DNA from: Candidatus Latescibacterota bacterium
GTDB lineage: Bacteria; Latescibacterota; UBA2968; UBA8231
Reading direction: 5' to 3'
Assembly (NCBI GenBank): GCA_965206595.1
Contig: OZ242214.1
Coordinates: 6,176,001-6,240,000, forward strand
Length of the DNA: 64,000 nucleotides
Shown: positions 1 to 64,000 of the stretch, one piece after another
How the letters are laid out: each line of letters starts with the position of its first letter
Position numbering within the stretch: the first letter of the stretch is position 1
Position numbers and translations under genes: made by a program
Notes under the pieces: model-generated
What the model was told of the DNA's origin: nothing
What the model saw: only the letters and a program-made list of their open reading frames with translations
The model's database searches: none

Positions 1-1762
<1,762 letters not shown>

Positions 1763-1848
1763 CCGTTTCTTTGGGAACCGATCGGGCTCGCTTTAGTCTT
1801 GTATTGCTCGAAAAGACAACAACGAAACAGAATGGAGAGAAACCGGAA

Positions 1849-3258
1849 ATGAAAGGGACAGGAAACGGGAGGGCCCTCAAGATCGTCCTGGTCGCTGCAG
1901 TCTTCAGCTGCACGGGGACAGCCGGCGCCGGGAAAAACCTGGCGGAGCTGCAAAGGTGGAGCGACGGCTTCGCGGAGGTCGTCGCGCAGGTGAAGCCGGG
2001 GGTCGTCGCGATCTCGACCGAATCGAAGTCACGTGGTGAAGTTCCCAACTATCGCGGCACCCCCTTCGAGTTCTTCTTCCGGGGGCCACCACGGGAAATG
2101 CCGCGCCAGGGGCAGGGGTCAGGCGTGATCGTCAGCCACGAGGGGGAGTACTTCATCCTGACAAACTACCACGTGATCCGCGGCGCAGACGAGATCACCG
2201 TCGAGCTGACCGACCAGCGCCACTTCCCTGCCGAGGTGGTCGGTACCGATTCCCTCAGCGACCTCGCCGCCCTGCGCATCGACGCCGCAGAGCTTCCCTC
2301 GGTGTCCTGGGGGAGGTCGGCGGATCTAAAGGTCGGGGAGTGGGTGCTGGCGATCGGCAACCCGTTCGCCCTCGAGCACACCGTGACCCAGGGGATTATC
2401 AGCGCCCTCGGACGGGAGCGTTTCGGTGAGGAATACGGCTCCTTCATTCAAACGTCCGCGGCGATCAACCCGGGGAACAGCGGCGGTCCCCTGGTCAACC
2501 TGAAGGGGGAGCTGGTCGGCATAAACACCGCCATCGTCACCCGCAGCGGTGGGGATCAGGGAATCGGGTTCGCCATTCCCGTCGACCTCGCCCGCGACGT
2601 GCTGTCTCAACTGATCGACACCGGAGAAGTGAGGCGCGGGTTTTTGGGGATAGGAATCCGAGACATCCCCGCGTTGATGGCGGAAGCCATGAGCATGGAG
2701 AACACCCGCGGTGTCCTGGTAACGGGGGTCACGGAAGACAGCGGTGCCGAGGAGGCGGGCCTTCAGGTGGATGACGTGATCGTCGCCGTCGACGGGGATC
2801 CGGTGCGCAACAGCACCGAGCTTAGGAGCCGCATCGGTACGACTTTTCCCGGAACCAAGGTCGAGGTCGAGTTTCTGCGCGACGGCGAACGCAAGAGGGT
2901 AACCGTCAAGCTCGGGGAAGTGACGCAGGAGGCGCTCGCCGTGGGGCGGTCGGGCGGGGATGAAGTTTCAACCAACTCCCTCGGGATAAAACTCCGCAAT
3001 CCCAGCCCTGAGCTGACGCAGCTTTTCGGCTACGACGAGGGTGAGGGGGGCGTCTTCATCATCGGGGTCAGGCGCGGGAGCGAGGCGGCCCGCCGCGGAC
3101 TTCGTCGAGGCGACCTGATCGTCGAGGTCAACCGCCAGCCGGTGGCATCGGTGCAGGAGTATCGCGAAATCGTCGAGGAGCTCGAGTCCGGGGCTGCGGT
3201 CCTTTTTCGCGTTCGCCGCGGAAAGACAAACCGCCTGGTAGCCTTGCGCCTTCCGTAG
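1849..3258 (+). CDS. DegP/HtrA (Do-family) periplasmic serine protease with two PDZ domains
   Basis: Triad motifs TNYHV, SDLA and INPGNSGGPL; two PDZ-like segments; signal peptide. ATG 1849 has GGAGA upstream and is preferred over the ORF start at 1759. Confidence 0.93.
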   Translation: MKGTGNGRALKIVLVAAVFSCTGTAGAGKNLAELQRWSDGFAEVVAQVKPGVVAISTESKSRGEVPNYRGTPFEFFFRGPPREMPRQGQGSGVIVSHEGEYFILTNYHVIRGADEITVELTDQRHFPAEVVGTDSLSDLAALRIDAAELPSVSWGRSADLKVGEWVLAIGNPFALEHTVTQGIISALGRERFGEEYGSFIQTSAAINPGNSGGPLVNLKGELVGINTAIVTRSGGDQGIGFAIPVDLARDVLSQLIDTGEVRRGFLGIGIRDIPALMAEAMSMENTRGVLVTGVTEDSGAEEAGLQVDDVIVAVDGDPVRNSTELRSRIGTTFPGTKVEVEFLRDGERKRVTVKLGEVTQEALAVGRSGGDEVSTNSLGIKLRNPSPELTQLFGYDEGEGGVFIIGVRRGSEAARRGLRRGDLIVEVNRQPVASVQEYREIVEELESGAAVLFRVRRGKTNRLVALRLP

Positions 3259-3330
3259 TCGACCCGCCACCTTCCTTCCACGTCCCATCGCCAGGCGGTG
3301 GGACCGCCAACTTCAAATCCCTCGCGTAAG

Positions 3331-5475
3331 ATGATGGAAGGCCGTCCCATCTGGGACAGCGGCAACTCCGGCGGGCTGTACCTGCGGACGTCGATCGCGA
3401 CCTCCTCTGCCGAAAGAGTCGCTCTGAACTGCGCCAGCACCGGCCCCTTCGAGCTGAGCATCGACGGGGAGCTGGTCGCATGCCGCCGGGGGGGAGCGCT
3501 GACCGAGCGCCCCCTTCTGCACCGCATATCCCTGCAGTTGAGGCGTCCGGGTCGCCACACCCTCACCGTGCGCGCGGCCAACCTGCCCGCGGTAGAGGCG
3601 CCGTGGTTCGCCTGTTCCGCTTCTGCGGTTTTACCCACGGCAGGGGACGGCACCTGGAGCGTCCGGGCCATCTCCCTCCCCCTGAAGCAACTGGGGGTCG
3701 ACGAATTCCACGATGCCAGGGAGGATCCCGGAGAGGGGGACGCCAGCGATGCCGGGGACGGCTGGGAGCCCGCGGTCGAGGTAGCCGCGGCCATTGCGGC
3801 CGACGTCTGGGAGCCTGGCGGCATCGTGGAAGAACCGCAGGAGGCCGTGGCCGTAGCTGCGGCGGGTGAGTGGAGCGGCGACTCTCCGGAGCCGGAGCGA
3901 CTGCAGCCGCTGGCGGACTGCAAGTGCGTCCACCCACAGGGCCTTCTCTTTGGCGGCGTCGCCCGCACCATCATCAGGACCGCCCCGTACAAAGCGGTCG
4001 TCATCCAGCTCGATTTCGGGCGCATCCTCACCGGATGTCCGGAGGTGCGCCTGGAGGCGGAAGCGAGCGGCGGCATCGTCGACCTTTACTTCGGGTACGT
4101 CCCCGGACGCACGCACGCCCAGGTTCGCTACGTCGTCCGGGCAGGCAGGCAGGGCTGGGGCGCCTTGCAGGAACAGGCGGGCCGCTACCTGACCGTACGT
4201 CTCAGCCGGTTTGCGGAGAACTGCCACCTCGAAAAGGTGTCCGTGGTCACCCGTCGCGACCCCGGTCCGGGGGCGACTGCGGCCATGGAACAGGACGGGA
4301 TGGCGGCTCCGCACCTGGTCGGACGGCGAACACTCGAATCGGTGCGGCAGGAAATTTACTGCCTGCGGCTCCCGCCCCGGCCGTACGACTGGTTGGCGAT
4401 GCTGACTGCCTTCGCCACCGATTTCTACCTCACAGGCAACACCGCTACTGCGCGAACGGTGCTGAGAACCGCTGCCGGCCGCCAAGACAACGGGGACCTG
4501 CATTCAGATTGGACGGGATTTCCGATTTTTGTCGAGGCGTATCACTTGTTCAGCGGTGACGGCGAGACCGTGTCTGCACGGCTGTACGATCTGCTTCCAC
4601 CTGCAGGTGCGACACCGTCCCTTTCCTGCGGTGAGCTGCCGACCGCGGAGGCGGCCCTCGCCGCGGCCAGCGCCGCAGCCGCAGGGCGCGTATGCCGGCG
4701 CCTGGGCAATTCCCGGGCGGCGGCGGTCTGCAAGGCGGAAGCGAGGCGCTGGCGGGAACTGGTTCAGTCACGCTGGCGCGAGCAGGAGGGGATGTTCCCG
4801 GAGACGGCCGCAGAAGCGGGACGGTTTGGCCAGTGGACCAACGCCCTTGCCTTGTACGGCTCACTGGCGAAGGCGGATCAGAAGGAGCGCGTCGCGACCG
4901 CAGTCGGCGATGGGTCGCTGTCGCCGGTTGCCGGACTGACGCAGGCCTGGTTTCTCTGCGAAGGGTTGTGGCGCGCGGGGGCAGAACAGGCTGCCCTGGA
5001 TTACGCGGAGATGTACTGGGGGCGCATGGCGGCGACACCGGGGGAGACCTGGGCTGACCGGGCGCCGCGGCCCTCGGCGCCGTACGAACCCGGGCCGGAG
5101 TACATGGTCGGCGCCCACCTGCTTGGGGTGCAGCCGGTCGAACCCGGGTTCGCCGTTGCCCGCATCCGGCCTCCCCGCAGCGTCGCCACCCGTGCCTCCG
5201 GTTCGGTACCGACCCCGGCCGGGGCCATCGCCCTCGCCTGGAAAAGAGAAGAGGAAGACCTCGCGCTCGAGACGGAGCTGCCCGCCAGTATCGAGGCCCG
5301 CCTTGTCCTTCATCGCGGCGGCAGGAAGATGCCCACCATTCTGGTCAACGGGATCACCGTCTGGCGAAACGAGAAGATGTACCCCAACCCGTTCGTGCAG
5401 CGGATAGTCGCCGAAGAGGAGGATATCGTGATTGCCCTGACACAGGAGGGGCGCTTCCGGGTCGAGGTGGTCTGA
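3331..5475 (+). CDS. Alpha-L-rhamnosidase (GH78)-like protein with a divergent active site
   Basis: GH78-like architecture: LDFGR, GRYLTV, GQWTNALA, and C-terminal LGVQPVEPGF...ASGSVPTPAGAIALAWKR. Catalytic motifs are not conserved. Start could be 3298 or 3331. Confidence 0.6.
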   Translation: MMEGRPIWDSGNSGGLYLRTSIATSSAERVALNCASTGPFELSIDGELVACRRGGALTERPLLHRISLQLRRPGRHTLTVRAANLPAVEAPWFACSASAVLPTAGDGTWSVRAISLPLKQLGVDEFHDAREDPGEGDASDAGDGWEPAVEVAAAIAADVWEPGGIVEEPQEAVAVAAAGEWSGDSPEPERLQPLADCKCVHPQGLLFGGVARTIIRTAPYKAVVIQLDFGRILTGCPEVRLEAEASGGIVDLYFGYVPGRTHAQVRYVVRAGRQGWGALQEQAGRYLTVRLSRFAENCHLEKVSVVTRRDPGPGATAAMEQDGMAAPHLVGRRTLESVRQEIYCLRLPPRPYDWLAMLTAFATDFYLTGNTATARTVLRTAAGRQDNGDLHSDWTGFPIFVEAYHLFSGDGETVSARLYDLLPPAGATPSLSCGELPTAEAALAAASAAAAGRVCRRLGNSRAAAVCKAEARRWRELVQSRWREQEGMFPETAAEAGRFGQWTNALALYGSLAKADQKERVATAVGDGSLSPVAGLTQAWFLCEGLWRAGAEQAALDYAEMYWGRMAATPGETWADRAPRPSAPYEPGPEYMVGAHLLGVQPVEPGFAVARIRPPRSVATRASGSVPTPAGAIALAWKREEEDLALETELPASIEARLVLHRGGRKMPTILVNGITVWRNEKMYPNPFVQRIVAEEEDIVIALTQEGRFRVEVV

Positions 5476-5483
5476 CCCGCGTC

Positions 5484-6140
5484 ATGCCCCTCCATTACGT
5501 CGAAGGAGAACCACCGGCGCAAGGTGCTCCCCTGCTGGTGCTTCTGCACGGATATGGCAGCGACGAGGAGGACTTGATGGGTCTGGCGCCGGCCCTGGAC
5601 CCCCGCTTCCACGTCGTCAGCGCCCGCGCTCCCATGCGGCTCGCCGAGGGTGGCTTTGCCTGGTTCCCCCTGGCGATGACCGAGGGTGGCCTGGAGGTCT
5701 CGTTCCAAGAGGCAGAGGCGGCACGCGGCGAGGTGTGCGAGCTGCTCGCCGGACTTCAGCAACAGTACGACGCCTCCGGGCGCACGCTGTTGCTGGGTTT
5801 CAGCCAGGGAGCCGGGATGGCGCTCTACAGCGGCTTCCGGATCCCCGAGACCATTGCCGGAATCGCCTTCCTGAGCGGCCTGTGCCTCCCGGAGATGGTG
5901 CCCGAAGGGGCCGCCTCGAACTCATTGAACGACATGCCTGTCTTCATGTCCCACGGCCGGTTCGATCCCCTGATCCCGATCGCCAGGGGCAGGGAATCTC
6001 GCGACATGCTGGCCGGCCTGCCTCTGCGGACCATCTTCAACGAGTACGCCATGGGCCACGAGATTAATTCGGAATGCCTGCGGGATCTGCAGGAATGGCT
6101 GCGGCACAGGGCTGATGATCTGGTGCGTCCCGTGGAGTGA
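5484..6140 (+). CDS. Phospholipase/carboxylesterase (alpha/beta hydrolase)
   Basis: LLHGYGSDE, GFSQG nucleophile elbow, HGRFDPLIP, MGHEI. Confidence 0.92.
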   Translation: MPLHYVEGEPPAQGAPLLVLLHGYGSDEEDLMGLAPALDPRFHVVSARAPMRLAEGGFAWFPLAMTEGGLEVSFQEAEAARGEVCELLAGLQQQYDASGRTLLLGFSQGAGMALYSGFRIPETIAGIAFLSGLCLPEMVPEGAASNSLNDMPVFMSHGRFDPLIPIARGRESRDMLAGLPLRTIFNEYAMGHEINSECLRDLQEWLRHRADDLVRPVE

Positions 6141-6386
6141 ATCGCAGCTCCACCATGCAACTTGGACCGCTGATTTACCGCAGGGCGGTGCGGGGCTGTT
6201 CCCCCTCGCCAGGGAGCAGGCCCCAACGGGCCCCGTGCTCCGGTCAGGCCCCCACGCCCTCGAGGTTGGCTGTGAAACAGGTGCCGACCAAGATCCGGTG
6301 CCTTATGTACGCGAGCGCGCCATGCAAGGAAACGCCTCCGAGGGGTCGACAGGGCTCTCCGAGCCGGCGCTGCAATTCCCGCCGCT

Positions 6387-7400
6387 TCAGATCCAGCCGC
6401 TGCTTTCCCTGCGCACCAGGGAAGCCATGGCGTCGAGCCAGCGGGGATGACTGTTGAGACAGGGCACGAGGTGCAGGTGGCCGCCACCGGCAGCGCGGAA
6501 AATCTCGTCCCCCTCCCGGCCGAGCTCGTCCAGGGTCTCCAGGCAGTCGGCGGTGAATCCCGGCGCCACGACCACGAGACGTCCGCCGCCCTGGCGCCCT
6601 AGCTGCGCCAGCACATCCTCGGTGTAGGGCTGAAGCCACTCCTCCCTGCCGAAACGGGACTGGAACCCGAGGTGCCAGCGTTCGCGGTTCAGGCCGAGGG
6701 CCTCGGCGAGCAGGCCGGCGGTCGCCTCGCACTGGCGGCGATAGGGATCCCCTTCGTCGACGTAGCGTCTGGGAATGCCGTGGAAGGTGATGAGGAAGCG
6801 CTCCGGCGGATCCTCCAGGCGGAAGAGGGAGTTTTCGACGGCGGCCCTGAGACTGTCGATGTAGCCGCAGTCGTCGAAATAGGGCGGAACGAAGCGCAGC
6901 GCCGGCATGGTGCGCCTGCGGTCGAACAGGAACGCTCCGCTGCGTCCGAAAGCAGATCTGGTGACGGCGTCGTAGACCGATCCGGTGGTTGACGCCGAGA
7001 AGTGGGGGAACATCGGCAATACCACGATACGGTCGATCTCCTCCGCTTCCATCTGCCGCAGGGCCCGCTCGATGCTCGGTTCGCCGTAGCGCATCCCCAG
7101 AACGACCCGGTAGCGGTCTCCGAGACGCTGCTGCAGTTCCTTCTCCTGGGCGCGGGAGTGAAGCAGAAGCGGAGAGCCCCGGTCGGTCCAGACGTTTCGA
7201 TAGAGCGCCGCGGATCGCGCCGGCCGCCGCGAGAGGACGAGAAGGTACAGAACCGGCAGCCATTTCCACCGCGGCAGGTCGATGACGCGAGGGTCGGACA
7301 GGAACTGCTTCAGGTACGGCCGCAAGGCGGTTGCGCTCGGCGCGGCCGGAGTGCCCAGCTGGGCGACGAGAACGCCGACCGGTGGGGAAGCGCTACTCAT
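6387..7400 (-). CDS. hemH: Ferrochelatase
   Basis: LGTP, YLKQFLSDPRVI, MRYGEPSI, FHGIP, FQSRFGREEWLQPY, FTADCLETLDE, VPCLN. ATG at 7400 (alternative TTG 7418). Confidence 0.96.
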   Translation of the reverse strand: MSSASPPVGVLVAQLGTPAAPSATALRPYLKQFLSDPRVIDLPRWKWLPVLYLLVLSRRPARSAALYRNVWTDRGSPLLLHSRAQEKELQQRLGDRYRVVLGMRYGEPSIERALRQMEAEEIDRIVVLPMFPHFSASTTGSVYDAVTRSAFGRSGAFLFDRRRTMPALRFVPPYFDDCGYIDSLRAAVENSLFRLEDPPERFLITFHGIPRRYVDEGDPYRRQCEATAGLLAEALGLNRERWHLGFQSRFGREEWLQPYTEDVLAQLGRQGGGRLVVVAPGFTADCLETLDELGREGDEIFRAAGGGHLHLVPCLNSHPRWLDAMASLVRRESSGWI

Positions 7401-7543
7401 GGGTGAGCTGCTCGGCAAGTCGGGCTAAAACAGCGTTGATCCATGGGGTGCGGTGGGGTACTTTGCGCGCGGCCGCCTGGTAGAGCGCTGCCGAGGGCAG
7501 CAGTTGGCAATTTCCGTAATCTAACAAGGGAGCACTGACAATC

Positions 7544-8269
7544 ATGCGCTGCATTTTCGTCGGCATCGAGTACGCGGGCAAATCCACGCTCATCAATCTG
7601 CTCAAGGATTACTATGCGAAGCGCCGCCAGCCCGTCCACATGGACGATCACTTCACCCTTCCCGATTCGACACTTAGTCCCGCATCCCGCGAGCAGATGG
7701 TGAACTTTCCCGACGACGTCAAGGAGCGCATGCAGCGGATGCAGATCCAGTACCACGTAGAGGTGATCCGCAACTACGCCCACGTGCTGATAAGCGGCTG
7801 GCACATCGAGGAGAGCATCTACTCGGAGTTTTACGGCAACGACCCCGGCAGTTCCTACTATCCCAATTTCTGGCACGCCAACAAGCGCACCCACGAGGCC
7901 CTGGTCCACGAAGCCCGCGTCCCGGACATCGTTCTGGTCCACGTAACCGCCAGCGACGACGCCATTAGGGAGCGCATGGCCTCCGATCCCCATGAGTACC
8001 AGATCATCAGGGAGGGGGACATCGGCGCTTTGAAACGCCGCTTCGTGGAGGAATGCGATCAGTCGCTGCTGGCCAAGAGGGGCAGGATCGACCTCGATAC
8101 CACGGACAGGACACCCCGGCAATCCCTCGACGAGCTGCTGCTGAAATCCGAGCCGGTGATCACTTCGGGAGAGCTCGCCATCCGGACCATGGCGGTACCC
8201 GACGGCGACTACGAGGTCGCTTACGAGAACGGCGTGCGCAAAACCGTTCCGGTGGTCGGCGATAGTTGA
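7544..8269 (+). CDS. P-loop kinase, thymidylate/nucleoside-monophosphate kinase-like
   Basis: N-terminal FVGIEYAGKSTL (dTMP kinase-type P-loop), LVHVTAS..IRERM, LDTT; GGGAG RBS upstream. Confidence 0.6.
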   Translation: MRCIFVGIEYAGKSTLINLLKDYYAKRRQPVHMDDHFTLPDSTLSPASREQMVNFPDDVKERMQRMQIQYHVEVIRNYAHVLISGWHIEESIYSEFYGNDPGSSYYPNFWHANKRTHEALVHEARVPDIVLVHVTASDDAIRERMASDPHEYQIIREGDIGALKRRFVEECDQSLLAKRGRIDLDTTDRTPRQSLDELLLKSEPVITSGELAIRTMAVPDGDYEVAYENGVRKTVPVVGDS

Positions 8270-8961
8270 TACGATCGGTCACGGTCGCGCCCCTCGCCGT
8301 CCTGGCCTGCCTTTGCGTCGCCGCGGAGGCAGCCCCCCTCGACAGCTTGAAAGCGGACGCTCGGCGACTGCTTGCCCCTCCTCAACTCCATCTGATCTTC
8401 GCCGGCGTAGCGGCCGGCGGCCTCGCCACTCGCCTCGACGACGAGCTGGCATGGGAACTGCCCGGGGATGGCGTCGCCTCGGCGGTGTTCGATCTGGCCG
8501 ATATCTACGGCTCCGCCGGGAAAACCATCGTCGTCGGCGCTGTTCTGTGGACCCTGGCCAAGTGGCGGGATTGGGGCGGATTGAAAACCCAGTCTGAAGA
8601 TGGGTTGCGCAGCATCGCCGCAGCCGCCCTCGTCGTCGGCCCCCTGAAGCTCGCCACCCGCCGGAGCCGTCCCGACGGCAGCGGCAGGCTTTCGTTTCCG
8701 TCCGGCCACACAGCCACGGCCTTCGCCCTCTCCACGGTGCTCGCCCGCGGCCACGGCCGGCGCATCGGATTGCCGGCGTACGCCTTGGCGGCGTTGGTGC
8801 CGGCGGCGCGGATCGGCGGAAAAAAACACCACTTTTCCGACGCAGTCGCAGGCGCCTGCATCGGCACCGCGGCCGGCTTGGCGGTCGGGATCGGGGGCAG
8901 CAGTCCGGCCCTGCAGGCCCGGATCAATCCTGCGGGATGGCGGATCTGCTGGACCTTCTGA
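8266..8961 (+). CDS. PAP2-family membrane phosphatase
   Basis: KLATRRSRP, SFPSGHT and ARIGGKKHHFSD match the three PAP2 motifs. Confidence 0.88.
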   Translation: MIRSVTVAPLAVLACLCVAAEAAPLDSLKADARRLLAPPQLHLIFAGVAAGGLATRLDDELAWELPGDGVASAVFDLADIYGSAGKTIVVGAVLWTLAKWRDWGGLKTQSEDGLRSIAAAALVVGPLKLATRRSRPDGSGRLSFPSGHTATAFALSTVLARGHGRRIGLPAYALAALVPAARIGGKKHHFSDAVAGACIGTAAGLAVGIGGSSPALQARINPAGWRICWTF

Positions 8962-9494
8962 ATCCCGGTTGGCAGGTCGGGTCCCTGTTTCCCCTTTCAG
9001 GGTCGAATGCAATCGGTGCTCGACATGCTCCACCATGCACTAGAATTTGCGCTGAACCGGCTTGCCGGTTGCAAGGGGAAGGGAACATCCCCTGGTGAGG
9101 GGACGGGGACGGCTTGGAGCCGGCAAACCAATAGCAACAGGGGGAGGAAACCCGCCCGGATCCTGGGGAAAATCCTGTTGACGGCACCAAATATTCGGGG
9201 TGGAAGCGTTTAGCCACTCAACCGAAAAAACCAGCGATTCTTTCCCCCAGATCAGCCGCCTGGGAGAAGAACGCGACTGCTCGCGCCAGTATCTCCCAAA
9301 CCATGTCATTTACCGAATATCAACCATATGATGTTACCGGCCGATCATAGTGGCCGAGAATCGCGATTGTCAGTATGATTGTACGCATTCTTCTGAACGA
9401 TCGGCCGCAACAGGCAGGTCTCAACCGGATTGAAAATCGTGAACGCCTTGCCTCCGCGATCTCTCACTTCTTCCTCCAGAAGGAGAACTACCTG

Positions 9495-12400
9495 ATGGAC
9501 ACGATTGCTGCAATATTCCTTGAAATCGCTCGGAAGGCAAAATCATTGATCTGCCGTCCAAATCTGCTCGCCGCAGAGAAAATCATCCCATCCGCGACGG
9601 AAAGGCGCCGGAAAATGCAAATTGCTGACAACAGAATAAACGACGCGACAACGCTCAGCGTCCGTGGCGGATGCGCCGCCATAGCCACCTTTATCCTTCT
9701 GCTCGGTACGGCCTCCTCCTGGGCGCAGACCGACTCTCGGCCGTCTTTCGGCGACAGGGCCATTTCCGACCAGGTCTGGACAGCAGACTCGGCGATCGAG
9801 CCGCTGCAGCTGCCGGAGGCTTCGGATGGCGACGGCGAGCTTTCCTATGAGCTGACCCCTCAGCCGCCTCCAGGACTGTCGTTCAACACCGCGTCGCGGA
9901 CCCTGTCCGGCACACCGACCGCCGCGGGGCGCACTACATATACCTACACCGCTACCGATGGCGACGGCGAAGAAGATTCCCGCAGTTTCACCATCGTTAT
10001 CGTCGAAGACCTGATGCCGACACTCGAAGAGGTGATGGATCGGACCTGGACCCAGGATTCGGAGATCCTGTTGCCGCTTCCGGTGGCCGAAAGCGGCAAC
10101 GGCGAGGTGACCTATGAGTTGACTCCCGAACCACCACCGGGTATGACCTTCGAATTCCGAATGGTGGAGCCCGATCCTGCCCACCATATCGCCATGGAGA
10201 AGACGTGGGTTCTGATCGGCACGCCGACCGTGCCCATGGAGGGCACCGAATACACTTATTCGGCGACGGATGCCGACGGTGACATGACTCTGATTTCCTT
10301 CGGAATCACGGTGATTGAGGACTTGATGCCGGAATTCGTCGAGGATACCGGCGCCCGGACCTCGGTCGAGGGCTTCCCGGTGGAACTGGAGTTGCCGGGG
10401 GCCATGGGCGGCAACGGCGAACTCACCTATTCGCTGTCTCCGGGGTTGCCCGGAGGGCTGGATTTCGATGCGGCCTCCCGGACGATTTCGGGCACCCCGG
10501 AGGCTCCCCAGGCCCTGGTCGAGTACACATTGACGGCCACCGACGCCGACGCCGACGCGGCGGATCTGGTTTTCTCTCTGATGGTGGAAGAAGACGTAAA
10601 TCCCGAGTTCACCGAAGAGGTGCAGAATCAGACCTGGATCCAGGACTCGGAGATTGCGGTGCTGGATTTGCCGGGTGCGGAAGGGGGTAACGGCCCCTTT
10701 GCCTATTCGATATCTCCTGAGCTTCCGACAGGGCTGACCTTTTGGGCGGGCGACCAGACGATTTTGGGCACGCCCACGGAGGTCCAGGAACGGACCATCT
10801 TTGTGTACCGGGCGGTTGACGCCGACGGCGACGGGGTGGAACTGACTTTCTCACTGGAGGTGGTCGAGGACCTTATGCCCACAATCGCCGAAGGTGTGGG
10901 GGGGCAGACCTGGACCGAAGATTTCACGGTGGAGACGCTGGTTCTACCTGAAGGTTCGGGCGGAAACGGCGAGTTGACCTACGAGCTCTCCCCGGAACTG
11001 GCACAGGGCCTGGTTTTCGATCCGGAGACGCGGACGATTTCGGGAACGCCGGTGGTTCCAAAGGAACGGACCCGCTACGTGTACCGGGCGGTTGACGTCG
11101 ACGGCGACGCCGCGGAGTTGACCTTCTCGGTGATGGTGCTGAAGGATCTGATGCCGAGCTTCCCCGAGGCCGTGCAGAACCAGACCTGGATCCAGGACTC
11201 GGAGATTGCGCCGCTGGATCTGCCGGGTGCAGAAAGTGGCAACGGGGCCATCTCCTATTCGATAATTCCCGATCTTCCCGCGGGGCTGACCTTTCAAGCG
11301 GGCGACCAGACGGTGTTGGGAACGCCGACGGAAGTCCGGGAACGCACCCTTTACGTGTACCGGGCAGTTGACGCCGACGGGGACGCGGTGGAAATGACCT
11401 TCTCGTTGGTGGTGTTGGAAGACTTGATGCCGAGCTTTGCAGAGAGCGTGGAGGCTCAGATCTGGACGGAGGATTCGCTGATCGAGCCGCTGCAGTTGCC
11501 GGCGGCCGGAGGGGGCAACGGCGCCCTGTTCTATTCCCTGTCTCCTGAGCTTCCTGCGGAGATGTCATTCGATGCGAAGACACGGACGATTTCAGGCAGG
11601 CCAACGGATCCCCATGATGAAACCGAGTACACACTGACGGCAACCGACGGCGACGGCGACCCGGTGGGGTTGGCCTTCTCCCTGACGGTGAGAAAGGATC
11701 TGATGCCGAGCTTTTCGGAAACGGTGAGGAATCAGACCTGGACGCAGGATTCGGCGGTTGAGCTGGAGTTGCCGGCGGCCGAGGGTGGCAACATCGAGTT
11801 GACCGGTGAGTTGAGATATACAATAACGCCGGCGTTGCCGGCGGGGGTGACGTTTGACGAGGGGTCGCTGACGATATCGGGCACCCCGGAGAATCCGCAG
11901 GATCTGACGCGCTACGTGTTCCGGGCGATCGACGCGGACGGGGACGTGGTGGGGCTCGCGTTTACCGTGAAGGTGTTGGAGGACCTGATGCCGAGCTTCA
12001 CCGAGAGCGTGGAGGGTCAGGTCTGGACGCAGGATTCGCCGGTTGCGCTGGCGCTTCCGGTGGGGGAGGGTGGCAACGGCGTCGACGGCGTCGAGGGTCT
12101 TCTGAGGTATACGCTGTCACCGGATCTTCCGGACGGTCTGATGTTCGAGGGTTCCCGTCAGCGCATCCGGGGCACGCCGACGGTGCCGATGGGTGAGACG
12201 ACGTTCACCTACACGGCCACGGACAACGACGGCGACGCGGTGGAGCTGACCTTCTCGCTGACGGTGCTGGAAGACCTGACGTCGAGCTTCTCGCAAGAGG
12301 TCAAGAATCAGATCTGGACGCAAGATTCGGAGGTCGAGCCGATTGTGCTGCCGGAGGCAGAGGACGGCAACCGTGAGTTAGCCTCCATGAGGTATACGGT

Positions 12401-15400
12401 TATCCCGGCGTTGCCGGCGGGGGTGACGTTTGACGAGGGGTCGCTGACGATATCGGGCACCCCGGAGAATCCGCAGGATCTGACGCGCTACGTGTTCCGG
12501 GCGATCGACGCGGACGGGGACGTGGTGGGGCTCGCGTTTACCGTGAAGGTGTTGGAGGACCTGATGCCGAGCTTCACCGAGAGCGTGGAGGGTCAGGTCT
12601 GGACGCAGGATTCGCCGGTTGCGCTGGCGCTTCCGGTGGGGGAGGGTGGCAACGGCGTCGACGGCGTCGACGGCGTCGAGGGTCTTCTGAGGTATACGCT
12701 GTCACCGGATCTTCCGGACGGTCTGATGTTCGAGGGTTCCCGTCAGCGCATCCGGGGCACGCCGACGGTGCCGATGGGTGAGACGACGTTCACCTACACG
12801 GCCACGGACAACGACGGCGACGCGGTGGAGCTGACCTTCTCGCTGACGGTGCTGGAAGACCTGACGTCGAGCTTCTCGCAAGAGGTCAAGAATCAGATCT
12901 GGACGCAAGATTCGGAGGTCGAGCCGATTGTGCTGCCGGAGGCAGAGGACGGCAACCGTGAGTTAGCCTCCATGAGGTATACGGTTATCCCGGCGTTGCC
13001 GGCGGGGGTGACGTTTGACGAGGGGTCGCTGACGATATCGGGCACCCCGGAGAATCCGCAGGATCTGACGCGCTACGTGTTCCGGGCGATCGACGCGGAC
13101 GGGGACGTGGTGGGGCTCGCGTTTACCGTGAAGGTGCTGGAGGACCTGATGCCGAGCTTCACCGAGAGCGTGGAGGGTCAGGTCTGGACGCAGGATTCGC
13201 CGGTTGCGCTGGCGCTTCCGGTGGGGGAGGGTGGCAACGGCGTCGACGGCGTCGAGGGTCTTCTGAGGTATACGCTGTCACCGGATCTTCCGGACGGTCT
13301 GATGTTCGAGGGTTCCCGTCAGCGCATCCGGGGCACGCCGACGGTGCCGATGGGTGAGACGACGTTCACCTACACGGCCACGGACAACGACGGCGACGCG
13401 GTGGAGCTGACCTTCTCGCTGACGGTGCTGGAAGACCTGACGTCGAGCTTCTCGCAAGAGGTCAAGAATCAGATCTGGACGCAAGATTCGGAGGTCGAGC
13501 CGATTGTGCTGCCGGAGGCAGAGGACGGCAACCGTGAGTTAGCCTCCATGAGGTATACGGTTATCCCGGCGTTGCCGGCGGGGGTGACGTTTGACGAGGG
13601 GTCGCTGACGATATCGGGCACCCCGGAGAATCCGCAGGATCTGACGCGCTACGTGTTCCGGGCGATCGACGCGGACGGGGACGTGGTGGGGCTCGCGTTT
13701 ACCGTGAAGGTGCTGGAGGACCTGATGCCGAGCTTCACCGAGAGCGTGGAGGGTCAGGTCTGGACGCAGGATTCGCCGGTTGCGCTGGCGCTTCCGGTGG
13801 GGGAGGGTGGCAACGGCGTCGACGGCGTCGAGGGTCTTCTGAGGTATACGCTGTCACCGGATCTTCCGGACGGTCTGATGTTCGAGGGTTCCCGTCAGCG
13901 CATCCGGGGCACGCCGACGGTGCCGATGGGTGAGACGACGTTCACCTACACGGCCACGGACAACGACGGCGACGCGGTGGAGCTGACCTTCTCGCTGACG
14001 GTGCTGGAAGACCTGACGTCGAGCTTCTCGCAAGAGGTCAAGAATCAGATCTGGACGCAAGATTCGGAGGTCGAGCCGATTGTGCTGCCGGAGGCAGAGG
14101 ACGGCAACCGTGAGTTAGCCTCCATGAGGTATACGGTTATCCCGGCGTTGCCGGCGGGGGTGACGTTTGACGAGGGGTCGCTGACGATATCGGGCACCCC
14201 GGAGAATCCGCAGGATCTGACGCGCTACGTGTTCCGGGCGATCGACGCGGACGGGGACGTGGTGGGGCTCGCGTTTACCGTGAAGGTGCTGGAGGACCTG
14301 ATGCCGAGCTTCACCGAGAGCGTGGAGGGTCAGGTCTGGACGCAGGATTCGCCGGTTGCGCTGGCGCTTCCGGTGGGGGAGGGTGGCAACGGCGTCGACG
14401 GCGTCGAGGGTCTTCTGAGGTATACGCTGTCACCGGATCTTCCGGACGGTCTGATGTTCGAGGGTTCCCGTCAGCGCATCCGGGGCACGCCGACGGTGCC
14501 GATGGGTGAGACGACGTTCACCTACACGGCCACGGACAACGACGGCGACGCGGTGGAGCTGACCTTCTCGCTGACGGTGCTGGAAGACCTGACGTCGAGC
14601 TTCTCGCAAGAGGTCAAGAATCAGATCTGGACGCAAGATTCGGAGATCGAGCCGATTGCGTTGCCGCAGGCTTCGGGTGGCAACGTGGAGTTGACCGGTG
14701 AGTTGAGGTATACGCTGACCCCCGAGCTGCCAGCAGGGGTGACGCTGAACGAGGGGACGATATCAGGCACCCCGACGGTGGCTCAGGAGCTGACCCGTTA
14801 TGTGTACCGGGCGATTGACGCGGACGGGGACGTGGCCGGGGTGGCCTTCTGGGTGGTGGTTGCGCAGGATCTGACGCCGGAGTTCACCGAAAGCGTGGAG
14901 GACCGGAACTACATCACCGATGTTGCGATTGCCGCATGGGTGCTGCCGAAAGCCACCAGTGGCAACGGCCTCCTTGTTTACACGCTGACCCCCGATTTAC
15001 CGGAGGGCCTGTCGTTCGACCCGCCGTCGCGAAAGATAACGGGAACCCCGACGGTAGCTCAGGATCGCAAGGAATACACCTATACGGCGACGGATGCCGA
15101 CGGGGACACAGGTTCGTTGACCTTCGGGCTGACCATTACACTGGCGAAGCCCACGGCGTTGAATTTACTGCCTTCTCTAGATTTGCTGGCCGGCGGCAAT
15201 GCGGTCAGTGTCAATGTAGACGGGCTGTTCAGTGGTCAGGAACTGGCCTACCAGTTCGAGTCGAGCGACACCGAGGTCGCCTCGGTGCAGCCCGACGGGG
15301 CTTCTGCCGAGGTGACGCCGAAACGTGAAGGCTCGGCCATGGTGACAGTGACGGCGACCAATTCGAGCGGATCGGCGGACATTCAGTTTTCCGTCACGGT

Positions 15401-16877
15401 CAGCACCGCCCCGGAAGAGCGCGCGGTGCTCAATGATGTCCTCGCCGGTCTGGCGCGGGCACGGCTGAGCAGTCTGACCGGGGTGATCGGACGTCGCTTC
15501 GAGGCCGGAGCGGCCTCACCCATGAGCGCTTCCCAGGCCTCTAGGTACGAGGCTCGCCGAGGGGCTCAGTGGTTCGATCTGGACGCGGTCCTGGGTGGCC
15601 CCGGGGATTCCCATCGGAAGCCGACCTCCATGCTGTGGGGCCGCACCTTTGCGGTTGCCCTCGGCAGCGGAGAGAGTGGGAAGGGCGGAGAGTGGACCGG
15701 GGCCATGAGTGACCAGTCCATGTCCGAGCCGTCATCCAAGATGCGCTGGAGCCTGTGGGGTGCCGGAGATCAGCAGGCTTTCAGTGGCGGTGAGTCCAAC
15801 TCGTACGAGGGCGATCTGCGCTCGGTGTACCTGGGCCTGGACGGCGAATTCGGAAAGAGCTGGCTGGGCGGCAGTCGCTGGCTGACCGGGGTCTCGGTGG
15901 CCAGCAGCAGCGGAGAGGCGGAGTACGATTTCAGCGATTCCGACATGAGTGGCAGCGGTATCTTCAAGACGAGTCTGACGAGCGTCTATCCTTACATGCG
16001 AGGTGCACTGGCTTCGGGTCTGGAGCTGTGGTCCATCGCCGGGGTAGGCTCGGGTGAGGTAACAAACGAACGCGCCCATCTGGGCGGCACGACGGACGAG
16101 GGAGACCTCACCATGGGGCTGTTGATGTTGGGCATGCGCAAACCATTGACTGGCATGGAGACTCGACTGACCCTGTTGGGAGATGCTGCGCAGGAGTGGC
16201 TTTCCGCCAACGGCACCGGTTCCCTGTCCTACAGTCCGGTGTCGTCGGTACAGCGCGCTCGTATGGGTGTGGAGCTGGCGCGCCAAATGGCAAGCGGTCT
16301 GGAACCGTTTGGCGAGTTGAGCGGCCGTTACGACGGCGGTGACGGGGAGGCAGGATCCGGCGTCGAGGTGGCGGCCGGTTCGCGCTACCGCAGCGCCCGC
16401 CTCGACATTGAGGCCCGGGGACGCATGCTGGCCATGCACTCGGCCTCGGGCTATAAGGAAACCGGCTTCGGAGCGCGCATTCGGGTGCGGTCGCACGCGG
16501 ATGGCACGGGGATGTCGATGTCGCTGTCGCCGCGCTGGGGCCGGGCCGAAGGTAGCGGCGCCTTGTGGAGGGATCAGGCACTGCAGCTGAAGAGCGGGGT
16601 GGCTGGCGCTTCCAGACTTCGAGCTCCGACGCTGGGGGGCGGGATCGGTTACGGTCTCGCTGCAGCGCGGGGTGTAGTGACCCCGGTGCTGGAGATGGAC
16701 CGCAACGACTATGGCCGCACGCGGTTGCGGCTGGCGCTGGGTTACACCCCCACGCCGGCATTGATGCGAGCCTTGGACATGCACGGTGCGATGCTGGACC
16801 TCTGCATCAGCCGGGCAGAAGGCCACGGTTCTGACCCGGATCACGAGATCCGTATGAGGGGCCGGCTGCGGTTGTGA
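9495..16877 (+). CDS. Giant acidic Ig-repeat (He_PIG/cadherin-like) surface protein with a C-terminal autotransporter-like beta-barrel
   Basis: About 19 repeats of ~92-98 aa (PSF..QxWT..LP.A.GGNG...Y.L.P.LP.GL.F....I.GTP....Y.Y.ATDxDGD....F.L.V) plus one further Ig domain. Then a helical linker and an amphipathic barrel (WSLWGAG, YLGLD, SVYPY, LELWSIAGVGSG, RYDGGDGEAGSGVEV). AGGAG RBS precedes ATG 9495; the signal-peptide-like segment follows ATG 9615. Confidence 0.85.
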   Translation: MDTIAAIFLEIARKAKSLICRPNLLAAEKIIPSATERRRKMQIADNRINDATTLSVRGGCAAIATFILLLGTASSWAQTDSRPSFGDRAISDQVWTADSAIEPLQLPEASDGDGELSYELTPQPPPGLSFNTASRTLSGTPTAAGRTTYTYTATDGDGEEDSRSFTIVIVEDLMPTLEEVMDRTWTQDSEILLPLPVAESGNGEVTYELTPEPPPGMTFEFRMVEPDPAHHIAMEKTWVLIGTPTVPMEGTEYTYSATDADGDMTLISFGITVIEDLMPEFVEDTGARTSVEGFPVELELPGAMGGNGELTYSLSPGLPGGLDFDAASRTISGTPEAPQALVEYTLTATDADADAADLVFSLMVEEDVNPEFTEEVQNQTWIQDSEIAVLDLPGAEGGNGPFAYSISPELPTGLTFWAGDQTILGTPTEVQERTIFVYRAVDADGDGVELTFSLEVVEDLMPTIAEGVGGQTWTEDFTVETLVLPEGSGGNGELTYELSPELAQGLVFDPETRTISGTPVVPKERTRYVYRAVDVDGDAAELTFSVMVLKDLMPSFPEAVQNQTWIQDSEIAPLDLPGAESGNGAISYSIIPDLPAGLTFQAGDQTVLGTPTEVRERTLYVYRAVDADGDAVEMTFSLVVLEDLMPSFAESVEAQIWTEDSLIEPLQLPAAGGGNGALFYSLSPELPAEMSFDAKTRTISGRPTDPHDETEYTLTATDGDGDPVGLAFSLTVRKDLMPSFSETVRNQTWTQDSAVELELPAAEGGNIELTGELRYTITPALPAGVTFDEGSLTISGTPENPQDLTRYVFRAIDADGDVVGLAFTVKVLEDLMPSFTESVEGQVWTQDSPVALALPVGEGGNGVDGVEGLLRYTLSPDLPDGLMFEGSRQRIRGTPTVPMGETTFTYTATDNDGDAVELTFSLTVLEDLTSSFSQEVKNQIWTQDSEVEPIVLPEAEDGNRELASMRYTVIPALPAGVTFDEGSLTISGTPENPQDLTRYVFRAIDADGDVVGLAFTVKVLEDLMPSFTESVEGQVWTQDSPVALALPVGEGGNGVDGVDGVEGLLRYTLSPDLPDGLMFEGSRQRIRGTPTVPMGETTFTYTATDNDGDAVELTFSLTVLEDLTSSFSQEVKNQIWTQDSEVEPIVLPEAEDGNRELASMRYTVIPALPAGVTFDEGSLTISGTPENPQDLTRYVFRAIDADGDVVGLAFTVKVLEDLMPSFTESVEGQVWTQDSPVALALPVGEGGNGVDGVEGLLRYTLSPDLPDGLMFEGSRQRIRGTPTVPMGETTFTYTATDNDGDAVELTFSLTVLEDLTSSFSQEVKNQIWTQDSEVEPIVLPEAEDGNRELASMRYTVIPALPAGVTFDEGSLTISGTPENPQDLTRYVFRAIDADGDVVGLAFTVKVLEDLMPSFTESVEGQVWTQDSPVALALPVGEGGNGVDGVEGLLRYTLSPDLPDGLMFEGSRQRIRGTPTVPMGETTFTYTATDNDGDAVELTFSLTVLEDLTSSFSQEVKNQIWTQDSEVEPIVLPEAEDGNRELASMRYTVIPALPAGVTFDEGSLTISGTPENPQDLTRYVFRAIDADGDVVGLAFTVKVLEDLMPSFTESVEGQVWTQDSPVALALPVGEGGNGVDGVEGLLRYTLSPDLPDGLMFEGSRQRIRGTPTVPMGETTFTYTATDNDGDAVELTFSLTVLEDLTSSFSQEVKNQIWTQDSEIEPIALPQASGGNVELTGELRYTLTPELPAGVTLNEGTISGTPTVAQELTRYVYRAIDADGDVAGVAFWVVVAQDLTPEFTESVEDRNYITDVAIAAWVLPKATSGNGLLVYTLTPDLPEGLSFDPPSRKITGTPTVAQDRKEYTYTATDADGDTGSLTFGLTITLAKPTALNLLPSLDLLAGGNAVSVNVDGLFSGQELAYQFESSDTEVASVQPDGASAEVTPKREGSAMVTVTATNSSGSADIQFSVTVSTAPEERAVLNDVLAGLARARLSSLTGVIGRRFEAGAASPMSASQASRYEARRGAQWFDLDAVLGGPGDSHRKPTSMLWGRTFAVALGSGESGKGGEWTGAMSDQSMSEPSSKMRWSLWGAGDQQAFSGGESNSYEGDLRSVYLGLDGEFGKSWLGGSRWLTGVSVASSSGEAEYDFSDSDMSGSGIFKTSLTSVYPYMRGALASGLELWSIAGVGSGEVTNERAHLGGTTDEGDLTMGLLMLGMRKPLTGMETRLTLLGDAAQEWLSANGTGSLSYSPVSSVQRARMGVELARQMASGLEPFGELSGRYDGGDGEAGSGVEVAAGSRYRSARLDIEARGRMLAMHSASGYKETGFGARIRVRSHADGTGMSMSLSPRWGRAEGSGALWRDQALQLKSGVAGASRLRAPTLGGGIGYGLAAARGVVTPVLEMDRNDYGRTRLRLALGYTPTPALMRALDMHGAMLDLCISRAEGHGSDPDHEIRMRGRLRL
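11829..14660 (+). repeat. Intragenic tandem repeat, 576-bp unit x ~4.9, near-identical copies
   Basis: Units start at 11829, 12405, 12990, 13566 and 14142 (periods 576, 585, 576, 576). Copy 2 has an extra 9-bp GGCGTCGAC. Each unit encodes two Ig domains. Confidence 0.97.
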
Positions 16878-16903
16878 GCTGACCGGGCCTTTCAGTCGAA
16901 TCG

Positions 16904-16938
16904 AAACCCGCGCGGAAGTGATTCCGCGCGGGTTTTTC
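16904..16938 (+). terminator. Rho-independent terminator
   Basis: AAACCCGCGCGGAA-gtga-TTCCGCGCGGGTTT perfect 14-bp inverted repeat ending in a T-run, 26 bp after the stop of the giant gene. Confidence 0.9.
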
Positions 16939-17083
16939 AGTATGGTTCCCGATCCTCGGTGAACGCCTTCACATGGCTCCAACTTTCCAGGAATGGACCC
17001 ATGCCTAGGTGGCATAACCTGCGGGCCAGGCAACAGGGGCCACCATCGGTTGCCAATCACGCGACCCAGCAAAGGAAGTTCCA

Positions 17084-17554
17084 TTGATCGACCGAGAGCA
17101 CACCCTGTCCCGGCCGCGGGCAACCGAAATTCTCGCCTGCTGCCTGATTTCCCTCGCAGTCGGCGCCGATGCCCGCAGCAGTCGGGTTGCCCAGATTCCC
17201 AACGGAGGGGAAAACGGCTGCGCCAACTGCCACGTTAACTCGTCCGGCGGGGGCGCCCGCAATTCTTTCGGGGAGATGATCGATAATGGCTTCCTTTCCG
17301 AGGCTGGTCTTTCCGGTTCGGTCGTCTGGGGTCCCGAGCTCGCCGGGCTCGACGCCGACAAAGACGGCTTCACCAACGGCGAAGAGCTCGGAGACCCGGA
17401 GGGAACCTGGACCTCCGGCAACGATCCCCCGGGAGACCCGGAAGCGGCAACCAATCCCGCGGATCCGGACAGCCACCCACCGGAACCGGAAACGACTGCA
17501 GTCGCGATGTCGACGTGGGGCCGGATCAAGGGCATCCTGCCGCTTCTTCGTTAG
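17084..17554 (+). CDS. Secreted temptin-like protein with a CxxCH motif and a C-terminal TWGRIK tail
   Basis: Signal-peptide-like N-terminus; IPNG...CANCH..GGGARNSFG...LDADKDGFTNGEELGDPEGTW...SHP; Pro-rich linker; TAVAMSTWGRIKGILPLLR. TTG start with AAAGGAAG upstream. Confidence 0.7.
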   Translation: MIDREHTLSRPRATEILACCLISLAVGADARSSRVAQIPNGGENGCANCHVNSSGGGARNSFGEMIDNGFLSEAGLSGSVVWGPELAGLDADKDGFTNGEELGDPEGTWTSGNDPPGDPEAATNPADPDSHPPEPETTAVAMSTWGRIKGILPLLR

Positions 17555-17775
17555 AAGGGCCCCCGGCCTTGCACGCAGGTAAAACGCTCCCCGTTACAGG
17601 GGACGCCTCGGACAGTCACCGGCCCGAAACGCCTTGACAGCCGAGATGCAGGCGGCGATCCTCCTGCCTTCTGCCAAGGCGGGAACAGCGCCGGTTCAAA
17701 CTCCTTCATCCGGTCCGTGGACGGCATTCGCTCAAGGGCGAATTCCTTCTGCCTGCCGGTAATGGAGAAACGCGG

Positions 17776-19008
17776 ATGAGCAAGACAATCCTGCTGATCG
17801 GAGCATTCGATACCAAGGGAACGGACTACGATTTCGTCCGCTCCGAGATCACAGGACGGGGGCACTCCGTACTGACGGTGAACTGCGGCGTGCTCGGGAT
17901 CACCGATCTGTTCCCCGTTGATGTCGAGGCCTCCGAGGTCGCCAGCGCCGGGGGTGGCAGCCTCGGGGAGCTGCGGGCAAGCCGGGACCGCGGCGCGGCG
18001 ATGAAGGTCATGACCGCCGGGGCCGGAGTCATCGCCGCCAGACTGCATGCGGAGGGCCGATTCGACGGCGTAATCGGATTGGGAGGGAGCGGCGGAAGCA
18101 CGGTAGTCACCTCGGCAATGCGTGCCCTTCCGCTCGGTGTCCCCAAGCTCTGCGTCTCGACAGTGGCTTCGGGCGACACGTCGGCGTACGTCGGGCTCAA
18201 GGACGTCACCCTGATGCCGTCGGTCGTAGACGTCGCCGGGCTCAACCGCGTCTCGCGGATCATTTACACGCGCGCCGCGGGAGCGATCTGCGGTATGGTC
18301 GAGGCGGAGCCGGAAACAGGAGGAGGCCGCGACAGGCCGGTGGTCGCCGCGTCGATGTTCGGCAACACCACCGAATGCGTCGAAGCGTGCGTCGAGGCGC
18401 TTTCCGACCACGGCTATGAGGTTCTGGTTTTCCACGCCACGGGAACCGGCGGGAAAACGATGGAGGCTCTCGTCGACGAGGAACTGGTCGACGCCGTTCT
18501 CGACATCACGACAACCGAATGGGCTGATACAGTATGCGGCGGGTTTTTCGACGCCGGTGAGGGTCGCCTGTCGGCCCCGGGCCGCCGCGGCATACCGCAC
18601 CTGATCGTGCCCGGATGTGTCGACATGGCCAATTTCCACGGCATCGGGACGGTGCCCCGGCACTACCGGGATGCCGGCCGGACACTGTACGAGTGGAACC
18701 CATCGGTGACCTTGCTGCGCACGAATGTCGAGGAAAACCGGCGCATGGGGGCCGCCTTTGCAGAGAAGGCGAACCAGGCGCAGGGCCCGGTTGCCTTCCT
18801 GCTGCCATTGAAGGGAGTGTCGATCCTGGACGGAGAAGGGCAGCCGTTCTGCGATCGCGAGGCGGATTTCGCCATGTTCGAGGCGATCAGGTCCGGGCTC
18901 AGGGAGGACATCCCCGTTCACGAGATCGATGCAAACATCAACGATCCCGAGTTCTCCGCTCGGGCCGTCGAGCTGATGCTGGAGCTGATAGCGCGGACCC
19001 GGGATTGA
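17776..19008 (+). CDS. Tm-1-like ATP-binding domain protein (UPF0261)
   Basis: IGAFDTKG, DRGAAM, GLGGSGGS, MRALPLGVPKLCVST, MPSVVDVAGLN, SMFGNTT, VFHATGTGG, DITTTE, PGCVDMANF, NINDPEF. Confidence 0.93.
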   Translation: MSKTILLIGAFDTKGTDYDFVRSEITGRGHSVLTVNCGVLGITDLFPVDVEASEVASAGGGSLGELRASRDRGAAMKVMTAGAGVIAARLHAEGRFDGVIGLGGSGGSTVVTSAMRALPLGVPKLCVSTVASGDTSAYVGLKDVTLMPSVVDVAGLNRVSRIIYTRAAGAICGMVEAEPETGGGRDRPVVAASMFGNTTECVEACVEALSDHGYEVLVFHATGTGGKTMEALVDEELVDAVLDITTTEWADTVCGGFFDAGEGRLSAPGRRGIPHLIVPGCVDMANFHGIGTVPRHYRDAGRTLYEWNPSVTLLRTNVEENRRMGAAFAEKANQAQGPVAFLLPLKGVSILDGEGQPFCDREADFAMFEAIRSGLREDIPVHEIDANINDPEFSARAVELMLELIARTRD

Positions 19009-19247
19009 CTGCAGGGTATAGCAGCCGAAACGACAGAAAGGGGCTCGTGCATCCTACACCCTTTCCGGATGCGTTGGATGCCCCAACCCGAGCTGTCGGA
19101 AGCGGCCGGCCGAATCCGGCAGAAATGGTTCCGGACAAGGGGGAATCACACCCCGCCATTTGTCAGCATCTGTATGAAGCGGTGGATTTTCAGGGGGTCG
19201 TCGAATCGGCAACCCGCCTTGAGGATAAGGAGATCGGGAGAGAATCC

Positions 19248-19670
19248 ATGTCCAGAAAACTGACTTTCGTCCAGCCCGAAGATGTCGAGACCCAGATATT
19301 CGACTGGGGCAGGCTTTCGTGGCTGTCCGAGCCGAACGTCACCGCTGCCGAACGCTTTAGTGCCGGCGTCGTCCGGCTCGAGCCCGGCAAGGGGCACGAG
19401 CGCCACAACCATCCGTACAGCGAGGAGATCCTCTACGTGATTTGCGGCACCGGCCTGCAGACGGTCGAGGTGCCCGAAGGCAAGATAGAGGAAGAGATCG
19501 GCCCTGGAACCCTGGTCCACATCCCGACGGCGCTGTACCACTCGACGATCAACAGCGGCGAGGATGCCCTGGAGATGATCGCCATCTACGCCCCCTTCGG
19601 GCCGGAGGCGGAGCTGCGCCGCCTGGATGGAGTGGCACTGGAACCCCCGCGGCGATTGCGACAGGAGTAA
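19248..19670 (+). CDS. Cupin domain protein
   Basis: GKGHERHNHPYSEEILYVICGTG and GTLVHIPTALYHSTIN metal-binding cupin motifs; GGGAG RBS. Confidence 0.9.
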   Translation: MSRKLTFVQPEDVETQIFDWGRLSWLSEPNVTAAERFSAGVVRLEPGKGHERHNHPYSEEILYVICGTGLQTVEVPEGKIEEEIGPGTLVHIPTALYHSTINSGEDALEMIAIYAPFGPEAELRRLDGVALEPPRRLRQE

Positions 19671-19675
19671 ATGCA

Positions 19676-20503
19676 ATGGCTTTCACGAGAGATGAAGTTC
19701 TGGCGCGCCTGCGAAAGCTGATCGATCAGGGGACGCCGATCCTCGGTGCGGGAGCCGGCACCGGAATCAGCGCCAAGTTCGAAGAGGCAGGTGGCGTCGA
19801 CCTGATCATCATCTACAACTCCGGCCGCTTTCGCATGGCAGGCCGCGGTTCCCTAGCTGGCCTGATGCCGTACGGCGACGCCAACGCCATCGTCATGGAT
19901 ATGGCAGGAGAGGTGCTTACGATCGTCGAGGACACTCCGGTGCTTGCCGGAGTCTGCGGCACCGATCCGTTTCGCCGCATGGAGGTGTTCCTGAAACAGG
20001 TCGAGGAGGTCGGTTTCTCGGGGGTGCAGAATTTCCCGACGGTGGGGCTGTTCGATGGCATGATCCGCCGGAACCTCGAGGAGACCAACATGGGGTACGG
20101 CCTCGAGGTCGAGATGATCCGCCTGGCATCAGAGATGGGGATGCTGACCACGCCGTACGCCTTTGACCCCGGCGAGGGTGCGCGGATGGCCGCGGCCGGG
20201 GCCGACATCGTCGTCGCTCACATGGGACTGACCACCAGTGGTTCGATCGGGGCGGAGACCTCGCTGAGCCTGGAGGAATCGGCAGAGCGGGTGCAGGCGA
20301 TATGCGAAGCCGCGCGGGAAGTGAATTCCGAGGTCATTGTCCTCTGCCATGGCGGACCGATCGCGATGCCGGCCGACGCCGAATACGTCCTCCGCAACAC
20401 CGACGGAGTCAACGGTTTTTACGGCGCCTCCAGCATGGAGCGGCTGCCGGTGGAAACCGCCATGGTCGAGCACATCCGCAAATACAAGCAGATCGAATTC
20501 TGA
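19676..20503 (+). CDS. TIM-barrel signal-transduction / PEP-hydrolase-family protein (Tm-1 C-terminal domain homologue)
   Basis: GAGAGTGISAKFEEAGGVDLIIIYNSGRFRMAGRGSLAGLMPYGDAN, GVCGTDPFR, GVQNFPTVG, HMGLT, LCHGGPI, FYGASSMERLP; AGGAG RBS. Confidence 0.95.
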   Translation: MAFTRDEVLARLRKLIDQGTPILGAGAGTGISAKFEEAGGVDLIIIYNSGRFRMAGRGSLAGLMPYGDANAIVMDMAGEVLTIVEDTPVLAGVCGTDPFRRMEVFLKQVEEVGFSGVQNFPTVGLFDGMIRRNLEETNMGYGLEVEMIRLASEMGMLTTPYAFDPGEGARMAAAGADIVVAHMGLTTSGSIGAETSLSLEESAERVQAICEAAREVNSEVIVLCHGGPIAMPADAEYVLRNTDGVNGFYGASSMERLPVETAMVEHIRKYKQIEF

Positions 20504-20534
20504 GACCGCACCGGTTCCGGTAACCGGGCAAGTG

Positions 20535-21057
20535 ATGTTTCCTCTCCGCAAGGTAGAGATCCGCCGGCTCTTCGAGCAGACCCCCCGTGACTACCCACCC
20601 CGGTGCGAGATCTCCTTCCTGCTTCAGAACTTCGATGACCGCAACGTCGGTTCGATGTTCCGCATCGCCGACGCGGTCGGGGCCAGCGAGATCGTCTGCA
20701 CGGGACAAACCCCACTCCACCTCACGAAGAGATCGACCGCACTTCGAGAGGACACGACCGCCGCGTTTCCTGGCGCCGCCTTCCGAGGATCGATGAGGCA
20801 CGAAGAAACTAAAGGCGGAAGGGCATCATCTGGTGGCTCTCGAGACGGCGCGGGAAACCTGTTGCTATCTCGACTATCCGTATCCCGAGCGCACCTGTCT
20901 GGTCCTCGGCAACGAAACGAAGAGAGTCCTGGCGGCGGACCCTGGGGGACTCTGCGACGGCGCAGTTTTCGTCCCGATGTACGGAAAGGGGCCGTCGATG
21001 AACGTCCACGTCGCCGCCGCCATCGTCGCCTACCAGGCACGGATCGGACACCGCTGA
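20535..21057 (+). pseudogene. TrmH/SpoU-family RNA methyltransferase, frameshifted
   Basis: SpoU motifs spread over three frames: LQNFDDRNVGSMFRIADAVGA, then (from ~20711) PTPPHEEIDRTSRGHDRRVSW, then (from ~20800) VALET...LVLGNE...FVPMYGKGPSMNVHVAAAIVAY. Confidence 0.8.
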
Positions 21058-21184
21058 TCAGCGGGCAGGACGAATCGGTTGGAGAGTTATTCAGTTGGCG
21101 GGCAGCCGTGAAAACCGGGTAAGGTTACAGCGGCATCCAGATAGAAGAAGCACCAACCTTCCCATCCCTGGGGTTTGATCGAGG

Positions 21185-22753
21185 TCATCCCGCGAGCTGG
21201 TTCTCCAGGCGGCGGTACTCCTCGGCCAGATCGTCGTAGACGGCCCGGGCAGCAGCGTCAGGCTGCAGCGTCGAACCAGGAACCGGTTTTGCGAACGGAG
21301 CGACTGTGTCGGGCCAGCTGCGCTCCGTCCCCACCTGCTTGAAGTGGCCGTGGGCGGCGCGCAGCGCCGCCCCAAGGGCGGCGGAGTTGGTCGTCTGGAA
21401 GCGATGCACGGGAGCTCCGTGCACGTTGGAGAAGATGCGCAGGATTTCGGTGTTTGCCGATGCCCCTCCGGTCACCGAAAGCGAACCTACCGGCACCTGC
21501 ATCCACTCGCAGTGAATCCGCGAGGATAGGGCCTGCGCCTCGATTACCGCCCTGACGTTTGCGTCGGCATCGGTGGGGTCGAGTCCCTTGCGAACCACCC
21601 CTGGCAGGGTGACGCGGGGAACGATCTCGGCGTCGAAGTAGGGAAGCATGAGGGCGCCTCCGTTCCCCGCTCCGGTGCGCTGCAGGGCGGCTGTGAACGT
21701 CGTCCAGTCGAGGCTGTGTTCGTCCCTGACGGCCTCCCTCGCAAGGCTGCCGTTCATGAAACAGACGAGGGCCATATAGTTGCGCCCATCGGGAGATGCG
21801 AAGACCGCCCCCTCTCCCGAAGCGGAAACCCGCGGTTCCCCCATGCAGGCAAACAGCGTGTCCGAGGTGCCGAGACTCAGCGCCACCTGCCCCGGCTCGA
21901 CCAGCCCCAGGCCGATCAGGCTGCTGGGGTTGTCCCCCGAAAAAGGTAGCACCTGGCATCCAGGAGCGAAGCCGTAGCAGCCGGCGAACCGGGGGCTGAT
22001 GGTGCCGGCAGAGCGGTCGGAGGGGGTGACCGGAAGGAGCTTGGCGGACAACCCGGGTGCGGTCGCCGCCATCGCCTCGGGGCTCCACCGGCGCGTTCGG
22101 ATCTCCATGAGGTTGGTGCCGCTGCCGTCGCCGGGATCGACTCCGATCAGCCGTCCTGCAAGGAGACTGGCGATAAACGAGCTGACCAGGCAGACCGTTG
22201 CGGTTGCCCGGTAGCCTTCGGGGTCGGTCTGGAAGAATTTGCGAATCTGAGGGCCGCTGAAGCGCTCGAATGCGGCGTTGCCGGTCAGCTCCAGGAGCCA
22301 TTCCCGGCCTCCGACGCCAGCCTCGATCTCCCGGCACTGAGCCGCGGTCGACGAGTCCATCCAGATCGGAGCGGTGGCGCGCGAGAAGATGCCGGAAAGC
22401 GCCTCGACAGGGGACTCCCCTGAATCGAACCGCGCCAGGGAAGAGCCTGCGGTTGCGTTCAGGTAGACGGTTCCGTGCTGTTGTCCGCAGCCGGAAACCG
22501 CGGCTATGGAAGCGAGATCGCATCTGTCTCTCAGCCTTTGGAGCAGAAGGTCGAGGGCCTCGACCCACATCAGGGGAGGGGCGTGCACTACTCCCGGAGC
22601 GAGCTCGAGGACCCCGTTCTCAACGCCGTAGCGGTCGCCGAAGTGCTCGTCGAACAGAACGGACTCCTCGGCGACGATGGCTTCCGTCGCGCAATCGATG
22701 ACCAATCCGGTCATCGATTGCGTGCTGGCATCGATGCCGAGAAACTTGCTCAT
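21185..22753 (-). CDS. Xylulokinase, FGGY family, XYLB/XKS1-like subtype
   Basis: LGIDASTQS, SGCGQQHGTVY, PIWMDSST, FERFSGPQIRKF, LVSSFIASL, GDNPSSL, SLGTSDT, NGSLARE, VTGGASAN, SAALGAALRA. Confidence 0.9.
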   Translation of the reverse strand: MSKFLGIDASTQSMTGLVIDCATEAIVAEESVLFDEHFGDRYGVENGVLELAPGVVHAPPLMWVEALDLLLQRLRDRCDLASIAAVSGCGQQHGTVYLNATAGSSLARFDSGESPVEALSGIFSRATAPIWMDSSTAAQCREIEAGVGGREWLLELTGNAAFERFSGPQIRKFFQTDPEGYRATATVCLVSSFIASLLAGRLIGVDPGDGSGTNLMEIRTRRWSPEAMAATAPGLSAKLLPVTPSDRSAGTISPRFAGCYGFAPGCQVLPFSGDNPSSLIGLGLVEPGQVALSLGTSDTLFACMGEPRVSASGEGAVFASPDGRNYMALVCFMNGSLAREAVRDEHSLDWTTFTAALQRTGAGNGGALMLPYFDAEIVPRVTLPGVVRKGLDPTDADANVRAVIEAQALSSRIHCEWMQVPVGSLSVTGGASANTEILRIFSNVHGAPVHRFQTTNSAALGAALRAAHGHFKQVGTERSWPDTVAPFAKPVPGSTLQPDAAARAVYDDLAEEYRRLENQLAG

Positions 22754-22827
22754 GAAAATGGCCTTGGTTAGGTTGACTGGCCCCCCGAAAACGTCCAGCA
22801 GCGAAATACTCGCACAGATCAGGCTGC

Positions 22828-24174
22828 ATGCCAAGCCTCAGAGAGACCGATCCGGATGTCGCCGGCATCCTGGACGCCGAGAACCGCCGCCAGCATCAGA
22901 AAATCCGCCTGATTCCGTCGGAGAACTACAGCAGCCGCGCGGTGCTCGAGGCGACCGGCTCAATCCTGGCCAACAAGTACTTAGAAGGGTACGCCGGCGA
23001 CCGCTATTACGAGGGGCAGCAGCAGATAGACCGCCTCGAGGAGCTGTGCGTGCAGCGGGCGAAGGAGCTGTTCGGAGCAGAGCACGTCAACGTCCAGCCG
23101 TACTCGGGATCCCCGGCAAACCAGGCGGTCTACGTCGCCTTCGCAAAACCGGGGGACAAGGTCATGGGTATGTCGCTGGCTCACGGCGGCCACCTGACGC
23201 ACGGGGCCGAGGTCAGCGTCTCGGGCCGGTTTTACGAACCGGTGTCCTACGGGGTCGATCCGGCGAGCGGCCGGCTCGACTACGGTGAAATCGCCGACCT
23301 GGTCCAGTGCCACCGGCCGAAGCTCCTCTTCTGCGGCGCCACTGCCTATCCGCGCGTCATCGATTTCGAGCGCTTTGCCGAGATCGGGCGGGAGGCCGGC
23401 GCCGTCGTGGTGGCCGACATCGCCCACATCTCCGGCCTCGTCGCCGCCGGTGTCCACCCCAGCCCGGTGCCGCACGTCGACATCGTGACGACGACGACCC
23501 ACAAGACCCTGCGGGGTCCGAGGGGCGGCATGATCATGTGCCGCGCCGAATACGCGGAGGCGGTCGACAAGGCCGTGTTTCCCGGGTTGCAGGGAGGTCC
23601 CCACAACCACGCGACTGCGGCGACCGCGGTGGCGCTGAAGGAAGCGGGGTCCGAGGAATTCCGGGAGTACGCAGCGCGGGTGGTCAGCAACGCGAGAACC
23701 CTTGCGGGCGCGCTGAGCGCGCGCAACTTCGACCTGGTCTCCGGGGGCACCGACAATCACCTGCTGCTGATCGACGTGACCAACAAGCGGCTCACCGGCC
23801 ACCAGATGGCCAAGGCCCTCGACGCAGCCGGCATCGTCTGCAATCGCAACCTGGTACCGGGAGATCCGCGGCCGGCGCGCCGGCCCAGCGGTATCCGCAT
23901 CGGCACGCCTGCGATCACCAGCCGGGGCTTCGGTGACGAGCAGATGGTGCAGCTGGCGGGCTGGATGGAGCAGGTGGCGGCCGCCAGGGCTGATGACGCC
24001 TTGGACCTGGAGGGACGGCGGACGCTATACAGAGAGATTGCCGGGCAGGTGAGGAAACTGTGCGACCCCTTCCCGGCGCCCGGTCTGGACTACCCGGCGG
24101 GCCGGGCGAGTGAGAACCGCGGTTGCACGGATACCCAGGAAAGGGCGGATCCCAGGAGGCGGCACAGTCGATGA
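22828..24174 (+). CDS. glyA: Serine hydroxymethyltransferase
   Basis: LIPSENY, NKYLEGY, NVQPYSGSPAN, HGGHLTHG, TTTTHKTLRGPRGG (PLP lysine), FPGLQGGP, SGGTDNHL, SGIRIGTPA. Confidence 0.95.
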   Translation: MPSLRETDPDVAGILDAENRRQHQKIRLIPSENYSSRAVLEATGSILANKYLEGYAGDRYYEGQQQIDRLEELCVQRAKELFGAEHVNVQPYSGSPANQAVYVAFAKPGDKVMGMSLAHGGHLTHGAEVSVSGRFYEPVSYGVDPASGRLDYGEIADLVQCHRPKLLFCGATAYPRVIDFERFAEIGREAGAVVVADIAHISGLVAAGVHPSPVPHVDIVTTTTHKTLRGPRGGMIMCRAEYAEAVDKAVFPGLQGGPHNHATAATAVALKEAGSEEFREYAARVVSNARTLAGALSARNFDLVSGGTDNHLLLIDVTNKRLTGHQMAKALDAAGIVCNRNLVPGDPRPARRPSGIRIGTPAITSRGFGDEQMVQLAGWMEQVAAARADDALDLEGRRTLYREIAGQVRKLCDPFPAPGLDYPAGRASENRGCTDTQERADPRRRHSR

Positions 24175-25385
24175 GCAACGTGCGAGGAAACGTGTACTCC
24201 CGGCTCGGAGTGCGCACCATCATCAATGCCGCAGGGCCGTCGACGCGCCTCAGTGGTTCGATCATGCCTCCGGAAGTAGCGGCGGCGATGAGCGAGGCAT
24301 CGCAGTTCTGCGTAGATATCGCCGAACTGCAGGGGAGGGCCTGCGAGAGGATCGCCGGGATCACCGGGGCGGAGGCGGGCTACGTGACCAGCGGGGCCGC
24401 CGCCGGGCTGCTGCTCGGCACCGCTGCCTGCGTCACCGGTCTCGACCCGGACAGGATGAACCGGCTTCCCGACACGACCGGCATGCGCAACGAAGTGATC
24501 ATGGCGCGCAGCCATCGCAACTTCTACGACCACGCGATTCGCACGACCGGAATACGGTTAGTGGAGGTGGGCATTGCCGACCGCTTCAGCGGCGCCGGGG
24601 TCAGGGACGCCGAACCCTGGGAAATCCAGGCGGCGATCAACGACAAGACCGCGGCGATCTGCTACGTAGCGTACAGCCATACGCAACCGCCACTGCCCGA
24701 GGTCGCCGTTGTCGGGCGCGCCGCAGGGGTCCCGGTCATCGTCGACGCCGCCGGTCAGCTGCCGCCGGCAGGTAACCTGAAGCGCTTCATCGCCGAGGGC
24801 GCCGACCTCGTGGTCTTCAGCGGCGGCAAGGCGATACGGGGTCCGCAGAGTTCGGGCATACTGTGCGGACGACGTGACCTCGTCCAGGCCGCGGCCCTGC
24901 AGCACCTCGATCTCGACATCTACTGGGAGCAGTGGAATCCGCCGGCGGTCCTGATCGACAAGGAGCGCCTGCCCGGAGCGCCGCATCACGGCATCGGACG
25001 TCCTTGCAAGGTGGGCAAGGAGGAGATCGTCGGACTGCTGACGGCGTTGGAGTTGTTCGTCGAGGAGGATGGGGAAGCGCGCCGGAAGCGCTGGTTCGAC
25101 CTGATGCAATCGCTGCAGGAATCGCTCACCGGCCTGCGGTGGAGCGAGGCCCTTCTGGTCGACGATCCGAAGCGCTCGGAGATTCCGGTGGTACACCTGA
25201 AACTGGACGAGGCCAACCTGGGAAAGACGGCGATGCAGGTCGTCTGCGAGCTTCAGGAAGGGGACCCGGCCATTCACGCCAACCCATCGCATGTGCGCGA
25301 CGGCATCGTCGCCTTCGGGCCGCTCTGCCTGAAGGAGGAGGAGCTGGGCAAGATCGCCGCCCAGCTGGTCCGGATCATCGGCTAG
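24171..25385 (+). CDS. SelA-like PLP-dependent enzyme (DgaE/D-glucosaminate-6-phosphate ammonia-lyase-like)
   Basis: LGVRTIINAAG..TRLSGS, VTSGAAAGL, VPVIVDAA, GADLVVFSGGKAIRGPQSSG, IGRPCKVGKEEIVGL. ATGA overlap with glyA; AGGAGG RBS. Confidence 0.88.
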   Translation: MSNVRGNVYSRLGVRTIINAAGPSTRLSGSIMPPEVAAAMSEASQFCVDIAELQGRACERIAGITGAEAGYVTSGAAAGLLLGTAACVTGLDPDRMNRLPDTTGMRNEVIMARSHRNFYDHAIRTTGIRLVEVGIADRFSGAGVRDAEPWEIQAAINDKTAAICYVAYSHTQPPLPEVAVVGRAAGVPVIVDAAGQLPPAGNLKRFIAEGADLVVFSGGKAIRGPQSSGILCGRRDLVQAAALQHLDLDIYWEQWNPPAVLIDKERLPGAPHHGIGRPCKVGKEEIVGLLTALELFVEEDGEARRKRWFDLMQSLQESLTGLRWSEALLVDDPKRSEIPVVHLKLDEANLGKTAMQVVCELQEGDPAIHANPSHVRDGIVAFGPLCLKEEELGKIAAQLVRIIG

Positions 25386-25435
25386 CGACACCTCTTGGGA
25401 TGTCGGGAATCAGGGTTCCCGCAAGGCCTTGCGGT

Positions 25436-25975
25436 TCACCTTGCCCCGTATTTGGCCAGCACTACCCCCCAGGTCCCCTGCGCCTTCATCACCAGCTCGA
25501 TTACTTCCCTGATCGCCCCGCTGCCCCCCGGCGTGGTCGTTACGTAGTCCGCCCGCTCCTTGACCTCCGGACGAGCGTTGGCCACGGCGACGCCGAGGCC
25601 CACCCTGTCGATGAGGGGAATGTCGGGAAGGTCGTCTCCTAGGTAGGCGACCTCCTCGTCACCCACACCGGCGGCGGCGCAGATCTCCTCGTAGGGAGGT
25701 GTTTTCTCCAGGTATCCCTGGCGGATGTAGGTGATGCCGAGCATCTGCGCGCGATGGGTCACCCCCGGGGAATCGCGCCCGCTTATCAGACCGCTCGGCA
25801 GTCCCGACCCGTGCGCCCAGCGCAGCGCCATGCCGTCCTGGGCGTGCGACTGCTTGACCTCGACCATGCCTCCGTCCGGTCCGGGAACGTAGAACAGGTT
25901 CCCGTCGGTCCAGACCCCGTCGACGTCCATAAGCAGCAGGCGGATTCCGGCTGCCTTTCGTTCCGCGTCGTTCAT
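25436..25975 (-). CDS. kdsC: KDO-8-phosphate phosphatase (HAD superfamily)
   Basis: LMDVDGVWTDG, DGMAL, ISGR, YLGDDLPD, PGGSGAIRE. Confidence 0.88.
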   Translation of the reverse strand: MNDAERKAAGIRLLLMDVDGVWTDGNLFYVPGPDGGMVEVKQSHAQDGMALRWAHGSGLPSGLISGRDSPGVTHRAQMLGITYIRQGYLEKTPPYEEICAAAGVGDEEVAYLGDDLPDIPLIDRVGLGVAVANARPEVKERADYVTTTPGGSGAIREVIELVMKAQGTWGVVLAKYGAR

Positions 25976-27126
25976 GTCGCCGGTCCGCCGGGCTCAGGCC
26001 GGAGCGGGACTGCTCCGCTCTGCGATTCGATGGCAGCGAGAAGCTTGTCGAACGGCTCGACGAACAGCCGCACCGCGTCCACCTGGAGTTGGTCGGTCAC
26101 CTCCTTCATCGAGATCCCCAGTTCCTCGATCCGGTCCATGATTCGCTGCGCCTCGTCGAGGTTCTCTTCCAGGGAAGGCCGCACCTCCCCGTGGTCCCTG
26201 AATGCCTTCAGCGTCGCCTCGGGCATGGTGTTTACCGTGTCTGCTCCGATAAGCTCCTCGACGTACATCACGTCGCGGTATTCGGGATTCTTGGTGCTGG
26301 TGCTTGCCCACAGCAACCGCTGCGGCCTGCCCCCCTGCGCCGCCAGGGTGCGCCAGCGCTCTCCGGCGAACAGTTCGCCGTAGCGGCGGTACGCCAGCTT
26401 GGCGTTGGCAACGGCGGTCTTTCCGATCAGGCTGCGCAGCTCCTCCGCTTCGGAGGCGGACGCTCCTTCCATGCGCTGCTCGATGAGCCCATCGACCATG
26501 GTGTCGATGCGGCTGACGAAGAAACTCGCGACGCTTGCCACCGCACCCGGGTCGCCGCCGCGGCTAATGAGCTTTTCGAGGCCGGCCATATAGGCCTCGA
26601 CGACCTCGACGTAGTTCCGGCGCGAGAACAGCAAGGTGATGTTGATGTTGAGTCCTTCTCCTATCAGGCACTCGACAGCCGGCACTCCCTCCGGGGTGCC
26701 CGGGACTTTTATCATCAGGTTCGGGCGACCCACTGCGGCGGCCAGTCTCAGGGCTTCGTCGATGGAGGCCTGAGTGTCCCTGGCCAAGTGTGGCGAAACT
26801 TCGAGAGATATGAAACCGTCCCACCCTCCGGTCTCTTCATGTACGGGCAGCAGCAAGTCGGCTCCCCACTGGATATCCTCGACAGCGATCGTCTCGTAGA
26901 TCTCCACCGGCGACCGGCCCGACCCCGCCAGGTGTCCCAGGGCTCCTTTGTAGTCACTCGATCCCGCGATCGCTTTCTCGAAGATCGCTGGGTTCGAGGT
27001 CACTCCGCGCACGCCGTCAGCGGCGATCAACCGCTGCAGCTCGCCGGCAGTGATCATGCCGCGGCTGATGGTGTCGTACCAGACGCTCTGCCCGCGACTT
27101 TGGAGGTCCAGCAGTGGGTTCGACAT
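25972..27126 (-). CDS. tal: Transaldolase (long actinobacterial/cyanobacterial type)
   Basis: GQSVWYD, GVTSNPAIF, SLEVSP, NLMIKVPGT, NINITLLFS, SVASFFVSRID, QRLLWASTSTKNP, TVNTMP. Confidence 0.95.
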   Translation of the reverse strand: MSNPLLDLQSRGQSVWYDTISRGMITAGELQRLIAADGVRGVTSNPAIFEKAIAGSSDYKGALGHLAGSGRSPVEIYETIAVEDIQWGADLLLPVHEETGGWDGFISLEVSPHLARDTQASIDEALRLAAAVGRPNLMIKVPGTPEGVPAVECLIGEGLNINITLLFSRRNYVEVVEAYMAGLEKLISRGGDPGAVASVASFFVSRIDTMVDGLIEQRMEGASASEAEELRSLIGKTAVANAKLAYRRYGELFAGERWRTLAAQGGRPQRLLWASTSTKNPEYRDVMYVEELIGADTVNTMPEATLKAFRDHGEVRPSLEENLDEAQRIMDRIEELGISMKEVTDQLQVDAVRLFVEPFDKLLAAIESQSGAVPLRPEPGGPAT

Positions 27127-27344
27127 TTTGATTTTCTCCGGGTCGCCGTCAGGACGCGGCACCGGAAAACCGGGGCAGCGACAGAGGGGGACGGCTGTTG
27201 TTAGGGTCCGAAATATCCCGCTTGCAGCCCTCCCTCGCAAACGCCTGAGGCCCCCTGCGGCAGTCCTTTCCGGAGCGGATTTCCCGCTCCGGCATCAGGC
27301 GGCAAGCCGGGCGGCCAGCAGCCGGGTCGAACCGGGAACGCTTC

Positions 27345-27374
27345 TTGCCCGGCCCGCCGAAGTCGATGTATACT
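27345..27374 (+). promoter_or_regulatory. Putative sigma70-type promoter for the kinase-bactofilin genes
   Basis: TTGCCC-N18-TATACT in an AT-rich divergent intergenic region. Confidence 0.4.
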
Positions 27375-27436
27375 TACCACAAACAACAACATATGAATAT
27401 TTGACCCCGGCAGTTTCTCGCGATTCACGCGGTGGT

Positions 27437-28669
27437 ATGGCGACCATAATCGACGGCAAGAGGCGCATTCCCTTCATGCGGGGAATGCTCGTGCATCACC
27501 TGATTCAGCTCGGTTTCGATTACGACCAGGCCTACGAGCTGGCGGATGATGTGCGCGCCGCTCTGCGCGAGAAAACGGATGTCGACAAGAAGGAGATCAC
27601 CCGCGTCATCCGGCAGCTGCTCGTCACCCATCACAAGGACCAGCCGGTTGGCGACCTCGTTTTCTGGGAACCGCGGCCCATGAGCGTTACCGTCGGCAGC
27701 AGGCCGTTCTCCGGGGAAATGTTGTCCAACTCGATCCAGGCTTCCGGCCTGCCGGCGGACCAGTCGTTCGAAATCGCCCGGGACATCGAGACCCCGCTGA
27801 TAGACAGCCGGCGCGGAAACATACCGGACGGGGAATTGCAGCTGCTCGTCGCGGGCCTACTCGCGGAACGGCACGGCGTGGACTATTCCGATCGCTACCA
27901 GGTCTGGCGGGCGTGGGGAGACCTCGACAAGCCGCTGGTAATTCTCATCGGGGGAGCGAGCGGGGTCGGCAAGACATCGCTGGCGACCGACCTTGCCCAC
28001 CTGCTGAACATCCCCCGCGTGGTGGCCACCGACGATATCCGGCAGATCATGCGTCTGACGCTGGCGCCCGAGTTCGTGCCAGCGATTCACACCTCCTCCT
28101 ATTCGGCGTGGTCCTCCCTTCGGGATTCAGGCACATCCGATGCCGTCATCGAGGGATACAACGAACAGGCCCGGGTCGTCGCCGTCGGCGTTCAGGCCAT
28201 CCTCGCCCGTTGCATCGAGGAGAACAGCAGCGTCATCATCGACGGCGTGCACGTCCTTTCCCCGTACATAGATCTCTCCTCGACCCGGGACGCGGCGTTC
28301 GTGGCTCCTCTCTGCCTGGCCGTGAGCGACCGCGCTTCCTACGCGGCGCGTTTCGCCAAACGCGCTCGCGAAGCCCCCAGGCGGCAGCGCAATCGATATC
28401 TCGACAACCTCGATCATATCATGCACATCCAGGAATACCTAGTTGGCCGCTGCGTGCAGGAGGACATTCCGGTGATCGACGCCGATGCGGTCGAGGATGA
28501 GACGAGCGCCGCGGTCATGGTGGTGGTAGAGCGGCTGCAGGAGCAGGAGGAGGTGCGCGCAAGGCTGGCGGTAACCGGAAAAAACGGCAAATCCGCGGGA
28601 AAGAAGAAGAGGCAAAGGCAAAACGCAGGCAGGCAGTCAAGGCCGCAACAAGGGAAAGTGAGGGCGTAA
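27437..28669 (+). CDS. 2-phosphoglycerate kinase-like protein with ATP-cone domains
   Basis: PFMRGML and RPFSGEMLSNSIQASG (ATP-cone starts); RYQVWR..PLVILIGGASGVGKT, TDDIRQIMR, IHTSSY, IDGVHV. Confidence 0.8.
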   Translation: MATIIDGKRRIPFMRGMLVHHLIQLGFDYDQAYELADDVRAALREKTDVDKKEITRVIRQLLVTHHKDQPVGDLVFWEPRPMSVTVGSRPFSGEMLSNSIQASGLPADQSFEIARDIETPLIDSRRGNIPDGELQLLVAGLLAERHGVDYSDRYQVWRAWGDLDKPLVILIGGASGVGKTSLATDLAHLLNIPRVVATDDIRQIMRLTLAPEFVPAIHTSSYSAWSSLRDSGTSDAVIEGYNEQARVVAVGVQAILARCIEENSSVIIDGVHVLSPYIDLSSTRDAAFVAPLCLAVSDRASYAARFAKRAREAPRRQRNRYLDNLDHIMHIQEYLVGRCVQEDIPVIDADAVEDETSAAVMVVVERLQEQEEVRARLAVTGKNGKSAGKKKRQRQNAGRQSRPQQGKVRA

Positions 28670-28670
28670 A

Positions 28671-29087
28671 ATGCTTGGAAGGAAAGAGAACGGCACCGCA
28701 AACGGAAGCGGACAACCCCTCAACACGATCATTGGCAGCGGCACCTTGTTCGAGGGCACCATGAAGGTGGACAACAGCGTCCGCGTCGACGGCATCTTCA
28801 AGGGCGAGCTATCCTGTTCCGGAGCCCTGACCATCAGTCAGTCGGGGGAAGCCTACGCCCAGATCGAAGGGGTGGACATCTACATAAACGGCACAGTCAG
28901 GGGTACCGTGCGCGCCGAAAAGGTCCGCCTCGACAGCCAGGCGCGCTTCGTCGGCGATGTCCATACCAGCTCCCTGTCGGTCTCCGAAGGAGCCGTCTTC
29001 CACGGCAACTGCGTCATGGAGGCGGCCGGCGAAGTCGAAGAGCCGGAAAACCTGGAGCCGGCAAAGCTGCTGCCGATGGAGGGGTAG
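28671..29087 (+). CDS. Bactofilin (polymer-forming cytoskeletal protein)
   Basis: NTIIGSGTLFEG, VRVDGIFKG, INGTVRG, GDVHTSSLSVSEGAVFHGNCVM. Confidence 0.92.
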   Translation: MLGRKENGTANGSGQPLNTIIGSGTLFEGTMKVDNSVRVDGIFKGELSCSGALTISQSGEAYAQIEGVDIYINGTVRGTVRAEKVRLDSQARFVGDVHTSSLSVSEGAVFHGNCVMEAAGEVEEPENLEPAKLLPMEG

Positions 29088-29182
29088 TATTCCGGCGTCG
29101 GGCGGCCATCCCGGAGCACGCCGGCCAGACGATCCGTCCGCAAGGGAGAATCCGCAGCTCCCGCCGCCGTTGACCGCCTCAC

Positions 29183-30205
29183 CTACCTGCGCATCAGGAA
29201 GAACCTGAGATCGGGGTACACCCGGATCGCAGGGGCGGGCAGGTGGATCCAGTTGAGCTGGGATTTCAGCGGTTTCAACCAGGCCGCCTCACCAGGGAAT
29301 GGACGGACATCGAAGTCGAAGGCGATCAGGATCTCCGGTCGCCCGTCCGGCAGATCTTCGTACTCCCGGAAAGCCCCCTTGCTTTTGACGTTGCTTCCGT
29401 GGAGGCCGATGGCGCTGTATCCCAGCGCCAGTCCGAGAAAACCAGGCCAGATGCGAGCCCCCCGTTCCGGAAGAAGCTGCTCGACGGCCACTGTCATCCA
29501 GAACGTCATGCCCTGGTAGTCGTCGATCAGGTGATCGGTGTGGGGCCGCTCCGCTCGCGAGCGCTGGATGCGCTCGCGATAGAGTGGGGACGGCCAGTAG
29601 CTGAATTTGAAGCCCAAGGCGCGGCTCGGTGGACAGGTGGCGTAAACCAGCGGCACCGCCGCTCCCAAGGTGTTGAAAACGAAATCCGGGACGCTGAAGC
29701 CCCAGTGGACGAAATAGGCGTCGCGCATTTCGATTTCGAACAGGGCCCCCCAGCTCGTGAGGGTACCTAGGGCCGTAGCAGGCATGGGGCGGAACCCCGC
29801 CCAGGAATAGGCATTGGTGAACAGGCTCGACAGAAACAGGCCGCCCATGAAGTGGCCGCCCTTGTCTAGGTTGAGGTAGGTGTCGCCCGACCAGTCGTTG
29901 ATCCAGCGGATCGAGTTGCGCTTTTCCCCCTGGTACCAGGCGCGGTCGAAATAGCGGAACCCGAGATAGTGGATGGCGGCGCCGGCACCGCACAGGGCAA
30001 GCAACCGGTTGAGGCGGACGCGATGGTTTCCCGCCGGTTCGTGCTCCTGGCCCTCGATACCGGACGCCTCATCGCTGGAGGCGGCTTCGGCGGCAACGGG
30101 GCAGGCGGTGGCGGCGACCGCCAGGAACAGGGCAGGAGAACACCGCAAACAGGCCGCCAGCTTGTATCGCAATCGTCGGAACCGCTTTACCTTACAGGTG
30201 TTCAA
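29183..30205 (-). CDS. YfiM/DUF2279-family membrane or lipoprotein
   Basis: WY...DW....DKGGH, IEMRDAY..WGFSVPDFVFNTLG, FKFSY, IDDYQGMTFW, LALGY. Start position uncertain. Confidence 0.75.
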   Translation of the reverse strand: MNTCKVKRFRRLRYKLAACLRCSPALFLAVAATACPVAAEAASSDEASGIEGQEHEPAGNHRVRLNRLLALCGAGAAIHYLGFRYFDRAWYQGEKRNSIRWINDWSGDTYLNLDKGGHFMGGLFLSSLFTNAYSWAGFRPMPATALGTLTSWGALFEIEMRDAYFVHWGFSVPDFVFNTLGAAVPLVYATCPPSRALGFKFSYWPSPLYRERIQRSRAERPHTDHLIDDYQGMTFWMTVAVEQLLPERGARIWPGFLGLALGYSAIGLHGSNVKSKGAFREYEDLPDGRPEILIAFDFDVRPFPGEAAWLKPLKSQLNWIHLPAPAIRVYPDLRFFLMRR

Positions 30206-30275
30206 GTAGTTGTAGTTAATGTATTAAGGGACAACGGCAATCGAAAACGCCGCCGACAGACCGGCAGCCGGGTAG

Positions 30276-32063
30276 ATGGCCGGGAGCGAGAGCATCAGCT
30301 CCGCAGGTGTCCGCCAGCGGGACAGGGGGACAGAGAGCGGTGCACAGGTCCGCAGGCGCCGCCGTCCCGGCAGCCGGACCGATTCTCCGCCGCCGTTTGC
30401 TGCCCCGGAAGCCGCCCGGTCGTCTCGAGCGCGCCGGTGGCTCTCGAAGATTGTGTCTTCATGGGGGCCGTCACCGACCTTCCGCATCTTCCTCTTCCTC
30501 GGCGGCATCGTCGCCATCATGGGTTTTTTCCTCTACAACGAGTACGTCATCGGCCAGCTGAGGCGGCAGGAGAGAAACAGGGCTGCCCTATACGCCAACC
30601 TCTACGGCCTGGCCTCTTCCCATCATCTGCACGAGGACTTCTCCGAGCAGATCTGGAACACCGTTATCACCAATCCGGAAATCGACTTCCCCATAGTCGT
30701 CACCGACCACCGGGGAGAGATCGTGCTGGTGAAAGGCGAAGGCCTCCCCGCGGCGGGCGACACGTCCGCAGCGGCCGCGGCGCGCCTGCGCGGGATCGTC
30801 GAGCAGATGGACGCCCGCCACAAACCAGTGCGCTTTTTCGAGTCCCCCCTGGCCCTGGGCCTGGTATACTTCGACGGTGGCAACCTCGTTCTGACCGATC
30901 TGTCGGGCCGGGTCGTCACCTGGGGGGGACCGGACCTTCCCGCCGGTGATTCGACAAAGGCGGCAGCTGCAGAGGCGGCGGCAATGCTGCGGGTTCTTGG
31001 CGCTACGGTGACTCCGGATTCGCTGGCAGTCGCCGCAGACGGCCGCAGCAGTCTGTACCTGGACGAAAACGGTTTCCTCGTCGTCGATGCCTCGGGAAAG
31101 GTCGCGGCATGGGGCGGCGGCCGGCTTCCCGTCGATCGTTCTCCCGCTGCCCTGGAGGAGGTACAGCGCGCCGCCGCGGCATGGCCAGCCGGGTCCCCGC
31201 CGGTTTCGTTCCGCGTCCGTACGGAAAAGTTCATCCACTTCGGTCAGTCCGACATGATCGGGCAGATATCTTTCGCACCACTGGTCTCACTGGCAGTCCT
31301 GGGGATCTTCAGCCTGATCGGCTACATCGGTTTCCGCAACATCCGCCGCAGCGAACAGCGCTCGATATGGGTCGGCATGGCGAAGGAGACTGCGCATCAG
31401 CTCGGCACCCCCCTGTCGTCGCTGGCGGGGTGGCTGGAGCTGATGTCGGGAGGTCGCGGGGAGATGCGGGAGGAAAGGGATGGCATCGTTCAGGAGATGC
31501 AGAAGGACATGCGGCGGCTGAACCAGATCGCATCCCGTTTCAGCCAGATCGGCTCGGTGCCGGAACTGCGCCCTTCCGACCTCGGCTCGGTTCTCAGGGA
31601 AACCATCGGCTATTTCCGCGGACGCGGTCCCCAGTTCGGGCGCCATGCTTTCGAAGTCGACCTCGGCGATCTTCCTCCGGTTCCGTTGAACGCGGAGCTG
31701 ATGGGCTGGGCATTCGAGAATCTTTTCAAGAATGCCATGGATGCCATCGGCGGGAACAACGGAACCATCGCCGTGCGCGCCCGCCTGCGCGACCCCGACA
31801 CGGTGTGCATCACCGTCCGCGACAACGGGCGCGGCATCGATGCGGACAGCATCGCCCGCGTTTTCGAACCGGGATTCAGCACCCGCAAGCGGGGTTGGGG
31901 ACTGGGCTTGGCTTTTGTGAAACGAATCGTGGAGGAGTACCACGGAGGCCGCATCCAGATCGCCCACAGCGCCGCGGGCTGGGGGACGACCTTCGAGGTA
32001 GAGCTGCCGGTACGGGGTCCGGGCAACGGCTCCGCCGACGAACCGCGGTCAAGGGGGGAATGA
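30276..32063 (+). CDS. Membrane sensor histidine kinase
   Basis: Two TM segments; H-box WVGMAKETAHQLGTPLSSL, N-box WAFENLFKNAMDA, DNGRGI, GFSTRKRGWGLGL. Confidence 0.93.
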   Translation: MAGSESISSAGVRQRDRGTESGAQVRRRRRPGSRTDSPPPFAAPEAARSSRARRWLSKIVSSWGPSPTFRIFLFLGGIVAIMGFFLYNEYVIGQLRRQERNRAALYANLYGLASSHHLHEDFSEQIWNTVITNPEIDFPIVVTDHRGEIVLVKGEGLPAAGDTSAAAAARLRGIVEQMDARHKPVRFFESPLALGLVYFDGGNLVLTDLSGRVVTWGGPDLPAGDSTKAAAAEAAAMLRVLGATVTPDSLAVAADGRSSLYLDENGFLVVDASGKVAAWGGGRLPVDRSPAALEEVQRAAAAWPAGSPPVSFRVRTEKFIHFGQSDMIGQISFAPLVSLAVLGIFSLIGYIGFRNIRRSEQRSIWVGMAKETAHQLGTPLSSLAGWLELMSGGRGEMREERDGIVQEMQKDMRRLNQIASRFSQIGSVPELRPSDLGSVLRETIGYFRGRGPQFGRHAFEVDLGDLPPVPLNAELMGWAFENLFKNAMDAIGGNNGTIAVRARLRDPDTVCITVRDNGRGIDADSIARVFEPGFSTRKRGWGLGLAFVKRIVEEYHGGRIQIAHSAAGWGTTFEVELPVRGPGNGSADEPRSRGE

Positions 32064-33625
32064 TGGAGTCGAATCGGCGCAAGGTGCTGTGGGCGGACGA
32101 TGAGATCGACATGCTCCGCTCACACTGCCTGTTCCTCAACGAGCGCGGCTACGAGGTGACCCCGGTCAGCAACGGGGAGGACGCGATAACACTGATGCGC
32201 CGCGAGCATTTCGATATCGTGCTTCTCGACGAAATGATGCCCGGGCTCGACGGCCTCGCTACCGTCGAGGAAGTGAAAAACCAGGATCCCAACGTCCCTG
32301 TGATCATGATCACCAAGAACGAGGAAGAGCACCTGATGGACGAGGCCATCGGCCGCCGCCTCGATGACTACCTGACCAAGCCGGTCAACCCGAGCCAGAT
32401 CTTCATGGCCTGCCGGAAAATCCTCGACTCCAGGCAAATTCGCCAGAGCCAGGCCGGCCCGGCGTATGTGTCGCATGCCAACCAGATCCGCGAATGGCTT
32501 TCAGGAACCCAGACTTGGCACACCTGGATCGACATCCACCGTCTGCTGTGCGAATGGGACATCGAGATCTCACGGATCGGCGACCGCGGACTGATGCGGA
32601 TGATCGAGGACCAGCGGCGCGAGTGCAACCAGGAGTTCGCCCGTTATGTCGAGCGGGAATACCCGACCTGGGTGAAGAGCGAAGAGGACTCGCCGCCCTT
32701 GTCGGTCGATGTCGTCTCCGAAAACGTCACACCGCATCTGCAAGCCGGGAAGCAGGTCTTCTTCATCGTCATCGATTGCCTGCGGCTCGATCAGTGGATA
32801 ACGGTAGAACCATTGATTTCGGAATTTTTCAACGTGCGGCGGTCGCACTACTACTCGATCCTGCCTACGGCGACTCCCTACGCCCGCAACGCCCTTTTCA
32901 GCGGCCTCTTTCCAAGCGAGATAGCGTCGAAGTACGCAGAGCAGTGGTCGACGGGAACCGACGACGAACAGAGCCTCAATCGTCACGAGCACCGCTTTCT
33001 CGACGACCTGATCGCCGCCGCGGGGATTGAACTCGCCGGGCCCACGCGCTACACCAAGATCCTCGAGGCGGGAGAGGGGCGGGATGCGGCGCGCCGAGTG
33101 GATTCGATGGGGACCGCCCCCTTGGTCGCGCTGGTCTACAACTTCCTCGACATGCTGGTCCACGGCCGTTCCAACTCCGAGCTCCTGCGGGAGATAGCCC
33201 CTGAGGAGAGTGCCTTCCGCTCCCTGGTGCAGTCGTGGTTCGAGCACTCCTCGCTGTTCGAGCTGCTGAAGAAGGTTGCGCGTATGGATGCCGTCGTCGT
33301 CCTGACGACGGATCACGGAGCCGTGCGCGGCAGGCGCGCGACCATGGTCCACGCCGACCGTCAGACATCCCCGAGCCTGCGCTACAAAAAGGGGCGGAAC
33401 CTGCGCTGCGATTCGAAGGACGCCCTGCTGATTGCGGAACCGCTCACGTACGGACTCCCCCACGCCGGGTTGGGGGGCAACTACCTGATCGCAAAGGAAG
33501 ATTTCTACTTCGTGTATCCCAGGAAATTCAATGAGTATCAGCGCCACTACAAAGACAGCTTCCAGCACGGCGGCATCTCCCTGGAGGAGATGATCCTGCC
33601 AGTGGTCACCCTTGAGCCGCGATGA
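32060..33625 (+). CDS. porX: PorX-like bifunctional response regulator / PglZ alkaline-phosphatase-domain protein
   Basis: VLWADDEIDML, LLDEMMPG, MITKNEEE, DDYLTKPVNPSQI, IDCLRLDQW, SILPTATPYARNALFSG, VYNFLDMLVH, TTDHG, SFQHGGISLEEMILP. Confidence 0.9.
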   Translation: MMESNRRKVLWADDEIDMLRSHCLFLNERGYEVTPVSNGEDAITLMRREHFDIVLLDEMMPGLDGLATVEEVKNQDPNVPVIMITKNEEEHLMDEAIGRRLDDYLTKPVNPSQIFMACRKILDSRQIRQSQAGPAYVSHANQIREWLSGTQTWHTWIDIHRLLCEWDIEISRIGDRGLMRMIEDQRRECNQEFARYVEREYPTWVKSEEDSPPLSVDVVSENVTPHLQAGKQVFFIVIDCLRLDQWITVEPLISEFFNVRRSHYYSILPTATPYARNALFSGLFPSEIASKYAEQWSTGTDDEQSLNRHEHRFLDDLIAAAGIELAGPTRYTKILEAGEGRDAARRVDSMGTAPLVALVYNFLDMLVHGRSNSELLREIAPEESAFRSLVQSWFEHSSLFELLKKVARMDAVVVLTTDHGAVRGRRATMVHADRQTSPSLRYKKGRNLRCDSKDALLIAEPLTYGLPHAGLGGNYLIAKEDFYFVYPRKFNEYQRHYKDSFQHGGISLEEMILPVVTLEPR

Positions 33626-34125
33626 CGAGCGGGACCTCTGCGGAGGTATCGTCCTCCTGGCCGGATCCGGGTTTCACCGGCGGCGTGAAGACGACCCATT
33701 CGGCCGCCCAAACGCGGGCCTTGGGGGCTCGATTCGCCGCTCTGCTCAGTCCCGGAGAGCTGGTGGCTCTCAGCGGCGAACTGGGGGCCGGCAAGACCTG
33801 TTTCATCCAGGGAATCTGCACCGGGCTCGGCGTCGAAGAGACCGTTAACAGCCCGACATTCATCCTGATGAACCAGTACTCCGGACGTCGCCCCGGCATT
33901 GCGATTACCATCTCCCACTTCGATTTTTACCGCCTCTCGGGCGCTGGCGAGCTCGACAGCTTCGGGGCGGATGAATTCTTCGACGGAGATGGCATATGCT
34001 TGGTAGAGTGGGCGGAGCGGGCGTCGGAGCGGCTGCCGCCGCGGCGCTGGCAGGTTGAAATGGAGTACGACGGTGCCGGCTCGCGGTCGCTTCGCTTCTG
34101 CAAGCTCGGCATAGGGACCAGCTGA
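33622..34125 (+). CDS. tsaE: tRNA threonylcarbamoyladenosine biosynthesis ATPase TsaE
   Basis: LSGELGAGKTCF, VNSPTFILMNQY, HFDFYRL, CLVEWAE. Confidence 0.95.
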   Translation: MTSGTSAEVSSSWPDPGFTGGVKTTHSAAQTRALGARFAALLSPGELVALSGELGAGKTCFIQGICTGLGVEETVNSPTFILMNQYSGRRPGIAITISHFDFYRLSGAGELDSFGADEFFDGDGICLVEWAERASERLPPRRWQVEMEYDGAGSRSLRFCKLGIGTS

Positions 34126-34127
34126 CT

Positions 34128-34934
34128 ATGGAGAGTGCCAGATTGCCACGCCTGCAAGGAAAGCCGGCCAGCATGATTTTCACGTTGCTGTTGCTCTGCG
34201 CGAGCGCCTGGGCGCAGGAGGCGGAGCCGGTACGGCTGGTCGACAGCCCGACCGCCGGACTGACCTCCAAGGGGCGCTTCGGCATCGACCTGCGGCTGTT
34301 TTCGAACGGCGGTGTAATCGGCGAGGTGAACGCCGGGATCCTGAAGCGCATTGCGATCGGCCTTTCCTTCGGCGGCACGGAGATCATCGGCGACGACGCG
34401 GTTTCCTGGTATCCCCGTGTAGAGGCCGCGGCTCGCTATCGCGTGATCGAGGAGAGTTCGGCAATGCCGGGGGTAGCCATCGGATACGAAACCCAGGGGT
34501 ACGGCGCCTACGAAGAGAACCGCTACCAGATAAAATCGAAGGGACTGTTCGCGGCGTTCAGCAAGAACTACTCCTCCGCCGTGGGCCAGTTCGGCCTTCA
34601 TGCCGGAATCAACCTGACGCGCGAAGACGCGGACGACGGGGATCTGTCCGGGTGGTTGGGCGTCGACAAGAGGATCGGCAGGCAGCTGTCGATCGTCGGC
34701 GAGTACGACCTGGCCATCAACGACAACGGAGATGACACGCTGGGATCGGGAAAGGGCTACCTGAATTTCGGTGCATACTGGTCTGCGGTACCGAACATCG
34801 GTATCGGCATTCTGCTGAAAAACGTTCTCAGAAATCGGGACGCGCCGGAATCCGGAGACCCGGTTTATCAGCTATTATCTGCGGATCCCGACATCAGCCG
34901 AGAGATATCCATCCGCTATACCGAGGAGTTCTGA
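34128..34934 (+). CDS. YjbH-like outer-membrane beta-barrel protein
   Basis: Signal peptide (alternative start 34173), LVDSPTAGL, amphipathic strands (IGLSFGG, PGVAIGY, LFAAFSKNY, GEYDLA, GYLNFG), terminal Phe. Confidence 0.6.
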   Translation: MESARLPRLQGKPASMIFTLLLLCASAWAQEAEPVRLVDSPTAGLTSKGRFGIDLRLFSNGGVIGEVNAGILKRIAIGLSFGGTEIIGDDAVSWYPRVEAAARYRVIEESSAMPGVAIGYETQGYGAYEENRYQIKSKGLFAAFSKNYSSAVGQFGLHAGINLTREDADDGDLSGWLGVDKRIGRQLSIVGEYDLAINDNGDDTLGSGKGYLNFGAYWSAVPNIGIGILLKNVLRNRDAPESGDPVYQLLSADPDISREISIRYTEEF

Positions 34935-34938
34935 GAGG

Positions 34939-36249
34939 ATGCTGACATCCCGGTTGATCATGGCATTGACTTCGCTGGCGCTGGCGATCCCGGTGTTTCC
35001 CCAGGAGGAGCGCGCTGTAGACCACTTCGCCGGGGTAGGGGTGCGGGCGATGGGGATGGGGGGAGCCTACGCGGGAGTAGCGGATGATTTCACCGCGATC
35101 TTCTGGAATCCGGCCGGACTGGTGCAGGTGCAGGAGCGGGAAGTCCATGTCGCCTTCCTGCGCAACGGGGTCACCAACGAATCGGAGCTGGAAGGCACCG
35201 GCTCGAGCTCCGAACTCAGCAACACGCGCTTCGGTTCGCTCGGATTCGTCTATCCCTACCCGGTGTACAGGGGCAGTCTAGTGTTCGCCGCCGGCTTCAA
35301 TCGCGTCAAGGATTTCGATTGGAGCTTGCGGGAGCGCGGCTTCGTCGCCGCCGACAGTCTGTCGTTCGACAACCACTTCAGCCATGAAGGGGAGCTGGCC
35401 ATGACTTCGGTGGCGGCTGCGGCGGACGTCTCCCCTTCGATCTCCCTCGGGGTCGCAGCCAGCCTGATTTCCGGGGAGGACGAGGCGGTCAACGAATACG
35501 AAACGCTGGATAGCGAAGACTACTTTCTCGAAAGGCGGTTCACGGCGAGAGAGGTCTTTGTCGACGACTACCAGACGACCTACCAGGTCACCCTGGGCGC
35601 CATGGTCCGGTCGCCCGTGGTGCGGTTCGGGTTGACGGTCGGGACCGGACCGACGCACGAAGTACGCTACACCTTCAAAGCACCTCCGGAGGCCGGCTGG
35701 AATTCGATCGAATACGACGACGGCTCGTTGGTGGAAACACCGAACGAGCCGATAAAGGATTCGTACGAGATCTCGTTGCCGCTCGAGTTCGGGGTCGGCG
35801 TGTCGCTACGTCCCGTTCCCGGGCTGCTGCTCGCCGCCGGTGTCCACGTGGCCGAGTGGACGCAGACCGAGTACCGCGGAAAAGACGAAAGCGAAGTACG
35901 GGCAAACACCTCCTTCGAGTCTCAGTACCGGGACGGGACCCGCTACCACTTCGGGGTTGAGTGGCAGGTGCCGGTGGTGGCCCTCGACCTGCGCGCGGGG
36001 TACTACACCGACCCGCTACCCTTCCTCGGTCCGCGCGATGCTAATCGGGAGGTCGACAGCGAGACGAATCCTCTCGTAATCGCCAAGCGGGACCGCGCCT
36101 TCCTGACCTTTGGCGCGGGCCTGGAAATGGAGGAGGCGGTAGAGGTGAATCTCGCCTGGAACCGCGGAACCTTCGAGCGCCTGGAGCATCCCTTGCAGGA
36201 AGAGGTCACCGTGGACCGGGCCTTCATAGGGTTGTCCTATCACTTCTGA
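34939..36249 (+). CDS. OmpP1/FadL/PorV-superfamily outer-membrane protein
   Basis: GVGVRAMGMGGAYAGVADDFTAIFWNPAGL hatch motif, LRAGYY.DP, C-terminal IGLSYHF. Confidence 0.85.
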   Translation: MLTSRLIMALTSLALAIPVFPQEERAVDHFAGVGVRAMGMGGAYAGVADDFTAIFWNPAGLVQVQEREVHVAFLRNGVTNESELEGTGSSSELSNTRFGSLGFVYPYPVYRGSLVFAAGFNRVKDFDWSLRERGFVAADSLSFDNHFSHEGELAMTSVAAAADVSPSISLGVAASLISGEDEAVNEYETLDSEDYFLERRFTAREVFVDDYQTTYQVTLGAMVRSPVVRFGLTVGTGPTHEVRYTFKAPPEAGWNSIEYDDGSLVETPNEPIKDSYEISLPLEFGVGVSLRPVPGLLLAAGVHVAEWTQTEYRGKDESEVRANTSFESQYRDGTRYHFGVEWQVPVVALDLRAGYYTDPLPFLGPRDANREVDSETNPLVIAKRDRAFLTFGAGLEMEEAVEVNLAWNRGTFERLEHPLQEEVTVDRAFIGLSYHF

Positions 36250-36262
36250 CCTCGCGGGAGCC

Positions 36263-36291
36263 TTGGATCGAACCGATACCGGGTGTATATT
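36263..36291 (+). promoter_or_regulatory. Putative sigma70-type promoter
   Basis: TTGGAT-N17-TATATT upstream of the lipoprotein gene; AGGAGG RBS at 36355. Confidence 0.45.
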
Positions 36292-36371
36292 GAAAGAAAA
36301 TTGCCTGTGAAGGGTTGGGCAGCCAGTGCGAAAAAGACACAACAGGCTGAAAACAGGAGGTTGTGTTCATC

Positions 36372-37088
36372 ATGAAAAAAGGGACAGGAATTGTGATCGT
36401 CGGCCTGGGCGCCGTCAGCTTGTCGTTGAGCGGATGTTACACGGTGCTGAGTTCGCCGTACGCCGCCGATGATGCCAGGGAAGATGCCCGCTACGCCCGC
36501 TGGGAAGAGGAGATCATCAAGGACGGGTACGCACCTACCATCGGTCGTTTCGACGACCGCGACCGGTGGGACAGCCCGTACGACTATGGCCGCCAGGGTT
36601 TTCCGGTCTTCGGGTACAACTCCCAGTACGGCGCCTACGGAATGGGAGCCTTTAGCAGCCCCTACGGTGCGTATGGCGGCTACGGGGCGCCTTACAGCTA
36701 CGGCAATGATCCGTACTACAACAACGGCTACGGTCCCTACGGCTACGGCTACGATCCGTATTACGTGAACCCCGACGGGGTCTACGTGCCTCCAGGGTAC
36801 GAGCTGGTGACCACGTCGGAGCTCCTCCAGCTGAGGGAGGATGTCCGGGCCCTCACCAATACCACCCAGGATCATCTGCCCACGATCGATGAAGAGGCCT
36901 TGCGGATGCAGAGGATCGAGACCGACAGGCAGAACTGGCAGCGCCGCAACACTCCCCGCGCTACCAGAACCGCACCGACGACCAAGCGGGAGACAACCTC
37001 GACATCCTCCGCCCCGGCCGCCAAGCAGGCGACGGAAGAAGAATCTTCGGGCGAGTCGAATGCCGGGAGTAGACGAGGCCGCCGTTAG
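36372..37088 (+). CDS. Lipoprotein with a Tyr/Gly-rich low-complexity segment
   Basis: MKK...LSLSGC lipobox, then YTVL; YGAYGMG...YGPYGYGYDPYY; disordered Arg/Ser/Thr-rich tail. Confidence 0.75.
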   Translation: MKKGTGIVIVGLGAVSLSLSGCYTVLSSPYAADDAREDARYARWEEEIIKDGYAPTIGRFDDRDRWDSPYDYGRQGFPVFGYNSQYGAYGMGAFSSPYGAYGGYGAPYSYGNDPYYNNGYGPYGYGYDPYYVNPDGVYVPPGYELVTTSELLQLREDVRALTNTTQDHLPTIDEEALRMQRIETDRQNWQRRNTPRATRTAPTTKRETTSTSSAPAAKQATEEESSGESNAGSRRGRR

Positions 37089-37122
37089 CTGCCGGTTCAG
37101 CTCCGAAAATCGCACGACGAGA

Positions 37123-37159
37123 AGGCGGATGACCCGTTCCGGGCCATCCGCCTCTTTTT
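37123..37159 (+). terminator. Rho-independent terminator between convergent genes
   Basis: AGGCGGATG-a-CCCG ttc CGGG-c-CATCCGCCT followed by CTTTTT. Confidence 0.8.
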
Positions 37160-37190
37160 GGTCCTTGGAGACACCTGCGGGCGGCTCGGC

Positions 37191-37910
37191 TCACTCTCCC
37201 GAGAGATCGAAATGCCGGCCTTCCAGCGTCGGCGGAGGTGCCACGCGTATCAGGAACTGCCTCAGCGGCCCCGTCAAGGCGGACAGCAACTGGCGCTCCC
37301 CGCCGTCCCCGCCGCCCAGCAGGTTGACCTGCATCGGTTGCCAGTTGCTGCTGCGCTGGCGTTGCTGGGTCCACGACCCGCCGGTCCGCAGGTTGATCAG
37401 CGAAAGTTTCAGGTCGACCGAGATGTTCATACCCGGCGTGTGCACCATCCCGTACCGGCTCGGGGATACCGGGGTCATCTGCGCCTGGAAGCTTTCCAGG
37501 ACGAGGTAGATCACCGCGTCGATCTCCAGCTCCTCTCGCAGGCCGGTGCGATTCTCCTCCGCAGCAAGCCAAGTGGAGTCGAAGAAAACTTCCTTGAAAT
37601 GCCAGCGGATCTCGTCCTGGGCGATCACGCGGCTCTCCGGGAGGTTGTGGCTGATCGACTTGGCCGTCGCATCGGTCAGGCGGCCCATCACCTTCTCTAT
37701 GTCCATGCCCCGAACCTCCTCGATGTTGGTTCCGGACAGGACGCCGATGGTCTCCACGTCCTTGAGCAGCGGGGAGAGTTCCGGATCCGGCAGCGCTGGC
37801 GCCCGGAACTCGACCTGCTTGAACGAGCCTTTGCCCGAGCGTCCGGCGCAACCGGCCAGCCCGAATACGAGCGCGGCGCCTACCAGGGCGACACTAAAAG
37901 CTTTTGCCAA
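37191..37910 (-). CDS. Hypothetical lipoprotein (possibly CsgG/TolB-N-like fold)
   Basis: LVFGLAGC lipobox; IGVL...LREELEIDAVIY. Overlaps the end of the Omp85 gene; TTG start. Confidence 0.6.
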   Translation of the reverse strand: MAKAFSVALVGAALVFGLAGCAGRSGKGSFKQVEFRAPALPDPELSPLLKDVETIGVLSGTNIEEVRGMDIEKVMGRLTDATAKSISHNLPESRVIAQDEIRWHFKEVFFDSTWLAAEENRTGLREELEIDAVIYLVLESFQAQMTPVSPSRYGMVHTPGMNISVDLKLSLINLRTGGSWTQQRQRSSNWQPMQVNLLGGGDGGERQLLSALTGPLRQFLIRVAPPPTLEGRHFDLSGE

Positions 37911-40900
37911 AGCTGAAGTGCATGCGCCAGTCGGAGAAGTCCTTCAGGTCCGTCTGGCGGGCAAACTCGAAGTTCATGGGAGCCAGGAAGTAGACGAGCA
38001 GGCCGAATCCCACTCCGGCGCGCAGTTTGCGCGGCTCTCCCTCTTCTTCGCGCGGGGCGTCCGGCTGCATCAGCGGCCACGGTTCGAGTGTGTCTCCGTC
38101 CTTCCAGGTCCCACCGAGGTCGAAAAAGAAGCTGCCGTCGACCGCGGGGATGGCGAAGGTCCCGGGCCACCCGAAGGTAATGTTGCGGATGAAGGGAACC
38201 CGGACCTCGCTGTTGACCAGGAGGACGCGGCTTCCGGTGAACTCGGAGAACGGGTACCCTCGCAGCGGTCCGACGTTGAGGTTGTAACCCGGATAGAAGG
38301 GCAGAACCCAGGAGGGCCCGCCGAGATTGTAGGTAAGCCCGTCTCTACCCAGCGAGCCGACGCCGACCCCGCGCAGCCCCAGCACCGACCACCTGCCCAA
38401 GCGGACATAGTGACGATAGTCCGCTTCGATGTGGGAGAATGAGCGGTCGCCGCCGGTGAGAACCAGGGTGCGCCCGACCGAAAGGTAGTACTTGCGGCCC
38501 GACGTCGGACCGAGCAGGCCGTTGTTGAGCGAATCGTGGACGTAGGCGGTCTTGAACAGGTGGGTGCTGAAGCTCTCGATAGTCTCCGTTTCCGGCCAAA
38601 TCAGCTCCCGCCTCTCGTCGACAAAAGAGTAGCTCAACTCGACGCGGCGGTATATGTCGAGGGGATAGGTCGCGTCGGTCAACAGGCCCCCCTGACGGCT
38701 TCGTACCAATCCGCGCACCTGGCGGCCGCGAAAGAAAAACAGGCGGTTTTCGGTGTCGTTGAAATACTGATTCCAGTTGAAGATGGTGGCGCTGTAGGTC
38801 GGCCTTTGGCCGAAGTAGCTGTAGCCGACGGCAAAGGTTAAGTCGTTGTTGATCTCCCGCGAGCCGACGTAGTCGGTGAACATCACCAGCGAGTGGTTGC
38901 CGAGGAGGTCGCTCATGCTCAACTGGGCGATGCCTGACAGGAAGCCGTTGAAATACCCCATCTGAAACGAAACGCCGTCGAATTCCAGCGTGGGTGTATA
39001 GCGCCGTCGCGGCATTTCATCAAGGGCGAGCGCCCCGTTCCCTGCAAGGCCGGACTCGAGCTGAATACCACCGGAGGCCGCAACCGGTGGGACCGCCTCC
39101 GGGGAATCGGGTACTTCGGAAATCCCGGTGACAGCGTCCAGCGGCTGAGATGCCTCCGCCAGTTTGACCGCCTTCCCCTGACCGAAGGCCGCCTGATCCA
39201 GGAGAGAGGGAGCCGCATCGGCGAGGCCGTCCAGCGGCGTATCTCGAAGGACCGCCGCCAACGCTGACGTGTCCGCGGCTGCGGGGGTCACTGGCTCCGC
39301 CGCCTGAGGGGAAGCGGCCTCCGCCCCGCCCGGCCCGGACACCCGGGCAGCCAGCTCGGCATCCCTGCCCTTGATCTCCGGCCAGCTCGGCATGTCGAGC
39401 CGGTACAACTCCTGGCGGCCGTGATAATAGGTTCCCAGCACGATCTGCTTGCCGTCGGGGGACAGCGCCGGCGACATGACGCCGCTGATGGTGCGCGTGA
39501 TGCGGAACTCCCGACCCGTCTCCAGGTGTTGGACGAAGAGGTCGTTTATGCGCTCGCGCGTCGAGACGAAAAGCATCTTGTTGCCTTCGGGCAGCCACTG
39601 GGGCCACATATCGTCGGTCGGGCTGGAAATGAGGCCCCGGGTGCGGCCGGTCGCGACGTCGTACTCGCGAATGTCGAACTGGCCGTCGCGCTTGGCGCTG
39701 AACGCGATCCTGGCGCCATCCGGAGACCATGCCGGGTAGTCTTCGCGGGTCGGAGTGCCTGTCACCTGGGTCAGCTGCCGGGAGTCGACGTCCACATAGT
39801 AGATGTCGCTCTGGCCGTACCCCGTGCCGACGAACGCCAGGCGCCGGCTGTCGGGAGCCCAATCGAGGCCCCTGATGACCTCGAGGTCTTCGAAGACGAT
39901 GGTCCCGGTTACTTCCTTGTTGTAGAGGTCCCACAGAAGCAGCAGGTCCTTGGGCCCTTTTTTGGCGACGAAGGCGATGGTGCGGCCGTCGGGAGCCCAG
40001 GCGACCGAGCCCTGGCCGAAGGTCAGGTCGTCGAAAATCGCGGTGCGCATGCCCGTGGTGATGCGCTCGATAACCGTGCCGTTGCGCAGCCTGATGATGT
40101 CGATATGCTCCTCGACGCCGTCGGTGGAGAGCACGGCGAGCATGTCGCCGCTGAGGGACCAGCGCGGAGCCGCGTAGAGCGAATGGACGTCGTCGTCCTG
40201 CACGACCCGGGTGGCGAATTCCGAGACGTAGTCGCGGTTCTGCAACAGCGGCCAGTACTTCTTGCGCATGTGCGCCTGCCAGCGTTCGTCGAGGGTCTTC
40301 ATGTCGACGTCGAGCAGCCGTTCCAGGAGCTTGTCGGTGTCGGTCCGGCTGTCCCATACGCGGAGAATTCTGCTGATCTTCTCAGGGCCGTAGTTCGCCT
40401 CGATGTACTCCATCAGGCTGTGGCCCTGCTTGTAGGCGAGGAACGCATTGGGCAGGTAGTCCCAGGAAGAGTCCATCACCTCAAGGGGAATCAGCTCGTC
40501 GGTGAGGACGGCGTCGCGCAGCACCATCTCGTCGATGGTGCCCATGCCGGCCTCACCTTCGGCGAACTGCGCCAGCCCCTCCATGATCCAGGTGGGCGGG
40601 TGGGCGACCGGGTTGGTGATCCGTTTAACGGGTCCGCGGTTGACGATGTCGTACTGGAAGATGTGCATCAGCTCGTGCACGAGGACGTTGCGGAAGTTGT
40701 CGAGGTCGCCGTCGAAGGGGATGACCATGCGGTAGCGCAGCGGCTCGGCGAAGCCGGCCACCCCCGGAGGCAGGAAGGCCTGGATGATGTTGGTCTGCTG
40801 AAACTCGTAGTGCGACTTGAAGATTACGATCGGCGGTTTCGTCGAAAGCTCGTGGCGCATCAGGCCGCTGATGTGATCGTAGGCCTCCTCGAGAAAGAGG

Positions 40901-41133
40901 ATGGCGCTGTCGGCGAGATCCTCGAACTCCGGCTCGTAGTGAAGCAGCAGGTGCTCACTTTCGACATAGTGCCAGTCGAAGTCCTTGTAACGCACCTTGT
41001 TTTTGCCAAAGCCCTGGCGCAGTTGGGAAGACACGACGTCCTGGGCGGCCACCTCGCCGGCGCCAAGGAGGAGGCTCGCCAGAAGTGCTCCGAAGGGTCC
41101 GATGTATCGAATGCCGGGTTTCAAGACTCTCAC
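37894..41133 (-). CDS. Omp85/BamA-family protein with an N-terminal HExxH peptidase domain and a PD40/TolB beta-propeller
   Basis: FGKNKVRY, LVHELMHIFQY...WIMEGLA; repeats WAPDGR, WAPDSR, PAWSPDG, PQWLPEG, PALSPDG; barrel with LRGYPF..F.GSR..LVNSEVRVP, AGVGFG and terminal FSFGKSF. Confidence 0.88.
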   Translation of the reverse strand: MRVLKPGIRYIGPFGALLASLLLGAGEVAAQDVVSSQLRQGFGKNKVRYKDFDWHYVESEHLLLHYEPEFEDLADSAILFLEEAYDHISGLMRHELSTKPPIVIFKSHYEFQQTNIIQAFLPPGVAGFAEPLRYRMVIPFDGDLDNFRNVLVHELMHIFQYDIVNRGPVKRITNPVAHPPTWIMEGLAQFAEGEAGMGTIDEMVLRDAVLTDELIPLEVMDSSWDYLPNAFLAYKQGHSLMEYIEANYGPEKISRILRVWDSRTDTDKLLERLLDVDMKTLDERWQAHMRKKYWPLLQNRDYVSEFATRVVQDDDVHSLYAAPRWSLSGDMLAVLSTDGVEEHIDIIRLRNGTVIERITTGMRTAIFDDLTFGQGSVAWAPDGRTIAFVAKKGPKDLLLLWDLYNKEVTGTIVFEDLEVIRGLDWAPDSRRLAFVGTGYGQSDIYYVDVDSRQLTQVTGTPTREDYPAWSPDGARIAFSAKRDGQFDIREYDVATGRTRGLISSPTDDMWPQWLPEGNKMLFVSTRERINDLFVQHLETGREFRITRTISGVMSPALSPDGKQIVLGTYYHGRQELYRLDMPSWPEIKGRDAELAARVSGPGGAEAASPQAAEPVTPAAADTSALAAVLRDTPLDGLADAAPSLLDQAAFGQGKAVKLAEASQPLDAVTGISEVPDSPEAVPPVAASGGIQLESGLAGNGALALDEMPRRRYTPTLEFDGVSFQMGYFNGFLSGIAQLSMSDLLGNHSLVMFTDYVGSREINNDLTFAVGYSYFGQRPTYSATIFNWNQYFNDTENRLFFFRGRQVRGLVRSRQGGLLTDATYPLDIYRRVELSYSFVDERRELIWPETETIESFSTHLFKTAYVHDSLNNGLLGPTSGRKYYLSVGRTLVLTGGDRSFSHIEADYRHYVRLGRWSVLGLRGVGVGSLGRDGLTYNLGGPSWVLPFYPGYNLNVGPLRGYPFSEFTGSRVLLVNSEVRVPFIRNITFGWPGTFAIPAVDGSFFFDLGGTWKDGDTLEPWPLMQPDAPREEEGEPRKLRAGVGFGLLVYFLAPMNFEFARQTDLKDFSDWRMHFSFGKSF

Positions 41134-42026
41134 CTGCTTTCCGGTTCAGTGCCGGGATTTTGTCCGTCAGGATCGCCGCTCTCGCCGGCGTCGCCGCCGG
41201 ACCCGACAGGGGCATCCAGTCCGAGACCCTCAAGCCCCGTCGCCAGTGAATCGACCTGTTCCCCGTCCTTCAGGACCTCTCTCGACTTGCGTCCCTGCAG
41301 CCGCCGCAGGTTGGCCCTGTACGCCTCTCGCCTGGGATTGAGCGCGCGCGCCCGCTGATAGGCGAGCTCGGCTTCCTCCCGCTCTCCGAGGCGCTCGTAC
41401 ACGACGCCGAGATTGTTGGACAGACTGGCCGATACGCTGTCCGCGGCGAGCGCTTTCTCGAGGTGGAACCGCGCTTCCTTCCACATACCGTTTTCGATGC
41501 ACCAGAGCGCGTATTCGTTTACTCGCTCGACGTTTTCCTTCTGCCTGCGGCTGCGCGCGGCGTGAAGCGATTTCAGCCTGCGATCCAACTCGGGGTCCCG
41601 TCCACCGGAGATCTCACTTCCGCCCGTGGCCCCGGCCCCGGGAACGCGGCTTCCCGATGCCTCCGGCGTTGAGGCGGGTGCGTCCATCCCTGCTGCGAAG
41701 GCCGGATCCGGAACCGCCGGCTTCACCGGCAGAGAGTCCCCGGCACTGACAACCTCGCTCGTAGCATCGGCGCCGCCCTCGGGCGAGCCCGCCACGTCTC
41801 CACGGGCGGTATCTTCTTGGACAATCTCACCATTCGGCCGGTTCCCCGGGCCCTCCCACCAGGGCTTCTCGGCCTCGGGGCGGCGTTTGACCACCTCGAA
41901 ACAGCCGCTCCAAACCAGGCATGACATGACAACCAGTGCGGCGCACAGGGACCGGGCGAGGCGGGTGCCCGGCCGGCAAGCGTCGATTCCGGATTCTGTA
42001 GCGACCTTCGAAAAATTCGTTGCCAT
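41130..42026 (-). CDS. TPR-containing putative lipoprotein
   Basis: LVWSGC lipobox-like; TPR segment WKEARFHLEKAL..NNLGVVYERLGEREEAELAYQRA. Confidence 0.7.
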   Translation of the reverse strand: MATNFSKVATESGIDACRPGTRLARSLCAALVVMSCLVWSGCFEVVKRRPEAEKPWWEGPGNRPNGEIVQEDTARGDVAGSPEGGADATSEVVSAGDSLPVKPAVPDPAFAAGMDAPASTPEASGSRVPGAGATGGSEISGGRDPELDRRLKSLHAARSRRQKENVERVNEYALWCIENGMWKEARFHLEKALAADSVSASLSNNLGVVYERLGEREEAELAYQRARALNPRREAYRANLRRLQGRKSREVLKDGEQVDSLATGLEGLGLDAPVGSGGDAGESGDPDGQNPGTEPESR

Positions 42027-42468
42027 GGGCTGTCTGCAATGCCGGAGACGGCTGAATTCCGCCTTCGGAATGGGGACGGGGATGCTGCCGTTCAGCTACC
42101 CCCCGATGCGGCAACCGCCCGAAGTGTGGGCCGGACCGGTGCCGGTAAGTCCTGGGCGCCCCACTCGTCGATGTGCTGCAATTGGGGCATGCCTTCCCGG
42201 GGCCGCTCCAAAGGGGAGGCCAAGTCGCTTCGAGAATATAAGCAGTGACCTGCCGGACCTCATAAGTGCCGTATGAAAGCCGCTCCTGTGGGCGGGGCGA
42301 GCACAAGCCGAGACTGGAAAGGGCGGCAGAGGGCACGGATACAGAGGTGAAGACGCCGATTCATTCGCAGGATCGGACGCCCGGAGGAACAACAGGTTTC
42401 TGGGGGTCTGATAATTTCCTGCCACGGAGGTCTCCCTGAGATATCTCAGGGAAGGATCGGGGCTCCGT

Positions 42469-43842
42469 TCAGTCCGCGTCCGGGGTGGTTTGCTGCCGGA
42501 AAGAAGGAAGCCGTCCGTGCAGGATGGGAACCGCGACGAGCAGGAGGAAAAAAGGGGCGAACTCCACCCACCGCACCCAGACCTGCTCTTCCCAGACGCC
42601 CAGGTGGAGGTAGCGCCCCAGTACCTCGTAGGAAAGGACTACGAGGCCAGAGAGGCAGAGCCAGGCGGGGCTGGGGAAAAACGGCAGGAAGGGGAGAATC
42701 CAGAGCAGGTACCATGGGTGCAAAGTCGGGGAAAACAGAATGAAAACGGCCAGAACCGCGAAAAGCACGCGCAGTGGATTGGCGATGAGCACGGGAGCCG
42801 CAAGGCAAGCGAGCGCCACCGCGCCTGCGCAGATCAGGCGAGCGGCTGCATGGGCTGCATCGGTCTCGACTCCGGCAAGCTGCAAACCTTCGGATACGAG
42901 AGAGAAAACCGAGTCGTTGAAGCGCCATCTCGCTGAGTACGCCGACAGGCCGTCGAAAAGACCGGTGCCTGCACCGGCGTAGGGAGCGTACCCGGCAAGG
43001 ACTCCGAGAGGCAGAAGCAGAAACGGCAGGCGGCCTCCGGGACGAAACCAGGCGCGCAGGTCCCTCCCTTCATGCTTTCCGAACTCGCGCCAGAAGAGCG
43101 GTGCCGCCAGCAGCGGGAACAGCTTGCCGAGCACGGCCGCAGCCAGTGCCAGGGCCGCCGCGGCCCGGCGGCCGTCCAGCATCAGGGCCGCCGCTGCCAT
43201 CAGCAGTGCGGTGCCGAGGGCGTCGATATGGCCGCTGCCGGCGATCTCGAGCACGGCGAGCGGGTTCCAGAGGTAGAGGAAGACCCATCTGGGGTCGCGC
43301 CCGGTGCGCCGCAGCAGGAGAATCAGGGTCGCGGCCAGCAGCGCCTCGCAGCAGAGAAGGGCGATCTTCATCGCCGGCACGGTATGGCTGGCCGCGGAAA
43401 CACCGAGAAAGAACAGCTGTGCCAGGGGCGGGTAGATCGTCGACACGCTCTTGTGGTTGATGTGGGGGTAGTGGGCGTCCCGCAGTTCCTCCACGGCGGC
43501 ATCAGCGGGGGCGTGCAGATAGGGGTTGATCCCGGCGAGCTGGACGCGGCCGTCCCACAGGTAGCGGTAGATGTCGTCCGACAGGTTGGGAACCGCCGGC
43601 AGCAGGGTGAGGCGGAAAACCGCGGCGCCGATCAGAATGAAGGCCAGTGAGCCGCGCCGCCGGGCAACCGAAGCGGCCCCCAGGAGATACCCGGCGAAGG
43701 CGATGGCGAACAGCATCCAGAACCGGGGTACGACGGGGCGCAGATCTCCTTGTGCGGCGAGTACCAGCCACGATCCCTCCACCAGGGCGGCGCAGCCCCA
43801 GAGCGGAGCCTCCCGTCTCGATCGCTGCAGCAGGGCGCGCAC
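42469..43842 (-). CDS. GT-C membrane glycosyltransferase (GT87/DUF2029-like)
   Basis: LSDDIYRYLWDG..Q..GINPY, TIYPPLAQ, WNPLAVLEIAGSGHID, FSPTLHPWY; many TM helices. Confidence 0.85.
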   Translation of the reverse strand: MRALLQRSRREAPLWGCAALVEGSWLVLAAQGDLRPVVPRFWMLFAIAFAGYLLGAASVARRRGSLAFILIGAAVFRLTLLPAVPNLSDDIYRYLWDGRVQLAGINPYLHAPADAAVEELRDAHYPHINHKSVSTIYPPLAQLFFLGVSAASHTVPAMKIALLCCEALLAATLILLLRRTGRDPRWVFLYLWNPLAVLEIAGSGHIDALGTALLMAAAALMLDGRRAAAALALAAAVLGKLFPLLAAPLFWREFGKHEGRDLRAWFRPGGRLPFLLLPLGVLAGYAPYAGAGTGLFDGLSAYSARWRFNDSVFSLVSEGLQLAGVETDAAHAAARLICAGAVALACLAAPVLIANPLRVLFAVLAVFILFSPTLHPWYLLWILPFLPFFPSPAWLCLSGLVVLSYEVLGRYLHLGVWEEQVWVRWVEFAPFFLLLVAVPILHGRLPSFRQQTTPDAD

Positions 43843-43856
43843 AGGTGGGTGGGAAG

Positions 43857-44381
43857 TCAGTGGGTCAGCCGGCGGCCGCCGGCGTAGCGGCTGCCGAAAT
43901 AAGGCTGGTTGAGACTGTCGATCACCCCGCCCCGGCTCAGGCTTGCGTGGATGAAACGGTCGCCCCCGACGTAGACGCCGACATGCGAAATGCCCGGTCC
44001 GGAGGCGGCGATGCGAAAAAAGAGGAGGTCTCCAGGCCGCAGGTCGTCACGGCTGCTGATCGGGGCGCCGACGACGAACATCTGCTTCGAGGTTCTGGGG
44101 AGTTCGATGCCGTAGGCCTCGCGCACGATGGCCCGGGCCATGGCCGAGCAATCCATCCCTCCGCGGGTCGTACCTCCCCATTTGTAGGGTATTCCGAGGT
44201 ACCCGTCCGCAACCTCGAGCAACCGCCGGGGACTGCTGTTGCGCAGGGCCTGCTGGCGGGCACGCAGCTCCTTCACGACCGCACGGCCACCAGTTGGCTC
44301 GCTCGTGTAGCGCGGTGCCGGTGCGCAGGTGGCCAGCAGGGAGAGCAGCGCGAGGACCGGCAACAGACGGCGTGCAATCAC
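43857..44381 (-). CDS. NlpC/P60 (C40) peptidoglycan endopeptidase lipoprotein
   Basis: LLATC lipobox, GIPYKWGG...DCSA, LPRTS, PGDLLFF, SHVGVYVG..FIHAS. Confidence 0.93.
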   Translation of the reverse strand: MIARRLLPVLALLSLLATCAPAPRYTSEPTGGRAVVKELRARQQALRNSSPRRLLEVADGYLGIPYKWGGTTRGGMDCSAMARAIVREAYGIELPRTSKQMFVVGAPISSRDDLRPGDLLFFRIAASGPGISHVGVYVGGDRFIHASLSRGGVIDSLNQPYFGSRYAGGRRLTH

Positions 44382-45343
44382 GCCTGCCTCCGCAACAGCT
44401 CCAGGACCCTTTCCATATCTTCCGGCAGCGGCGAGGAAAAGCCCGCGGTTTTTGCGGTGGAAGGGTGTTCGAAAACGAGCCTGCTCGCATGCAGGGCCTG
44501 GCGCCCGATCAGCTCGAGCGCCTGCCGCGCGAGGGAGCGGTGCTCCGCGGCGATTCCGCGCAGTCGGGTGCGTCCCCCGTAGACGGGATCGCCAAAAACG
44601 GGATGACCCGCGTGCTGCATGTGGACGCGAATCTGGTGGGTTCTGCCGGTTTCCAGCTCGACGCGAATCAGGCTCAGGAACGCGAACCGTTCACAGGTCC
44701 GGTAATGGGTGACGGCGCGGCGTCCCTCTTCGCGGACCGCCATCTTCACCCGGTCCCGGGGGTTGCGGGCGATAGCGGCTTCGATCCGCCCCGCGCCCGG
44801 ATCTCCCCAGACGATGGCGGTGTAGACCCGGCTGAGGGTCCGCGCCTCGAGCTGGGCGGCGAGGTGGCGGTGGGCGTGGTCGTTCTTGGCGACGACCATC
44901 AGGCCGGTGGTGTCGCGGTCGAGACGATGGACGATGCCGGGCCGCAAAGCCCCGTTGATGCCGGAAAGATCCCGGCAGCGGTGGAGGAGGGCGTTCACCA
45001 GGGTTCCCGTACGGAATCCTGGAGCCGGGTGAACGGTCATCCCGGTGGACTTGTCGACAACCAGAAGATCCTCGTCTTCGTACGGGACCGAGAGGGGGAT
45101 CTCCTCGGGTTCGAGGTCGAGCCTTGCAGGGGCGGGGATCGTCATGTCGACGAGGTCACCGGCCTTGACCCGGTAGCTGGCGCGCCGCGGTTCCCCCCCG
45201 ACGCGAACGGCTCCTCCGTCGATCAGCGTCTGAATACGGCTCCGGGATAGCGGGCCGCAGCGTTCGGCGAGGAAGCGGTCAAGACGCTCTCCTTCCTCCT
45301 CGTCGGTAATGACAACTCGAACCGGGGCGCCGGGATGGGACAT
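44378..45343 (-). CDS. rluD: RluA/RluD-family pseudouridine synthase
   Basis: S4 domain RLDRFL..SRSRIQ; GIVHRLDRDTTG, LETGRTHQIRVH, GDPVYG, QALHA. Alternative start 45454. Confidence 0.92.
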   Translation of the reverse strand: MSHPGAPVRVVITDEEEGERLDRFLAERCGPLSRSRIQTLIDGGAVRVGGEPRRASYRVKAGDLVDMTIPAPARLDLEPEEIPLSVPYEDEDLLVVDKSTGMTVHPAPGFRTGTLVNALLHRCRDLSGINGALRPGIVHRLDRDTTGLMVVAKNDHAHRHLAAQLEARTLSRVYTAIVWGDPGAGRIEAAIARNPRDRVKMAVREEGRRAVTHYRTCERFAFLSLIRVELETGRTHQIRVHMQHAGHPVFGDPVYGGRTRLRGIAAEHRSLARQALELIGRQALHASRLVFEHPSTAKTAGFSSPLPEDMERVLELLRRQA

Positions 45344-45404
45344 GCGCAACGGAGTTTGCAGCGTCCCGACGGGAGACCGTGCGGGGGGGTGGAGGGGGGT
45401 GGCG

Positions 45405-45977
45405 TCAGCTCCCGGCGACGCGCCCGGACTCCGCGACGGCCGGCTCGCCCTCACCCGGCCGCGGCTCGGGATCCTTTCGACGGCTGTAGCCGATGGCGAG
45501 GATGACGATGCCGACGGTCACGAACGAGTCGGCGACGTTGAAGACCGGCCAGCGCCAGTCCGGCCCGATGCCGAAGTCGAAGAAGTCTATCACCTCCCCC
45601 AGGCGAATGCGGTCGATAATGTTGCCGAGCGCCCCGCCGAGAACCATGGTCACTGCCGCCCGCAACAGCCTTGAATCGGAAGGCAGGGTGCGGAACAGGT
45701 AGGCGAGAACGACGAGAGCAACTACCGACACGAAAGTGTGGATCTCGGGGCCGCCCAAGCTGAGGCCGAAGGCGGCACCGCGGTTGTGGATGTAGGTCAA
45801 GCGAAAGAAACCGCCGAGAACCTTTATCGAGTCGTTCCGAGCCATCGAGGTCGCGACCAGGAGCTTGGTCGCCTGGTCGAACGCCAGAATCAGGGGAACG
45901 AGAAGGAGGGGGAGGGAAACCCGCTGCCACGGGGATCTTTCGCCGCCGCCCGGGTTACCAGCCGCTGACCTTGTCAT
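45405..45977 (-). CDS. lspA: Lipoprotein signal peptidase II
   Basis: DQATK, NRGAAFG, GGALGNIIDR, VIDF, WPVFNVAD. Start position approximate. Confidence 0.93.
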   Translation of the reverse strand: MTRSAAGNPGGGERSPWQRVSLPLLLVPLILAFDQATKLLVATSMARNDSIKVLGGFFRLTYIHNRGAAFGLSLGGPEIHTFVSVVALVVLAYLFRTLPSDSRLLRAAVTMVLGGALGNIIDRIRLGEVIDFFDFGIGPDWRWPVFNVADSFVTVGIVILAIGYSRRKDPEPRPGEGEPAVAESGRVAGS

Positions 45978-46335
45978 CCTTCGACTTGCAGGCGATGCAC
46001 TGGGTCGCCGTCGGCACCGCTTCCAGTCTGGGGAGGCCGATCTCGCCCCCACAGACGCGGCAGATGCCGAAGGTGCCGGCCTCGATCCGCTGCAGGGCCT
46101 CGTCGAGGTAATCGATGTAGTTCCCCTCGCGCTGGGCGAGCAGCAGGTTCTTCTCCCGCTCCATGGCGTCGGTGCCGCGGTCGGCCATGTGCAGGGAGTA
46201 GGCGGAGCGGTCTTCCGACGACTCCTGGGCGTCGTCGCTGCGGGAGACTCTTTCCAGCTCTTCGAGGTCGGCATTCGCCTGAACCCGTTTTTCGGTCAGC
46301 AGGTTCTTTAAATACCCCAGATCTTCGGCATTCAT
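45955..46335 (-). CDS. DksA/TraR C4 zinc-finger protein
   Basis: HMADRGTD..ERE, ALQRIEAGTFGICRVCG..I...RLEAVP.ATQCIAC. Confidence 0.9.
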   Translation of the reverse strand: MNAEDLGYLKNLLTEKRVQANADLEELERVSRSDDAQESSEDRSAYSLHMADRGTDAMEREKNLLLAQREGNYIDYLDEALQRIEAGTFGICRVCGGEIGLPRLEAVPTATQCIACKSKDDKVSGW

Positions 46336-46379
46336 CGGTCTTCAGCTCTCTGTGGTGGTCATCTGAAAGTCGCGAAGGC

Positions 46380-49300
46380 TCAGGCGCGGTCGATCGCGAA
46401 AATAACGGTCTCGCCGTCGATGTCGCTCTCCTGGCGCAGCAGGGCATCTCCGGGAAGTTCGTCAAGCCGAATTTCGATTGCCAACGTCTCCGCAGCAATG
46501 TAGCAGCGGTGGTGCCGGGAGGCGTTCACAATTGGTTCGGAACCCGCGATCCACAGGCGGATTCGATCCGCAACATTGAGCCCCGCAGTCTTGCGCATGT
46601 TCTGCACCCGGTTCACCACTTCGCGCGCGGTCCCTTCACGGATCAGCTCTTCGTCGAGAGCGACGTCGAGGCCGACGCACAGGTTGCCGTCGACGGCAAC
46701 CACCACCCCTTCTTTCTCGCAGCGCGTCAGCTGCACGTCATCAGCGCCGATGGTACCTCCGGCGACGGCGAAGCGTTCGCCCGCGGCCAGGCGCGTCACC
46801 TCGGCGCGAGTCAGCTTCTCGATGAAAGCCGCCACCTCCTTCACGCGTTTGCCGAAACGGGGTCCGAGAGCGCGGTAGTTGGCCTTGCAGGAGACCTCGC
46901 TGATCTCCGCCTCGTCCTCGACGAAAACGACCTCCTTGACGTTGAGCTCGTCGGCGACGAGGTCGGCAAGGGCCGTGAGCTTCTCCCCGCCGGTCTCGTC
47001 GGGGGGGAGAAGCAGAACGCGGCCGAGGGGCTGGCGGATCCTGATCTCGTGCCTGCTGCGCAAGGAGCGTCCCAGGTTCACCGCCCGCGCGGCCAGCGCC
47101 ATCTGCTCCTCGAGTCCGGGATCCCGCATCTCCTCGTCGGCCGCGGGCATGTCGCACAGGTGCACGCTCACCGGTGCGTCGCCGTCCCACGAGCGCACCA
47201 GGTTCTGGTAGATCTTCTCGGTCGCGAAGGGCAGCACCGGCGCCAGGCTTTTGACGAAGGTCACCAGTACGCGGTAAAGAGTCGCGTATGCCGACGCCTT
47301 GTCGTCGTCGTCCTCCGATTTCCAGAAACGGCGCCGGCTGCGGCGGATGTACCAGTTGGTGAGTTTCTCGACGAAGGCGACCATGGCCGGCACCGTCCGG
47401 TACAGCCGGTAGGCTTCCATCTCGGCGTTGATGTCGTGGACAAGGGTCTGCAGCTCCGAGAGGATCCAGCGGTCGAGCAGGTTCCCCGCCCCGGGGTCGC
47501 GCGGTTCGGCCGGCGACCAGCGGTCGACCCCGGCGTAGGTGACGAAGAAGCTGTAGGCGTTCCACAATGGGATGATGACGTCGCGCAGACTTTGCCTGAT
47601 GCCGGTCTCGGTGAGGCGCATTTCCTCGGCCTTCAGGGCCGGAGAGTTCAACAGGTAGAGGCGCAGCGCGTCGGCCCCGTAGAGGTCGAGCATCTCCGTC
47701 GGCTCGGGGTAGTTCTTCAGCCGTTTGCTCATCTTGCGGCCATCTTCGGCGAGCAGCATGCCGGTGACGATGCAATTGCGGTAGGCCGGTTTATCGAACA
47801 GGGCCGCGGCGAGGATGGTCAGGGTGTAGAACCACCCCCGCGTCTGATCGAGAGACTCAGTAATGAAGTCGGCGGGGAAGTTCTGCTCGAAGTACTCCCG
47901 GTTCTCGAACGGATAGTGATTCTGCGCATACGGCATCGACCCGGATTCGAACCAGCAGTCCAGCACCGCGGGGACCCTCTTCAGCACCCCGTTGCCCGAC
48001 GGCGCGGGGATCTCGATGTCGTCGACGAACTGCTTGTGCAGGTCGGCGACCGTCCGTCCGCTGAGCCGTTCGAGCTCCTCGACGCTGCCGACGCAGACGG
48101 CTTCACCTGTTTCGTCGTTGCGCCAGACCGGCAGCGGCGTTCCCCAGTAGCGGTCGCGGCTGATGCACCAGTCGCGGGCTCCCTGCAGCCACTTTCCGAA
48201 GCGCCCGCCGCGGATGTGCTCCGGGATCCACCAGATCTGCTCGTTGGCGCCCAGCATCGAGTCCTTGATGTTCTCGACCCGGACGAACCAGCTCGAAATG
48301 GCGCGGTAGATCAGGGGGGATTCGCAGCGCCAGCAGAACGGGTACGAATGCACCAGGGAGCTTTCGCTAAACAGCTGGCCCCGGCGCCGCAGGAGGCGGA
48401 TGATGTCGGTGTCGGCGTCCTTGACGAAGCGGCCGGCGAAGTCGGGGACGGCGACGGTAAAGCGGCAGTCCTCGTCGATCGGGCAGACAGCGGGCAGTCC
48501 CTCCCGAAGGCCGAGCTGATAGTCGTCCTCGCCGAAACCAGGTGCGATGTGGACGATGCCGGTGCCGTCGTCGGTCGACACGAAGTCCGCGGGGACGACG
48601 CGGAACGCGCCCTCGTTCGCGAGCCCTGCGAAACAGTCGAACAGCGGCTCGTAGCGGAGGCCGAGAAGAGTTTCCACAGGCTGCTCCTCGACCGCGGCGA
48701 TCTCGTCCTCGTGCTGGCGGAAGACCGGATCGATGCGCTCGCGGGCAAGGATCAGGCGTTCGCCGTCGCGCAGTTGCACGCGGACGTACTCGCAGTCCCT
48801 GGCGATCGCCAGGGCCATGTTGGCGGGAAGCGTCCACGGCGTCGTGGTCCAGGCGAGGATCGAGGTGTTTTCCGCCTCCTTCACCCGGAAGCGGATCGTG
48901 ATCGAAGGGTCCTGGGTATCGCGATACCCCTGGTTGACCTCGAAGTTCGACAAGGCAGTGGCGCAGCGCGGGCAGTAGGCGAGCGACTTGTAGCCCTCGT
49001 AGACGAGGCCGCGGTCCCAGAGGCGCTTGAACACCCACCAGACCGACTCCATGAACTCAGGGTCCATGGTGAGGTACTGGTTGTCCCAGTCGACCCAGCG
49101 CCCGACGCGGCGGACCAGCTGCTCCCACTCGGCCGTGTAGCGCAGCACGAGCGAGCGGCAGTAGTCGTTGAAGGGCGGAACGCCGTATTCGAGAATGTCC
49201 TTACGCGATCGAAGGCCGAGCTGTTGTTCCGCCTCGTTCTCCACCGGCAGGCCGTGGCAGTCCCACCCGAAGCGGCGCTCGACCCGGTAGCCGCGCATGG

Positions 49301-49553
49301 TCCAGTAGCGGGCAACCACGTCCTTGACGATAGAAACCAGCAGGTGTCCGTAGTGGGGCAGGCCGCTCGCGAACGGCGGGCCGTCGTAGAAGATGAAAGG
49401 GTTGGACCCCGGTCTCGACTGCACGGACCGCTCGTAGGCGGCGGTCTGATCCCACAGCTCCAGGGTTTCCCGCTCCTGGGCCGGGAAGTCGACCAGGGAG
49501 GGGACCGGATCGAAGATGGGGGTCGGACTCTGTTTTCGGAGGGATTCCACCAT
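46380..49553 (-). CDS. ileS: Isoleucine-tRNA ligase (type 2)
   Basis: FYDGPPFASGLPHYGH, GWDCHGLP, WTTTPWTLP, DWCISRDRYWGTPLP, DQTRGWFY, KMSKR, NWYIRRSRRRFW. Confidence 0.97.
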   Translation of the reverse strand: MVESLRKQSPTPIFDPVPSLVDFPAQERETLELWDQTAAYERSVQSRPGSNPFIFYDGPPFASGLPHYGHLLVSIVKDVVARYWTMRGYRVERRFGWDCHGLPVENEAEQQLGLRSRKDILEYGVPPFNDYCRSLVLRYTAEWEQLVRRVGRWVDWDNQYLTMDPEFMESVWWVFKRLWDRGLVYEGYKSLAYCPRCATALSNFEVNQGYRDTQDPSITIRFRVKEAENTSILAWTTTPWTLPANMALAIARDCEYVRVQLRDGERLILARERIDPVFRQHEDEIAAVEEQPVETLLGLRYEPLFDCFAGLANEGAFRVVPADFVSTDDGTGIVHIAPGFGEDDYQLGLREGLPAVCPIDEDCRFTVAVPDFAGRFVKDADTDIIRLLRRRGQLFSESSLVHSYPFCWRCESPLIYRAISSWFVRVENIKDSMLGANEQIWWIPEHIRGGRFGKWLQGARDWCISRDRYWGTPLPVWRNDETGEAVCVGSVEELERLSGRTVADLHKQFVDDIEIPAPSGNGVLKRVPAVLDCWFESGSMPYAQNHYPFENREYFEQNFPADFITESLDQTRGWFYTLTILAAALFDKPAYRNCIVTGMLLAEDGRKMSKRLKNYPEPTEMLDLYGADALRLYLLNSPALKAEEMRLTETGIRQSLRDVIIPLWNAYSFFVTYAGVDRWSPAEPRDPGAGNLLDRWILSELQTLVHDINAEMEAYRLYRTVPAMVAFVEKLTNWYIRRSRRRFWKSEDDDDKASAYATLYRVLVTFVKSLAPVLPFATEKIYQNLVRSWDGDAPVSVHLCDMPAADEEMRDPGLEEQMALAARAVNLGRSLRSRHEIRIRQPLGRVLLLPPDETGGEKLTALADLVADELNVKEVVFVEDEAEISEVSCKANYRALGPRFGKRVKEVAAFIEKLTRAEVTRLAAGERFAVAGGTIGADDVQLTRCEKEGVVVAVDGNLCVGLDVALDEELIREGTAREVVNRVQNMRKTAGLNVADRIRLWIAGSEPIVNASRHHRCYIAAETLAIEIRLDELPGDALLRQESDIDGETVIFAIDRA

Positions 49554-49632
49554 GTCTCTGGTGCCGGTTATTGGCCGGCCGTTGGTTTTCTGTCTGCGTG
49601 TCGGGAGCTGAAGTGGTTCGCGGATTCGTTCC

Positions 49633-49917
49633 TTACAGATGGATGCTGCGCAGAAACCAGATGACGATCTGCAGCAGCAGGATCAGGAACAGAGGGGTGA
49701 AATCCAGTCCGGTCGACCACAGGACCTTCGGCACGTAAGGGCGCAACCTGGCGAGCGCAGGCTCGGTCACGGCGCGCAGAAACTGAACGATCGGGTTGTT
49801 GGGGTCGGGATTGATCCACGAGATCATCACCGCGACGATCACCACCCACATGTACACGTTCAATAGTGAGGTAATGATCCCGATGACTCCCATCAGAAAG
49901 TAACTGTGATCGAACAA
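49633..49917 (-). CDS. YggT-family membrane protein
   Basis: ISWINPDPNNPIVQFL..VTEP, GLDFTP. Confidence 0.9.
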   Translation of the reverse strand: MFDHSYFLMGVIGIITSLLNVYMWVVIVAVMISWINPDPNNPIVQFLRAVTEPALARLRPYVPKVLWSTGLDFTPLFLILLLQIVIWFLRSIHL

Positions 49918-49926
49918 TGGAAACTC

Positions 49927-50685
49927 CTATGGCGCCGCACGCGGTCCGAAAATCGCCGTTCCTACCCGCACCATGCTGGCGCCCTCTTCAATGGCGATTT
50001 CGAAATCGCCGCTCATGCCCATGGAGAGAACCGACGCCTCGACGCCTTCGATAGCGGCCGCGGCCAGGTCCTCGAACAGGGAACGCACGCACCCGAAACA
50101 GGAGCGCAGGCGAGTCTCGTCCGAGGTGAACTCCGCGATCGTCATCAGGCCTAGAACCCGCAAGTGGGACATCCCGGCGACCTGTTCCGCCAAGGCCAGG
50201 GTCTCCTCGGGGGGGACACCCCCCTGCGCTGCAGCCCCGGAGCTGTTGATTTGAAGCAGCACGTCGAGTGAGCGCCCGGCCTGGACCGCGCGCTGTTGCA
50301 GGGTGGCGGCCAAACGGAGGCTGTCCACCGACTGCACGACATCGAAAATTTCCACGGCCCTGCCCGCCTTGTTCGACTGAAGGCGGCCGACCAGGTGCCA
50401 GGTGGCGGCAGATTGCACGAACCCCCGCTTCGATTCCGCCTCCTGGACCCGGTTTTCCCCCAAGTGGGTAACCCCGGCAGCAATCGCTGCCTCGACTTCC
50501 TCGGCGGAGCGGGATTTGCTGACGGCTACGAGCGTTACGGCACCAGGAGGCCTTCCGGAGCGAACCGCGGCGCGCGCGATTCGCTCCTCGACGCCTTGCA
50601 GATTGCGGGCAATCTCTTTCACGAAGGACTGTTTCGTCGAATAAACCGCAACACCCGAATGTAGGGATGCCTCCCTCGGGGGCAC
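49927..50685 (-). CDS. yggS: PLP homeostasis protein YggS
   Basis: LVAVSK, GENRVQEA, WHLVGRLQSNK, GLMTI, LSMGMSGDFEIAIEEGASMVRVGTAIFG. Start position uncertain. Confidence 0.93.
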   Translation of the reverse strand: MPPREASLHSGVAVYSTKQSFVKEIARNLQGVEERIARAAVRSGRPPGAVTLVAVSKSRSAEEVEAAIAAGVTHLGENRVQEAESKRGFVQSAATWHLVGRLQSNKAGRAVEIFDVVQSVDSLRLAATLQQRAVQAGRSLDVLLQINSSGAAAQGGVPPEETLALAEQVAGMSHLRVLGLMTIAEFTSDETRLRSCFGCVRSLFEDLAAAAIEGVEASVLSMGMSGDFEIAIEEGASMVRVGTAIFGPRAAP

Positions 50686-50814
50686 AATTTGAGCGCGACC
50701 CGGTCCAGGGAGCGGCTGCGGCCGGCGGCGGCAATTGAGGCCGGGTTTCAGCTGTCTACGCTGGTTTGGCTGCTCCCCCGGAGAAACGCAGGTCCGCGGT
50801 TGCCGAAGCGAGCT

Positions 50815-52170
50815 TCAGCGCTCGGCGTTCTCCGTGGGTTCGGCCGCGGATCCCAAGGAGGGCTCGGCTGGCTTTTCCGGGTCGAAGAAGGCCAGATCCC
50901 CAGGCGGCATGAGCAGCCGCCAGAGCGCCGGCAGCAGGACCACATACAGCAGCAAGTCGGCTATCGCGATTTGGCGCACCAGCTCGGAAAGGGGTGGGGC
51001 AAACAAGGAGGCGACGCCATCGGGCTGGAAGGCGACCTCGTACAGCAGCGCTCCCGCCGGCAACAGCAGCAGGCCGTGGCGACGGGAAAAAGCGTGGGGG
51101 GCCAGCGGCAGCGGATGCCAGGCCGAGGGTGCGAGCAGGCGGGCGGCCACCACCGCGAGGAGCTGCAGGAGCAGGAGCTCATACAGACCCGGAGCCCTGG
51201 AGGTCACCAGCTGGAAAGGATCGAGGGATGCGCCGGCGAGGGAAAAGAAAACCAGCCCCGCCGGGGAGCCGCCCGGCTCCAACATCTGGCGCAGACGGCC
51301 GGACCCGTCCAGTGCAGCGAGCGCCACCCCGGCGCCCAGCCCGGCGATCAGCGCAAACAGGTGGGCGTCGCGGACGAGAAGCGCAAGCAGCAGAAAGCCG
51401 GAGCTCAGCGCAACAACCGACGCCGTGCGCGTGCCCAGCAGCCGGAGCCGCCACAGCACCAGGGCCAGTGCGGGTCCGACTGCGGCCGAGGACCACAGCC
51501 GCAACAGAACCTGCCCGGCGCCGCTGGCGAACGAATCCTGTTGCGCAGCGAAGAGCAGGACGGCACTCAGCAGGATCAGGCTGAACCCGGCGCCGAGGGC
51601 AGCGGCCAGCACCGGTTCGTTTTTCCGGGTCAGCGTCGAAACGACGATCGGTCCCCAGAAGGTCGCCAGGGCCCCGATGGCAAGAGCGGATTCAACGGAG
51701 AGCCCGGCAAGCAGGATCGCCCCGCCTCCGAAAACGGCGGCCGTTCCCGCGGTCGACAGGAAGATCGCCAGAGGAAGGGGAGGTCGGCGCCGTTCCCAGC
51801 GCAGGTCCAGGCCGAGGCCGACTAGGCAACCCAGCCACAACGCCGCCACCGCGTAGACGAGACCGAGACTGCCAGAGGCAGCCGGCAGAACCGCCCGCAT
51901 CCCCCCTTGTCCGAGGATCAGTCCGGCGGCCATCCAGCCGACGACGTCGGGGACGGAGATGCTGCGGACCATCTGTTGAGCGACGAAGGCGAGCGCCAGG
52001 AGCAACCCGACAGACCACGCAGAGTCGATACCCGGTCGCGGTTCCGGCGTCACCATCGCCATGAAGAGCAGCAGGCAGACTACCGCCCAGCGGGAGTTAT
52101 GGGGAAATCGCGAAGGAATTCCTAGGGAGGACCTCGCCCTTCGCAATCCTCCGACTCCGATCTTTTTCAT
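50815..52170 (-). CDS. Multi-pass membrane protein, divergent cation:proton antiporter-like
   Basis: About 12 hydrophobic segments; VP.VVGW..AGLILG, VGLGLD, VFFSLAGASLD resemble CPA2 motifs. Confidence 0.55.
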   Translation of the reverse strand: MKKIGVGGLRRARSSLGIPSRFPHNSRWAVVCLLLFMAMVTPEPRPGIDSAWSVGLLLALAFVAQQMVRSISVPDVVGWMAAGLILGQGGMRAVLPAASGSLGLVYAVAALWLGCLVGLGLDLRWERRRPPLPLAIFLSTAGTAAVFGGGAILLAGLSVESALAIGALATFWGPIVVSTLTRKNEPVLAAALGAGFSLILLSAVLLFAAQQDSFASGAGQVLLRLWSSAAVGPALALVLWRLRLLGTRTASVVALSSGFLLLALLVRDAHLFALIAGLGAGVALAALDGSGRLRQMLEPGGSPAGLVFFSLAGASLDPFQLVTSRAPGLYELLLLQLLAVVAARLLAPSAWHPLPLAPHAFSRRHGLLLLPAGALLYEVAFQPDGVASLFAPPLSELVRQIAIADLLLYVVLLPALWRLLMPPGDLAFFDPEKPAEPSLGSAAEPTENAER

Positions 52171-52227
52171 CCGCCGGCCCTGGCAGGCAGGTATTCGCTC
52201 CGCGCATCCGGCGGGGAGCTAGCCAGC

Positions 52228-54894
52228 CTACCTGCCGCCGCGCTGCTGCCGCCGCGCCCGCTCCTGTCGCCGCTGCGAACGTTCGTGCCCGGCCAGGAGA
52301 ACCGGGCTGGCGACGAACACGGAGGAGTAGGTTCCTACCAGGATACCCACGGCGAGGGTAAGGGTGAAGTCGCGAATCACCTCGCCGCCCCATATCATCA
52401 GTACCCCGACGGCGATCAGGGTGGTCAACGATGTTACTACGGTGCGGCTCAGGCACTCGTTGATGCTGATGTTGAGGGTGTCCCCGAACTCGGTACGCGC
52501 GCCGCTGCGCAGGTTTTCGCGGATGCGGTCGAAGACGACGATGGTGTCGTTAAGCGAATACCCGACGATGGCGAGGATCGCCGCCACCACCGCGAGCGTG
52601 ATCTCGATGTCGAGAATCGAAAGCAGGCCGAGGGTTATGAGCACGTCGTGAGCGAGGGCGGCGACTGCGGCGATGCCGAACAGGAACTGTTTGAAGCGCC
52701 AGGCCATGTAGACGAGGATCAGCGCCAGCGACACGATCACGGCGCGAATCGCCGCCCCGGCCAGCTCCTCGCCGATCTTGGGACCGACCTTTTCCTGTCG
52801 CCTTACCCAGTCGGCCTCCTCGGCGATGTTGCTGCCCAGTCCCGACCTCAGAACCTGCTTGATGCCGTCGGCGACATCGGTGCCCACCTCCGATTCGGTG
52901 ACGCGAATCAGGATGTTCTCCGGCGCTCCGAACTGCTTGATCTCACTCGAGCTGTAGTCGCGGGTGCGGTCCCCGACCGGGACCGAGCCGAGATTGGACC
53001 TGATTTCCTCGACCGGAACCGCCGGTTCGAAACGCAGCTCGAGCAGGGTGCCCCCCGCAAAATCAATACCGGGAGTCAGCTTGTTGACCGCGGCCACCGA
53101 GACCAGGCCGAGGGCGAGCACCGCGGTGGACACGAGCATGGCGATCTTGCGGAAGTGGATGAAGGGAATGCTCAGGTTCGACAGCACCCCGACCGGGCCG
53201 ATGCTCAAAGACTCGACCCGCTCCCTGCCGGTGTACAGCTCGAAAAGGCTGCGGGTGATGACGAGGGCGGTGAATAGACTCGAGACGATCCCGACGCACA
53301 GGGTGAGTGCGAAGCCGCGGATCGGACCGGTTCCGAACTCGTAGAGTACGATGCCGACGATGAAGGTTGTGAGGTTTGCGTCGATGATGGCGGAGAGCGC
53401 GTTGCCGTAGCCGCTGTCGATCGCCGAGCGCACCGTCTTGCCGGAGCGCAGCTCCTCGCGGATGCGTTCGAAGATCAGAACGTTGGCGTCGACCGCCATT
53501 CCGATGGTCAGGATGATACCGGCGATTCCCGGCAGGGTCAGGGTGGCCGAGAAACCGGCGAGAACCGCAAACACGAAGAGGATGTTCAAGGCCAGGGCGA
53601 CGTTGGCGACGAGGCCGGCGAAGCGGTAGTAGAGGAGCATGAAAACGGCGACGATGGCCATGCTGATCACCGCGGCCACTCGCCCCTGGGCTATCGAGTC
53701 CTTCCCGAGAGAGGGGCCCACGGTGCGGTCCTCGATTACTTCGACCTTGGCCGGCAGGGCTCCGGCGCGCAGCACGATGGCGAGGTCCTTGGCTTCTTCC
53801 TCGTTGCTGAGACCGGTGATTTCCGCGCGCCCGGTCATGATCTTGGTCTGCAACACGGGCGCCATGTAGACGGCGCCGTCGAGGACGATGGCGAGCCGCT
53901 CCCCGATGTGGGCGCCTGTGATCTGACGGAAAAGGCGGACGCCGTCGTCCGTCGTCGACAAGCCGACGACCGGCTGCCCCAGGTTCTCGATCTGTTGGCT
54001 GATCTGGACCTGGGCATCCTCGATCATGTTGCCGGTCATCTCCGGTTTCTTGCGCACCAGGAACAGTTTGTGGAACCGCTGCCCCGGGACCCCTTCGGAT
54101 TTGCTGCTGAAAAGGAACTCCACGTCCTCTGGGATGAGGGCTTCGCCGCGGGGGTCTTCGATGTGGGCCTTGACCGCGGGGACGTCCTCGATCCGGATGA
54201 CGACGTCGTCGCCAAGGCCCTGCAGGAGCGACGACAGCTCGCGGTACCCGGGGTCTTCCTTCTCCGGCTCCTCGAACAGTCCCTCGGCATCCTCGGCACC
54301 GGTTTCGAACACGCTCACCGGCTCCTCCCCTGCTGCTGAGTCCGCCATTGCGGCTGCCTCCCCTTCGACTTCCGGTTCAGCGTCGCTCGCCGCGGCCGCG
54401 CTGTCTTCGCTGCCGACGGCGAGCAGGCCGCTTATGCGCTGCAGCAGGCGGTTGCGGTCCTCGACCGGCTCGACGAGCTGGAACTCGAGCAGGGCGGTCT
54501 GTCCGATCAGGTTCTTGGCGCGCTCGACGTCCTGCAGGCCAGGAAGCTCGACGATGATGCGGTTGACCCCCTGGCGCTGGATGGTCGGCTCGGCGACGCC
54601 GAACTGATCGACGCGGTTGCGGATGACCTCCTGTGCCCGCGCCACCGCATCCTGCGCCTCGTCGTCAGTCATCCCCTCGATATCAACTTCCATCACGAGA
54701 TGGATTCCCCCTTGCAGGTCGAGCCCGAGAGTTATCGCGCGTCCGTGGAGGTCGAAATACTCGCCGGGGGAATTGAGCTTCATCGTCTCGCGGCCCGCGC
54801 TCGACATCCCGTAGAAGTCGAGCGACGGATACAGGTGGAAAACGGCGATGGCGATCAACGCCAGACTCAGGAGAACCTTCCAGTTCTTTCTCAT
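52228..54894 (-). CDS. secDF: Fused protein translocase subunit SecDF
   Basis: LGLDLQGG, RVDQFGVAEP, VGPSLG, TLPGIAGIILTIGMAVDANVLIFERIREE, GIDFAGG, GYSLNDTIVVFDRIRE. Confidence 0.96.
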   Translation of the reverse strand: MRKNWKVLLSLALIAIAVFHLYPSLDFYGMSSAGRETMKLNSPGEYFDLHGRAITLGLDLQGGIHLVMEVDIEGMTDDEAQDAVARAQEVIRNRVDQFGVAEPTIQRQGVNRIIVELPGLQDVERAKNLIGQTALLEFQLVEPVEDRNRLLQRISGLLAVGSEDSAAAASDAEPEVEGEAAAMADSAAGEEPVSVFETGAEDAEGLFEEPEKEDPGYRELSSLLQGLGDDVVIRIEDVPAVKAHIEDPRGEALIPEDVEFLFSSKSEGVPGQRFHKLFLVRKKPEMTGNMIEDAQVQISQQIENLGQPVVGLSTTDDGVRLFRQITGAHIGERLAIVLDGAVYMAPVLQTKIMTGRAEITGLSNEEEAKDLAIVLRAGALPAKVEVIEDRTVGPSLGKDSIAQGRVAAVISMAIVAVFMLLYYRFAGLVANVALALNILFVFAVLAGFSATLTLPGIAGIILTIGMAVDANVLIFERIREELRSGKTVRSAIDSGYGNALSAIIDANLTTFIVGIVLYEFGTGPIRGFALTLCVGIVSSLFTALVITRSLFELYTGRERVESLSIGPVGVLSNLSIPFIHFRKIAMLVSTAVLALGLVSVAAVNKLTPGIDFAGGTLLELRFEPAVPVEEIRSNLGSVPVGDRTRDYSSSEIKQFGAPENILIRVTESEVGTDVADGIKQVLRSGLGSNIAEEADWVRRQEKVGPKIGEELAGAAIRAVIVSLALILVYMAWRFKQFLFGIAAVAALAHDVLITLGLLSILDIEITLAVVAAILAIVGYSLNDTIVVFDRIRENLRSGARTEFGDTLNISINECLSRTVVTSLTTLIAVGVLMIWGGEVIRDFTLTLAVGILVGTYSSVFVASPVLLAGHERSQRRQERARRQQRGGR

Positions 54895-54940
54895 CTTCTC
54901 ACGTATCCCATAGTTGCTTGTCCGCGAAATTGCCGGGACA

Positions 54941-55966
54941 CTACTCCAGCGGATTCAGCGGAAGTTTCATTTCCTCAAGGCGGCCGTCGAGGCCGGACGA
55001 TACCCGGTGGAGAACCGCCCCGTCCTCGATGTAGAAAATCACCGCCTCGGCCCTGGGGAGCGTCTCGACGAACTCGATACCCTCGACCGGTCCCATCACG
55101 AAGACCGCGGTCGCCAGGATATCGGCGTCGAGCGCGGTTTCCGTCCATACCGAGGCGCTGATCGCCCTTGCGGCGGGATACCCGGTGGCCGGGTCGAGCA
55201 GGTGGTGGTAGCGTCTGCCCTCGAACTCGAACGCCTGCTCGTAGTCTCCCGAAGTCGCAAGGGCCGGAAGTCCCACCTCTTCAGCTACCAGGTAGCGTTC
55301 GCGCTCCCTGGGATGCAGCAGGCCCAAGCGCCAGTCGCTGCCGTCCGGCTTGTCCCCCCAGTAGCGGATGTCGCCGCCGGCCTCGACGAGCCCCGCCTCG
55401 ACACCGGCCTCGCGCAGCGCCTCGACGGCGCGGTCGACGGCGTATCCCTTGGCCGATCCGCCGAGGTCGACGCGCATCTCCGGCGCCGCCAGGGCGATCC
55501 CGGAGGGGCCGACCTGCAACCGGCGGAAGTCGACCAGGGCACGCGCCGAGTCGACCCGTGACGAATCCGGCGGGACCGCGGCTTCGGGAAAGTTCCACAG
55601 CACCGTCAAAGGGCCGACGGTGGGGTCGTATGCCCCGCCGGTTCGGCGCGACCAGTAGAGACCCCGTTCCACCACGAACCGCAGTCCGGGCGCCTGGTCG
55701 TCGAGGCCGACACTGTCGGCGCTGTTGAGGCGACCGACGGCGCTGTCCGTCCGGTACCGGCTCAGCGACGAGTCGATGGCGTCGATCTCCCCTGCTGCCA
55801 GGGTGAAAAGCTCACCGGCTTCCTTCTCCGCGGCGTACATCGAAATGCGCACGACCGTGCCCATGGCGACATGGTGCTTCTCCACGGGAGGCGCGACTTC
55901 CGCGGGCGGCAGCAGTAGAAACAGGAAAAGCAGTCCCGCGCCGCCCAGAAGGATGCGCGCCCTCAA
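54941..55966 (-). CDS. apbE: FAD:protein FMN transferase ApbE
   Basis: AMGT, YDPTVGPL..LW, DLGGSAKGYAVD, GGD, ATSGDYE, YHHLLDP.TGYP, ADILATA. Confidence 0.93.
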   Translation of the reverse strand: MRARILLGGAGLLFLFLLLPPAEVAPPVEKHHVAMGTVVRISMYAAEKEAGELFTLAAGEIDAIDSSLSRYRTDSAVGRLNSADSVGLDDQAPGLRFVVERGLYWSRRTGGAYDPTVGPLTVLWNFPEAAVPPDSSRVDSARALVDFRRLQVGPSGIALAAPEMRVDLGGSAKGYAVDRAVEALREAGVEAGLVEAGGDIRYWGDKPDGSDWRLGLLHPRERERYLVAEEVGLPALATSGDYEQAFEFEGRRYHHLLDPATGYPAARAISASVWTETALDADILATAVFVMGPVEGIEFVETLPRAEAVIFYIEDGAVLHRVSSGLDGRLEEMKLPLNPLE

Positions 55967-55969
55967 ATC

Positions 55970-56938
55970 TCAATTTTCGCGTTCGACCACGAGGCGGGCC
56001 GCGGTTTCGAGGATGGCCAGCGGCACGGACGGCTCGAGACCCCGCAGGCACTCCCGCGCCATGCCTGCGTATCGGCGCGCCTCCTCGGCGGCCGAGCCGA
56101 GTCCGTCCCGCGCTTCGACGAAATGCACGACCTCCTGCCAGTCGGACTCCGCCTGCTCTTCGCGCCTGAGGATCGCCTCGATCCGCTGGCGCTCGCTGTC
56201 GCCGGCCGCGGCGAGGGCGCGAATCAGCGGCAGGGTGATCTTGCCCTCGCGCAAATCGGAGCCGACCGGTTTCCCCATGGTGTCGGCGTCACCCGTGAAA
56301 TCGAGCATGTCGTCGGCGATCTGAAAGGCGAGCCCGAGGTACTCGCCGTACTTGCCCAGTGCCTCGGCTGTACGCGTCGGCGCCCCGGCGATCAAGGGAC
56401 CGATCTTGCAGGAGGCGGCGATCAGCGACGCGGTCTTGTCCCCCACCATGGCGAAATAGGAGGACTCTCTCGTGTCGCGCTGCAGCGAGATCTGGGACTC
56501 GTGGATTTCTCCCTGGATGAGACGTTCCGTGGCCCTGGAAACCGCGGCCAGGGCATCGCGGTTGCCGAGGTCGACGAGCAGGGAGAGCGACCGGGCGAAC
56601 AGAAAGTCGCCGATCATCACCGCGGTGTGGTCGCTCCACTTCGAGTTGACGGACGGTTTGCCCCGCCGCGTCTCGGCGCGGTCGACGACATCGTCGTGGA
56701 TCATGGTGGCGGCGTGGATCATCTCGACCGCGACTCCAGCGTCGATGACGCGATCGTCCCACGAGCCGGTCGCCTTGGTGCAGACCACGGCGAGAGCCGG
56801 CCGCAGCCTCTTCCCCTTGAGGGTGGCCATGTAGCGGGCAACCTGGTTCACCATTTCGACATCCGACCGCAACATCTCGTCGAGGCGGCGTTCGAAGATG
56901 TCGATCTCTTTCTGGATGGGGCCGAGCAGCTGGTCCAT
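55970..56938 (-). CDS. Polyprenyl diphosphate synthase (IspB/HepT-like)
   Basis: GKRLRP, EMIHAATMIHDDVVD...RRG, GDFL, KTASL, AFQIADDMLD, GKPVGSDLREGK. Confidence 0.93.
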   Translation of the reverse strand: MDQLLGPIQKEIDIFERRLDEMLRSDVEMVNQVARYMATLKGKRLRPALAVVCTKATGSWDDRVIDAGVAVEMIHAATMIHDDVVDRAETRRGKPSVNSKWSDHTAVMIGDFLFARSLSLLVDLGNRDALAAVSRATERLIQGEIHESQISLQRDTRESSYFAMVGDKTASLIAASCKIGPLIAGAPTRTAEALGKYGEYLGLAFQIADDMLDFTGDADTMGKPVGSDLREGKITLPLIRALAAAGDSERQRIEAILRREEQAESDWQEVVHFVEARDGLGSAAEEARRYAGMARECLRGLEPSVPLAILETAARLVVEREN

Positions 56939-57094
56939 GTAGGGTCGGGAAATGCCGCGAAACGGGGCCGGCAATCGGCGCCGGCATCGCGAAACAGCGT
57001 CTGAATTGCGGAGTAATTTGGTAATTAAAAGAAAGACAGATAGGTGGAGTGTCAAAAAGGGTGCGTACAGCCGTCCTCCGGCCGCGGTCCGGTG

Positions 57095-58261
57095 TCACAG
57101 ATCGGGGTACATGCGCCCCCGGTTGAGGATCGAGCGGGGATCGAGGGCTTTCTTCAGCGCCCTGTTGGCAGCCATCAGCGGCGGCGGAAGGGGTGTGAAG
57201 GCTTGGCTGTTGTCGTCCTGAGGGCCGGTAGAGAACCGCCATGCTCCACCCCCGCAGTCGAGGGCGCTGGCGTGCAGGGCGGCCCCGTCGCAGGCGGAAC
57301 GCATCAAGGCCCACACGGTGGCCCCGGCCTGGTCGAGGCCGCAGCGCACCAATCCCTGCGGCCGCAGCCGTTCGATCAGGGAAACCGCTGCGCTCGGGGG
57401 AACCGAAAAGCGCCACAGCTCCTCGCCGGCCCCAGGTTGCATTGCCGAGAGCTCGCGGATTTCCCCCCAGGTCCGGCGGGACTGGTCGGCATCCAGTATC
57501 CCGGCGGCGCTTCCGGTCTCCCGCGCCAGTGCTTCCGCCTGCTCCACAACCGCTGCCTCCAGTCCCTCGACGCGGGCGAAGGTGCGGTTGTCCTCGCCGC
57601 CTGCCGGGAACCAGGCCAGGCCGCTGATTTCGCAGGGAAGACGGGCCCACGACATCAGTGTTTCCGCCGCCTCGCCGATGCCGAGCCCTTCAATGGGTAC
57701 GGTGCGCTCGCTCTGCGGCCGCGGCCACAGCTTCAGGCAGATCTCGGTCAGCACTCCGAGAGTCCCGAAGGATCCGGTAAGTGCGCGGGGCAGGTCGTAG
57801 CCGGTGACGTTCTTGACAACCTTGCCGCCGGCGCGCACGAGCTCCCCCCGGCCGTCGACGAACTCGATCCCGAGGACGAAATCGCGGGCGGCCCCGGCCT
57901 TGAAACGCCGCGGTCCGGAAATGCCAATGGCGATCGTGCCGCCGAGCGTTGCTGCGGGGGACCAGTGCGGCGGCTCGAAGGAAAGGTGCTGGCCGCGCTC
58001 GGCGAGGAGCTGCTCCAGGGCGGCCAGTCTCATTCCGGGCCGCGCGACGACTATCAGCTCGTCCGGCTCGTAGCTCACGAGGCCGTCCAGCCCGGACAGC
58101 TCCAGCCGGTCCCCCTGCAGTCCTCCGCGGCCGAGAAAGGAACGCGTGCCGTTGCCGGCGATCACCAGGCTGCGCCCGCGGGCGGCCGCCTGGCGCACCG
58201 TCTCGGCCAGCTCTTCCGGATCTCCCGGCAGCGGTTCCCGCGCGCGAGTCGCCTGGGTCAT
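57095..58261 (-). CDS. glcE: Glycolate oxidase FAD-binding subunit GlcE
   Basis: YEPDEL, FEPP, ATLGG, SGPRR, GGKVVKNVTGYDL, GSFGTLG, LKKALDP..ILNRGR. Confidence 0.9.
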   Translation of the reverse strand: MTQATRAREPLPGDPEELAETVRQAAARGRSLVIAGNGTRSFLGRGGLQGDRLELSGLDGLVSYEPDELIVVARPGMRLAALEQLLAERGQHLSFEPPHWSPAATLGGTIAIGISGPRRFKAGAARDFVLGIEFVDGRGELVRAGGKVVKNVTGYDLPRALTGSFGTLGVLTEICLKLWPRPQSERTVPIEGLGIGEAAETLMSWARLPCEISGLAWFPAGGEDNRTFARVEGLEAAVVEQAEALARETGSAAGILDADQSRRTWGEIRELSAMQPGAGEELWRFSVPPSAAVSLIERLRPQGLVRCGLDQAGATVWALMRSACDGAALHASALDCGGGAWRFSTGPQDDNSQAFTPLPPPLMAANRALKKALDPRSILNRGRMYPDL

Positions 58262-58264
58262 CCC

Positions 58265-59749
58265 TCAGAAACGCTCGAGCCCGGGAAAGGAGAGTTTCCC
58301 CCCGTGCACGTGCATGCGCCCTTCCGCGCAGCGCCGGAGCACGGGATACACCTTTCCCGGATTCAACAGGTGGCTGGGATCGAACTCCGCCTTGACGCGC
58401 TCCTGGGCGTCGAGGTCGGAGTCCCCGAACATGCAGGGCATGAGGTCCCTCTTCTCGATGCCGACGCCGTGCTCTCCCGTCAGCACGCCCCCGACGGCGA
58501 CGCAGAGCTTGAGGATCTCGGCGCCGAGATCCTCGGCTGTCTCCAGCTGTCCGGGCTGGTTGCCGTCGTAGAGGACGAGCGGATGCAGGTTGCCGTCCCC
58601 GGCGTGAAAGACGTTGGCCACGGCGAGACCGTACAATTCCGAAAGCTCCTGGATGCGGCTCAGGACCTCCGGCAGGCGCCCCCTCGGAATGGTGCCGTCC
58701 ATGCAGTAGTAATCCGGAGTGATCCTGCCCATCGCCGGGAACGCCGCCTTGCGGCCCGTCCACAGCTGCAGCCGCTCCGCCTCGTTCGCCGACTTCTTCA
58801 TCTGCCCCGCCCCTGCGGCCAGCAGCAGCTCTTCGAGCCGCGGAAACTGGGCCTCGACCTCGGCGCGGGGACCGTCGAGCTCGACGAGCAGCAGCGACTC
58901 GACCCCGCGCGGGTACCCGCACCCGAGAAAGTCCTCGACCGCTTCTATCGCCAGCCGGTCCATGATCTCCATACCCGCGGGAACCATACCGGAAGCTATG
59001 ATGTCGGCGACCGCGCGCCCGGCGGCCTGCACGCTGTCGAATACCACCATGACGGCGCGCGCCGTCTCCGGCTTCGGCAGAATGCGCAGCGTCGCCTGCG
59101 TGATGAGGCCGAGAAGGCCCTCCGATCCCGTCATCAGGGCCAACAGGTCGTAGCCGTTGCGCTCCAGCCCCTTGCCGCCGATCTCGACGACCTTCCCATC
59201 CGCCAGCACGATATGCAGTCCGAGGACGTTGTTGGTCGTCGTGCCGTACTTGAGGCAGTGCACGCCGCCGGAGTTCTCGGCGATGTTGCCCCCGATCGTG
59301 CAGGCGAGCTGGCTCGAAGGATCCGGGGCGTAGTAGAACCCCCGGTGCTGGACCGCATGGGTCACCCCGAGGTTGGTCACCCCCGGCTCGACCGTGACCG
59401 TGCGGTTGTCGTAGTCGATGTCGAGGATGCGGTTCATCGCCGCCATGCTGACGACGACGCCGTCCTGCAGCGGCAGGGCGCCCCCCGACAGTCCGGTGCC
59501 GGCCCCCCAGGGGACGATCGGGATGCCGATGTCGCAACAGGTTTTCATCAGGCCGGAAACCTGTTGCGACGAGCGGGGCAGGACGACGGCCATGGGAACC
59601 TGGCGGTACGCCGACAGGGCGTCGCATTCGTAGGCAACCAGATCCTCCTGCCGGTGGATGACCTGGCTTTCGTCGAGGAGCCCGCGGAGTCTGCGCACGA
59701 GCTCGTCGCGGCGCTGCAGGCGGGCGGGATCGGGTTGCGGCAGCTGCAT
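58265..59749 (-). CDS. glcD: Glycolate oxidase subunit GlcD
   Basis: YECDAL, GAGTGLSGGA, YAPDPSSQ.ACTIGGN.AENSGG.HCLKYG, GSEGLLG, VFHAGDGNLHP, GEHGVG.EK, LNPGK. Confidence 0.93.
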   Translation of the reverse strand: MQLPQPDPARLQRRDELVRRLRGLLDESQVIHRQEDLVAYECDALSAYRQVPMAVVLPRSSQQVSGLMKTCCDIGIPIVPWGAGTGLSGGALPLQDGVVVSMAAMNRILDIDYDNRTVTVEPGVTNLGVTHAVQHRGFYYAPDPSSQLACTIGGNIAENSGGVHCLKYGTTTNNVLGLHIVLADGKVVEIGGKGLERNGYDLLALMTGSEGLLGLITQATLRILPKPETARAVMVVFDSVQAAGRAVADIIASGMVPAGMEIMDRLAIEAVEDFLGCGYPRGVESLLLVELDGPRAEVEAQFPRLEELLLAAGAGQMKKSANEAERLQLWTGRKAAFPAMGRITPDYYCMDGTIPRGRLPEVLSRIQELSELYGLAVANVFHAGDGNLHPLVLYDGNQPGQLETAEDLGAEILKLCVAVGGVLTGEHGVGIEKRDLMPCMFGDSDLDAQERVKAEFDPSHLLNPGKVYPVLRRCAEGRMHVHGGKLSFPGLERF

Positions 59750-59765
59750 ACGGCGAACGCGAAGA

Positions 59766-60794
59766 TTAGCCGGAGCTTTCGAGTCCGAGCTCTTCGGAGT
59801 AGGCGAAAAGGGCGGGGGTGCCGCCTGTGTGCACGAACAACAGGGTGTGTTCGCGGGACCACCAGCCGCGCCCGATGTGGGCGATCAGCCCGGCCATGGT
59901 CTTTCCCGTATACGAGGGGTCGAGCAGGAGCCCTTCGGCGCGGGCGACCTGCTTGATGGCAGCGCGACTTTCTTCGGTGACGACCCCGTAGTCCGGTCCG
60001 ACGAACTCGGCGTAGCTCTCGAAGTCCTCCGCCTCGAACTTGAGGTCGAGGTCGAGAATGCGCGCCTGTTCGGCGGCCAGGGCGGCCATCCTCCCCGCTG
60101 CCTCGGCATCGTCGCGCGGGGCGGAACTGATTCCGACGATGCGCAGGCCGAGTCCGAGCGCCTTGCTGGCGACCACCATGCCGGTGTGGGTGTGGGCCCC
60201 GGAGCAGAGGTAGACGGCGTCGGGCCGGATTTTTCTGCTCTGCAACTGTTCCCACAGCTCGAGGAAGCCGTCGACGTAAGCGATGCCGCGATAAATGAAA
60301 CCGTCCGTGCTGGTGTTGAAGGGGCGGTGGCCCGCGGCCCGCAGCTCTTCCATGCGCGTGGCGATCGCCGCGGTCTGGGAGTCCGGCGGTTCCAGGAAAA
60401 CCTCGGCCCCGAAGAGACGCGATAGCAGCAGATTGCCCTGGCTGTGGGCATGGGCGTCCCGGCGGCCGACGACGACGGAACGCAGCCCGAGCCTGGCGGC
60501 GACGGCCGCGGTCTGGCGCGACTGGTTCGACTGCGCCGCGGCCCCGTGCAGCAGCACGTCGCAGCCCTGTTCCACCGCCTGCGCCAGCGAGTACTCGAAC
60601 TCCCTGATCTTGTTTCCCCCCATGGCCAGGCCGGTGAGGTCCTCCCGCTTGACCAACAGGCGGGGCCCGAGCTCGGCGCTCAGCCGCGGCAACGGCTCGA
60701 GCGGGGTAGGGAGGATCGCGAGGTTCAAGCGGGGCAGGCGCCCCAGGCGCTCGCGGATTTCTGACGCCGTGAAGGTCAAGGGGGTTCGTCCCAA
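59766..60794 (-). CDS. D-cysteine desulfhydrase / ACC deaminase family PLP enzyme
   Basis: PTPLE.L..LS, VKREDLTGLAMGGNKIR, QSNQSRQTA, GNLLL, EGLLLDPSYTGK, FVHTGG. Confidence 0.88.
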   Translation of the reverse strand: MGRTPLTFTASEIRERLGRLPRLNLAILPTPLEPLPRLSAELGPRLLVKREDLTGLAMGGNKIREFEYSLAQAVEQGCDVLLHGAAAQSNQSRQTAAVAARLGLRSVVVGRRDAHAHSQGNLLLSRLFGAEVFLEPPDSQTAAIATRMEELRAAGHRPFNTSTDGFIYRGIAYVDGFLELWEQLQSRKIRPDAVYLCSGAHTHTGMVVASKALGLGLRIVGISSAPRDDAEAAGRMAALAAEQARILDLDLKFEAEDFESYAEFVGPDYGVVTEESRAAIKQVARAEGLLLDPSYTGKTMAGLIAHIGRGWWSREHTLLFVHTGGTPALFAYSEELGLESSG

Positions 60795-61034
60795 GCTGCG
60801 GAGAGGGTATTAGTTTAGAAGATAGGTTCGGGCCGAGCAGGGAGCCATCGCCGCCCGTCCGCACGACTTTAGATAAATTCAATGCAGCAAACAAGTTGTC
60901 GAATTCAGGAGGCGTCCTTAGGTTAAACGGATGTAACGTTTCCCGCCGCTTGCTTTACAGTTCGGCCTCTTCTCGCTGCCTTCCTCCCCCACCGCGAGAC
61001 CCAGGCGCCGGACTGAAACCGACTCCACGGCGAC

Positions 61035-63326
61035 ATGGACCTGGTAGAGCCGATTCCCCCCGAACTCGAGGGGCACCTGCGCAAAAAGCTGCGACCCGGG
61101 GAGCTGCTGATGGTGTTGCTGTCGTCGGACATCTCGCAGCAGGGCCGCTTCGACAGCTCCTGGCTGGCGATGACGGACGAGCGCCTAATGGTGCTGCGCT
61201 CGAACGGCGCCGGCATGGAGGAGCTGGAGGAGGTCCCCCTCGCCGACATCGAGAAGGTTCGCACCAGGAGCTACGTCGGCAACGGCACTCTGGTCGTCGA
61301 CCTGCCGGGGGGCAGCCGCGAGATCGTGCGTTTCTCCCAGGGAGCGTTCTACAAGTTCTCCGCGGTCCCACAGGTCGTCGAGGCAGCCCTCCTGTATCCG
61401 GCCGCCGAGGAAACCGCAAGCGAGGACGCCTCTCCCATACGCCGCGTCGAGTACTGCCGGACATGCGGCCGCGCCCTGCGTTCGGGCTCGACGGTATGCC
61501 CGAACTGCATTCGCAAGACCGAGACCTTCTGGCGGCTGCTCTCGTACATCCGCCCGTACAAACGGATCGCCGCCACCGGGTTCCTGCTGACCGTCACCGT
61601 CACCGCCATCAGCTTGCTGCCGCCGCTCCTGAACGAGAAGCTGATAGACGAGGTTCTCACCCCGGCCATACACGAGTACACCAGCCTCGAGGAAAGCGGC
61701 GCCTCGCTCGAGCACTGGAGCCCTCCCGCCGAAGCGGTGACGCTGCTGGGTTGGATCGTCCTATGCCTGCTGGGAATCCACCTCGGCCGCACCCTGCTCA
61801 ACAGCCTGCGCAGCTACAGTCTCGGCTGGCTCGGGCAGCGCGTGGTGTACGACCTGCAGACGGAGATCTTCGAGTGCCTGCAGTTCATGTCGCTGAGCTT
61901 TTACAGCCGCATGAGCACCGGCCGGGTGATGAACCGCGTCACCGGGGATACCGACCGCATGCGCCAGTTCATCACGCGCGGCTTTCAGGACATGGTGATC
62001 TCCGGCCTCACCGTCATCGGGATCGGCGCGGTACTGCTCTACAAGAACTGGGAGCTGGCCCTGCTCGCCCTGGTGCCGACCTCGATGATCGCGATAGGGA
62101 CCATCCTCTACACCCGGCGCGTGCACTGGGTCTACCACACGATCTGGCGGCGTGTCGCCACGCTCAACGCCCACCTCGCCGACACCATTCCCGGTGTCAA
62201 GGTGGTCAAGGCGTTCGCCCAGGAAGACAGGGAGCGCAAGCGCTTCGACCGGCGCAACGACCAGCTCGTCGAGGCGCGCATGGCGTCGGTCAGGATGCGC
62301 TCCCTCTTCCTGCCCGGAATCGCCTTCTTCACTTCGGTGGGATCGGTGGTTCTCTGGTGGTTCGGCGGCCATCGCGTCCTCAATGCGACGCTGACCCTCG
62401 GGGAGCTGCAGGCGTTCATCTCCTACATGATGATGTTCTATTCTCCGGTGGGAACCCTCTGCACCCTTTCCGACGACCTCGAGTCGGCCGCCACCTCGGC
62501 GGAACGTGTATTCGAGATCCTCGACACCGAACCGGATATCGTCGACGCCCCGGACGCCATCGACCCCGGCGTCATCGCCGGCCGCGTCGAGTTTCGCGAC
62601 GTCAGCTTCACCTACGACGGCTTCGCGCGCATCCTCGACCGCGTCTCCTTCGCGGCCGAACCCGGGGAGATGATCGGCATCGTGGGACCGAGCGGTGCCG
62701 GCAAGTCGACGCTAGTCAACCTCGTCTCGCGGTTCTACGACGCCACCGACGGCGCCGTCCTGATCGACGGCATCCCGGTCACCGGGATGAAGCAGCAGCG
62801 GCTGCGCGCCCAGGTCGGCGTGGTGCTGCAGGAGCCGTTGCTGTTCCAGGGCACCATCGCCGAGAACATCGCCTACGGCTGCCCCCAAGCGGAGCCGGAG
62901 GAGGTGATCGCCGCCGCGAGAGCGGCGAACGCGCACCAGTTCATCATGAATTTTCCCGACGGCTACGAAACCGAGGTGGGGGAGCGCGGGGGGCGGCTGT
63001 CGGGCGGCGAGCGCCAGCGGATCTCCATCGCCCGGGCGCTGATCGGCGACCCGCGCATCCTGATCCTCGACGAGGCGACCAGCTCCGTCGACACCGAAAC
63101 GGAGTACGAGATCCAGGAGGCGCTGGAGAGACTGATCGCCGACCGCACCACCTTTGCGATCGCCCACCGGTTGTCGACCCTCAAGAACGCCGACCGCCTG
63201 CTGGTGCTGGAGCGCGGCAGGGTAGCCGAAGTCGGCACCCACGCCGAGCTGCTGGGGCGCGAGGACGGGGTCTACCGCAGGCTCGTCGACATGCAGTCGG
63301 AACTCGCCAGGGTGAGAGCCCTGTAG
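61035..63326 (+). CDS. ABC exporter (TMD-NBD fusion) with an extra N-terminal domain and zinc ribbon
   Basis: CRTC..VCPNC; ABC membrane domain; GPSGAGKST, LSGGERQRISIARA, ILDEATSSVD, IAHRLST. Confidence 0.92.
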   Translation: MDLVEPIPPELEGHLRKKLRPGELLMVLLSSDISQQGRFDSSWLAMTDERLMVLRSNGAGMEELEEVPLADIEKVRTRSYVGNGTLVVDLPGGSREIVRFSQGAFYKFSAVPQVVEAALLYPAAEETASEDASPIRRVEYCRTCGRALRSGSTVCPNCIRKTETFWRLLSYIRPYKRIAATGFLLTVTVTAISLLPPLLNEKLIDEVLTPAIHEYTSLEESGASLEHWSPPAEAVTLLGWIVLCLLGIHLGRTLLNSLRSYSLGWLGQRVVYDLQTEIFECLQFMSLSFYSRMSTGRVMNRVTGDTDRMRQFITRGFQDMVISGLTVIGIGAVLLYKNWELALLALVPTSMIAIGTILYTRRVHWVYHTIWRRVATLNAHLADTIPGVKVVKAFAQEDRERKRFDRRNDQLVEARMASVRMRSLFLPGIAFFTSVGSVVLWWFGGHRVLNATLTLGELQAFISYMMMFYSPVGTLCTLSDDLESAATSAERVFEILDTEPDIVDAPDAIDPGVIAGRVEFRDVSFTYDGFARILDRVSFAAEPGEMIGIVGPSGAGKSTLVNLVSRFYDATDGAVLIDGIPVTGMKQQRLRAQVGVVLQEPLLFQGTIAENIAYGCPQAEPEEVIAAARAANAHQFIMNFPDGYETEVGERGGRLSGGERQRISIARALIGDPRILILDEATSSVDTETEYEIQEALERLIADRTTFAIAHRLSTLKNADRLLVLERGRVAEVGTHAELLGREDGVYRRLVDMQSELARVRAL

Positions 63327-63336
63327 GAGAGATGGC

Positions 63337-63831
63337 ATGACCGGACACCAAACTGGCGGCTCCATGCTGGATGAGAAAGAGGTGACGCTGGCGCGCAACG
63401 CCGCGGGACAGCTCTGCCTGTCGGCAGCGGGAAAATCGTTCGCGGACATCGGCGTGCGGCGCGCCTTTCCACTTGAATTCCCTTTCCGCTACATCTCGTT
63501 CCTCGACGGCGAGGGGACGGAAATCGGGATGATCCGCGATCTGGAGATGCTGGAACCGGACAGCCGGGAGGTGCTGAGAGAGGCGCTGCACCGCATCTAC
63601 TTCCTCCCGGTGGTCGAGGCCATCCCCCATATCCGGGAGGAGTACGGCGTCATCCTGGCGGACCTGGAAACCTCCAGCGGCCCGCGGCGGATCGAGGTCC
63701 GCGGCTACCGGCGAAACGTCCGGCCCCTGTCGCGCGGCCGCGCCCTCATCGAGGACGTCGACGGCAACCGCTACGAGCTGCGCGACTGGTCGCGGCTGCC
63801 GAAACGGACCCGCGAGATGTTTGGTCTGTAG
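63337..63831 (+). CDS. DUF1854 domain protein
   Basis: VRRAFP....YISF....G.EIG.I, YFLP.V..I, ET..G, LIEDVDGNRY; follows the ABC exporter as is typical for this family. Confidence 0.8.
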   Translation: MTGHQTGGSMLDEKEVTLARNAAGQLCLSAAGKSFADIGVRRAFPLEFPFRYISFLDGEGTEIGMIRDLEMLEPDSREVLREALHRIYFLPVVEAIPHIREEYGVILADLETSSGPRRIEVRGYRRNVRPLSRGRALIEDVDGNRYELRDWSRLPKRTREMFGL

Positions 63832-63887
63832 ATGAACGTCCGGCCCGCGGCCGGCGTCAGAGGTTCTTCCTGGAGGGCAGCTCCGAC

Positions 63888-64000
63888 TCAGCTCCCGCCG
63901 GCGAAGAAGCGGCGCATCTTCTCCATGCCGATGCGCACCGTTTCCGCCGGGTCCCGCTCCCACCACTCCCGGTTGAACAGCTCGAGCGAGACGTACCCCG
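63888..64000 (-). CDS. C-terminus of a sugar phosphate isomerase/epimerase (TIM-barrel) protein, partial
   Basis: Minus-strand translation GYVSLELFNREWWERDPAETVRIGMEKMRRFFAGGS*; the gene continues beyond the window. Confidence 0.65.
   Translation of the reverse strand, partial: GYVSLELFNREWWERDPAETVRIGMEKMRRFFAGGS

Follow-up and report, generated by a model that had tools for sequence, protein, structure and literature searches.

A temptin-domain protein of Candidatus Latescibacterota as a probable small exported c-type cytochrome

Temptin has been described as part of a pheromone complex and of the shell matrix, without assigned chemistry. In the literature, a calcium motif of the DSDXD type is named for temptin (PMC10075465). 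The other systems closest to the protein described here are c-type cytochromes. Exported CxxCH proteins receive their heme from Ccm/Ccs systems, with the motif His as proximal ligand (PMC5526843), and in cytochrome f, the N-terminal alpha-amino group is the axial (sixth) ligand (PMC6616624). Cyc2 is defined by AXPXFAR[Q/K][T/Y] and PXL, motifs that precede and follow CXXCH, respectively (10.1101/228056). Published Cyc2/Cyt572 models predict one His ligand only (PMC13741234), EPR of the Cyc2/Cyt572 type indicates two axial ligands (PMC13692758), and the sequenced N-terminus of Cyt572 starts with Y-P (PMC13741234).

We analyzed a temptin-domain gene in a 64-kb stretch of Candidatus Latescibacterota DNA (the window, meaning this whole stretch). 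Its product, which contains a temptin domain, is probably a small exported c-type cytochrome with one heme that belongs to an undescribed type and works as an electron relay. The features referred to in the following are:

17073..17078, + strand: Shine-Dalgarno-like AGGAAG in the sequence, 5 nt upstream of the TTG start
17084..17554, + strand: temptin-domain gene, 156 aa, one clean ORF with a TTG start
17084..17173, + strand: predicted Sec-type signal peptide, residues 1-30, its hydrophobic core read from the sequence
17174..17176, + strand: Arg31, predicted mature N-terminus, the alpha-amine being a candidate sixth heme ligand
17195..17206, + strand: IPNG motif, common to eukaryotic temptins (P 98%, N 94%, G 94% in 340 homologues)
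17219..17233, + strand: CANCH, c-type heme attachment motif (Cys46, Cys49, His50; C 99%, C 99%, H 99% in 340 homologues)
17246..17272, + strand: GGGARNSFG segment, common to eukaryotic temptins and similar to the heme module in cytochrome-porins encoded beside homologues
17351..17398, + strand: DxDxDG..NG.E loop with LGDP, DADKDGFTNGEELGDP, Ca2+ site predicted from the motif
17450..17458, + strand: T123-N124-P125, by alignment the counterpart of eukaryotic T/S-H-P-G, without the His
17495..17551, + strand: C-terminal W..K tail (TAV...TWG.IK type), which the original prediction had missed
6387..7418, - strand: ferrochelatase gene (Pfam PF00762, 344 bits)

The ORF at 17084-17554 has GC contents of 0.66/0.56/0.74 at codon positions 1/2/3, and a promoter/terminator scan revealed no signal above chance. 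Between the signal peptide and the short tail lies a domain of about 105 residues. The original prediction had assigned it to the temptins and named a profile match as a check. Residues 30-125 are covered by Pfam Temptin_C (PF24784) at profile positions 3-96 of 98 (51.3 bits, cut-off 27; E = 1.7e-13), and a protein of Mytilus edulis with the name Temptin gave a 53% match over 66 aa in BLASTP (E = 3e-16, a single comparison), which bears out the homology. NCBIfam held no model above cut-off, either for the query or for three tail-bearing homologues. Like other Temptin_C proteins, such as Aplysia temptin and lophotrochozoan temptin-monooxygenase fusions, the query comprises a signal peptide, the N-terminal register, IPNG, the conserved His, GGG.RN.FG, a Trp, DxDxDG..NG.ELGDP, and another Trp. 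Unlike eukaryotic temptins, it has CxxCH instead of G-V-G-H, lacks the LC..D/DPxC disulfide, and has Asn in place of the second His; in addition, the bacterial form carries Arg at +1 and +4, where eukaryotic temptins have aromatic residues, and a bacterial tail that probably serves in sorting. His50 aligns with the GVGH His of the M. edulis protein, so that the conserved His does fall inside CxxCH exactly at 17219-17233, and the animal disulfide cysteines, rightly described as missing, are replaced by A87 and G107. Without these cysteines, the query is not an animal temptin in the strict sense. One earlier detail has to be corrected: S130-H131-P132 had been read as the animal SHPG, but the alignment puts T123-N124-P125 there, where every eukaryote-type row (100%) has His and most bacteria have Asn, and the conservation of H131 is as low as 17%.

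The calcium loop, predicted to be kept, is present in the query and reads D90-A-D92-K-D94-G, in agreement with the DSDXD-type motif of Temptin_C. Its 12-residue spacing, with Glu101 at position 12, is of the EF-hand type. Residues D90, D92, D94, N98, G99, E101, and D104 are invariant in an alignment of 111 sequences, and the motif suggests that the loop binds calcium.

Homologues were collected by a word search (145 near-length matches, represented by the best 120 of 145, and 81 longer ones), by a profile search (3,646 clusters at 50% identity; best 150 of 3,646), and by a GTDB scan that started from the calcium loop (549 places; best 80 of 549 kept as loci); tblastn against plasmids gave no match. 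The family spreads over Latescibacterota, Ignavibacteriota, Bacteroidota, Verrucomicrobia, and Myxococcota, and the closest relatives of the query among the matches listed in the GTDB scan are from Ca. Latescibacterota (92%, 82%, and 78%). CxxCH lies inside the domain in 335 of 340 distinct proteins, all top-ranked matches of searches seeded with CxxCH sequences, which lower-ranked Cys-less bacterial forms would escape; the five exceptions are four N-terminally truncated or aberrant entries and one eukaryote-type protein. By set, the motif is found in 115 of 119 near-length homologues (query left out), in 80 of 81 longer ones, and in 87 of 87 domain-bearing genes of the 80 loci and the window, where 10 further rows without CxxCH are weak secondary matches within the same proteins. 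As only about 2.4e-4 occurrences per 105 aa are expected from local composition, as opposed to this near-universal presence, CxxCH is not a product of chance, and its conservation among bacterial homologues, proposed earlier as a check, is confirmed. Cysteines are limited to the two of the motif in 310 of 340 domains. Bacterial Temptin_C members are already on record through automatic database labels. The open literature, covered in its main texts and under the spelling 'heme', gave no paper naming temptin and heme together and no statement of the heme c reading, and no description of this CxxCH temptin-domain family was seen in the accessible sections of the literature on T9SS cytochromes, Latescibacterota, and Melioribacter (including PMC7399161).

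Gene neighborhoods add an independent line of evidence. Across the 80 loci, a heme motif or Ccm was found in 40 of 351 ORFs within 2.5 kb, compared to 4 of 372 beyond 5 kb, which served as internal control (Fisher p = 2e-9, a value that overstates independence, the loci being related and 35 of 80 from Ignavibacteriota). Such an ORF lies near the gene in 37 of 80 loci, or in 34 once three zinc-ribbon-like ORFs are dropped. A ccmC(E)F operon is located directly upstream in five loci (L010, L011, L031, L037, and L041, with a multiheme gene intervening in L041), and a cytochrome-porin gene directly downstream in nine. Genes for a Rieske protein, cytochrome b, and a pentaheme cytochrome follow directly downstream in four loci (operon blocks L012 9926-12790, L004 730-3597, L006 6767-9637, and L052 9929-12961), a start overlapping a stop codon in three of them; no cytochrome c1 or f was seen within these blocks. 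Ferrochelatase is syntenic with the temptin-domain gene in 10 of 80 related loci and is divergently oriented at a distance of 312 bp in L052. A CxxxxCH lipoprotein gene occurs in 13 of 80 loci, mostly in a cassette with genes for YceI (13) and a DUF5777 barrel (15). The gene context gives independent support for a cytochrome role of the family. Taken with the motif and its conservation, it makes a covalent heme on the query domain very likely; the heme binding originally predicted stands as a reading from sequence and context.

In the window itself, the immediate neighbors are a 7.5-kb Ig-repeat gene upstream and UPF0261, cupin, and PEP-hydrolase genes. The window is syntenic with L052 for ferrochelatase, the temptin-domain gene, UPF0261, cupin, a PEP-hydrolase-like gene, an FGGY kinase, and SHMT. 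The Rieske/cytochrome b block of L052 is absent from it, and no Ccm gene was recognized within its 64 kb; these surroundings count against the cytochrome reading.

Several observations on these loci stand on their own. In the four Rieske/cytochrome b operons (L004, L006, L012, and L052), the temptin-domain gene comes first and the pentaheme cytochrome is membrane-anchored. L004 bears the record title Gemmatimonas phototrophica, and its gene order and sequence are near those of the Latescibacterota locus L006; the title may not reflect the lineage. The lipoprotein of the YceI/DUF5777 cassette (L016 7991-9917 and about 12 more loci) has a weak PSCyt1 match.

Secretion, also part of the original prediction, is supported by the signal-peptide pattern. 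Cleavage is predicted after A-D-A (residue 30), and 318 of 324 homologues have A, G, or S at position -1. From the predicted mature N-terminus, a conserved Pro follows 8 residues on and the first Cys 15 residues on; the distance from the Pro of IPNG to the first Cys is 7 residues in 309 of 324. Among 340 homologues, no column shows Met in more than 10% or another His in more than 17%. Based on these patterns, the protein would be exported by Sec and cleaved at A30/R31. The motif, its conservation, and the gene context suggest that a cytochrome c maturation system would then link Cys46 and Cys49 to heme, His50 being the proximal ligand. The freed N-terminal amine might fill the sixth position, as in cytochrome f, or the heme might be five-coordinate. 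Two findings make the amine a candidate, namely that neither Met nor a second His shows conservation and that the distance to the mature N-terminus is fixed, and we slightly favor it as the sixth ligand.

The lack of a conserved side-chain ligand on the distal side could also suit a c-type heme with an open sixth site that acts as a sensor or binder of NO, CO, or O2, or as a small enzyme, and not as an electron relay. Arg34 (94% conserved) and Arg59 (88%) could form a distal pocket in such a protein, and in fusion proteins the domain stands N-terminal to many modules without a redox role (CHRD, Ig, and T9SS CTD). The operons with Rieske/cytochrome b and cytochrome-porin genes argue against this reading, as does the N-terminal register, which is fixed in bacteria and eukaryotes alike. 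Covariation (370 sequences, Neff 277), a method by which invariant ligands cannot be located, pairs residues 33-38 with the heme motif (I38-N48, z = 7.0) and with residues 79-80; this agrees with a packing of the N-terminal segment on the motif, without identifying a ligand, and also speaks against an open site, which we consider unlikely.

For the electron relay that we prefer, cytochrome f offers an analogy only. Both proteins have CxxCH near the processed N-terminus, and homologues of the query are linked to Rieske/cytochrome b genes in four loci. Unlike cytochrome f, the query domain has about 105 aa, consists of short helices and loops, and lacks a transmembrane helix; membership in the cytochrome f (PetA) family was rejected in the absence of any sequence or fold match. 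Class I cytochrome c (PF00034) was rejected as well, with no Met above 10% in any column, a Pfam Cytochrom_C score of 15.1 against a cut-off of 21.3, and no fold match. The AlphaFold2 model (111 sequences; pLDDT 94.3, pTM 0.87) shows four short helices and otherwise loops. With this domain model, Foldseek against the PDB returned no match at E of 10 or less, VIA-align none among 48,161 chains at Z of 2 or more, and BFVD a single match at E = 7.8, while the best match of PDB sequence searches, to cytochrome c'' and confined to the motif, was not significant (E = 0.46). This absence of matches counts against the cytochrome reading and does not by itself make the modeled fold a new one; the domain would add a cytochrome fold without a solved relative. 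Ca2+ in the DxDxDG loop would hold the mostly loop-built fold, and calcium close to heme can shift the redox potential (PMC11791136).

In 332 of 340 proteins, the domain begins no later than residue 60. Behind it, a crude pattern recognized W..K tails in 76 of 339 homologues; the remainder comprise T9SS-like CTDs (62), CHRD ends (32), further types, and 115 without a class. Homologue P0204 passes TIGR04183, and bacterial fusions include glucose/sorbosone dehydrogenase domains. The W..K tail of the query is a probable sorting signal or amphipathic anchor, which would tether or sort the protein to the envelope. There, it could pass single electrons between membrane redox complexes and periplasmic or surface partners, as the neighbors of its homologues suggest; candidate membrane partners are Rieske/cytochrome b in some Latescibacterota, for which it would be a c-type partner, and cytochrome-porins in Ignavibacteria. 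Small cytochromes with type IX secretion tails would be added as well. As a separate observation, the gene directly upstream of the temptin-domain gene in locus L017 (3746-6298) codes for a cytochrome with 16 hemes and a T9SS C-terminal domain.

The cytochrome-porins next to the family (nine loci) are proteins of 370-390 aa with an N-terminal CxxCH and a beta-barrel. They form a fusion family of Ignavibacteriota/Bacteroidota (L033 1036-2145, L027 10655-11782, and 7 more loci) for which neither Pfam nor NCBIfam has a model above cut-off. A low-confidence model (pLDDT 53) gives a multi-stranded barrel that matches porins including OprP. A profile of the temptin N-half (41 positions) found 9 of 9 cytochrome-porins at E of 0.0075 or better and, among 1,009 ORFs that include other CxxCH proteins, nothing else below E = 0.4. 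By hhalign, the temptin N-half and the porin heme module align over 28 columns (probability 95.6, E = 1.3e-8). The porin match becomes weak once the CxxCH columns are taken out (best E = 0.16); porins are the top three, and 4 of 9 are listed at E of 20 or less. In an Atlas search with the N-half, only generic CxxCH clusters came up, none of them above 0.80 and none a Cyc2 cluster. The temptin-domain gene is tandemly duplicated in L014, L027, L034, L036, L045, and L047, and a cytochrome-porin comes next in four of these.

Since the neighboring porins have a Cyc2-type start (A/S-L-P-R-F/Y of the upstream motif) and lack the full motif, which was found in none of 3,890 ORFs of the window and loci, their sequences qualify them as Cyc2-like, not as Cyc2. 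The query was rejected as Cyc2: it lacks AXPXFAR[Q/K][T/Y] and PXL, has 156 aa, and carries no fused barrel of 365 aa or longer, a beta-barrel porin of that size being fused only in the neighboring genes of the nine loci. Cyc2/Cyt572 and the query share a single CxxCH shortly after the signal cleavage site, and the Y-P start reported for Cyt572 recurs in many eukaryotic temptins and in the Myxococcota homologue P0200. In contrast to Cyc2 as described in the literature, the query has no porin, its first Cys at +16, and an added calcium loop. Ligation by the N-terminal amine would be a probable new case of its kind, relevant to the iron oxidase Cyc2, whose sixth ligand it would explain if the wider proposal made below is correct.

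Eukaryote-type domains were retrieved with the eukaryote-type protein P0198, which found 324 proteins of 366-1166 aa (best 120 of 324), a length window that favors fusions and retrieved no stand-alone animal temptins. A eukaryotic name or source is given for 49 of the 120 listed (molluscs, sponge, brachiopod, diatoms, dinoflagellate, and oomycetes), a prokaryotic name for none. In 100 of the 120, the temptin domain sits N-terminal to a copper monooxygenase; other fusions are cytochrome b561 (24), ferric reductase (1), desaturase (1), and DOMON (1). Among 119 parsed eukaryote-type domains, CxxCH occurs in none, the LC..D/DPxC cysteine pair in all 119, and the second His in 118, compared to CxxCH in 307, the cysteine pair in 2, and the second His in 12 of 308 bacterial-type domains. 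The motif His is kept in 96% of the eukaryote-type domains, mostly as G-V-G-H, and Cys occupies the query positions A87 and G107 in 118 of 118 rows. The N-terminal register is the same as in bacteria (8 residues to Pro), with A, G, or S at -1 in 112 of 116. The eukaryotic secretory pathway is not known to have c-type maturation. We infer that loss of both Cys, retention of the His, and gain of a disulfide elsewhere would fit a heme c that left the compartment of its maturation enzymes, and not a structural disulfide.

This pattern also bears on a heme-free reading, in which CxxCH is a disulfide or Zn/Cu site of a calcium-stabilized adhesion or scaffold domain, near the 'glue' role proposed for animal temptin. 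Such a domain would account for the missing cytochrome fold match and the frequent fusions to Ig and surface domains, and the N-terminal amine together with the His could also bind copper. Eukaryotes, however, drop exactly these two Cys yet form disulfides within the same domain, and with the strong enrichment of cytochrome and Ccm neighbors and the likeness to the cytochrome-porin heme module, this makes a heme-free site very unlikely. From the bacterial form, heme or metal binding is predicted for the eukaryotic domain and its monooxygenase/cytochrome b561 fusions.

Eukaryotic temptins fill the same slot as DOMON, the heme b module of CYBDOM and N-terminal domain of DBH, but the two are unrelated in fold, DOMON being a beta-sandwich. 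It has been noted that temptin can take the place of DOMON (PMC2762978), and DOMON domains can carry heme b beside cytochrome b561 (PMC10784544). The DOMON of human DBH lacks heme ligands (PMC4846438), which weakens the slot argument for monooxygenases. We place heme b binding by eukaryotic temptins a little below an even chance. The wider proposal would make the temptin domain an unrecognized heme fold, i.e., a calcium-stabilized cytochrome c with an N-terminal amine ligand and a heme module in common with Cyc2-like porins, which passed from bacteria to eukaryotes and there holds a non-covalent heme b, both Cys being dropped, the His kept, and a second His and a disulfide gained. As a whole, this proposal is tentative and on balance doubtful. 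If it is true, temptins of molluscs, sponges, diatoms, and oomycetes are hemoproteins that pass electrons from cytochrome b561 to copper monooxygenases. The probable heme of the bacterial protein points to heme-binding redox modules as the ancestors of animal and algal temptin domains, which may still act as such.

A quick unrooted tree was built from 83 rows (48 + 35), a sample of the 215 that were non-redundant out of 427. In it, a single branch separates the eukaryote-type rows from the others (SH-aLRT 95), and the query falls inside the bacterial part. When the trait residues were masked, P0200 from Myxococcota, a long branch, joined the eukaryote-type rows (support 96, again unrooted), and Myxococcota also provide the nearest bacterial sequence to eukaryote-type domains among those sampled. 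The suggestion that the query could show the ancestral function of temptins is plausible; the direction of transfer is not given by an unrooted tree. A role in host interaction had also been suggested, and the idea of a host-derived mimic of animal temptin would go along with the high similarity to mollusc proteins and with the adjoining Ig-repeat surface-protein gene. The family is, however, broad, extending over all five phyla named above, the query lies inside the bacterial part of the tree (unrooted), the neighbors of the family are respiratory and cytochrome genes, and the Ig-repeat gene is missing from most syntenic loci. We reject host mimicry as extremely improbable, and the suggested host interaction is left without support.

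Further observations concern the surroundings of the gene in the window. The Ig-repeat gene (9375-16877, +) is a 2,500-aa ORF that encodes 18 He_PIG Ig-like repeats; it contains long tandem repeats that are nearly identical, and its C-terminus is barrel-like, resembling that of an autotransporter. Its length varies (2,433 aa in L001 and 2,228 aa in L003), and it is fragmented beside a transposase-like ORF in L002. A 241-aa ORF (7544-8269, +) has a P-loop-like start and homologues without a Pfam match, and it is syntenic with ferrochelatase in several Latescibacterota loci. Downstream of the temptin-domain gene, UPF0261, cupin, and PEP-hydrolase-like genes (17776-20503, +) form a conserved block; an FGGY kinase (-), SHMT, and a SelA-like PLP protein come next.
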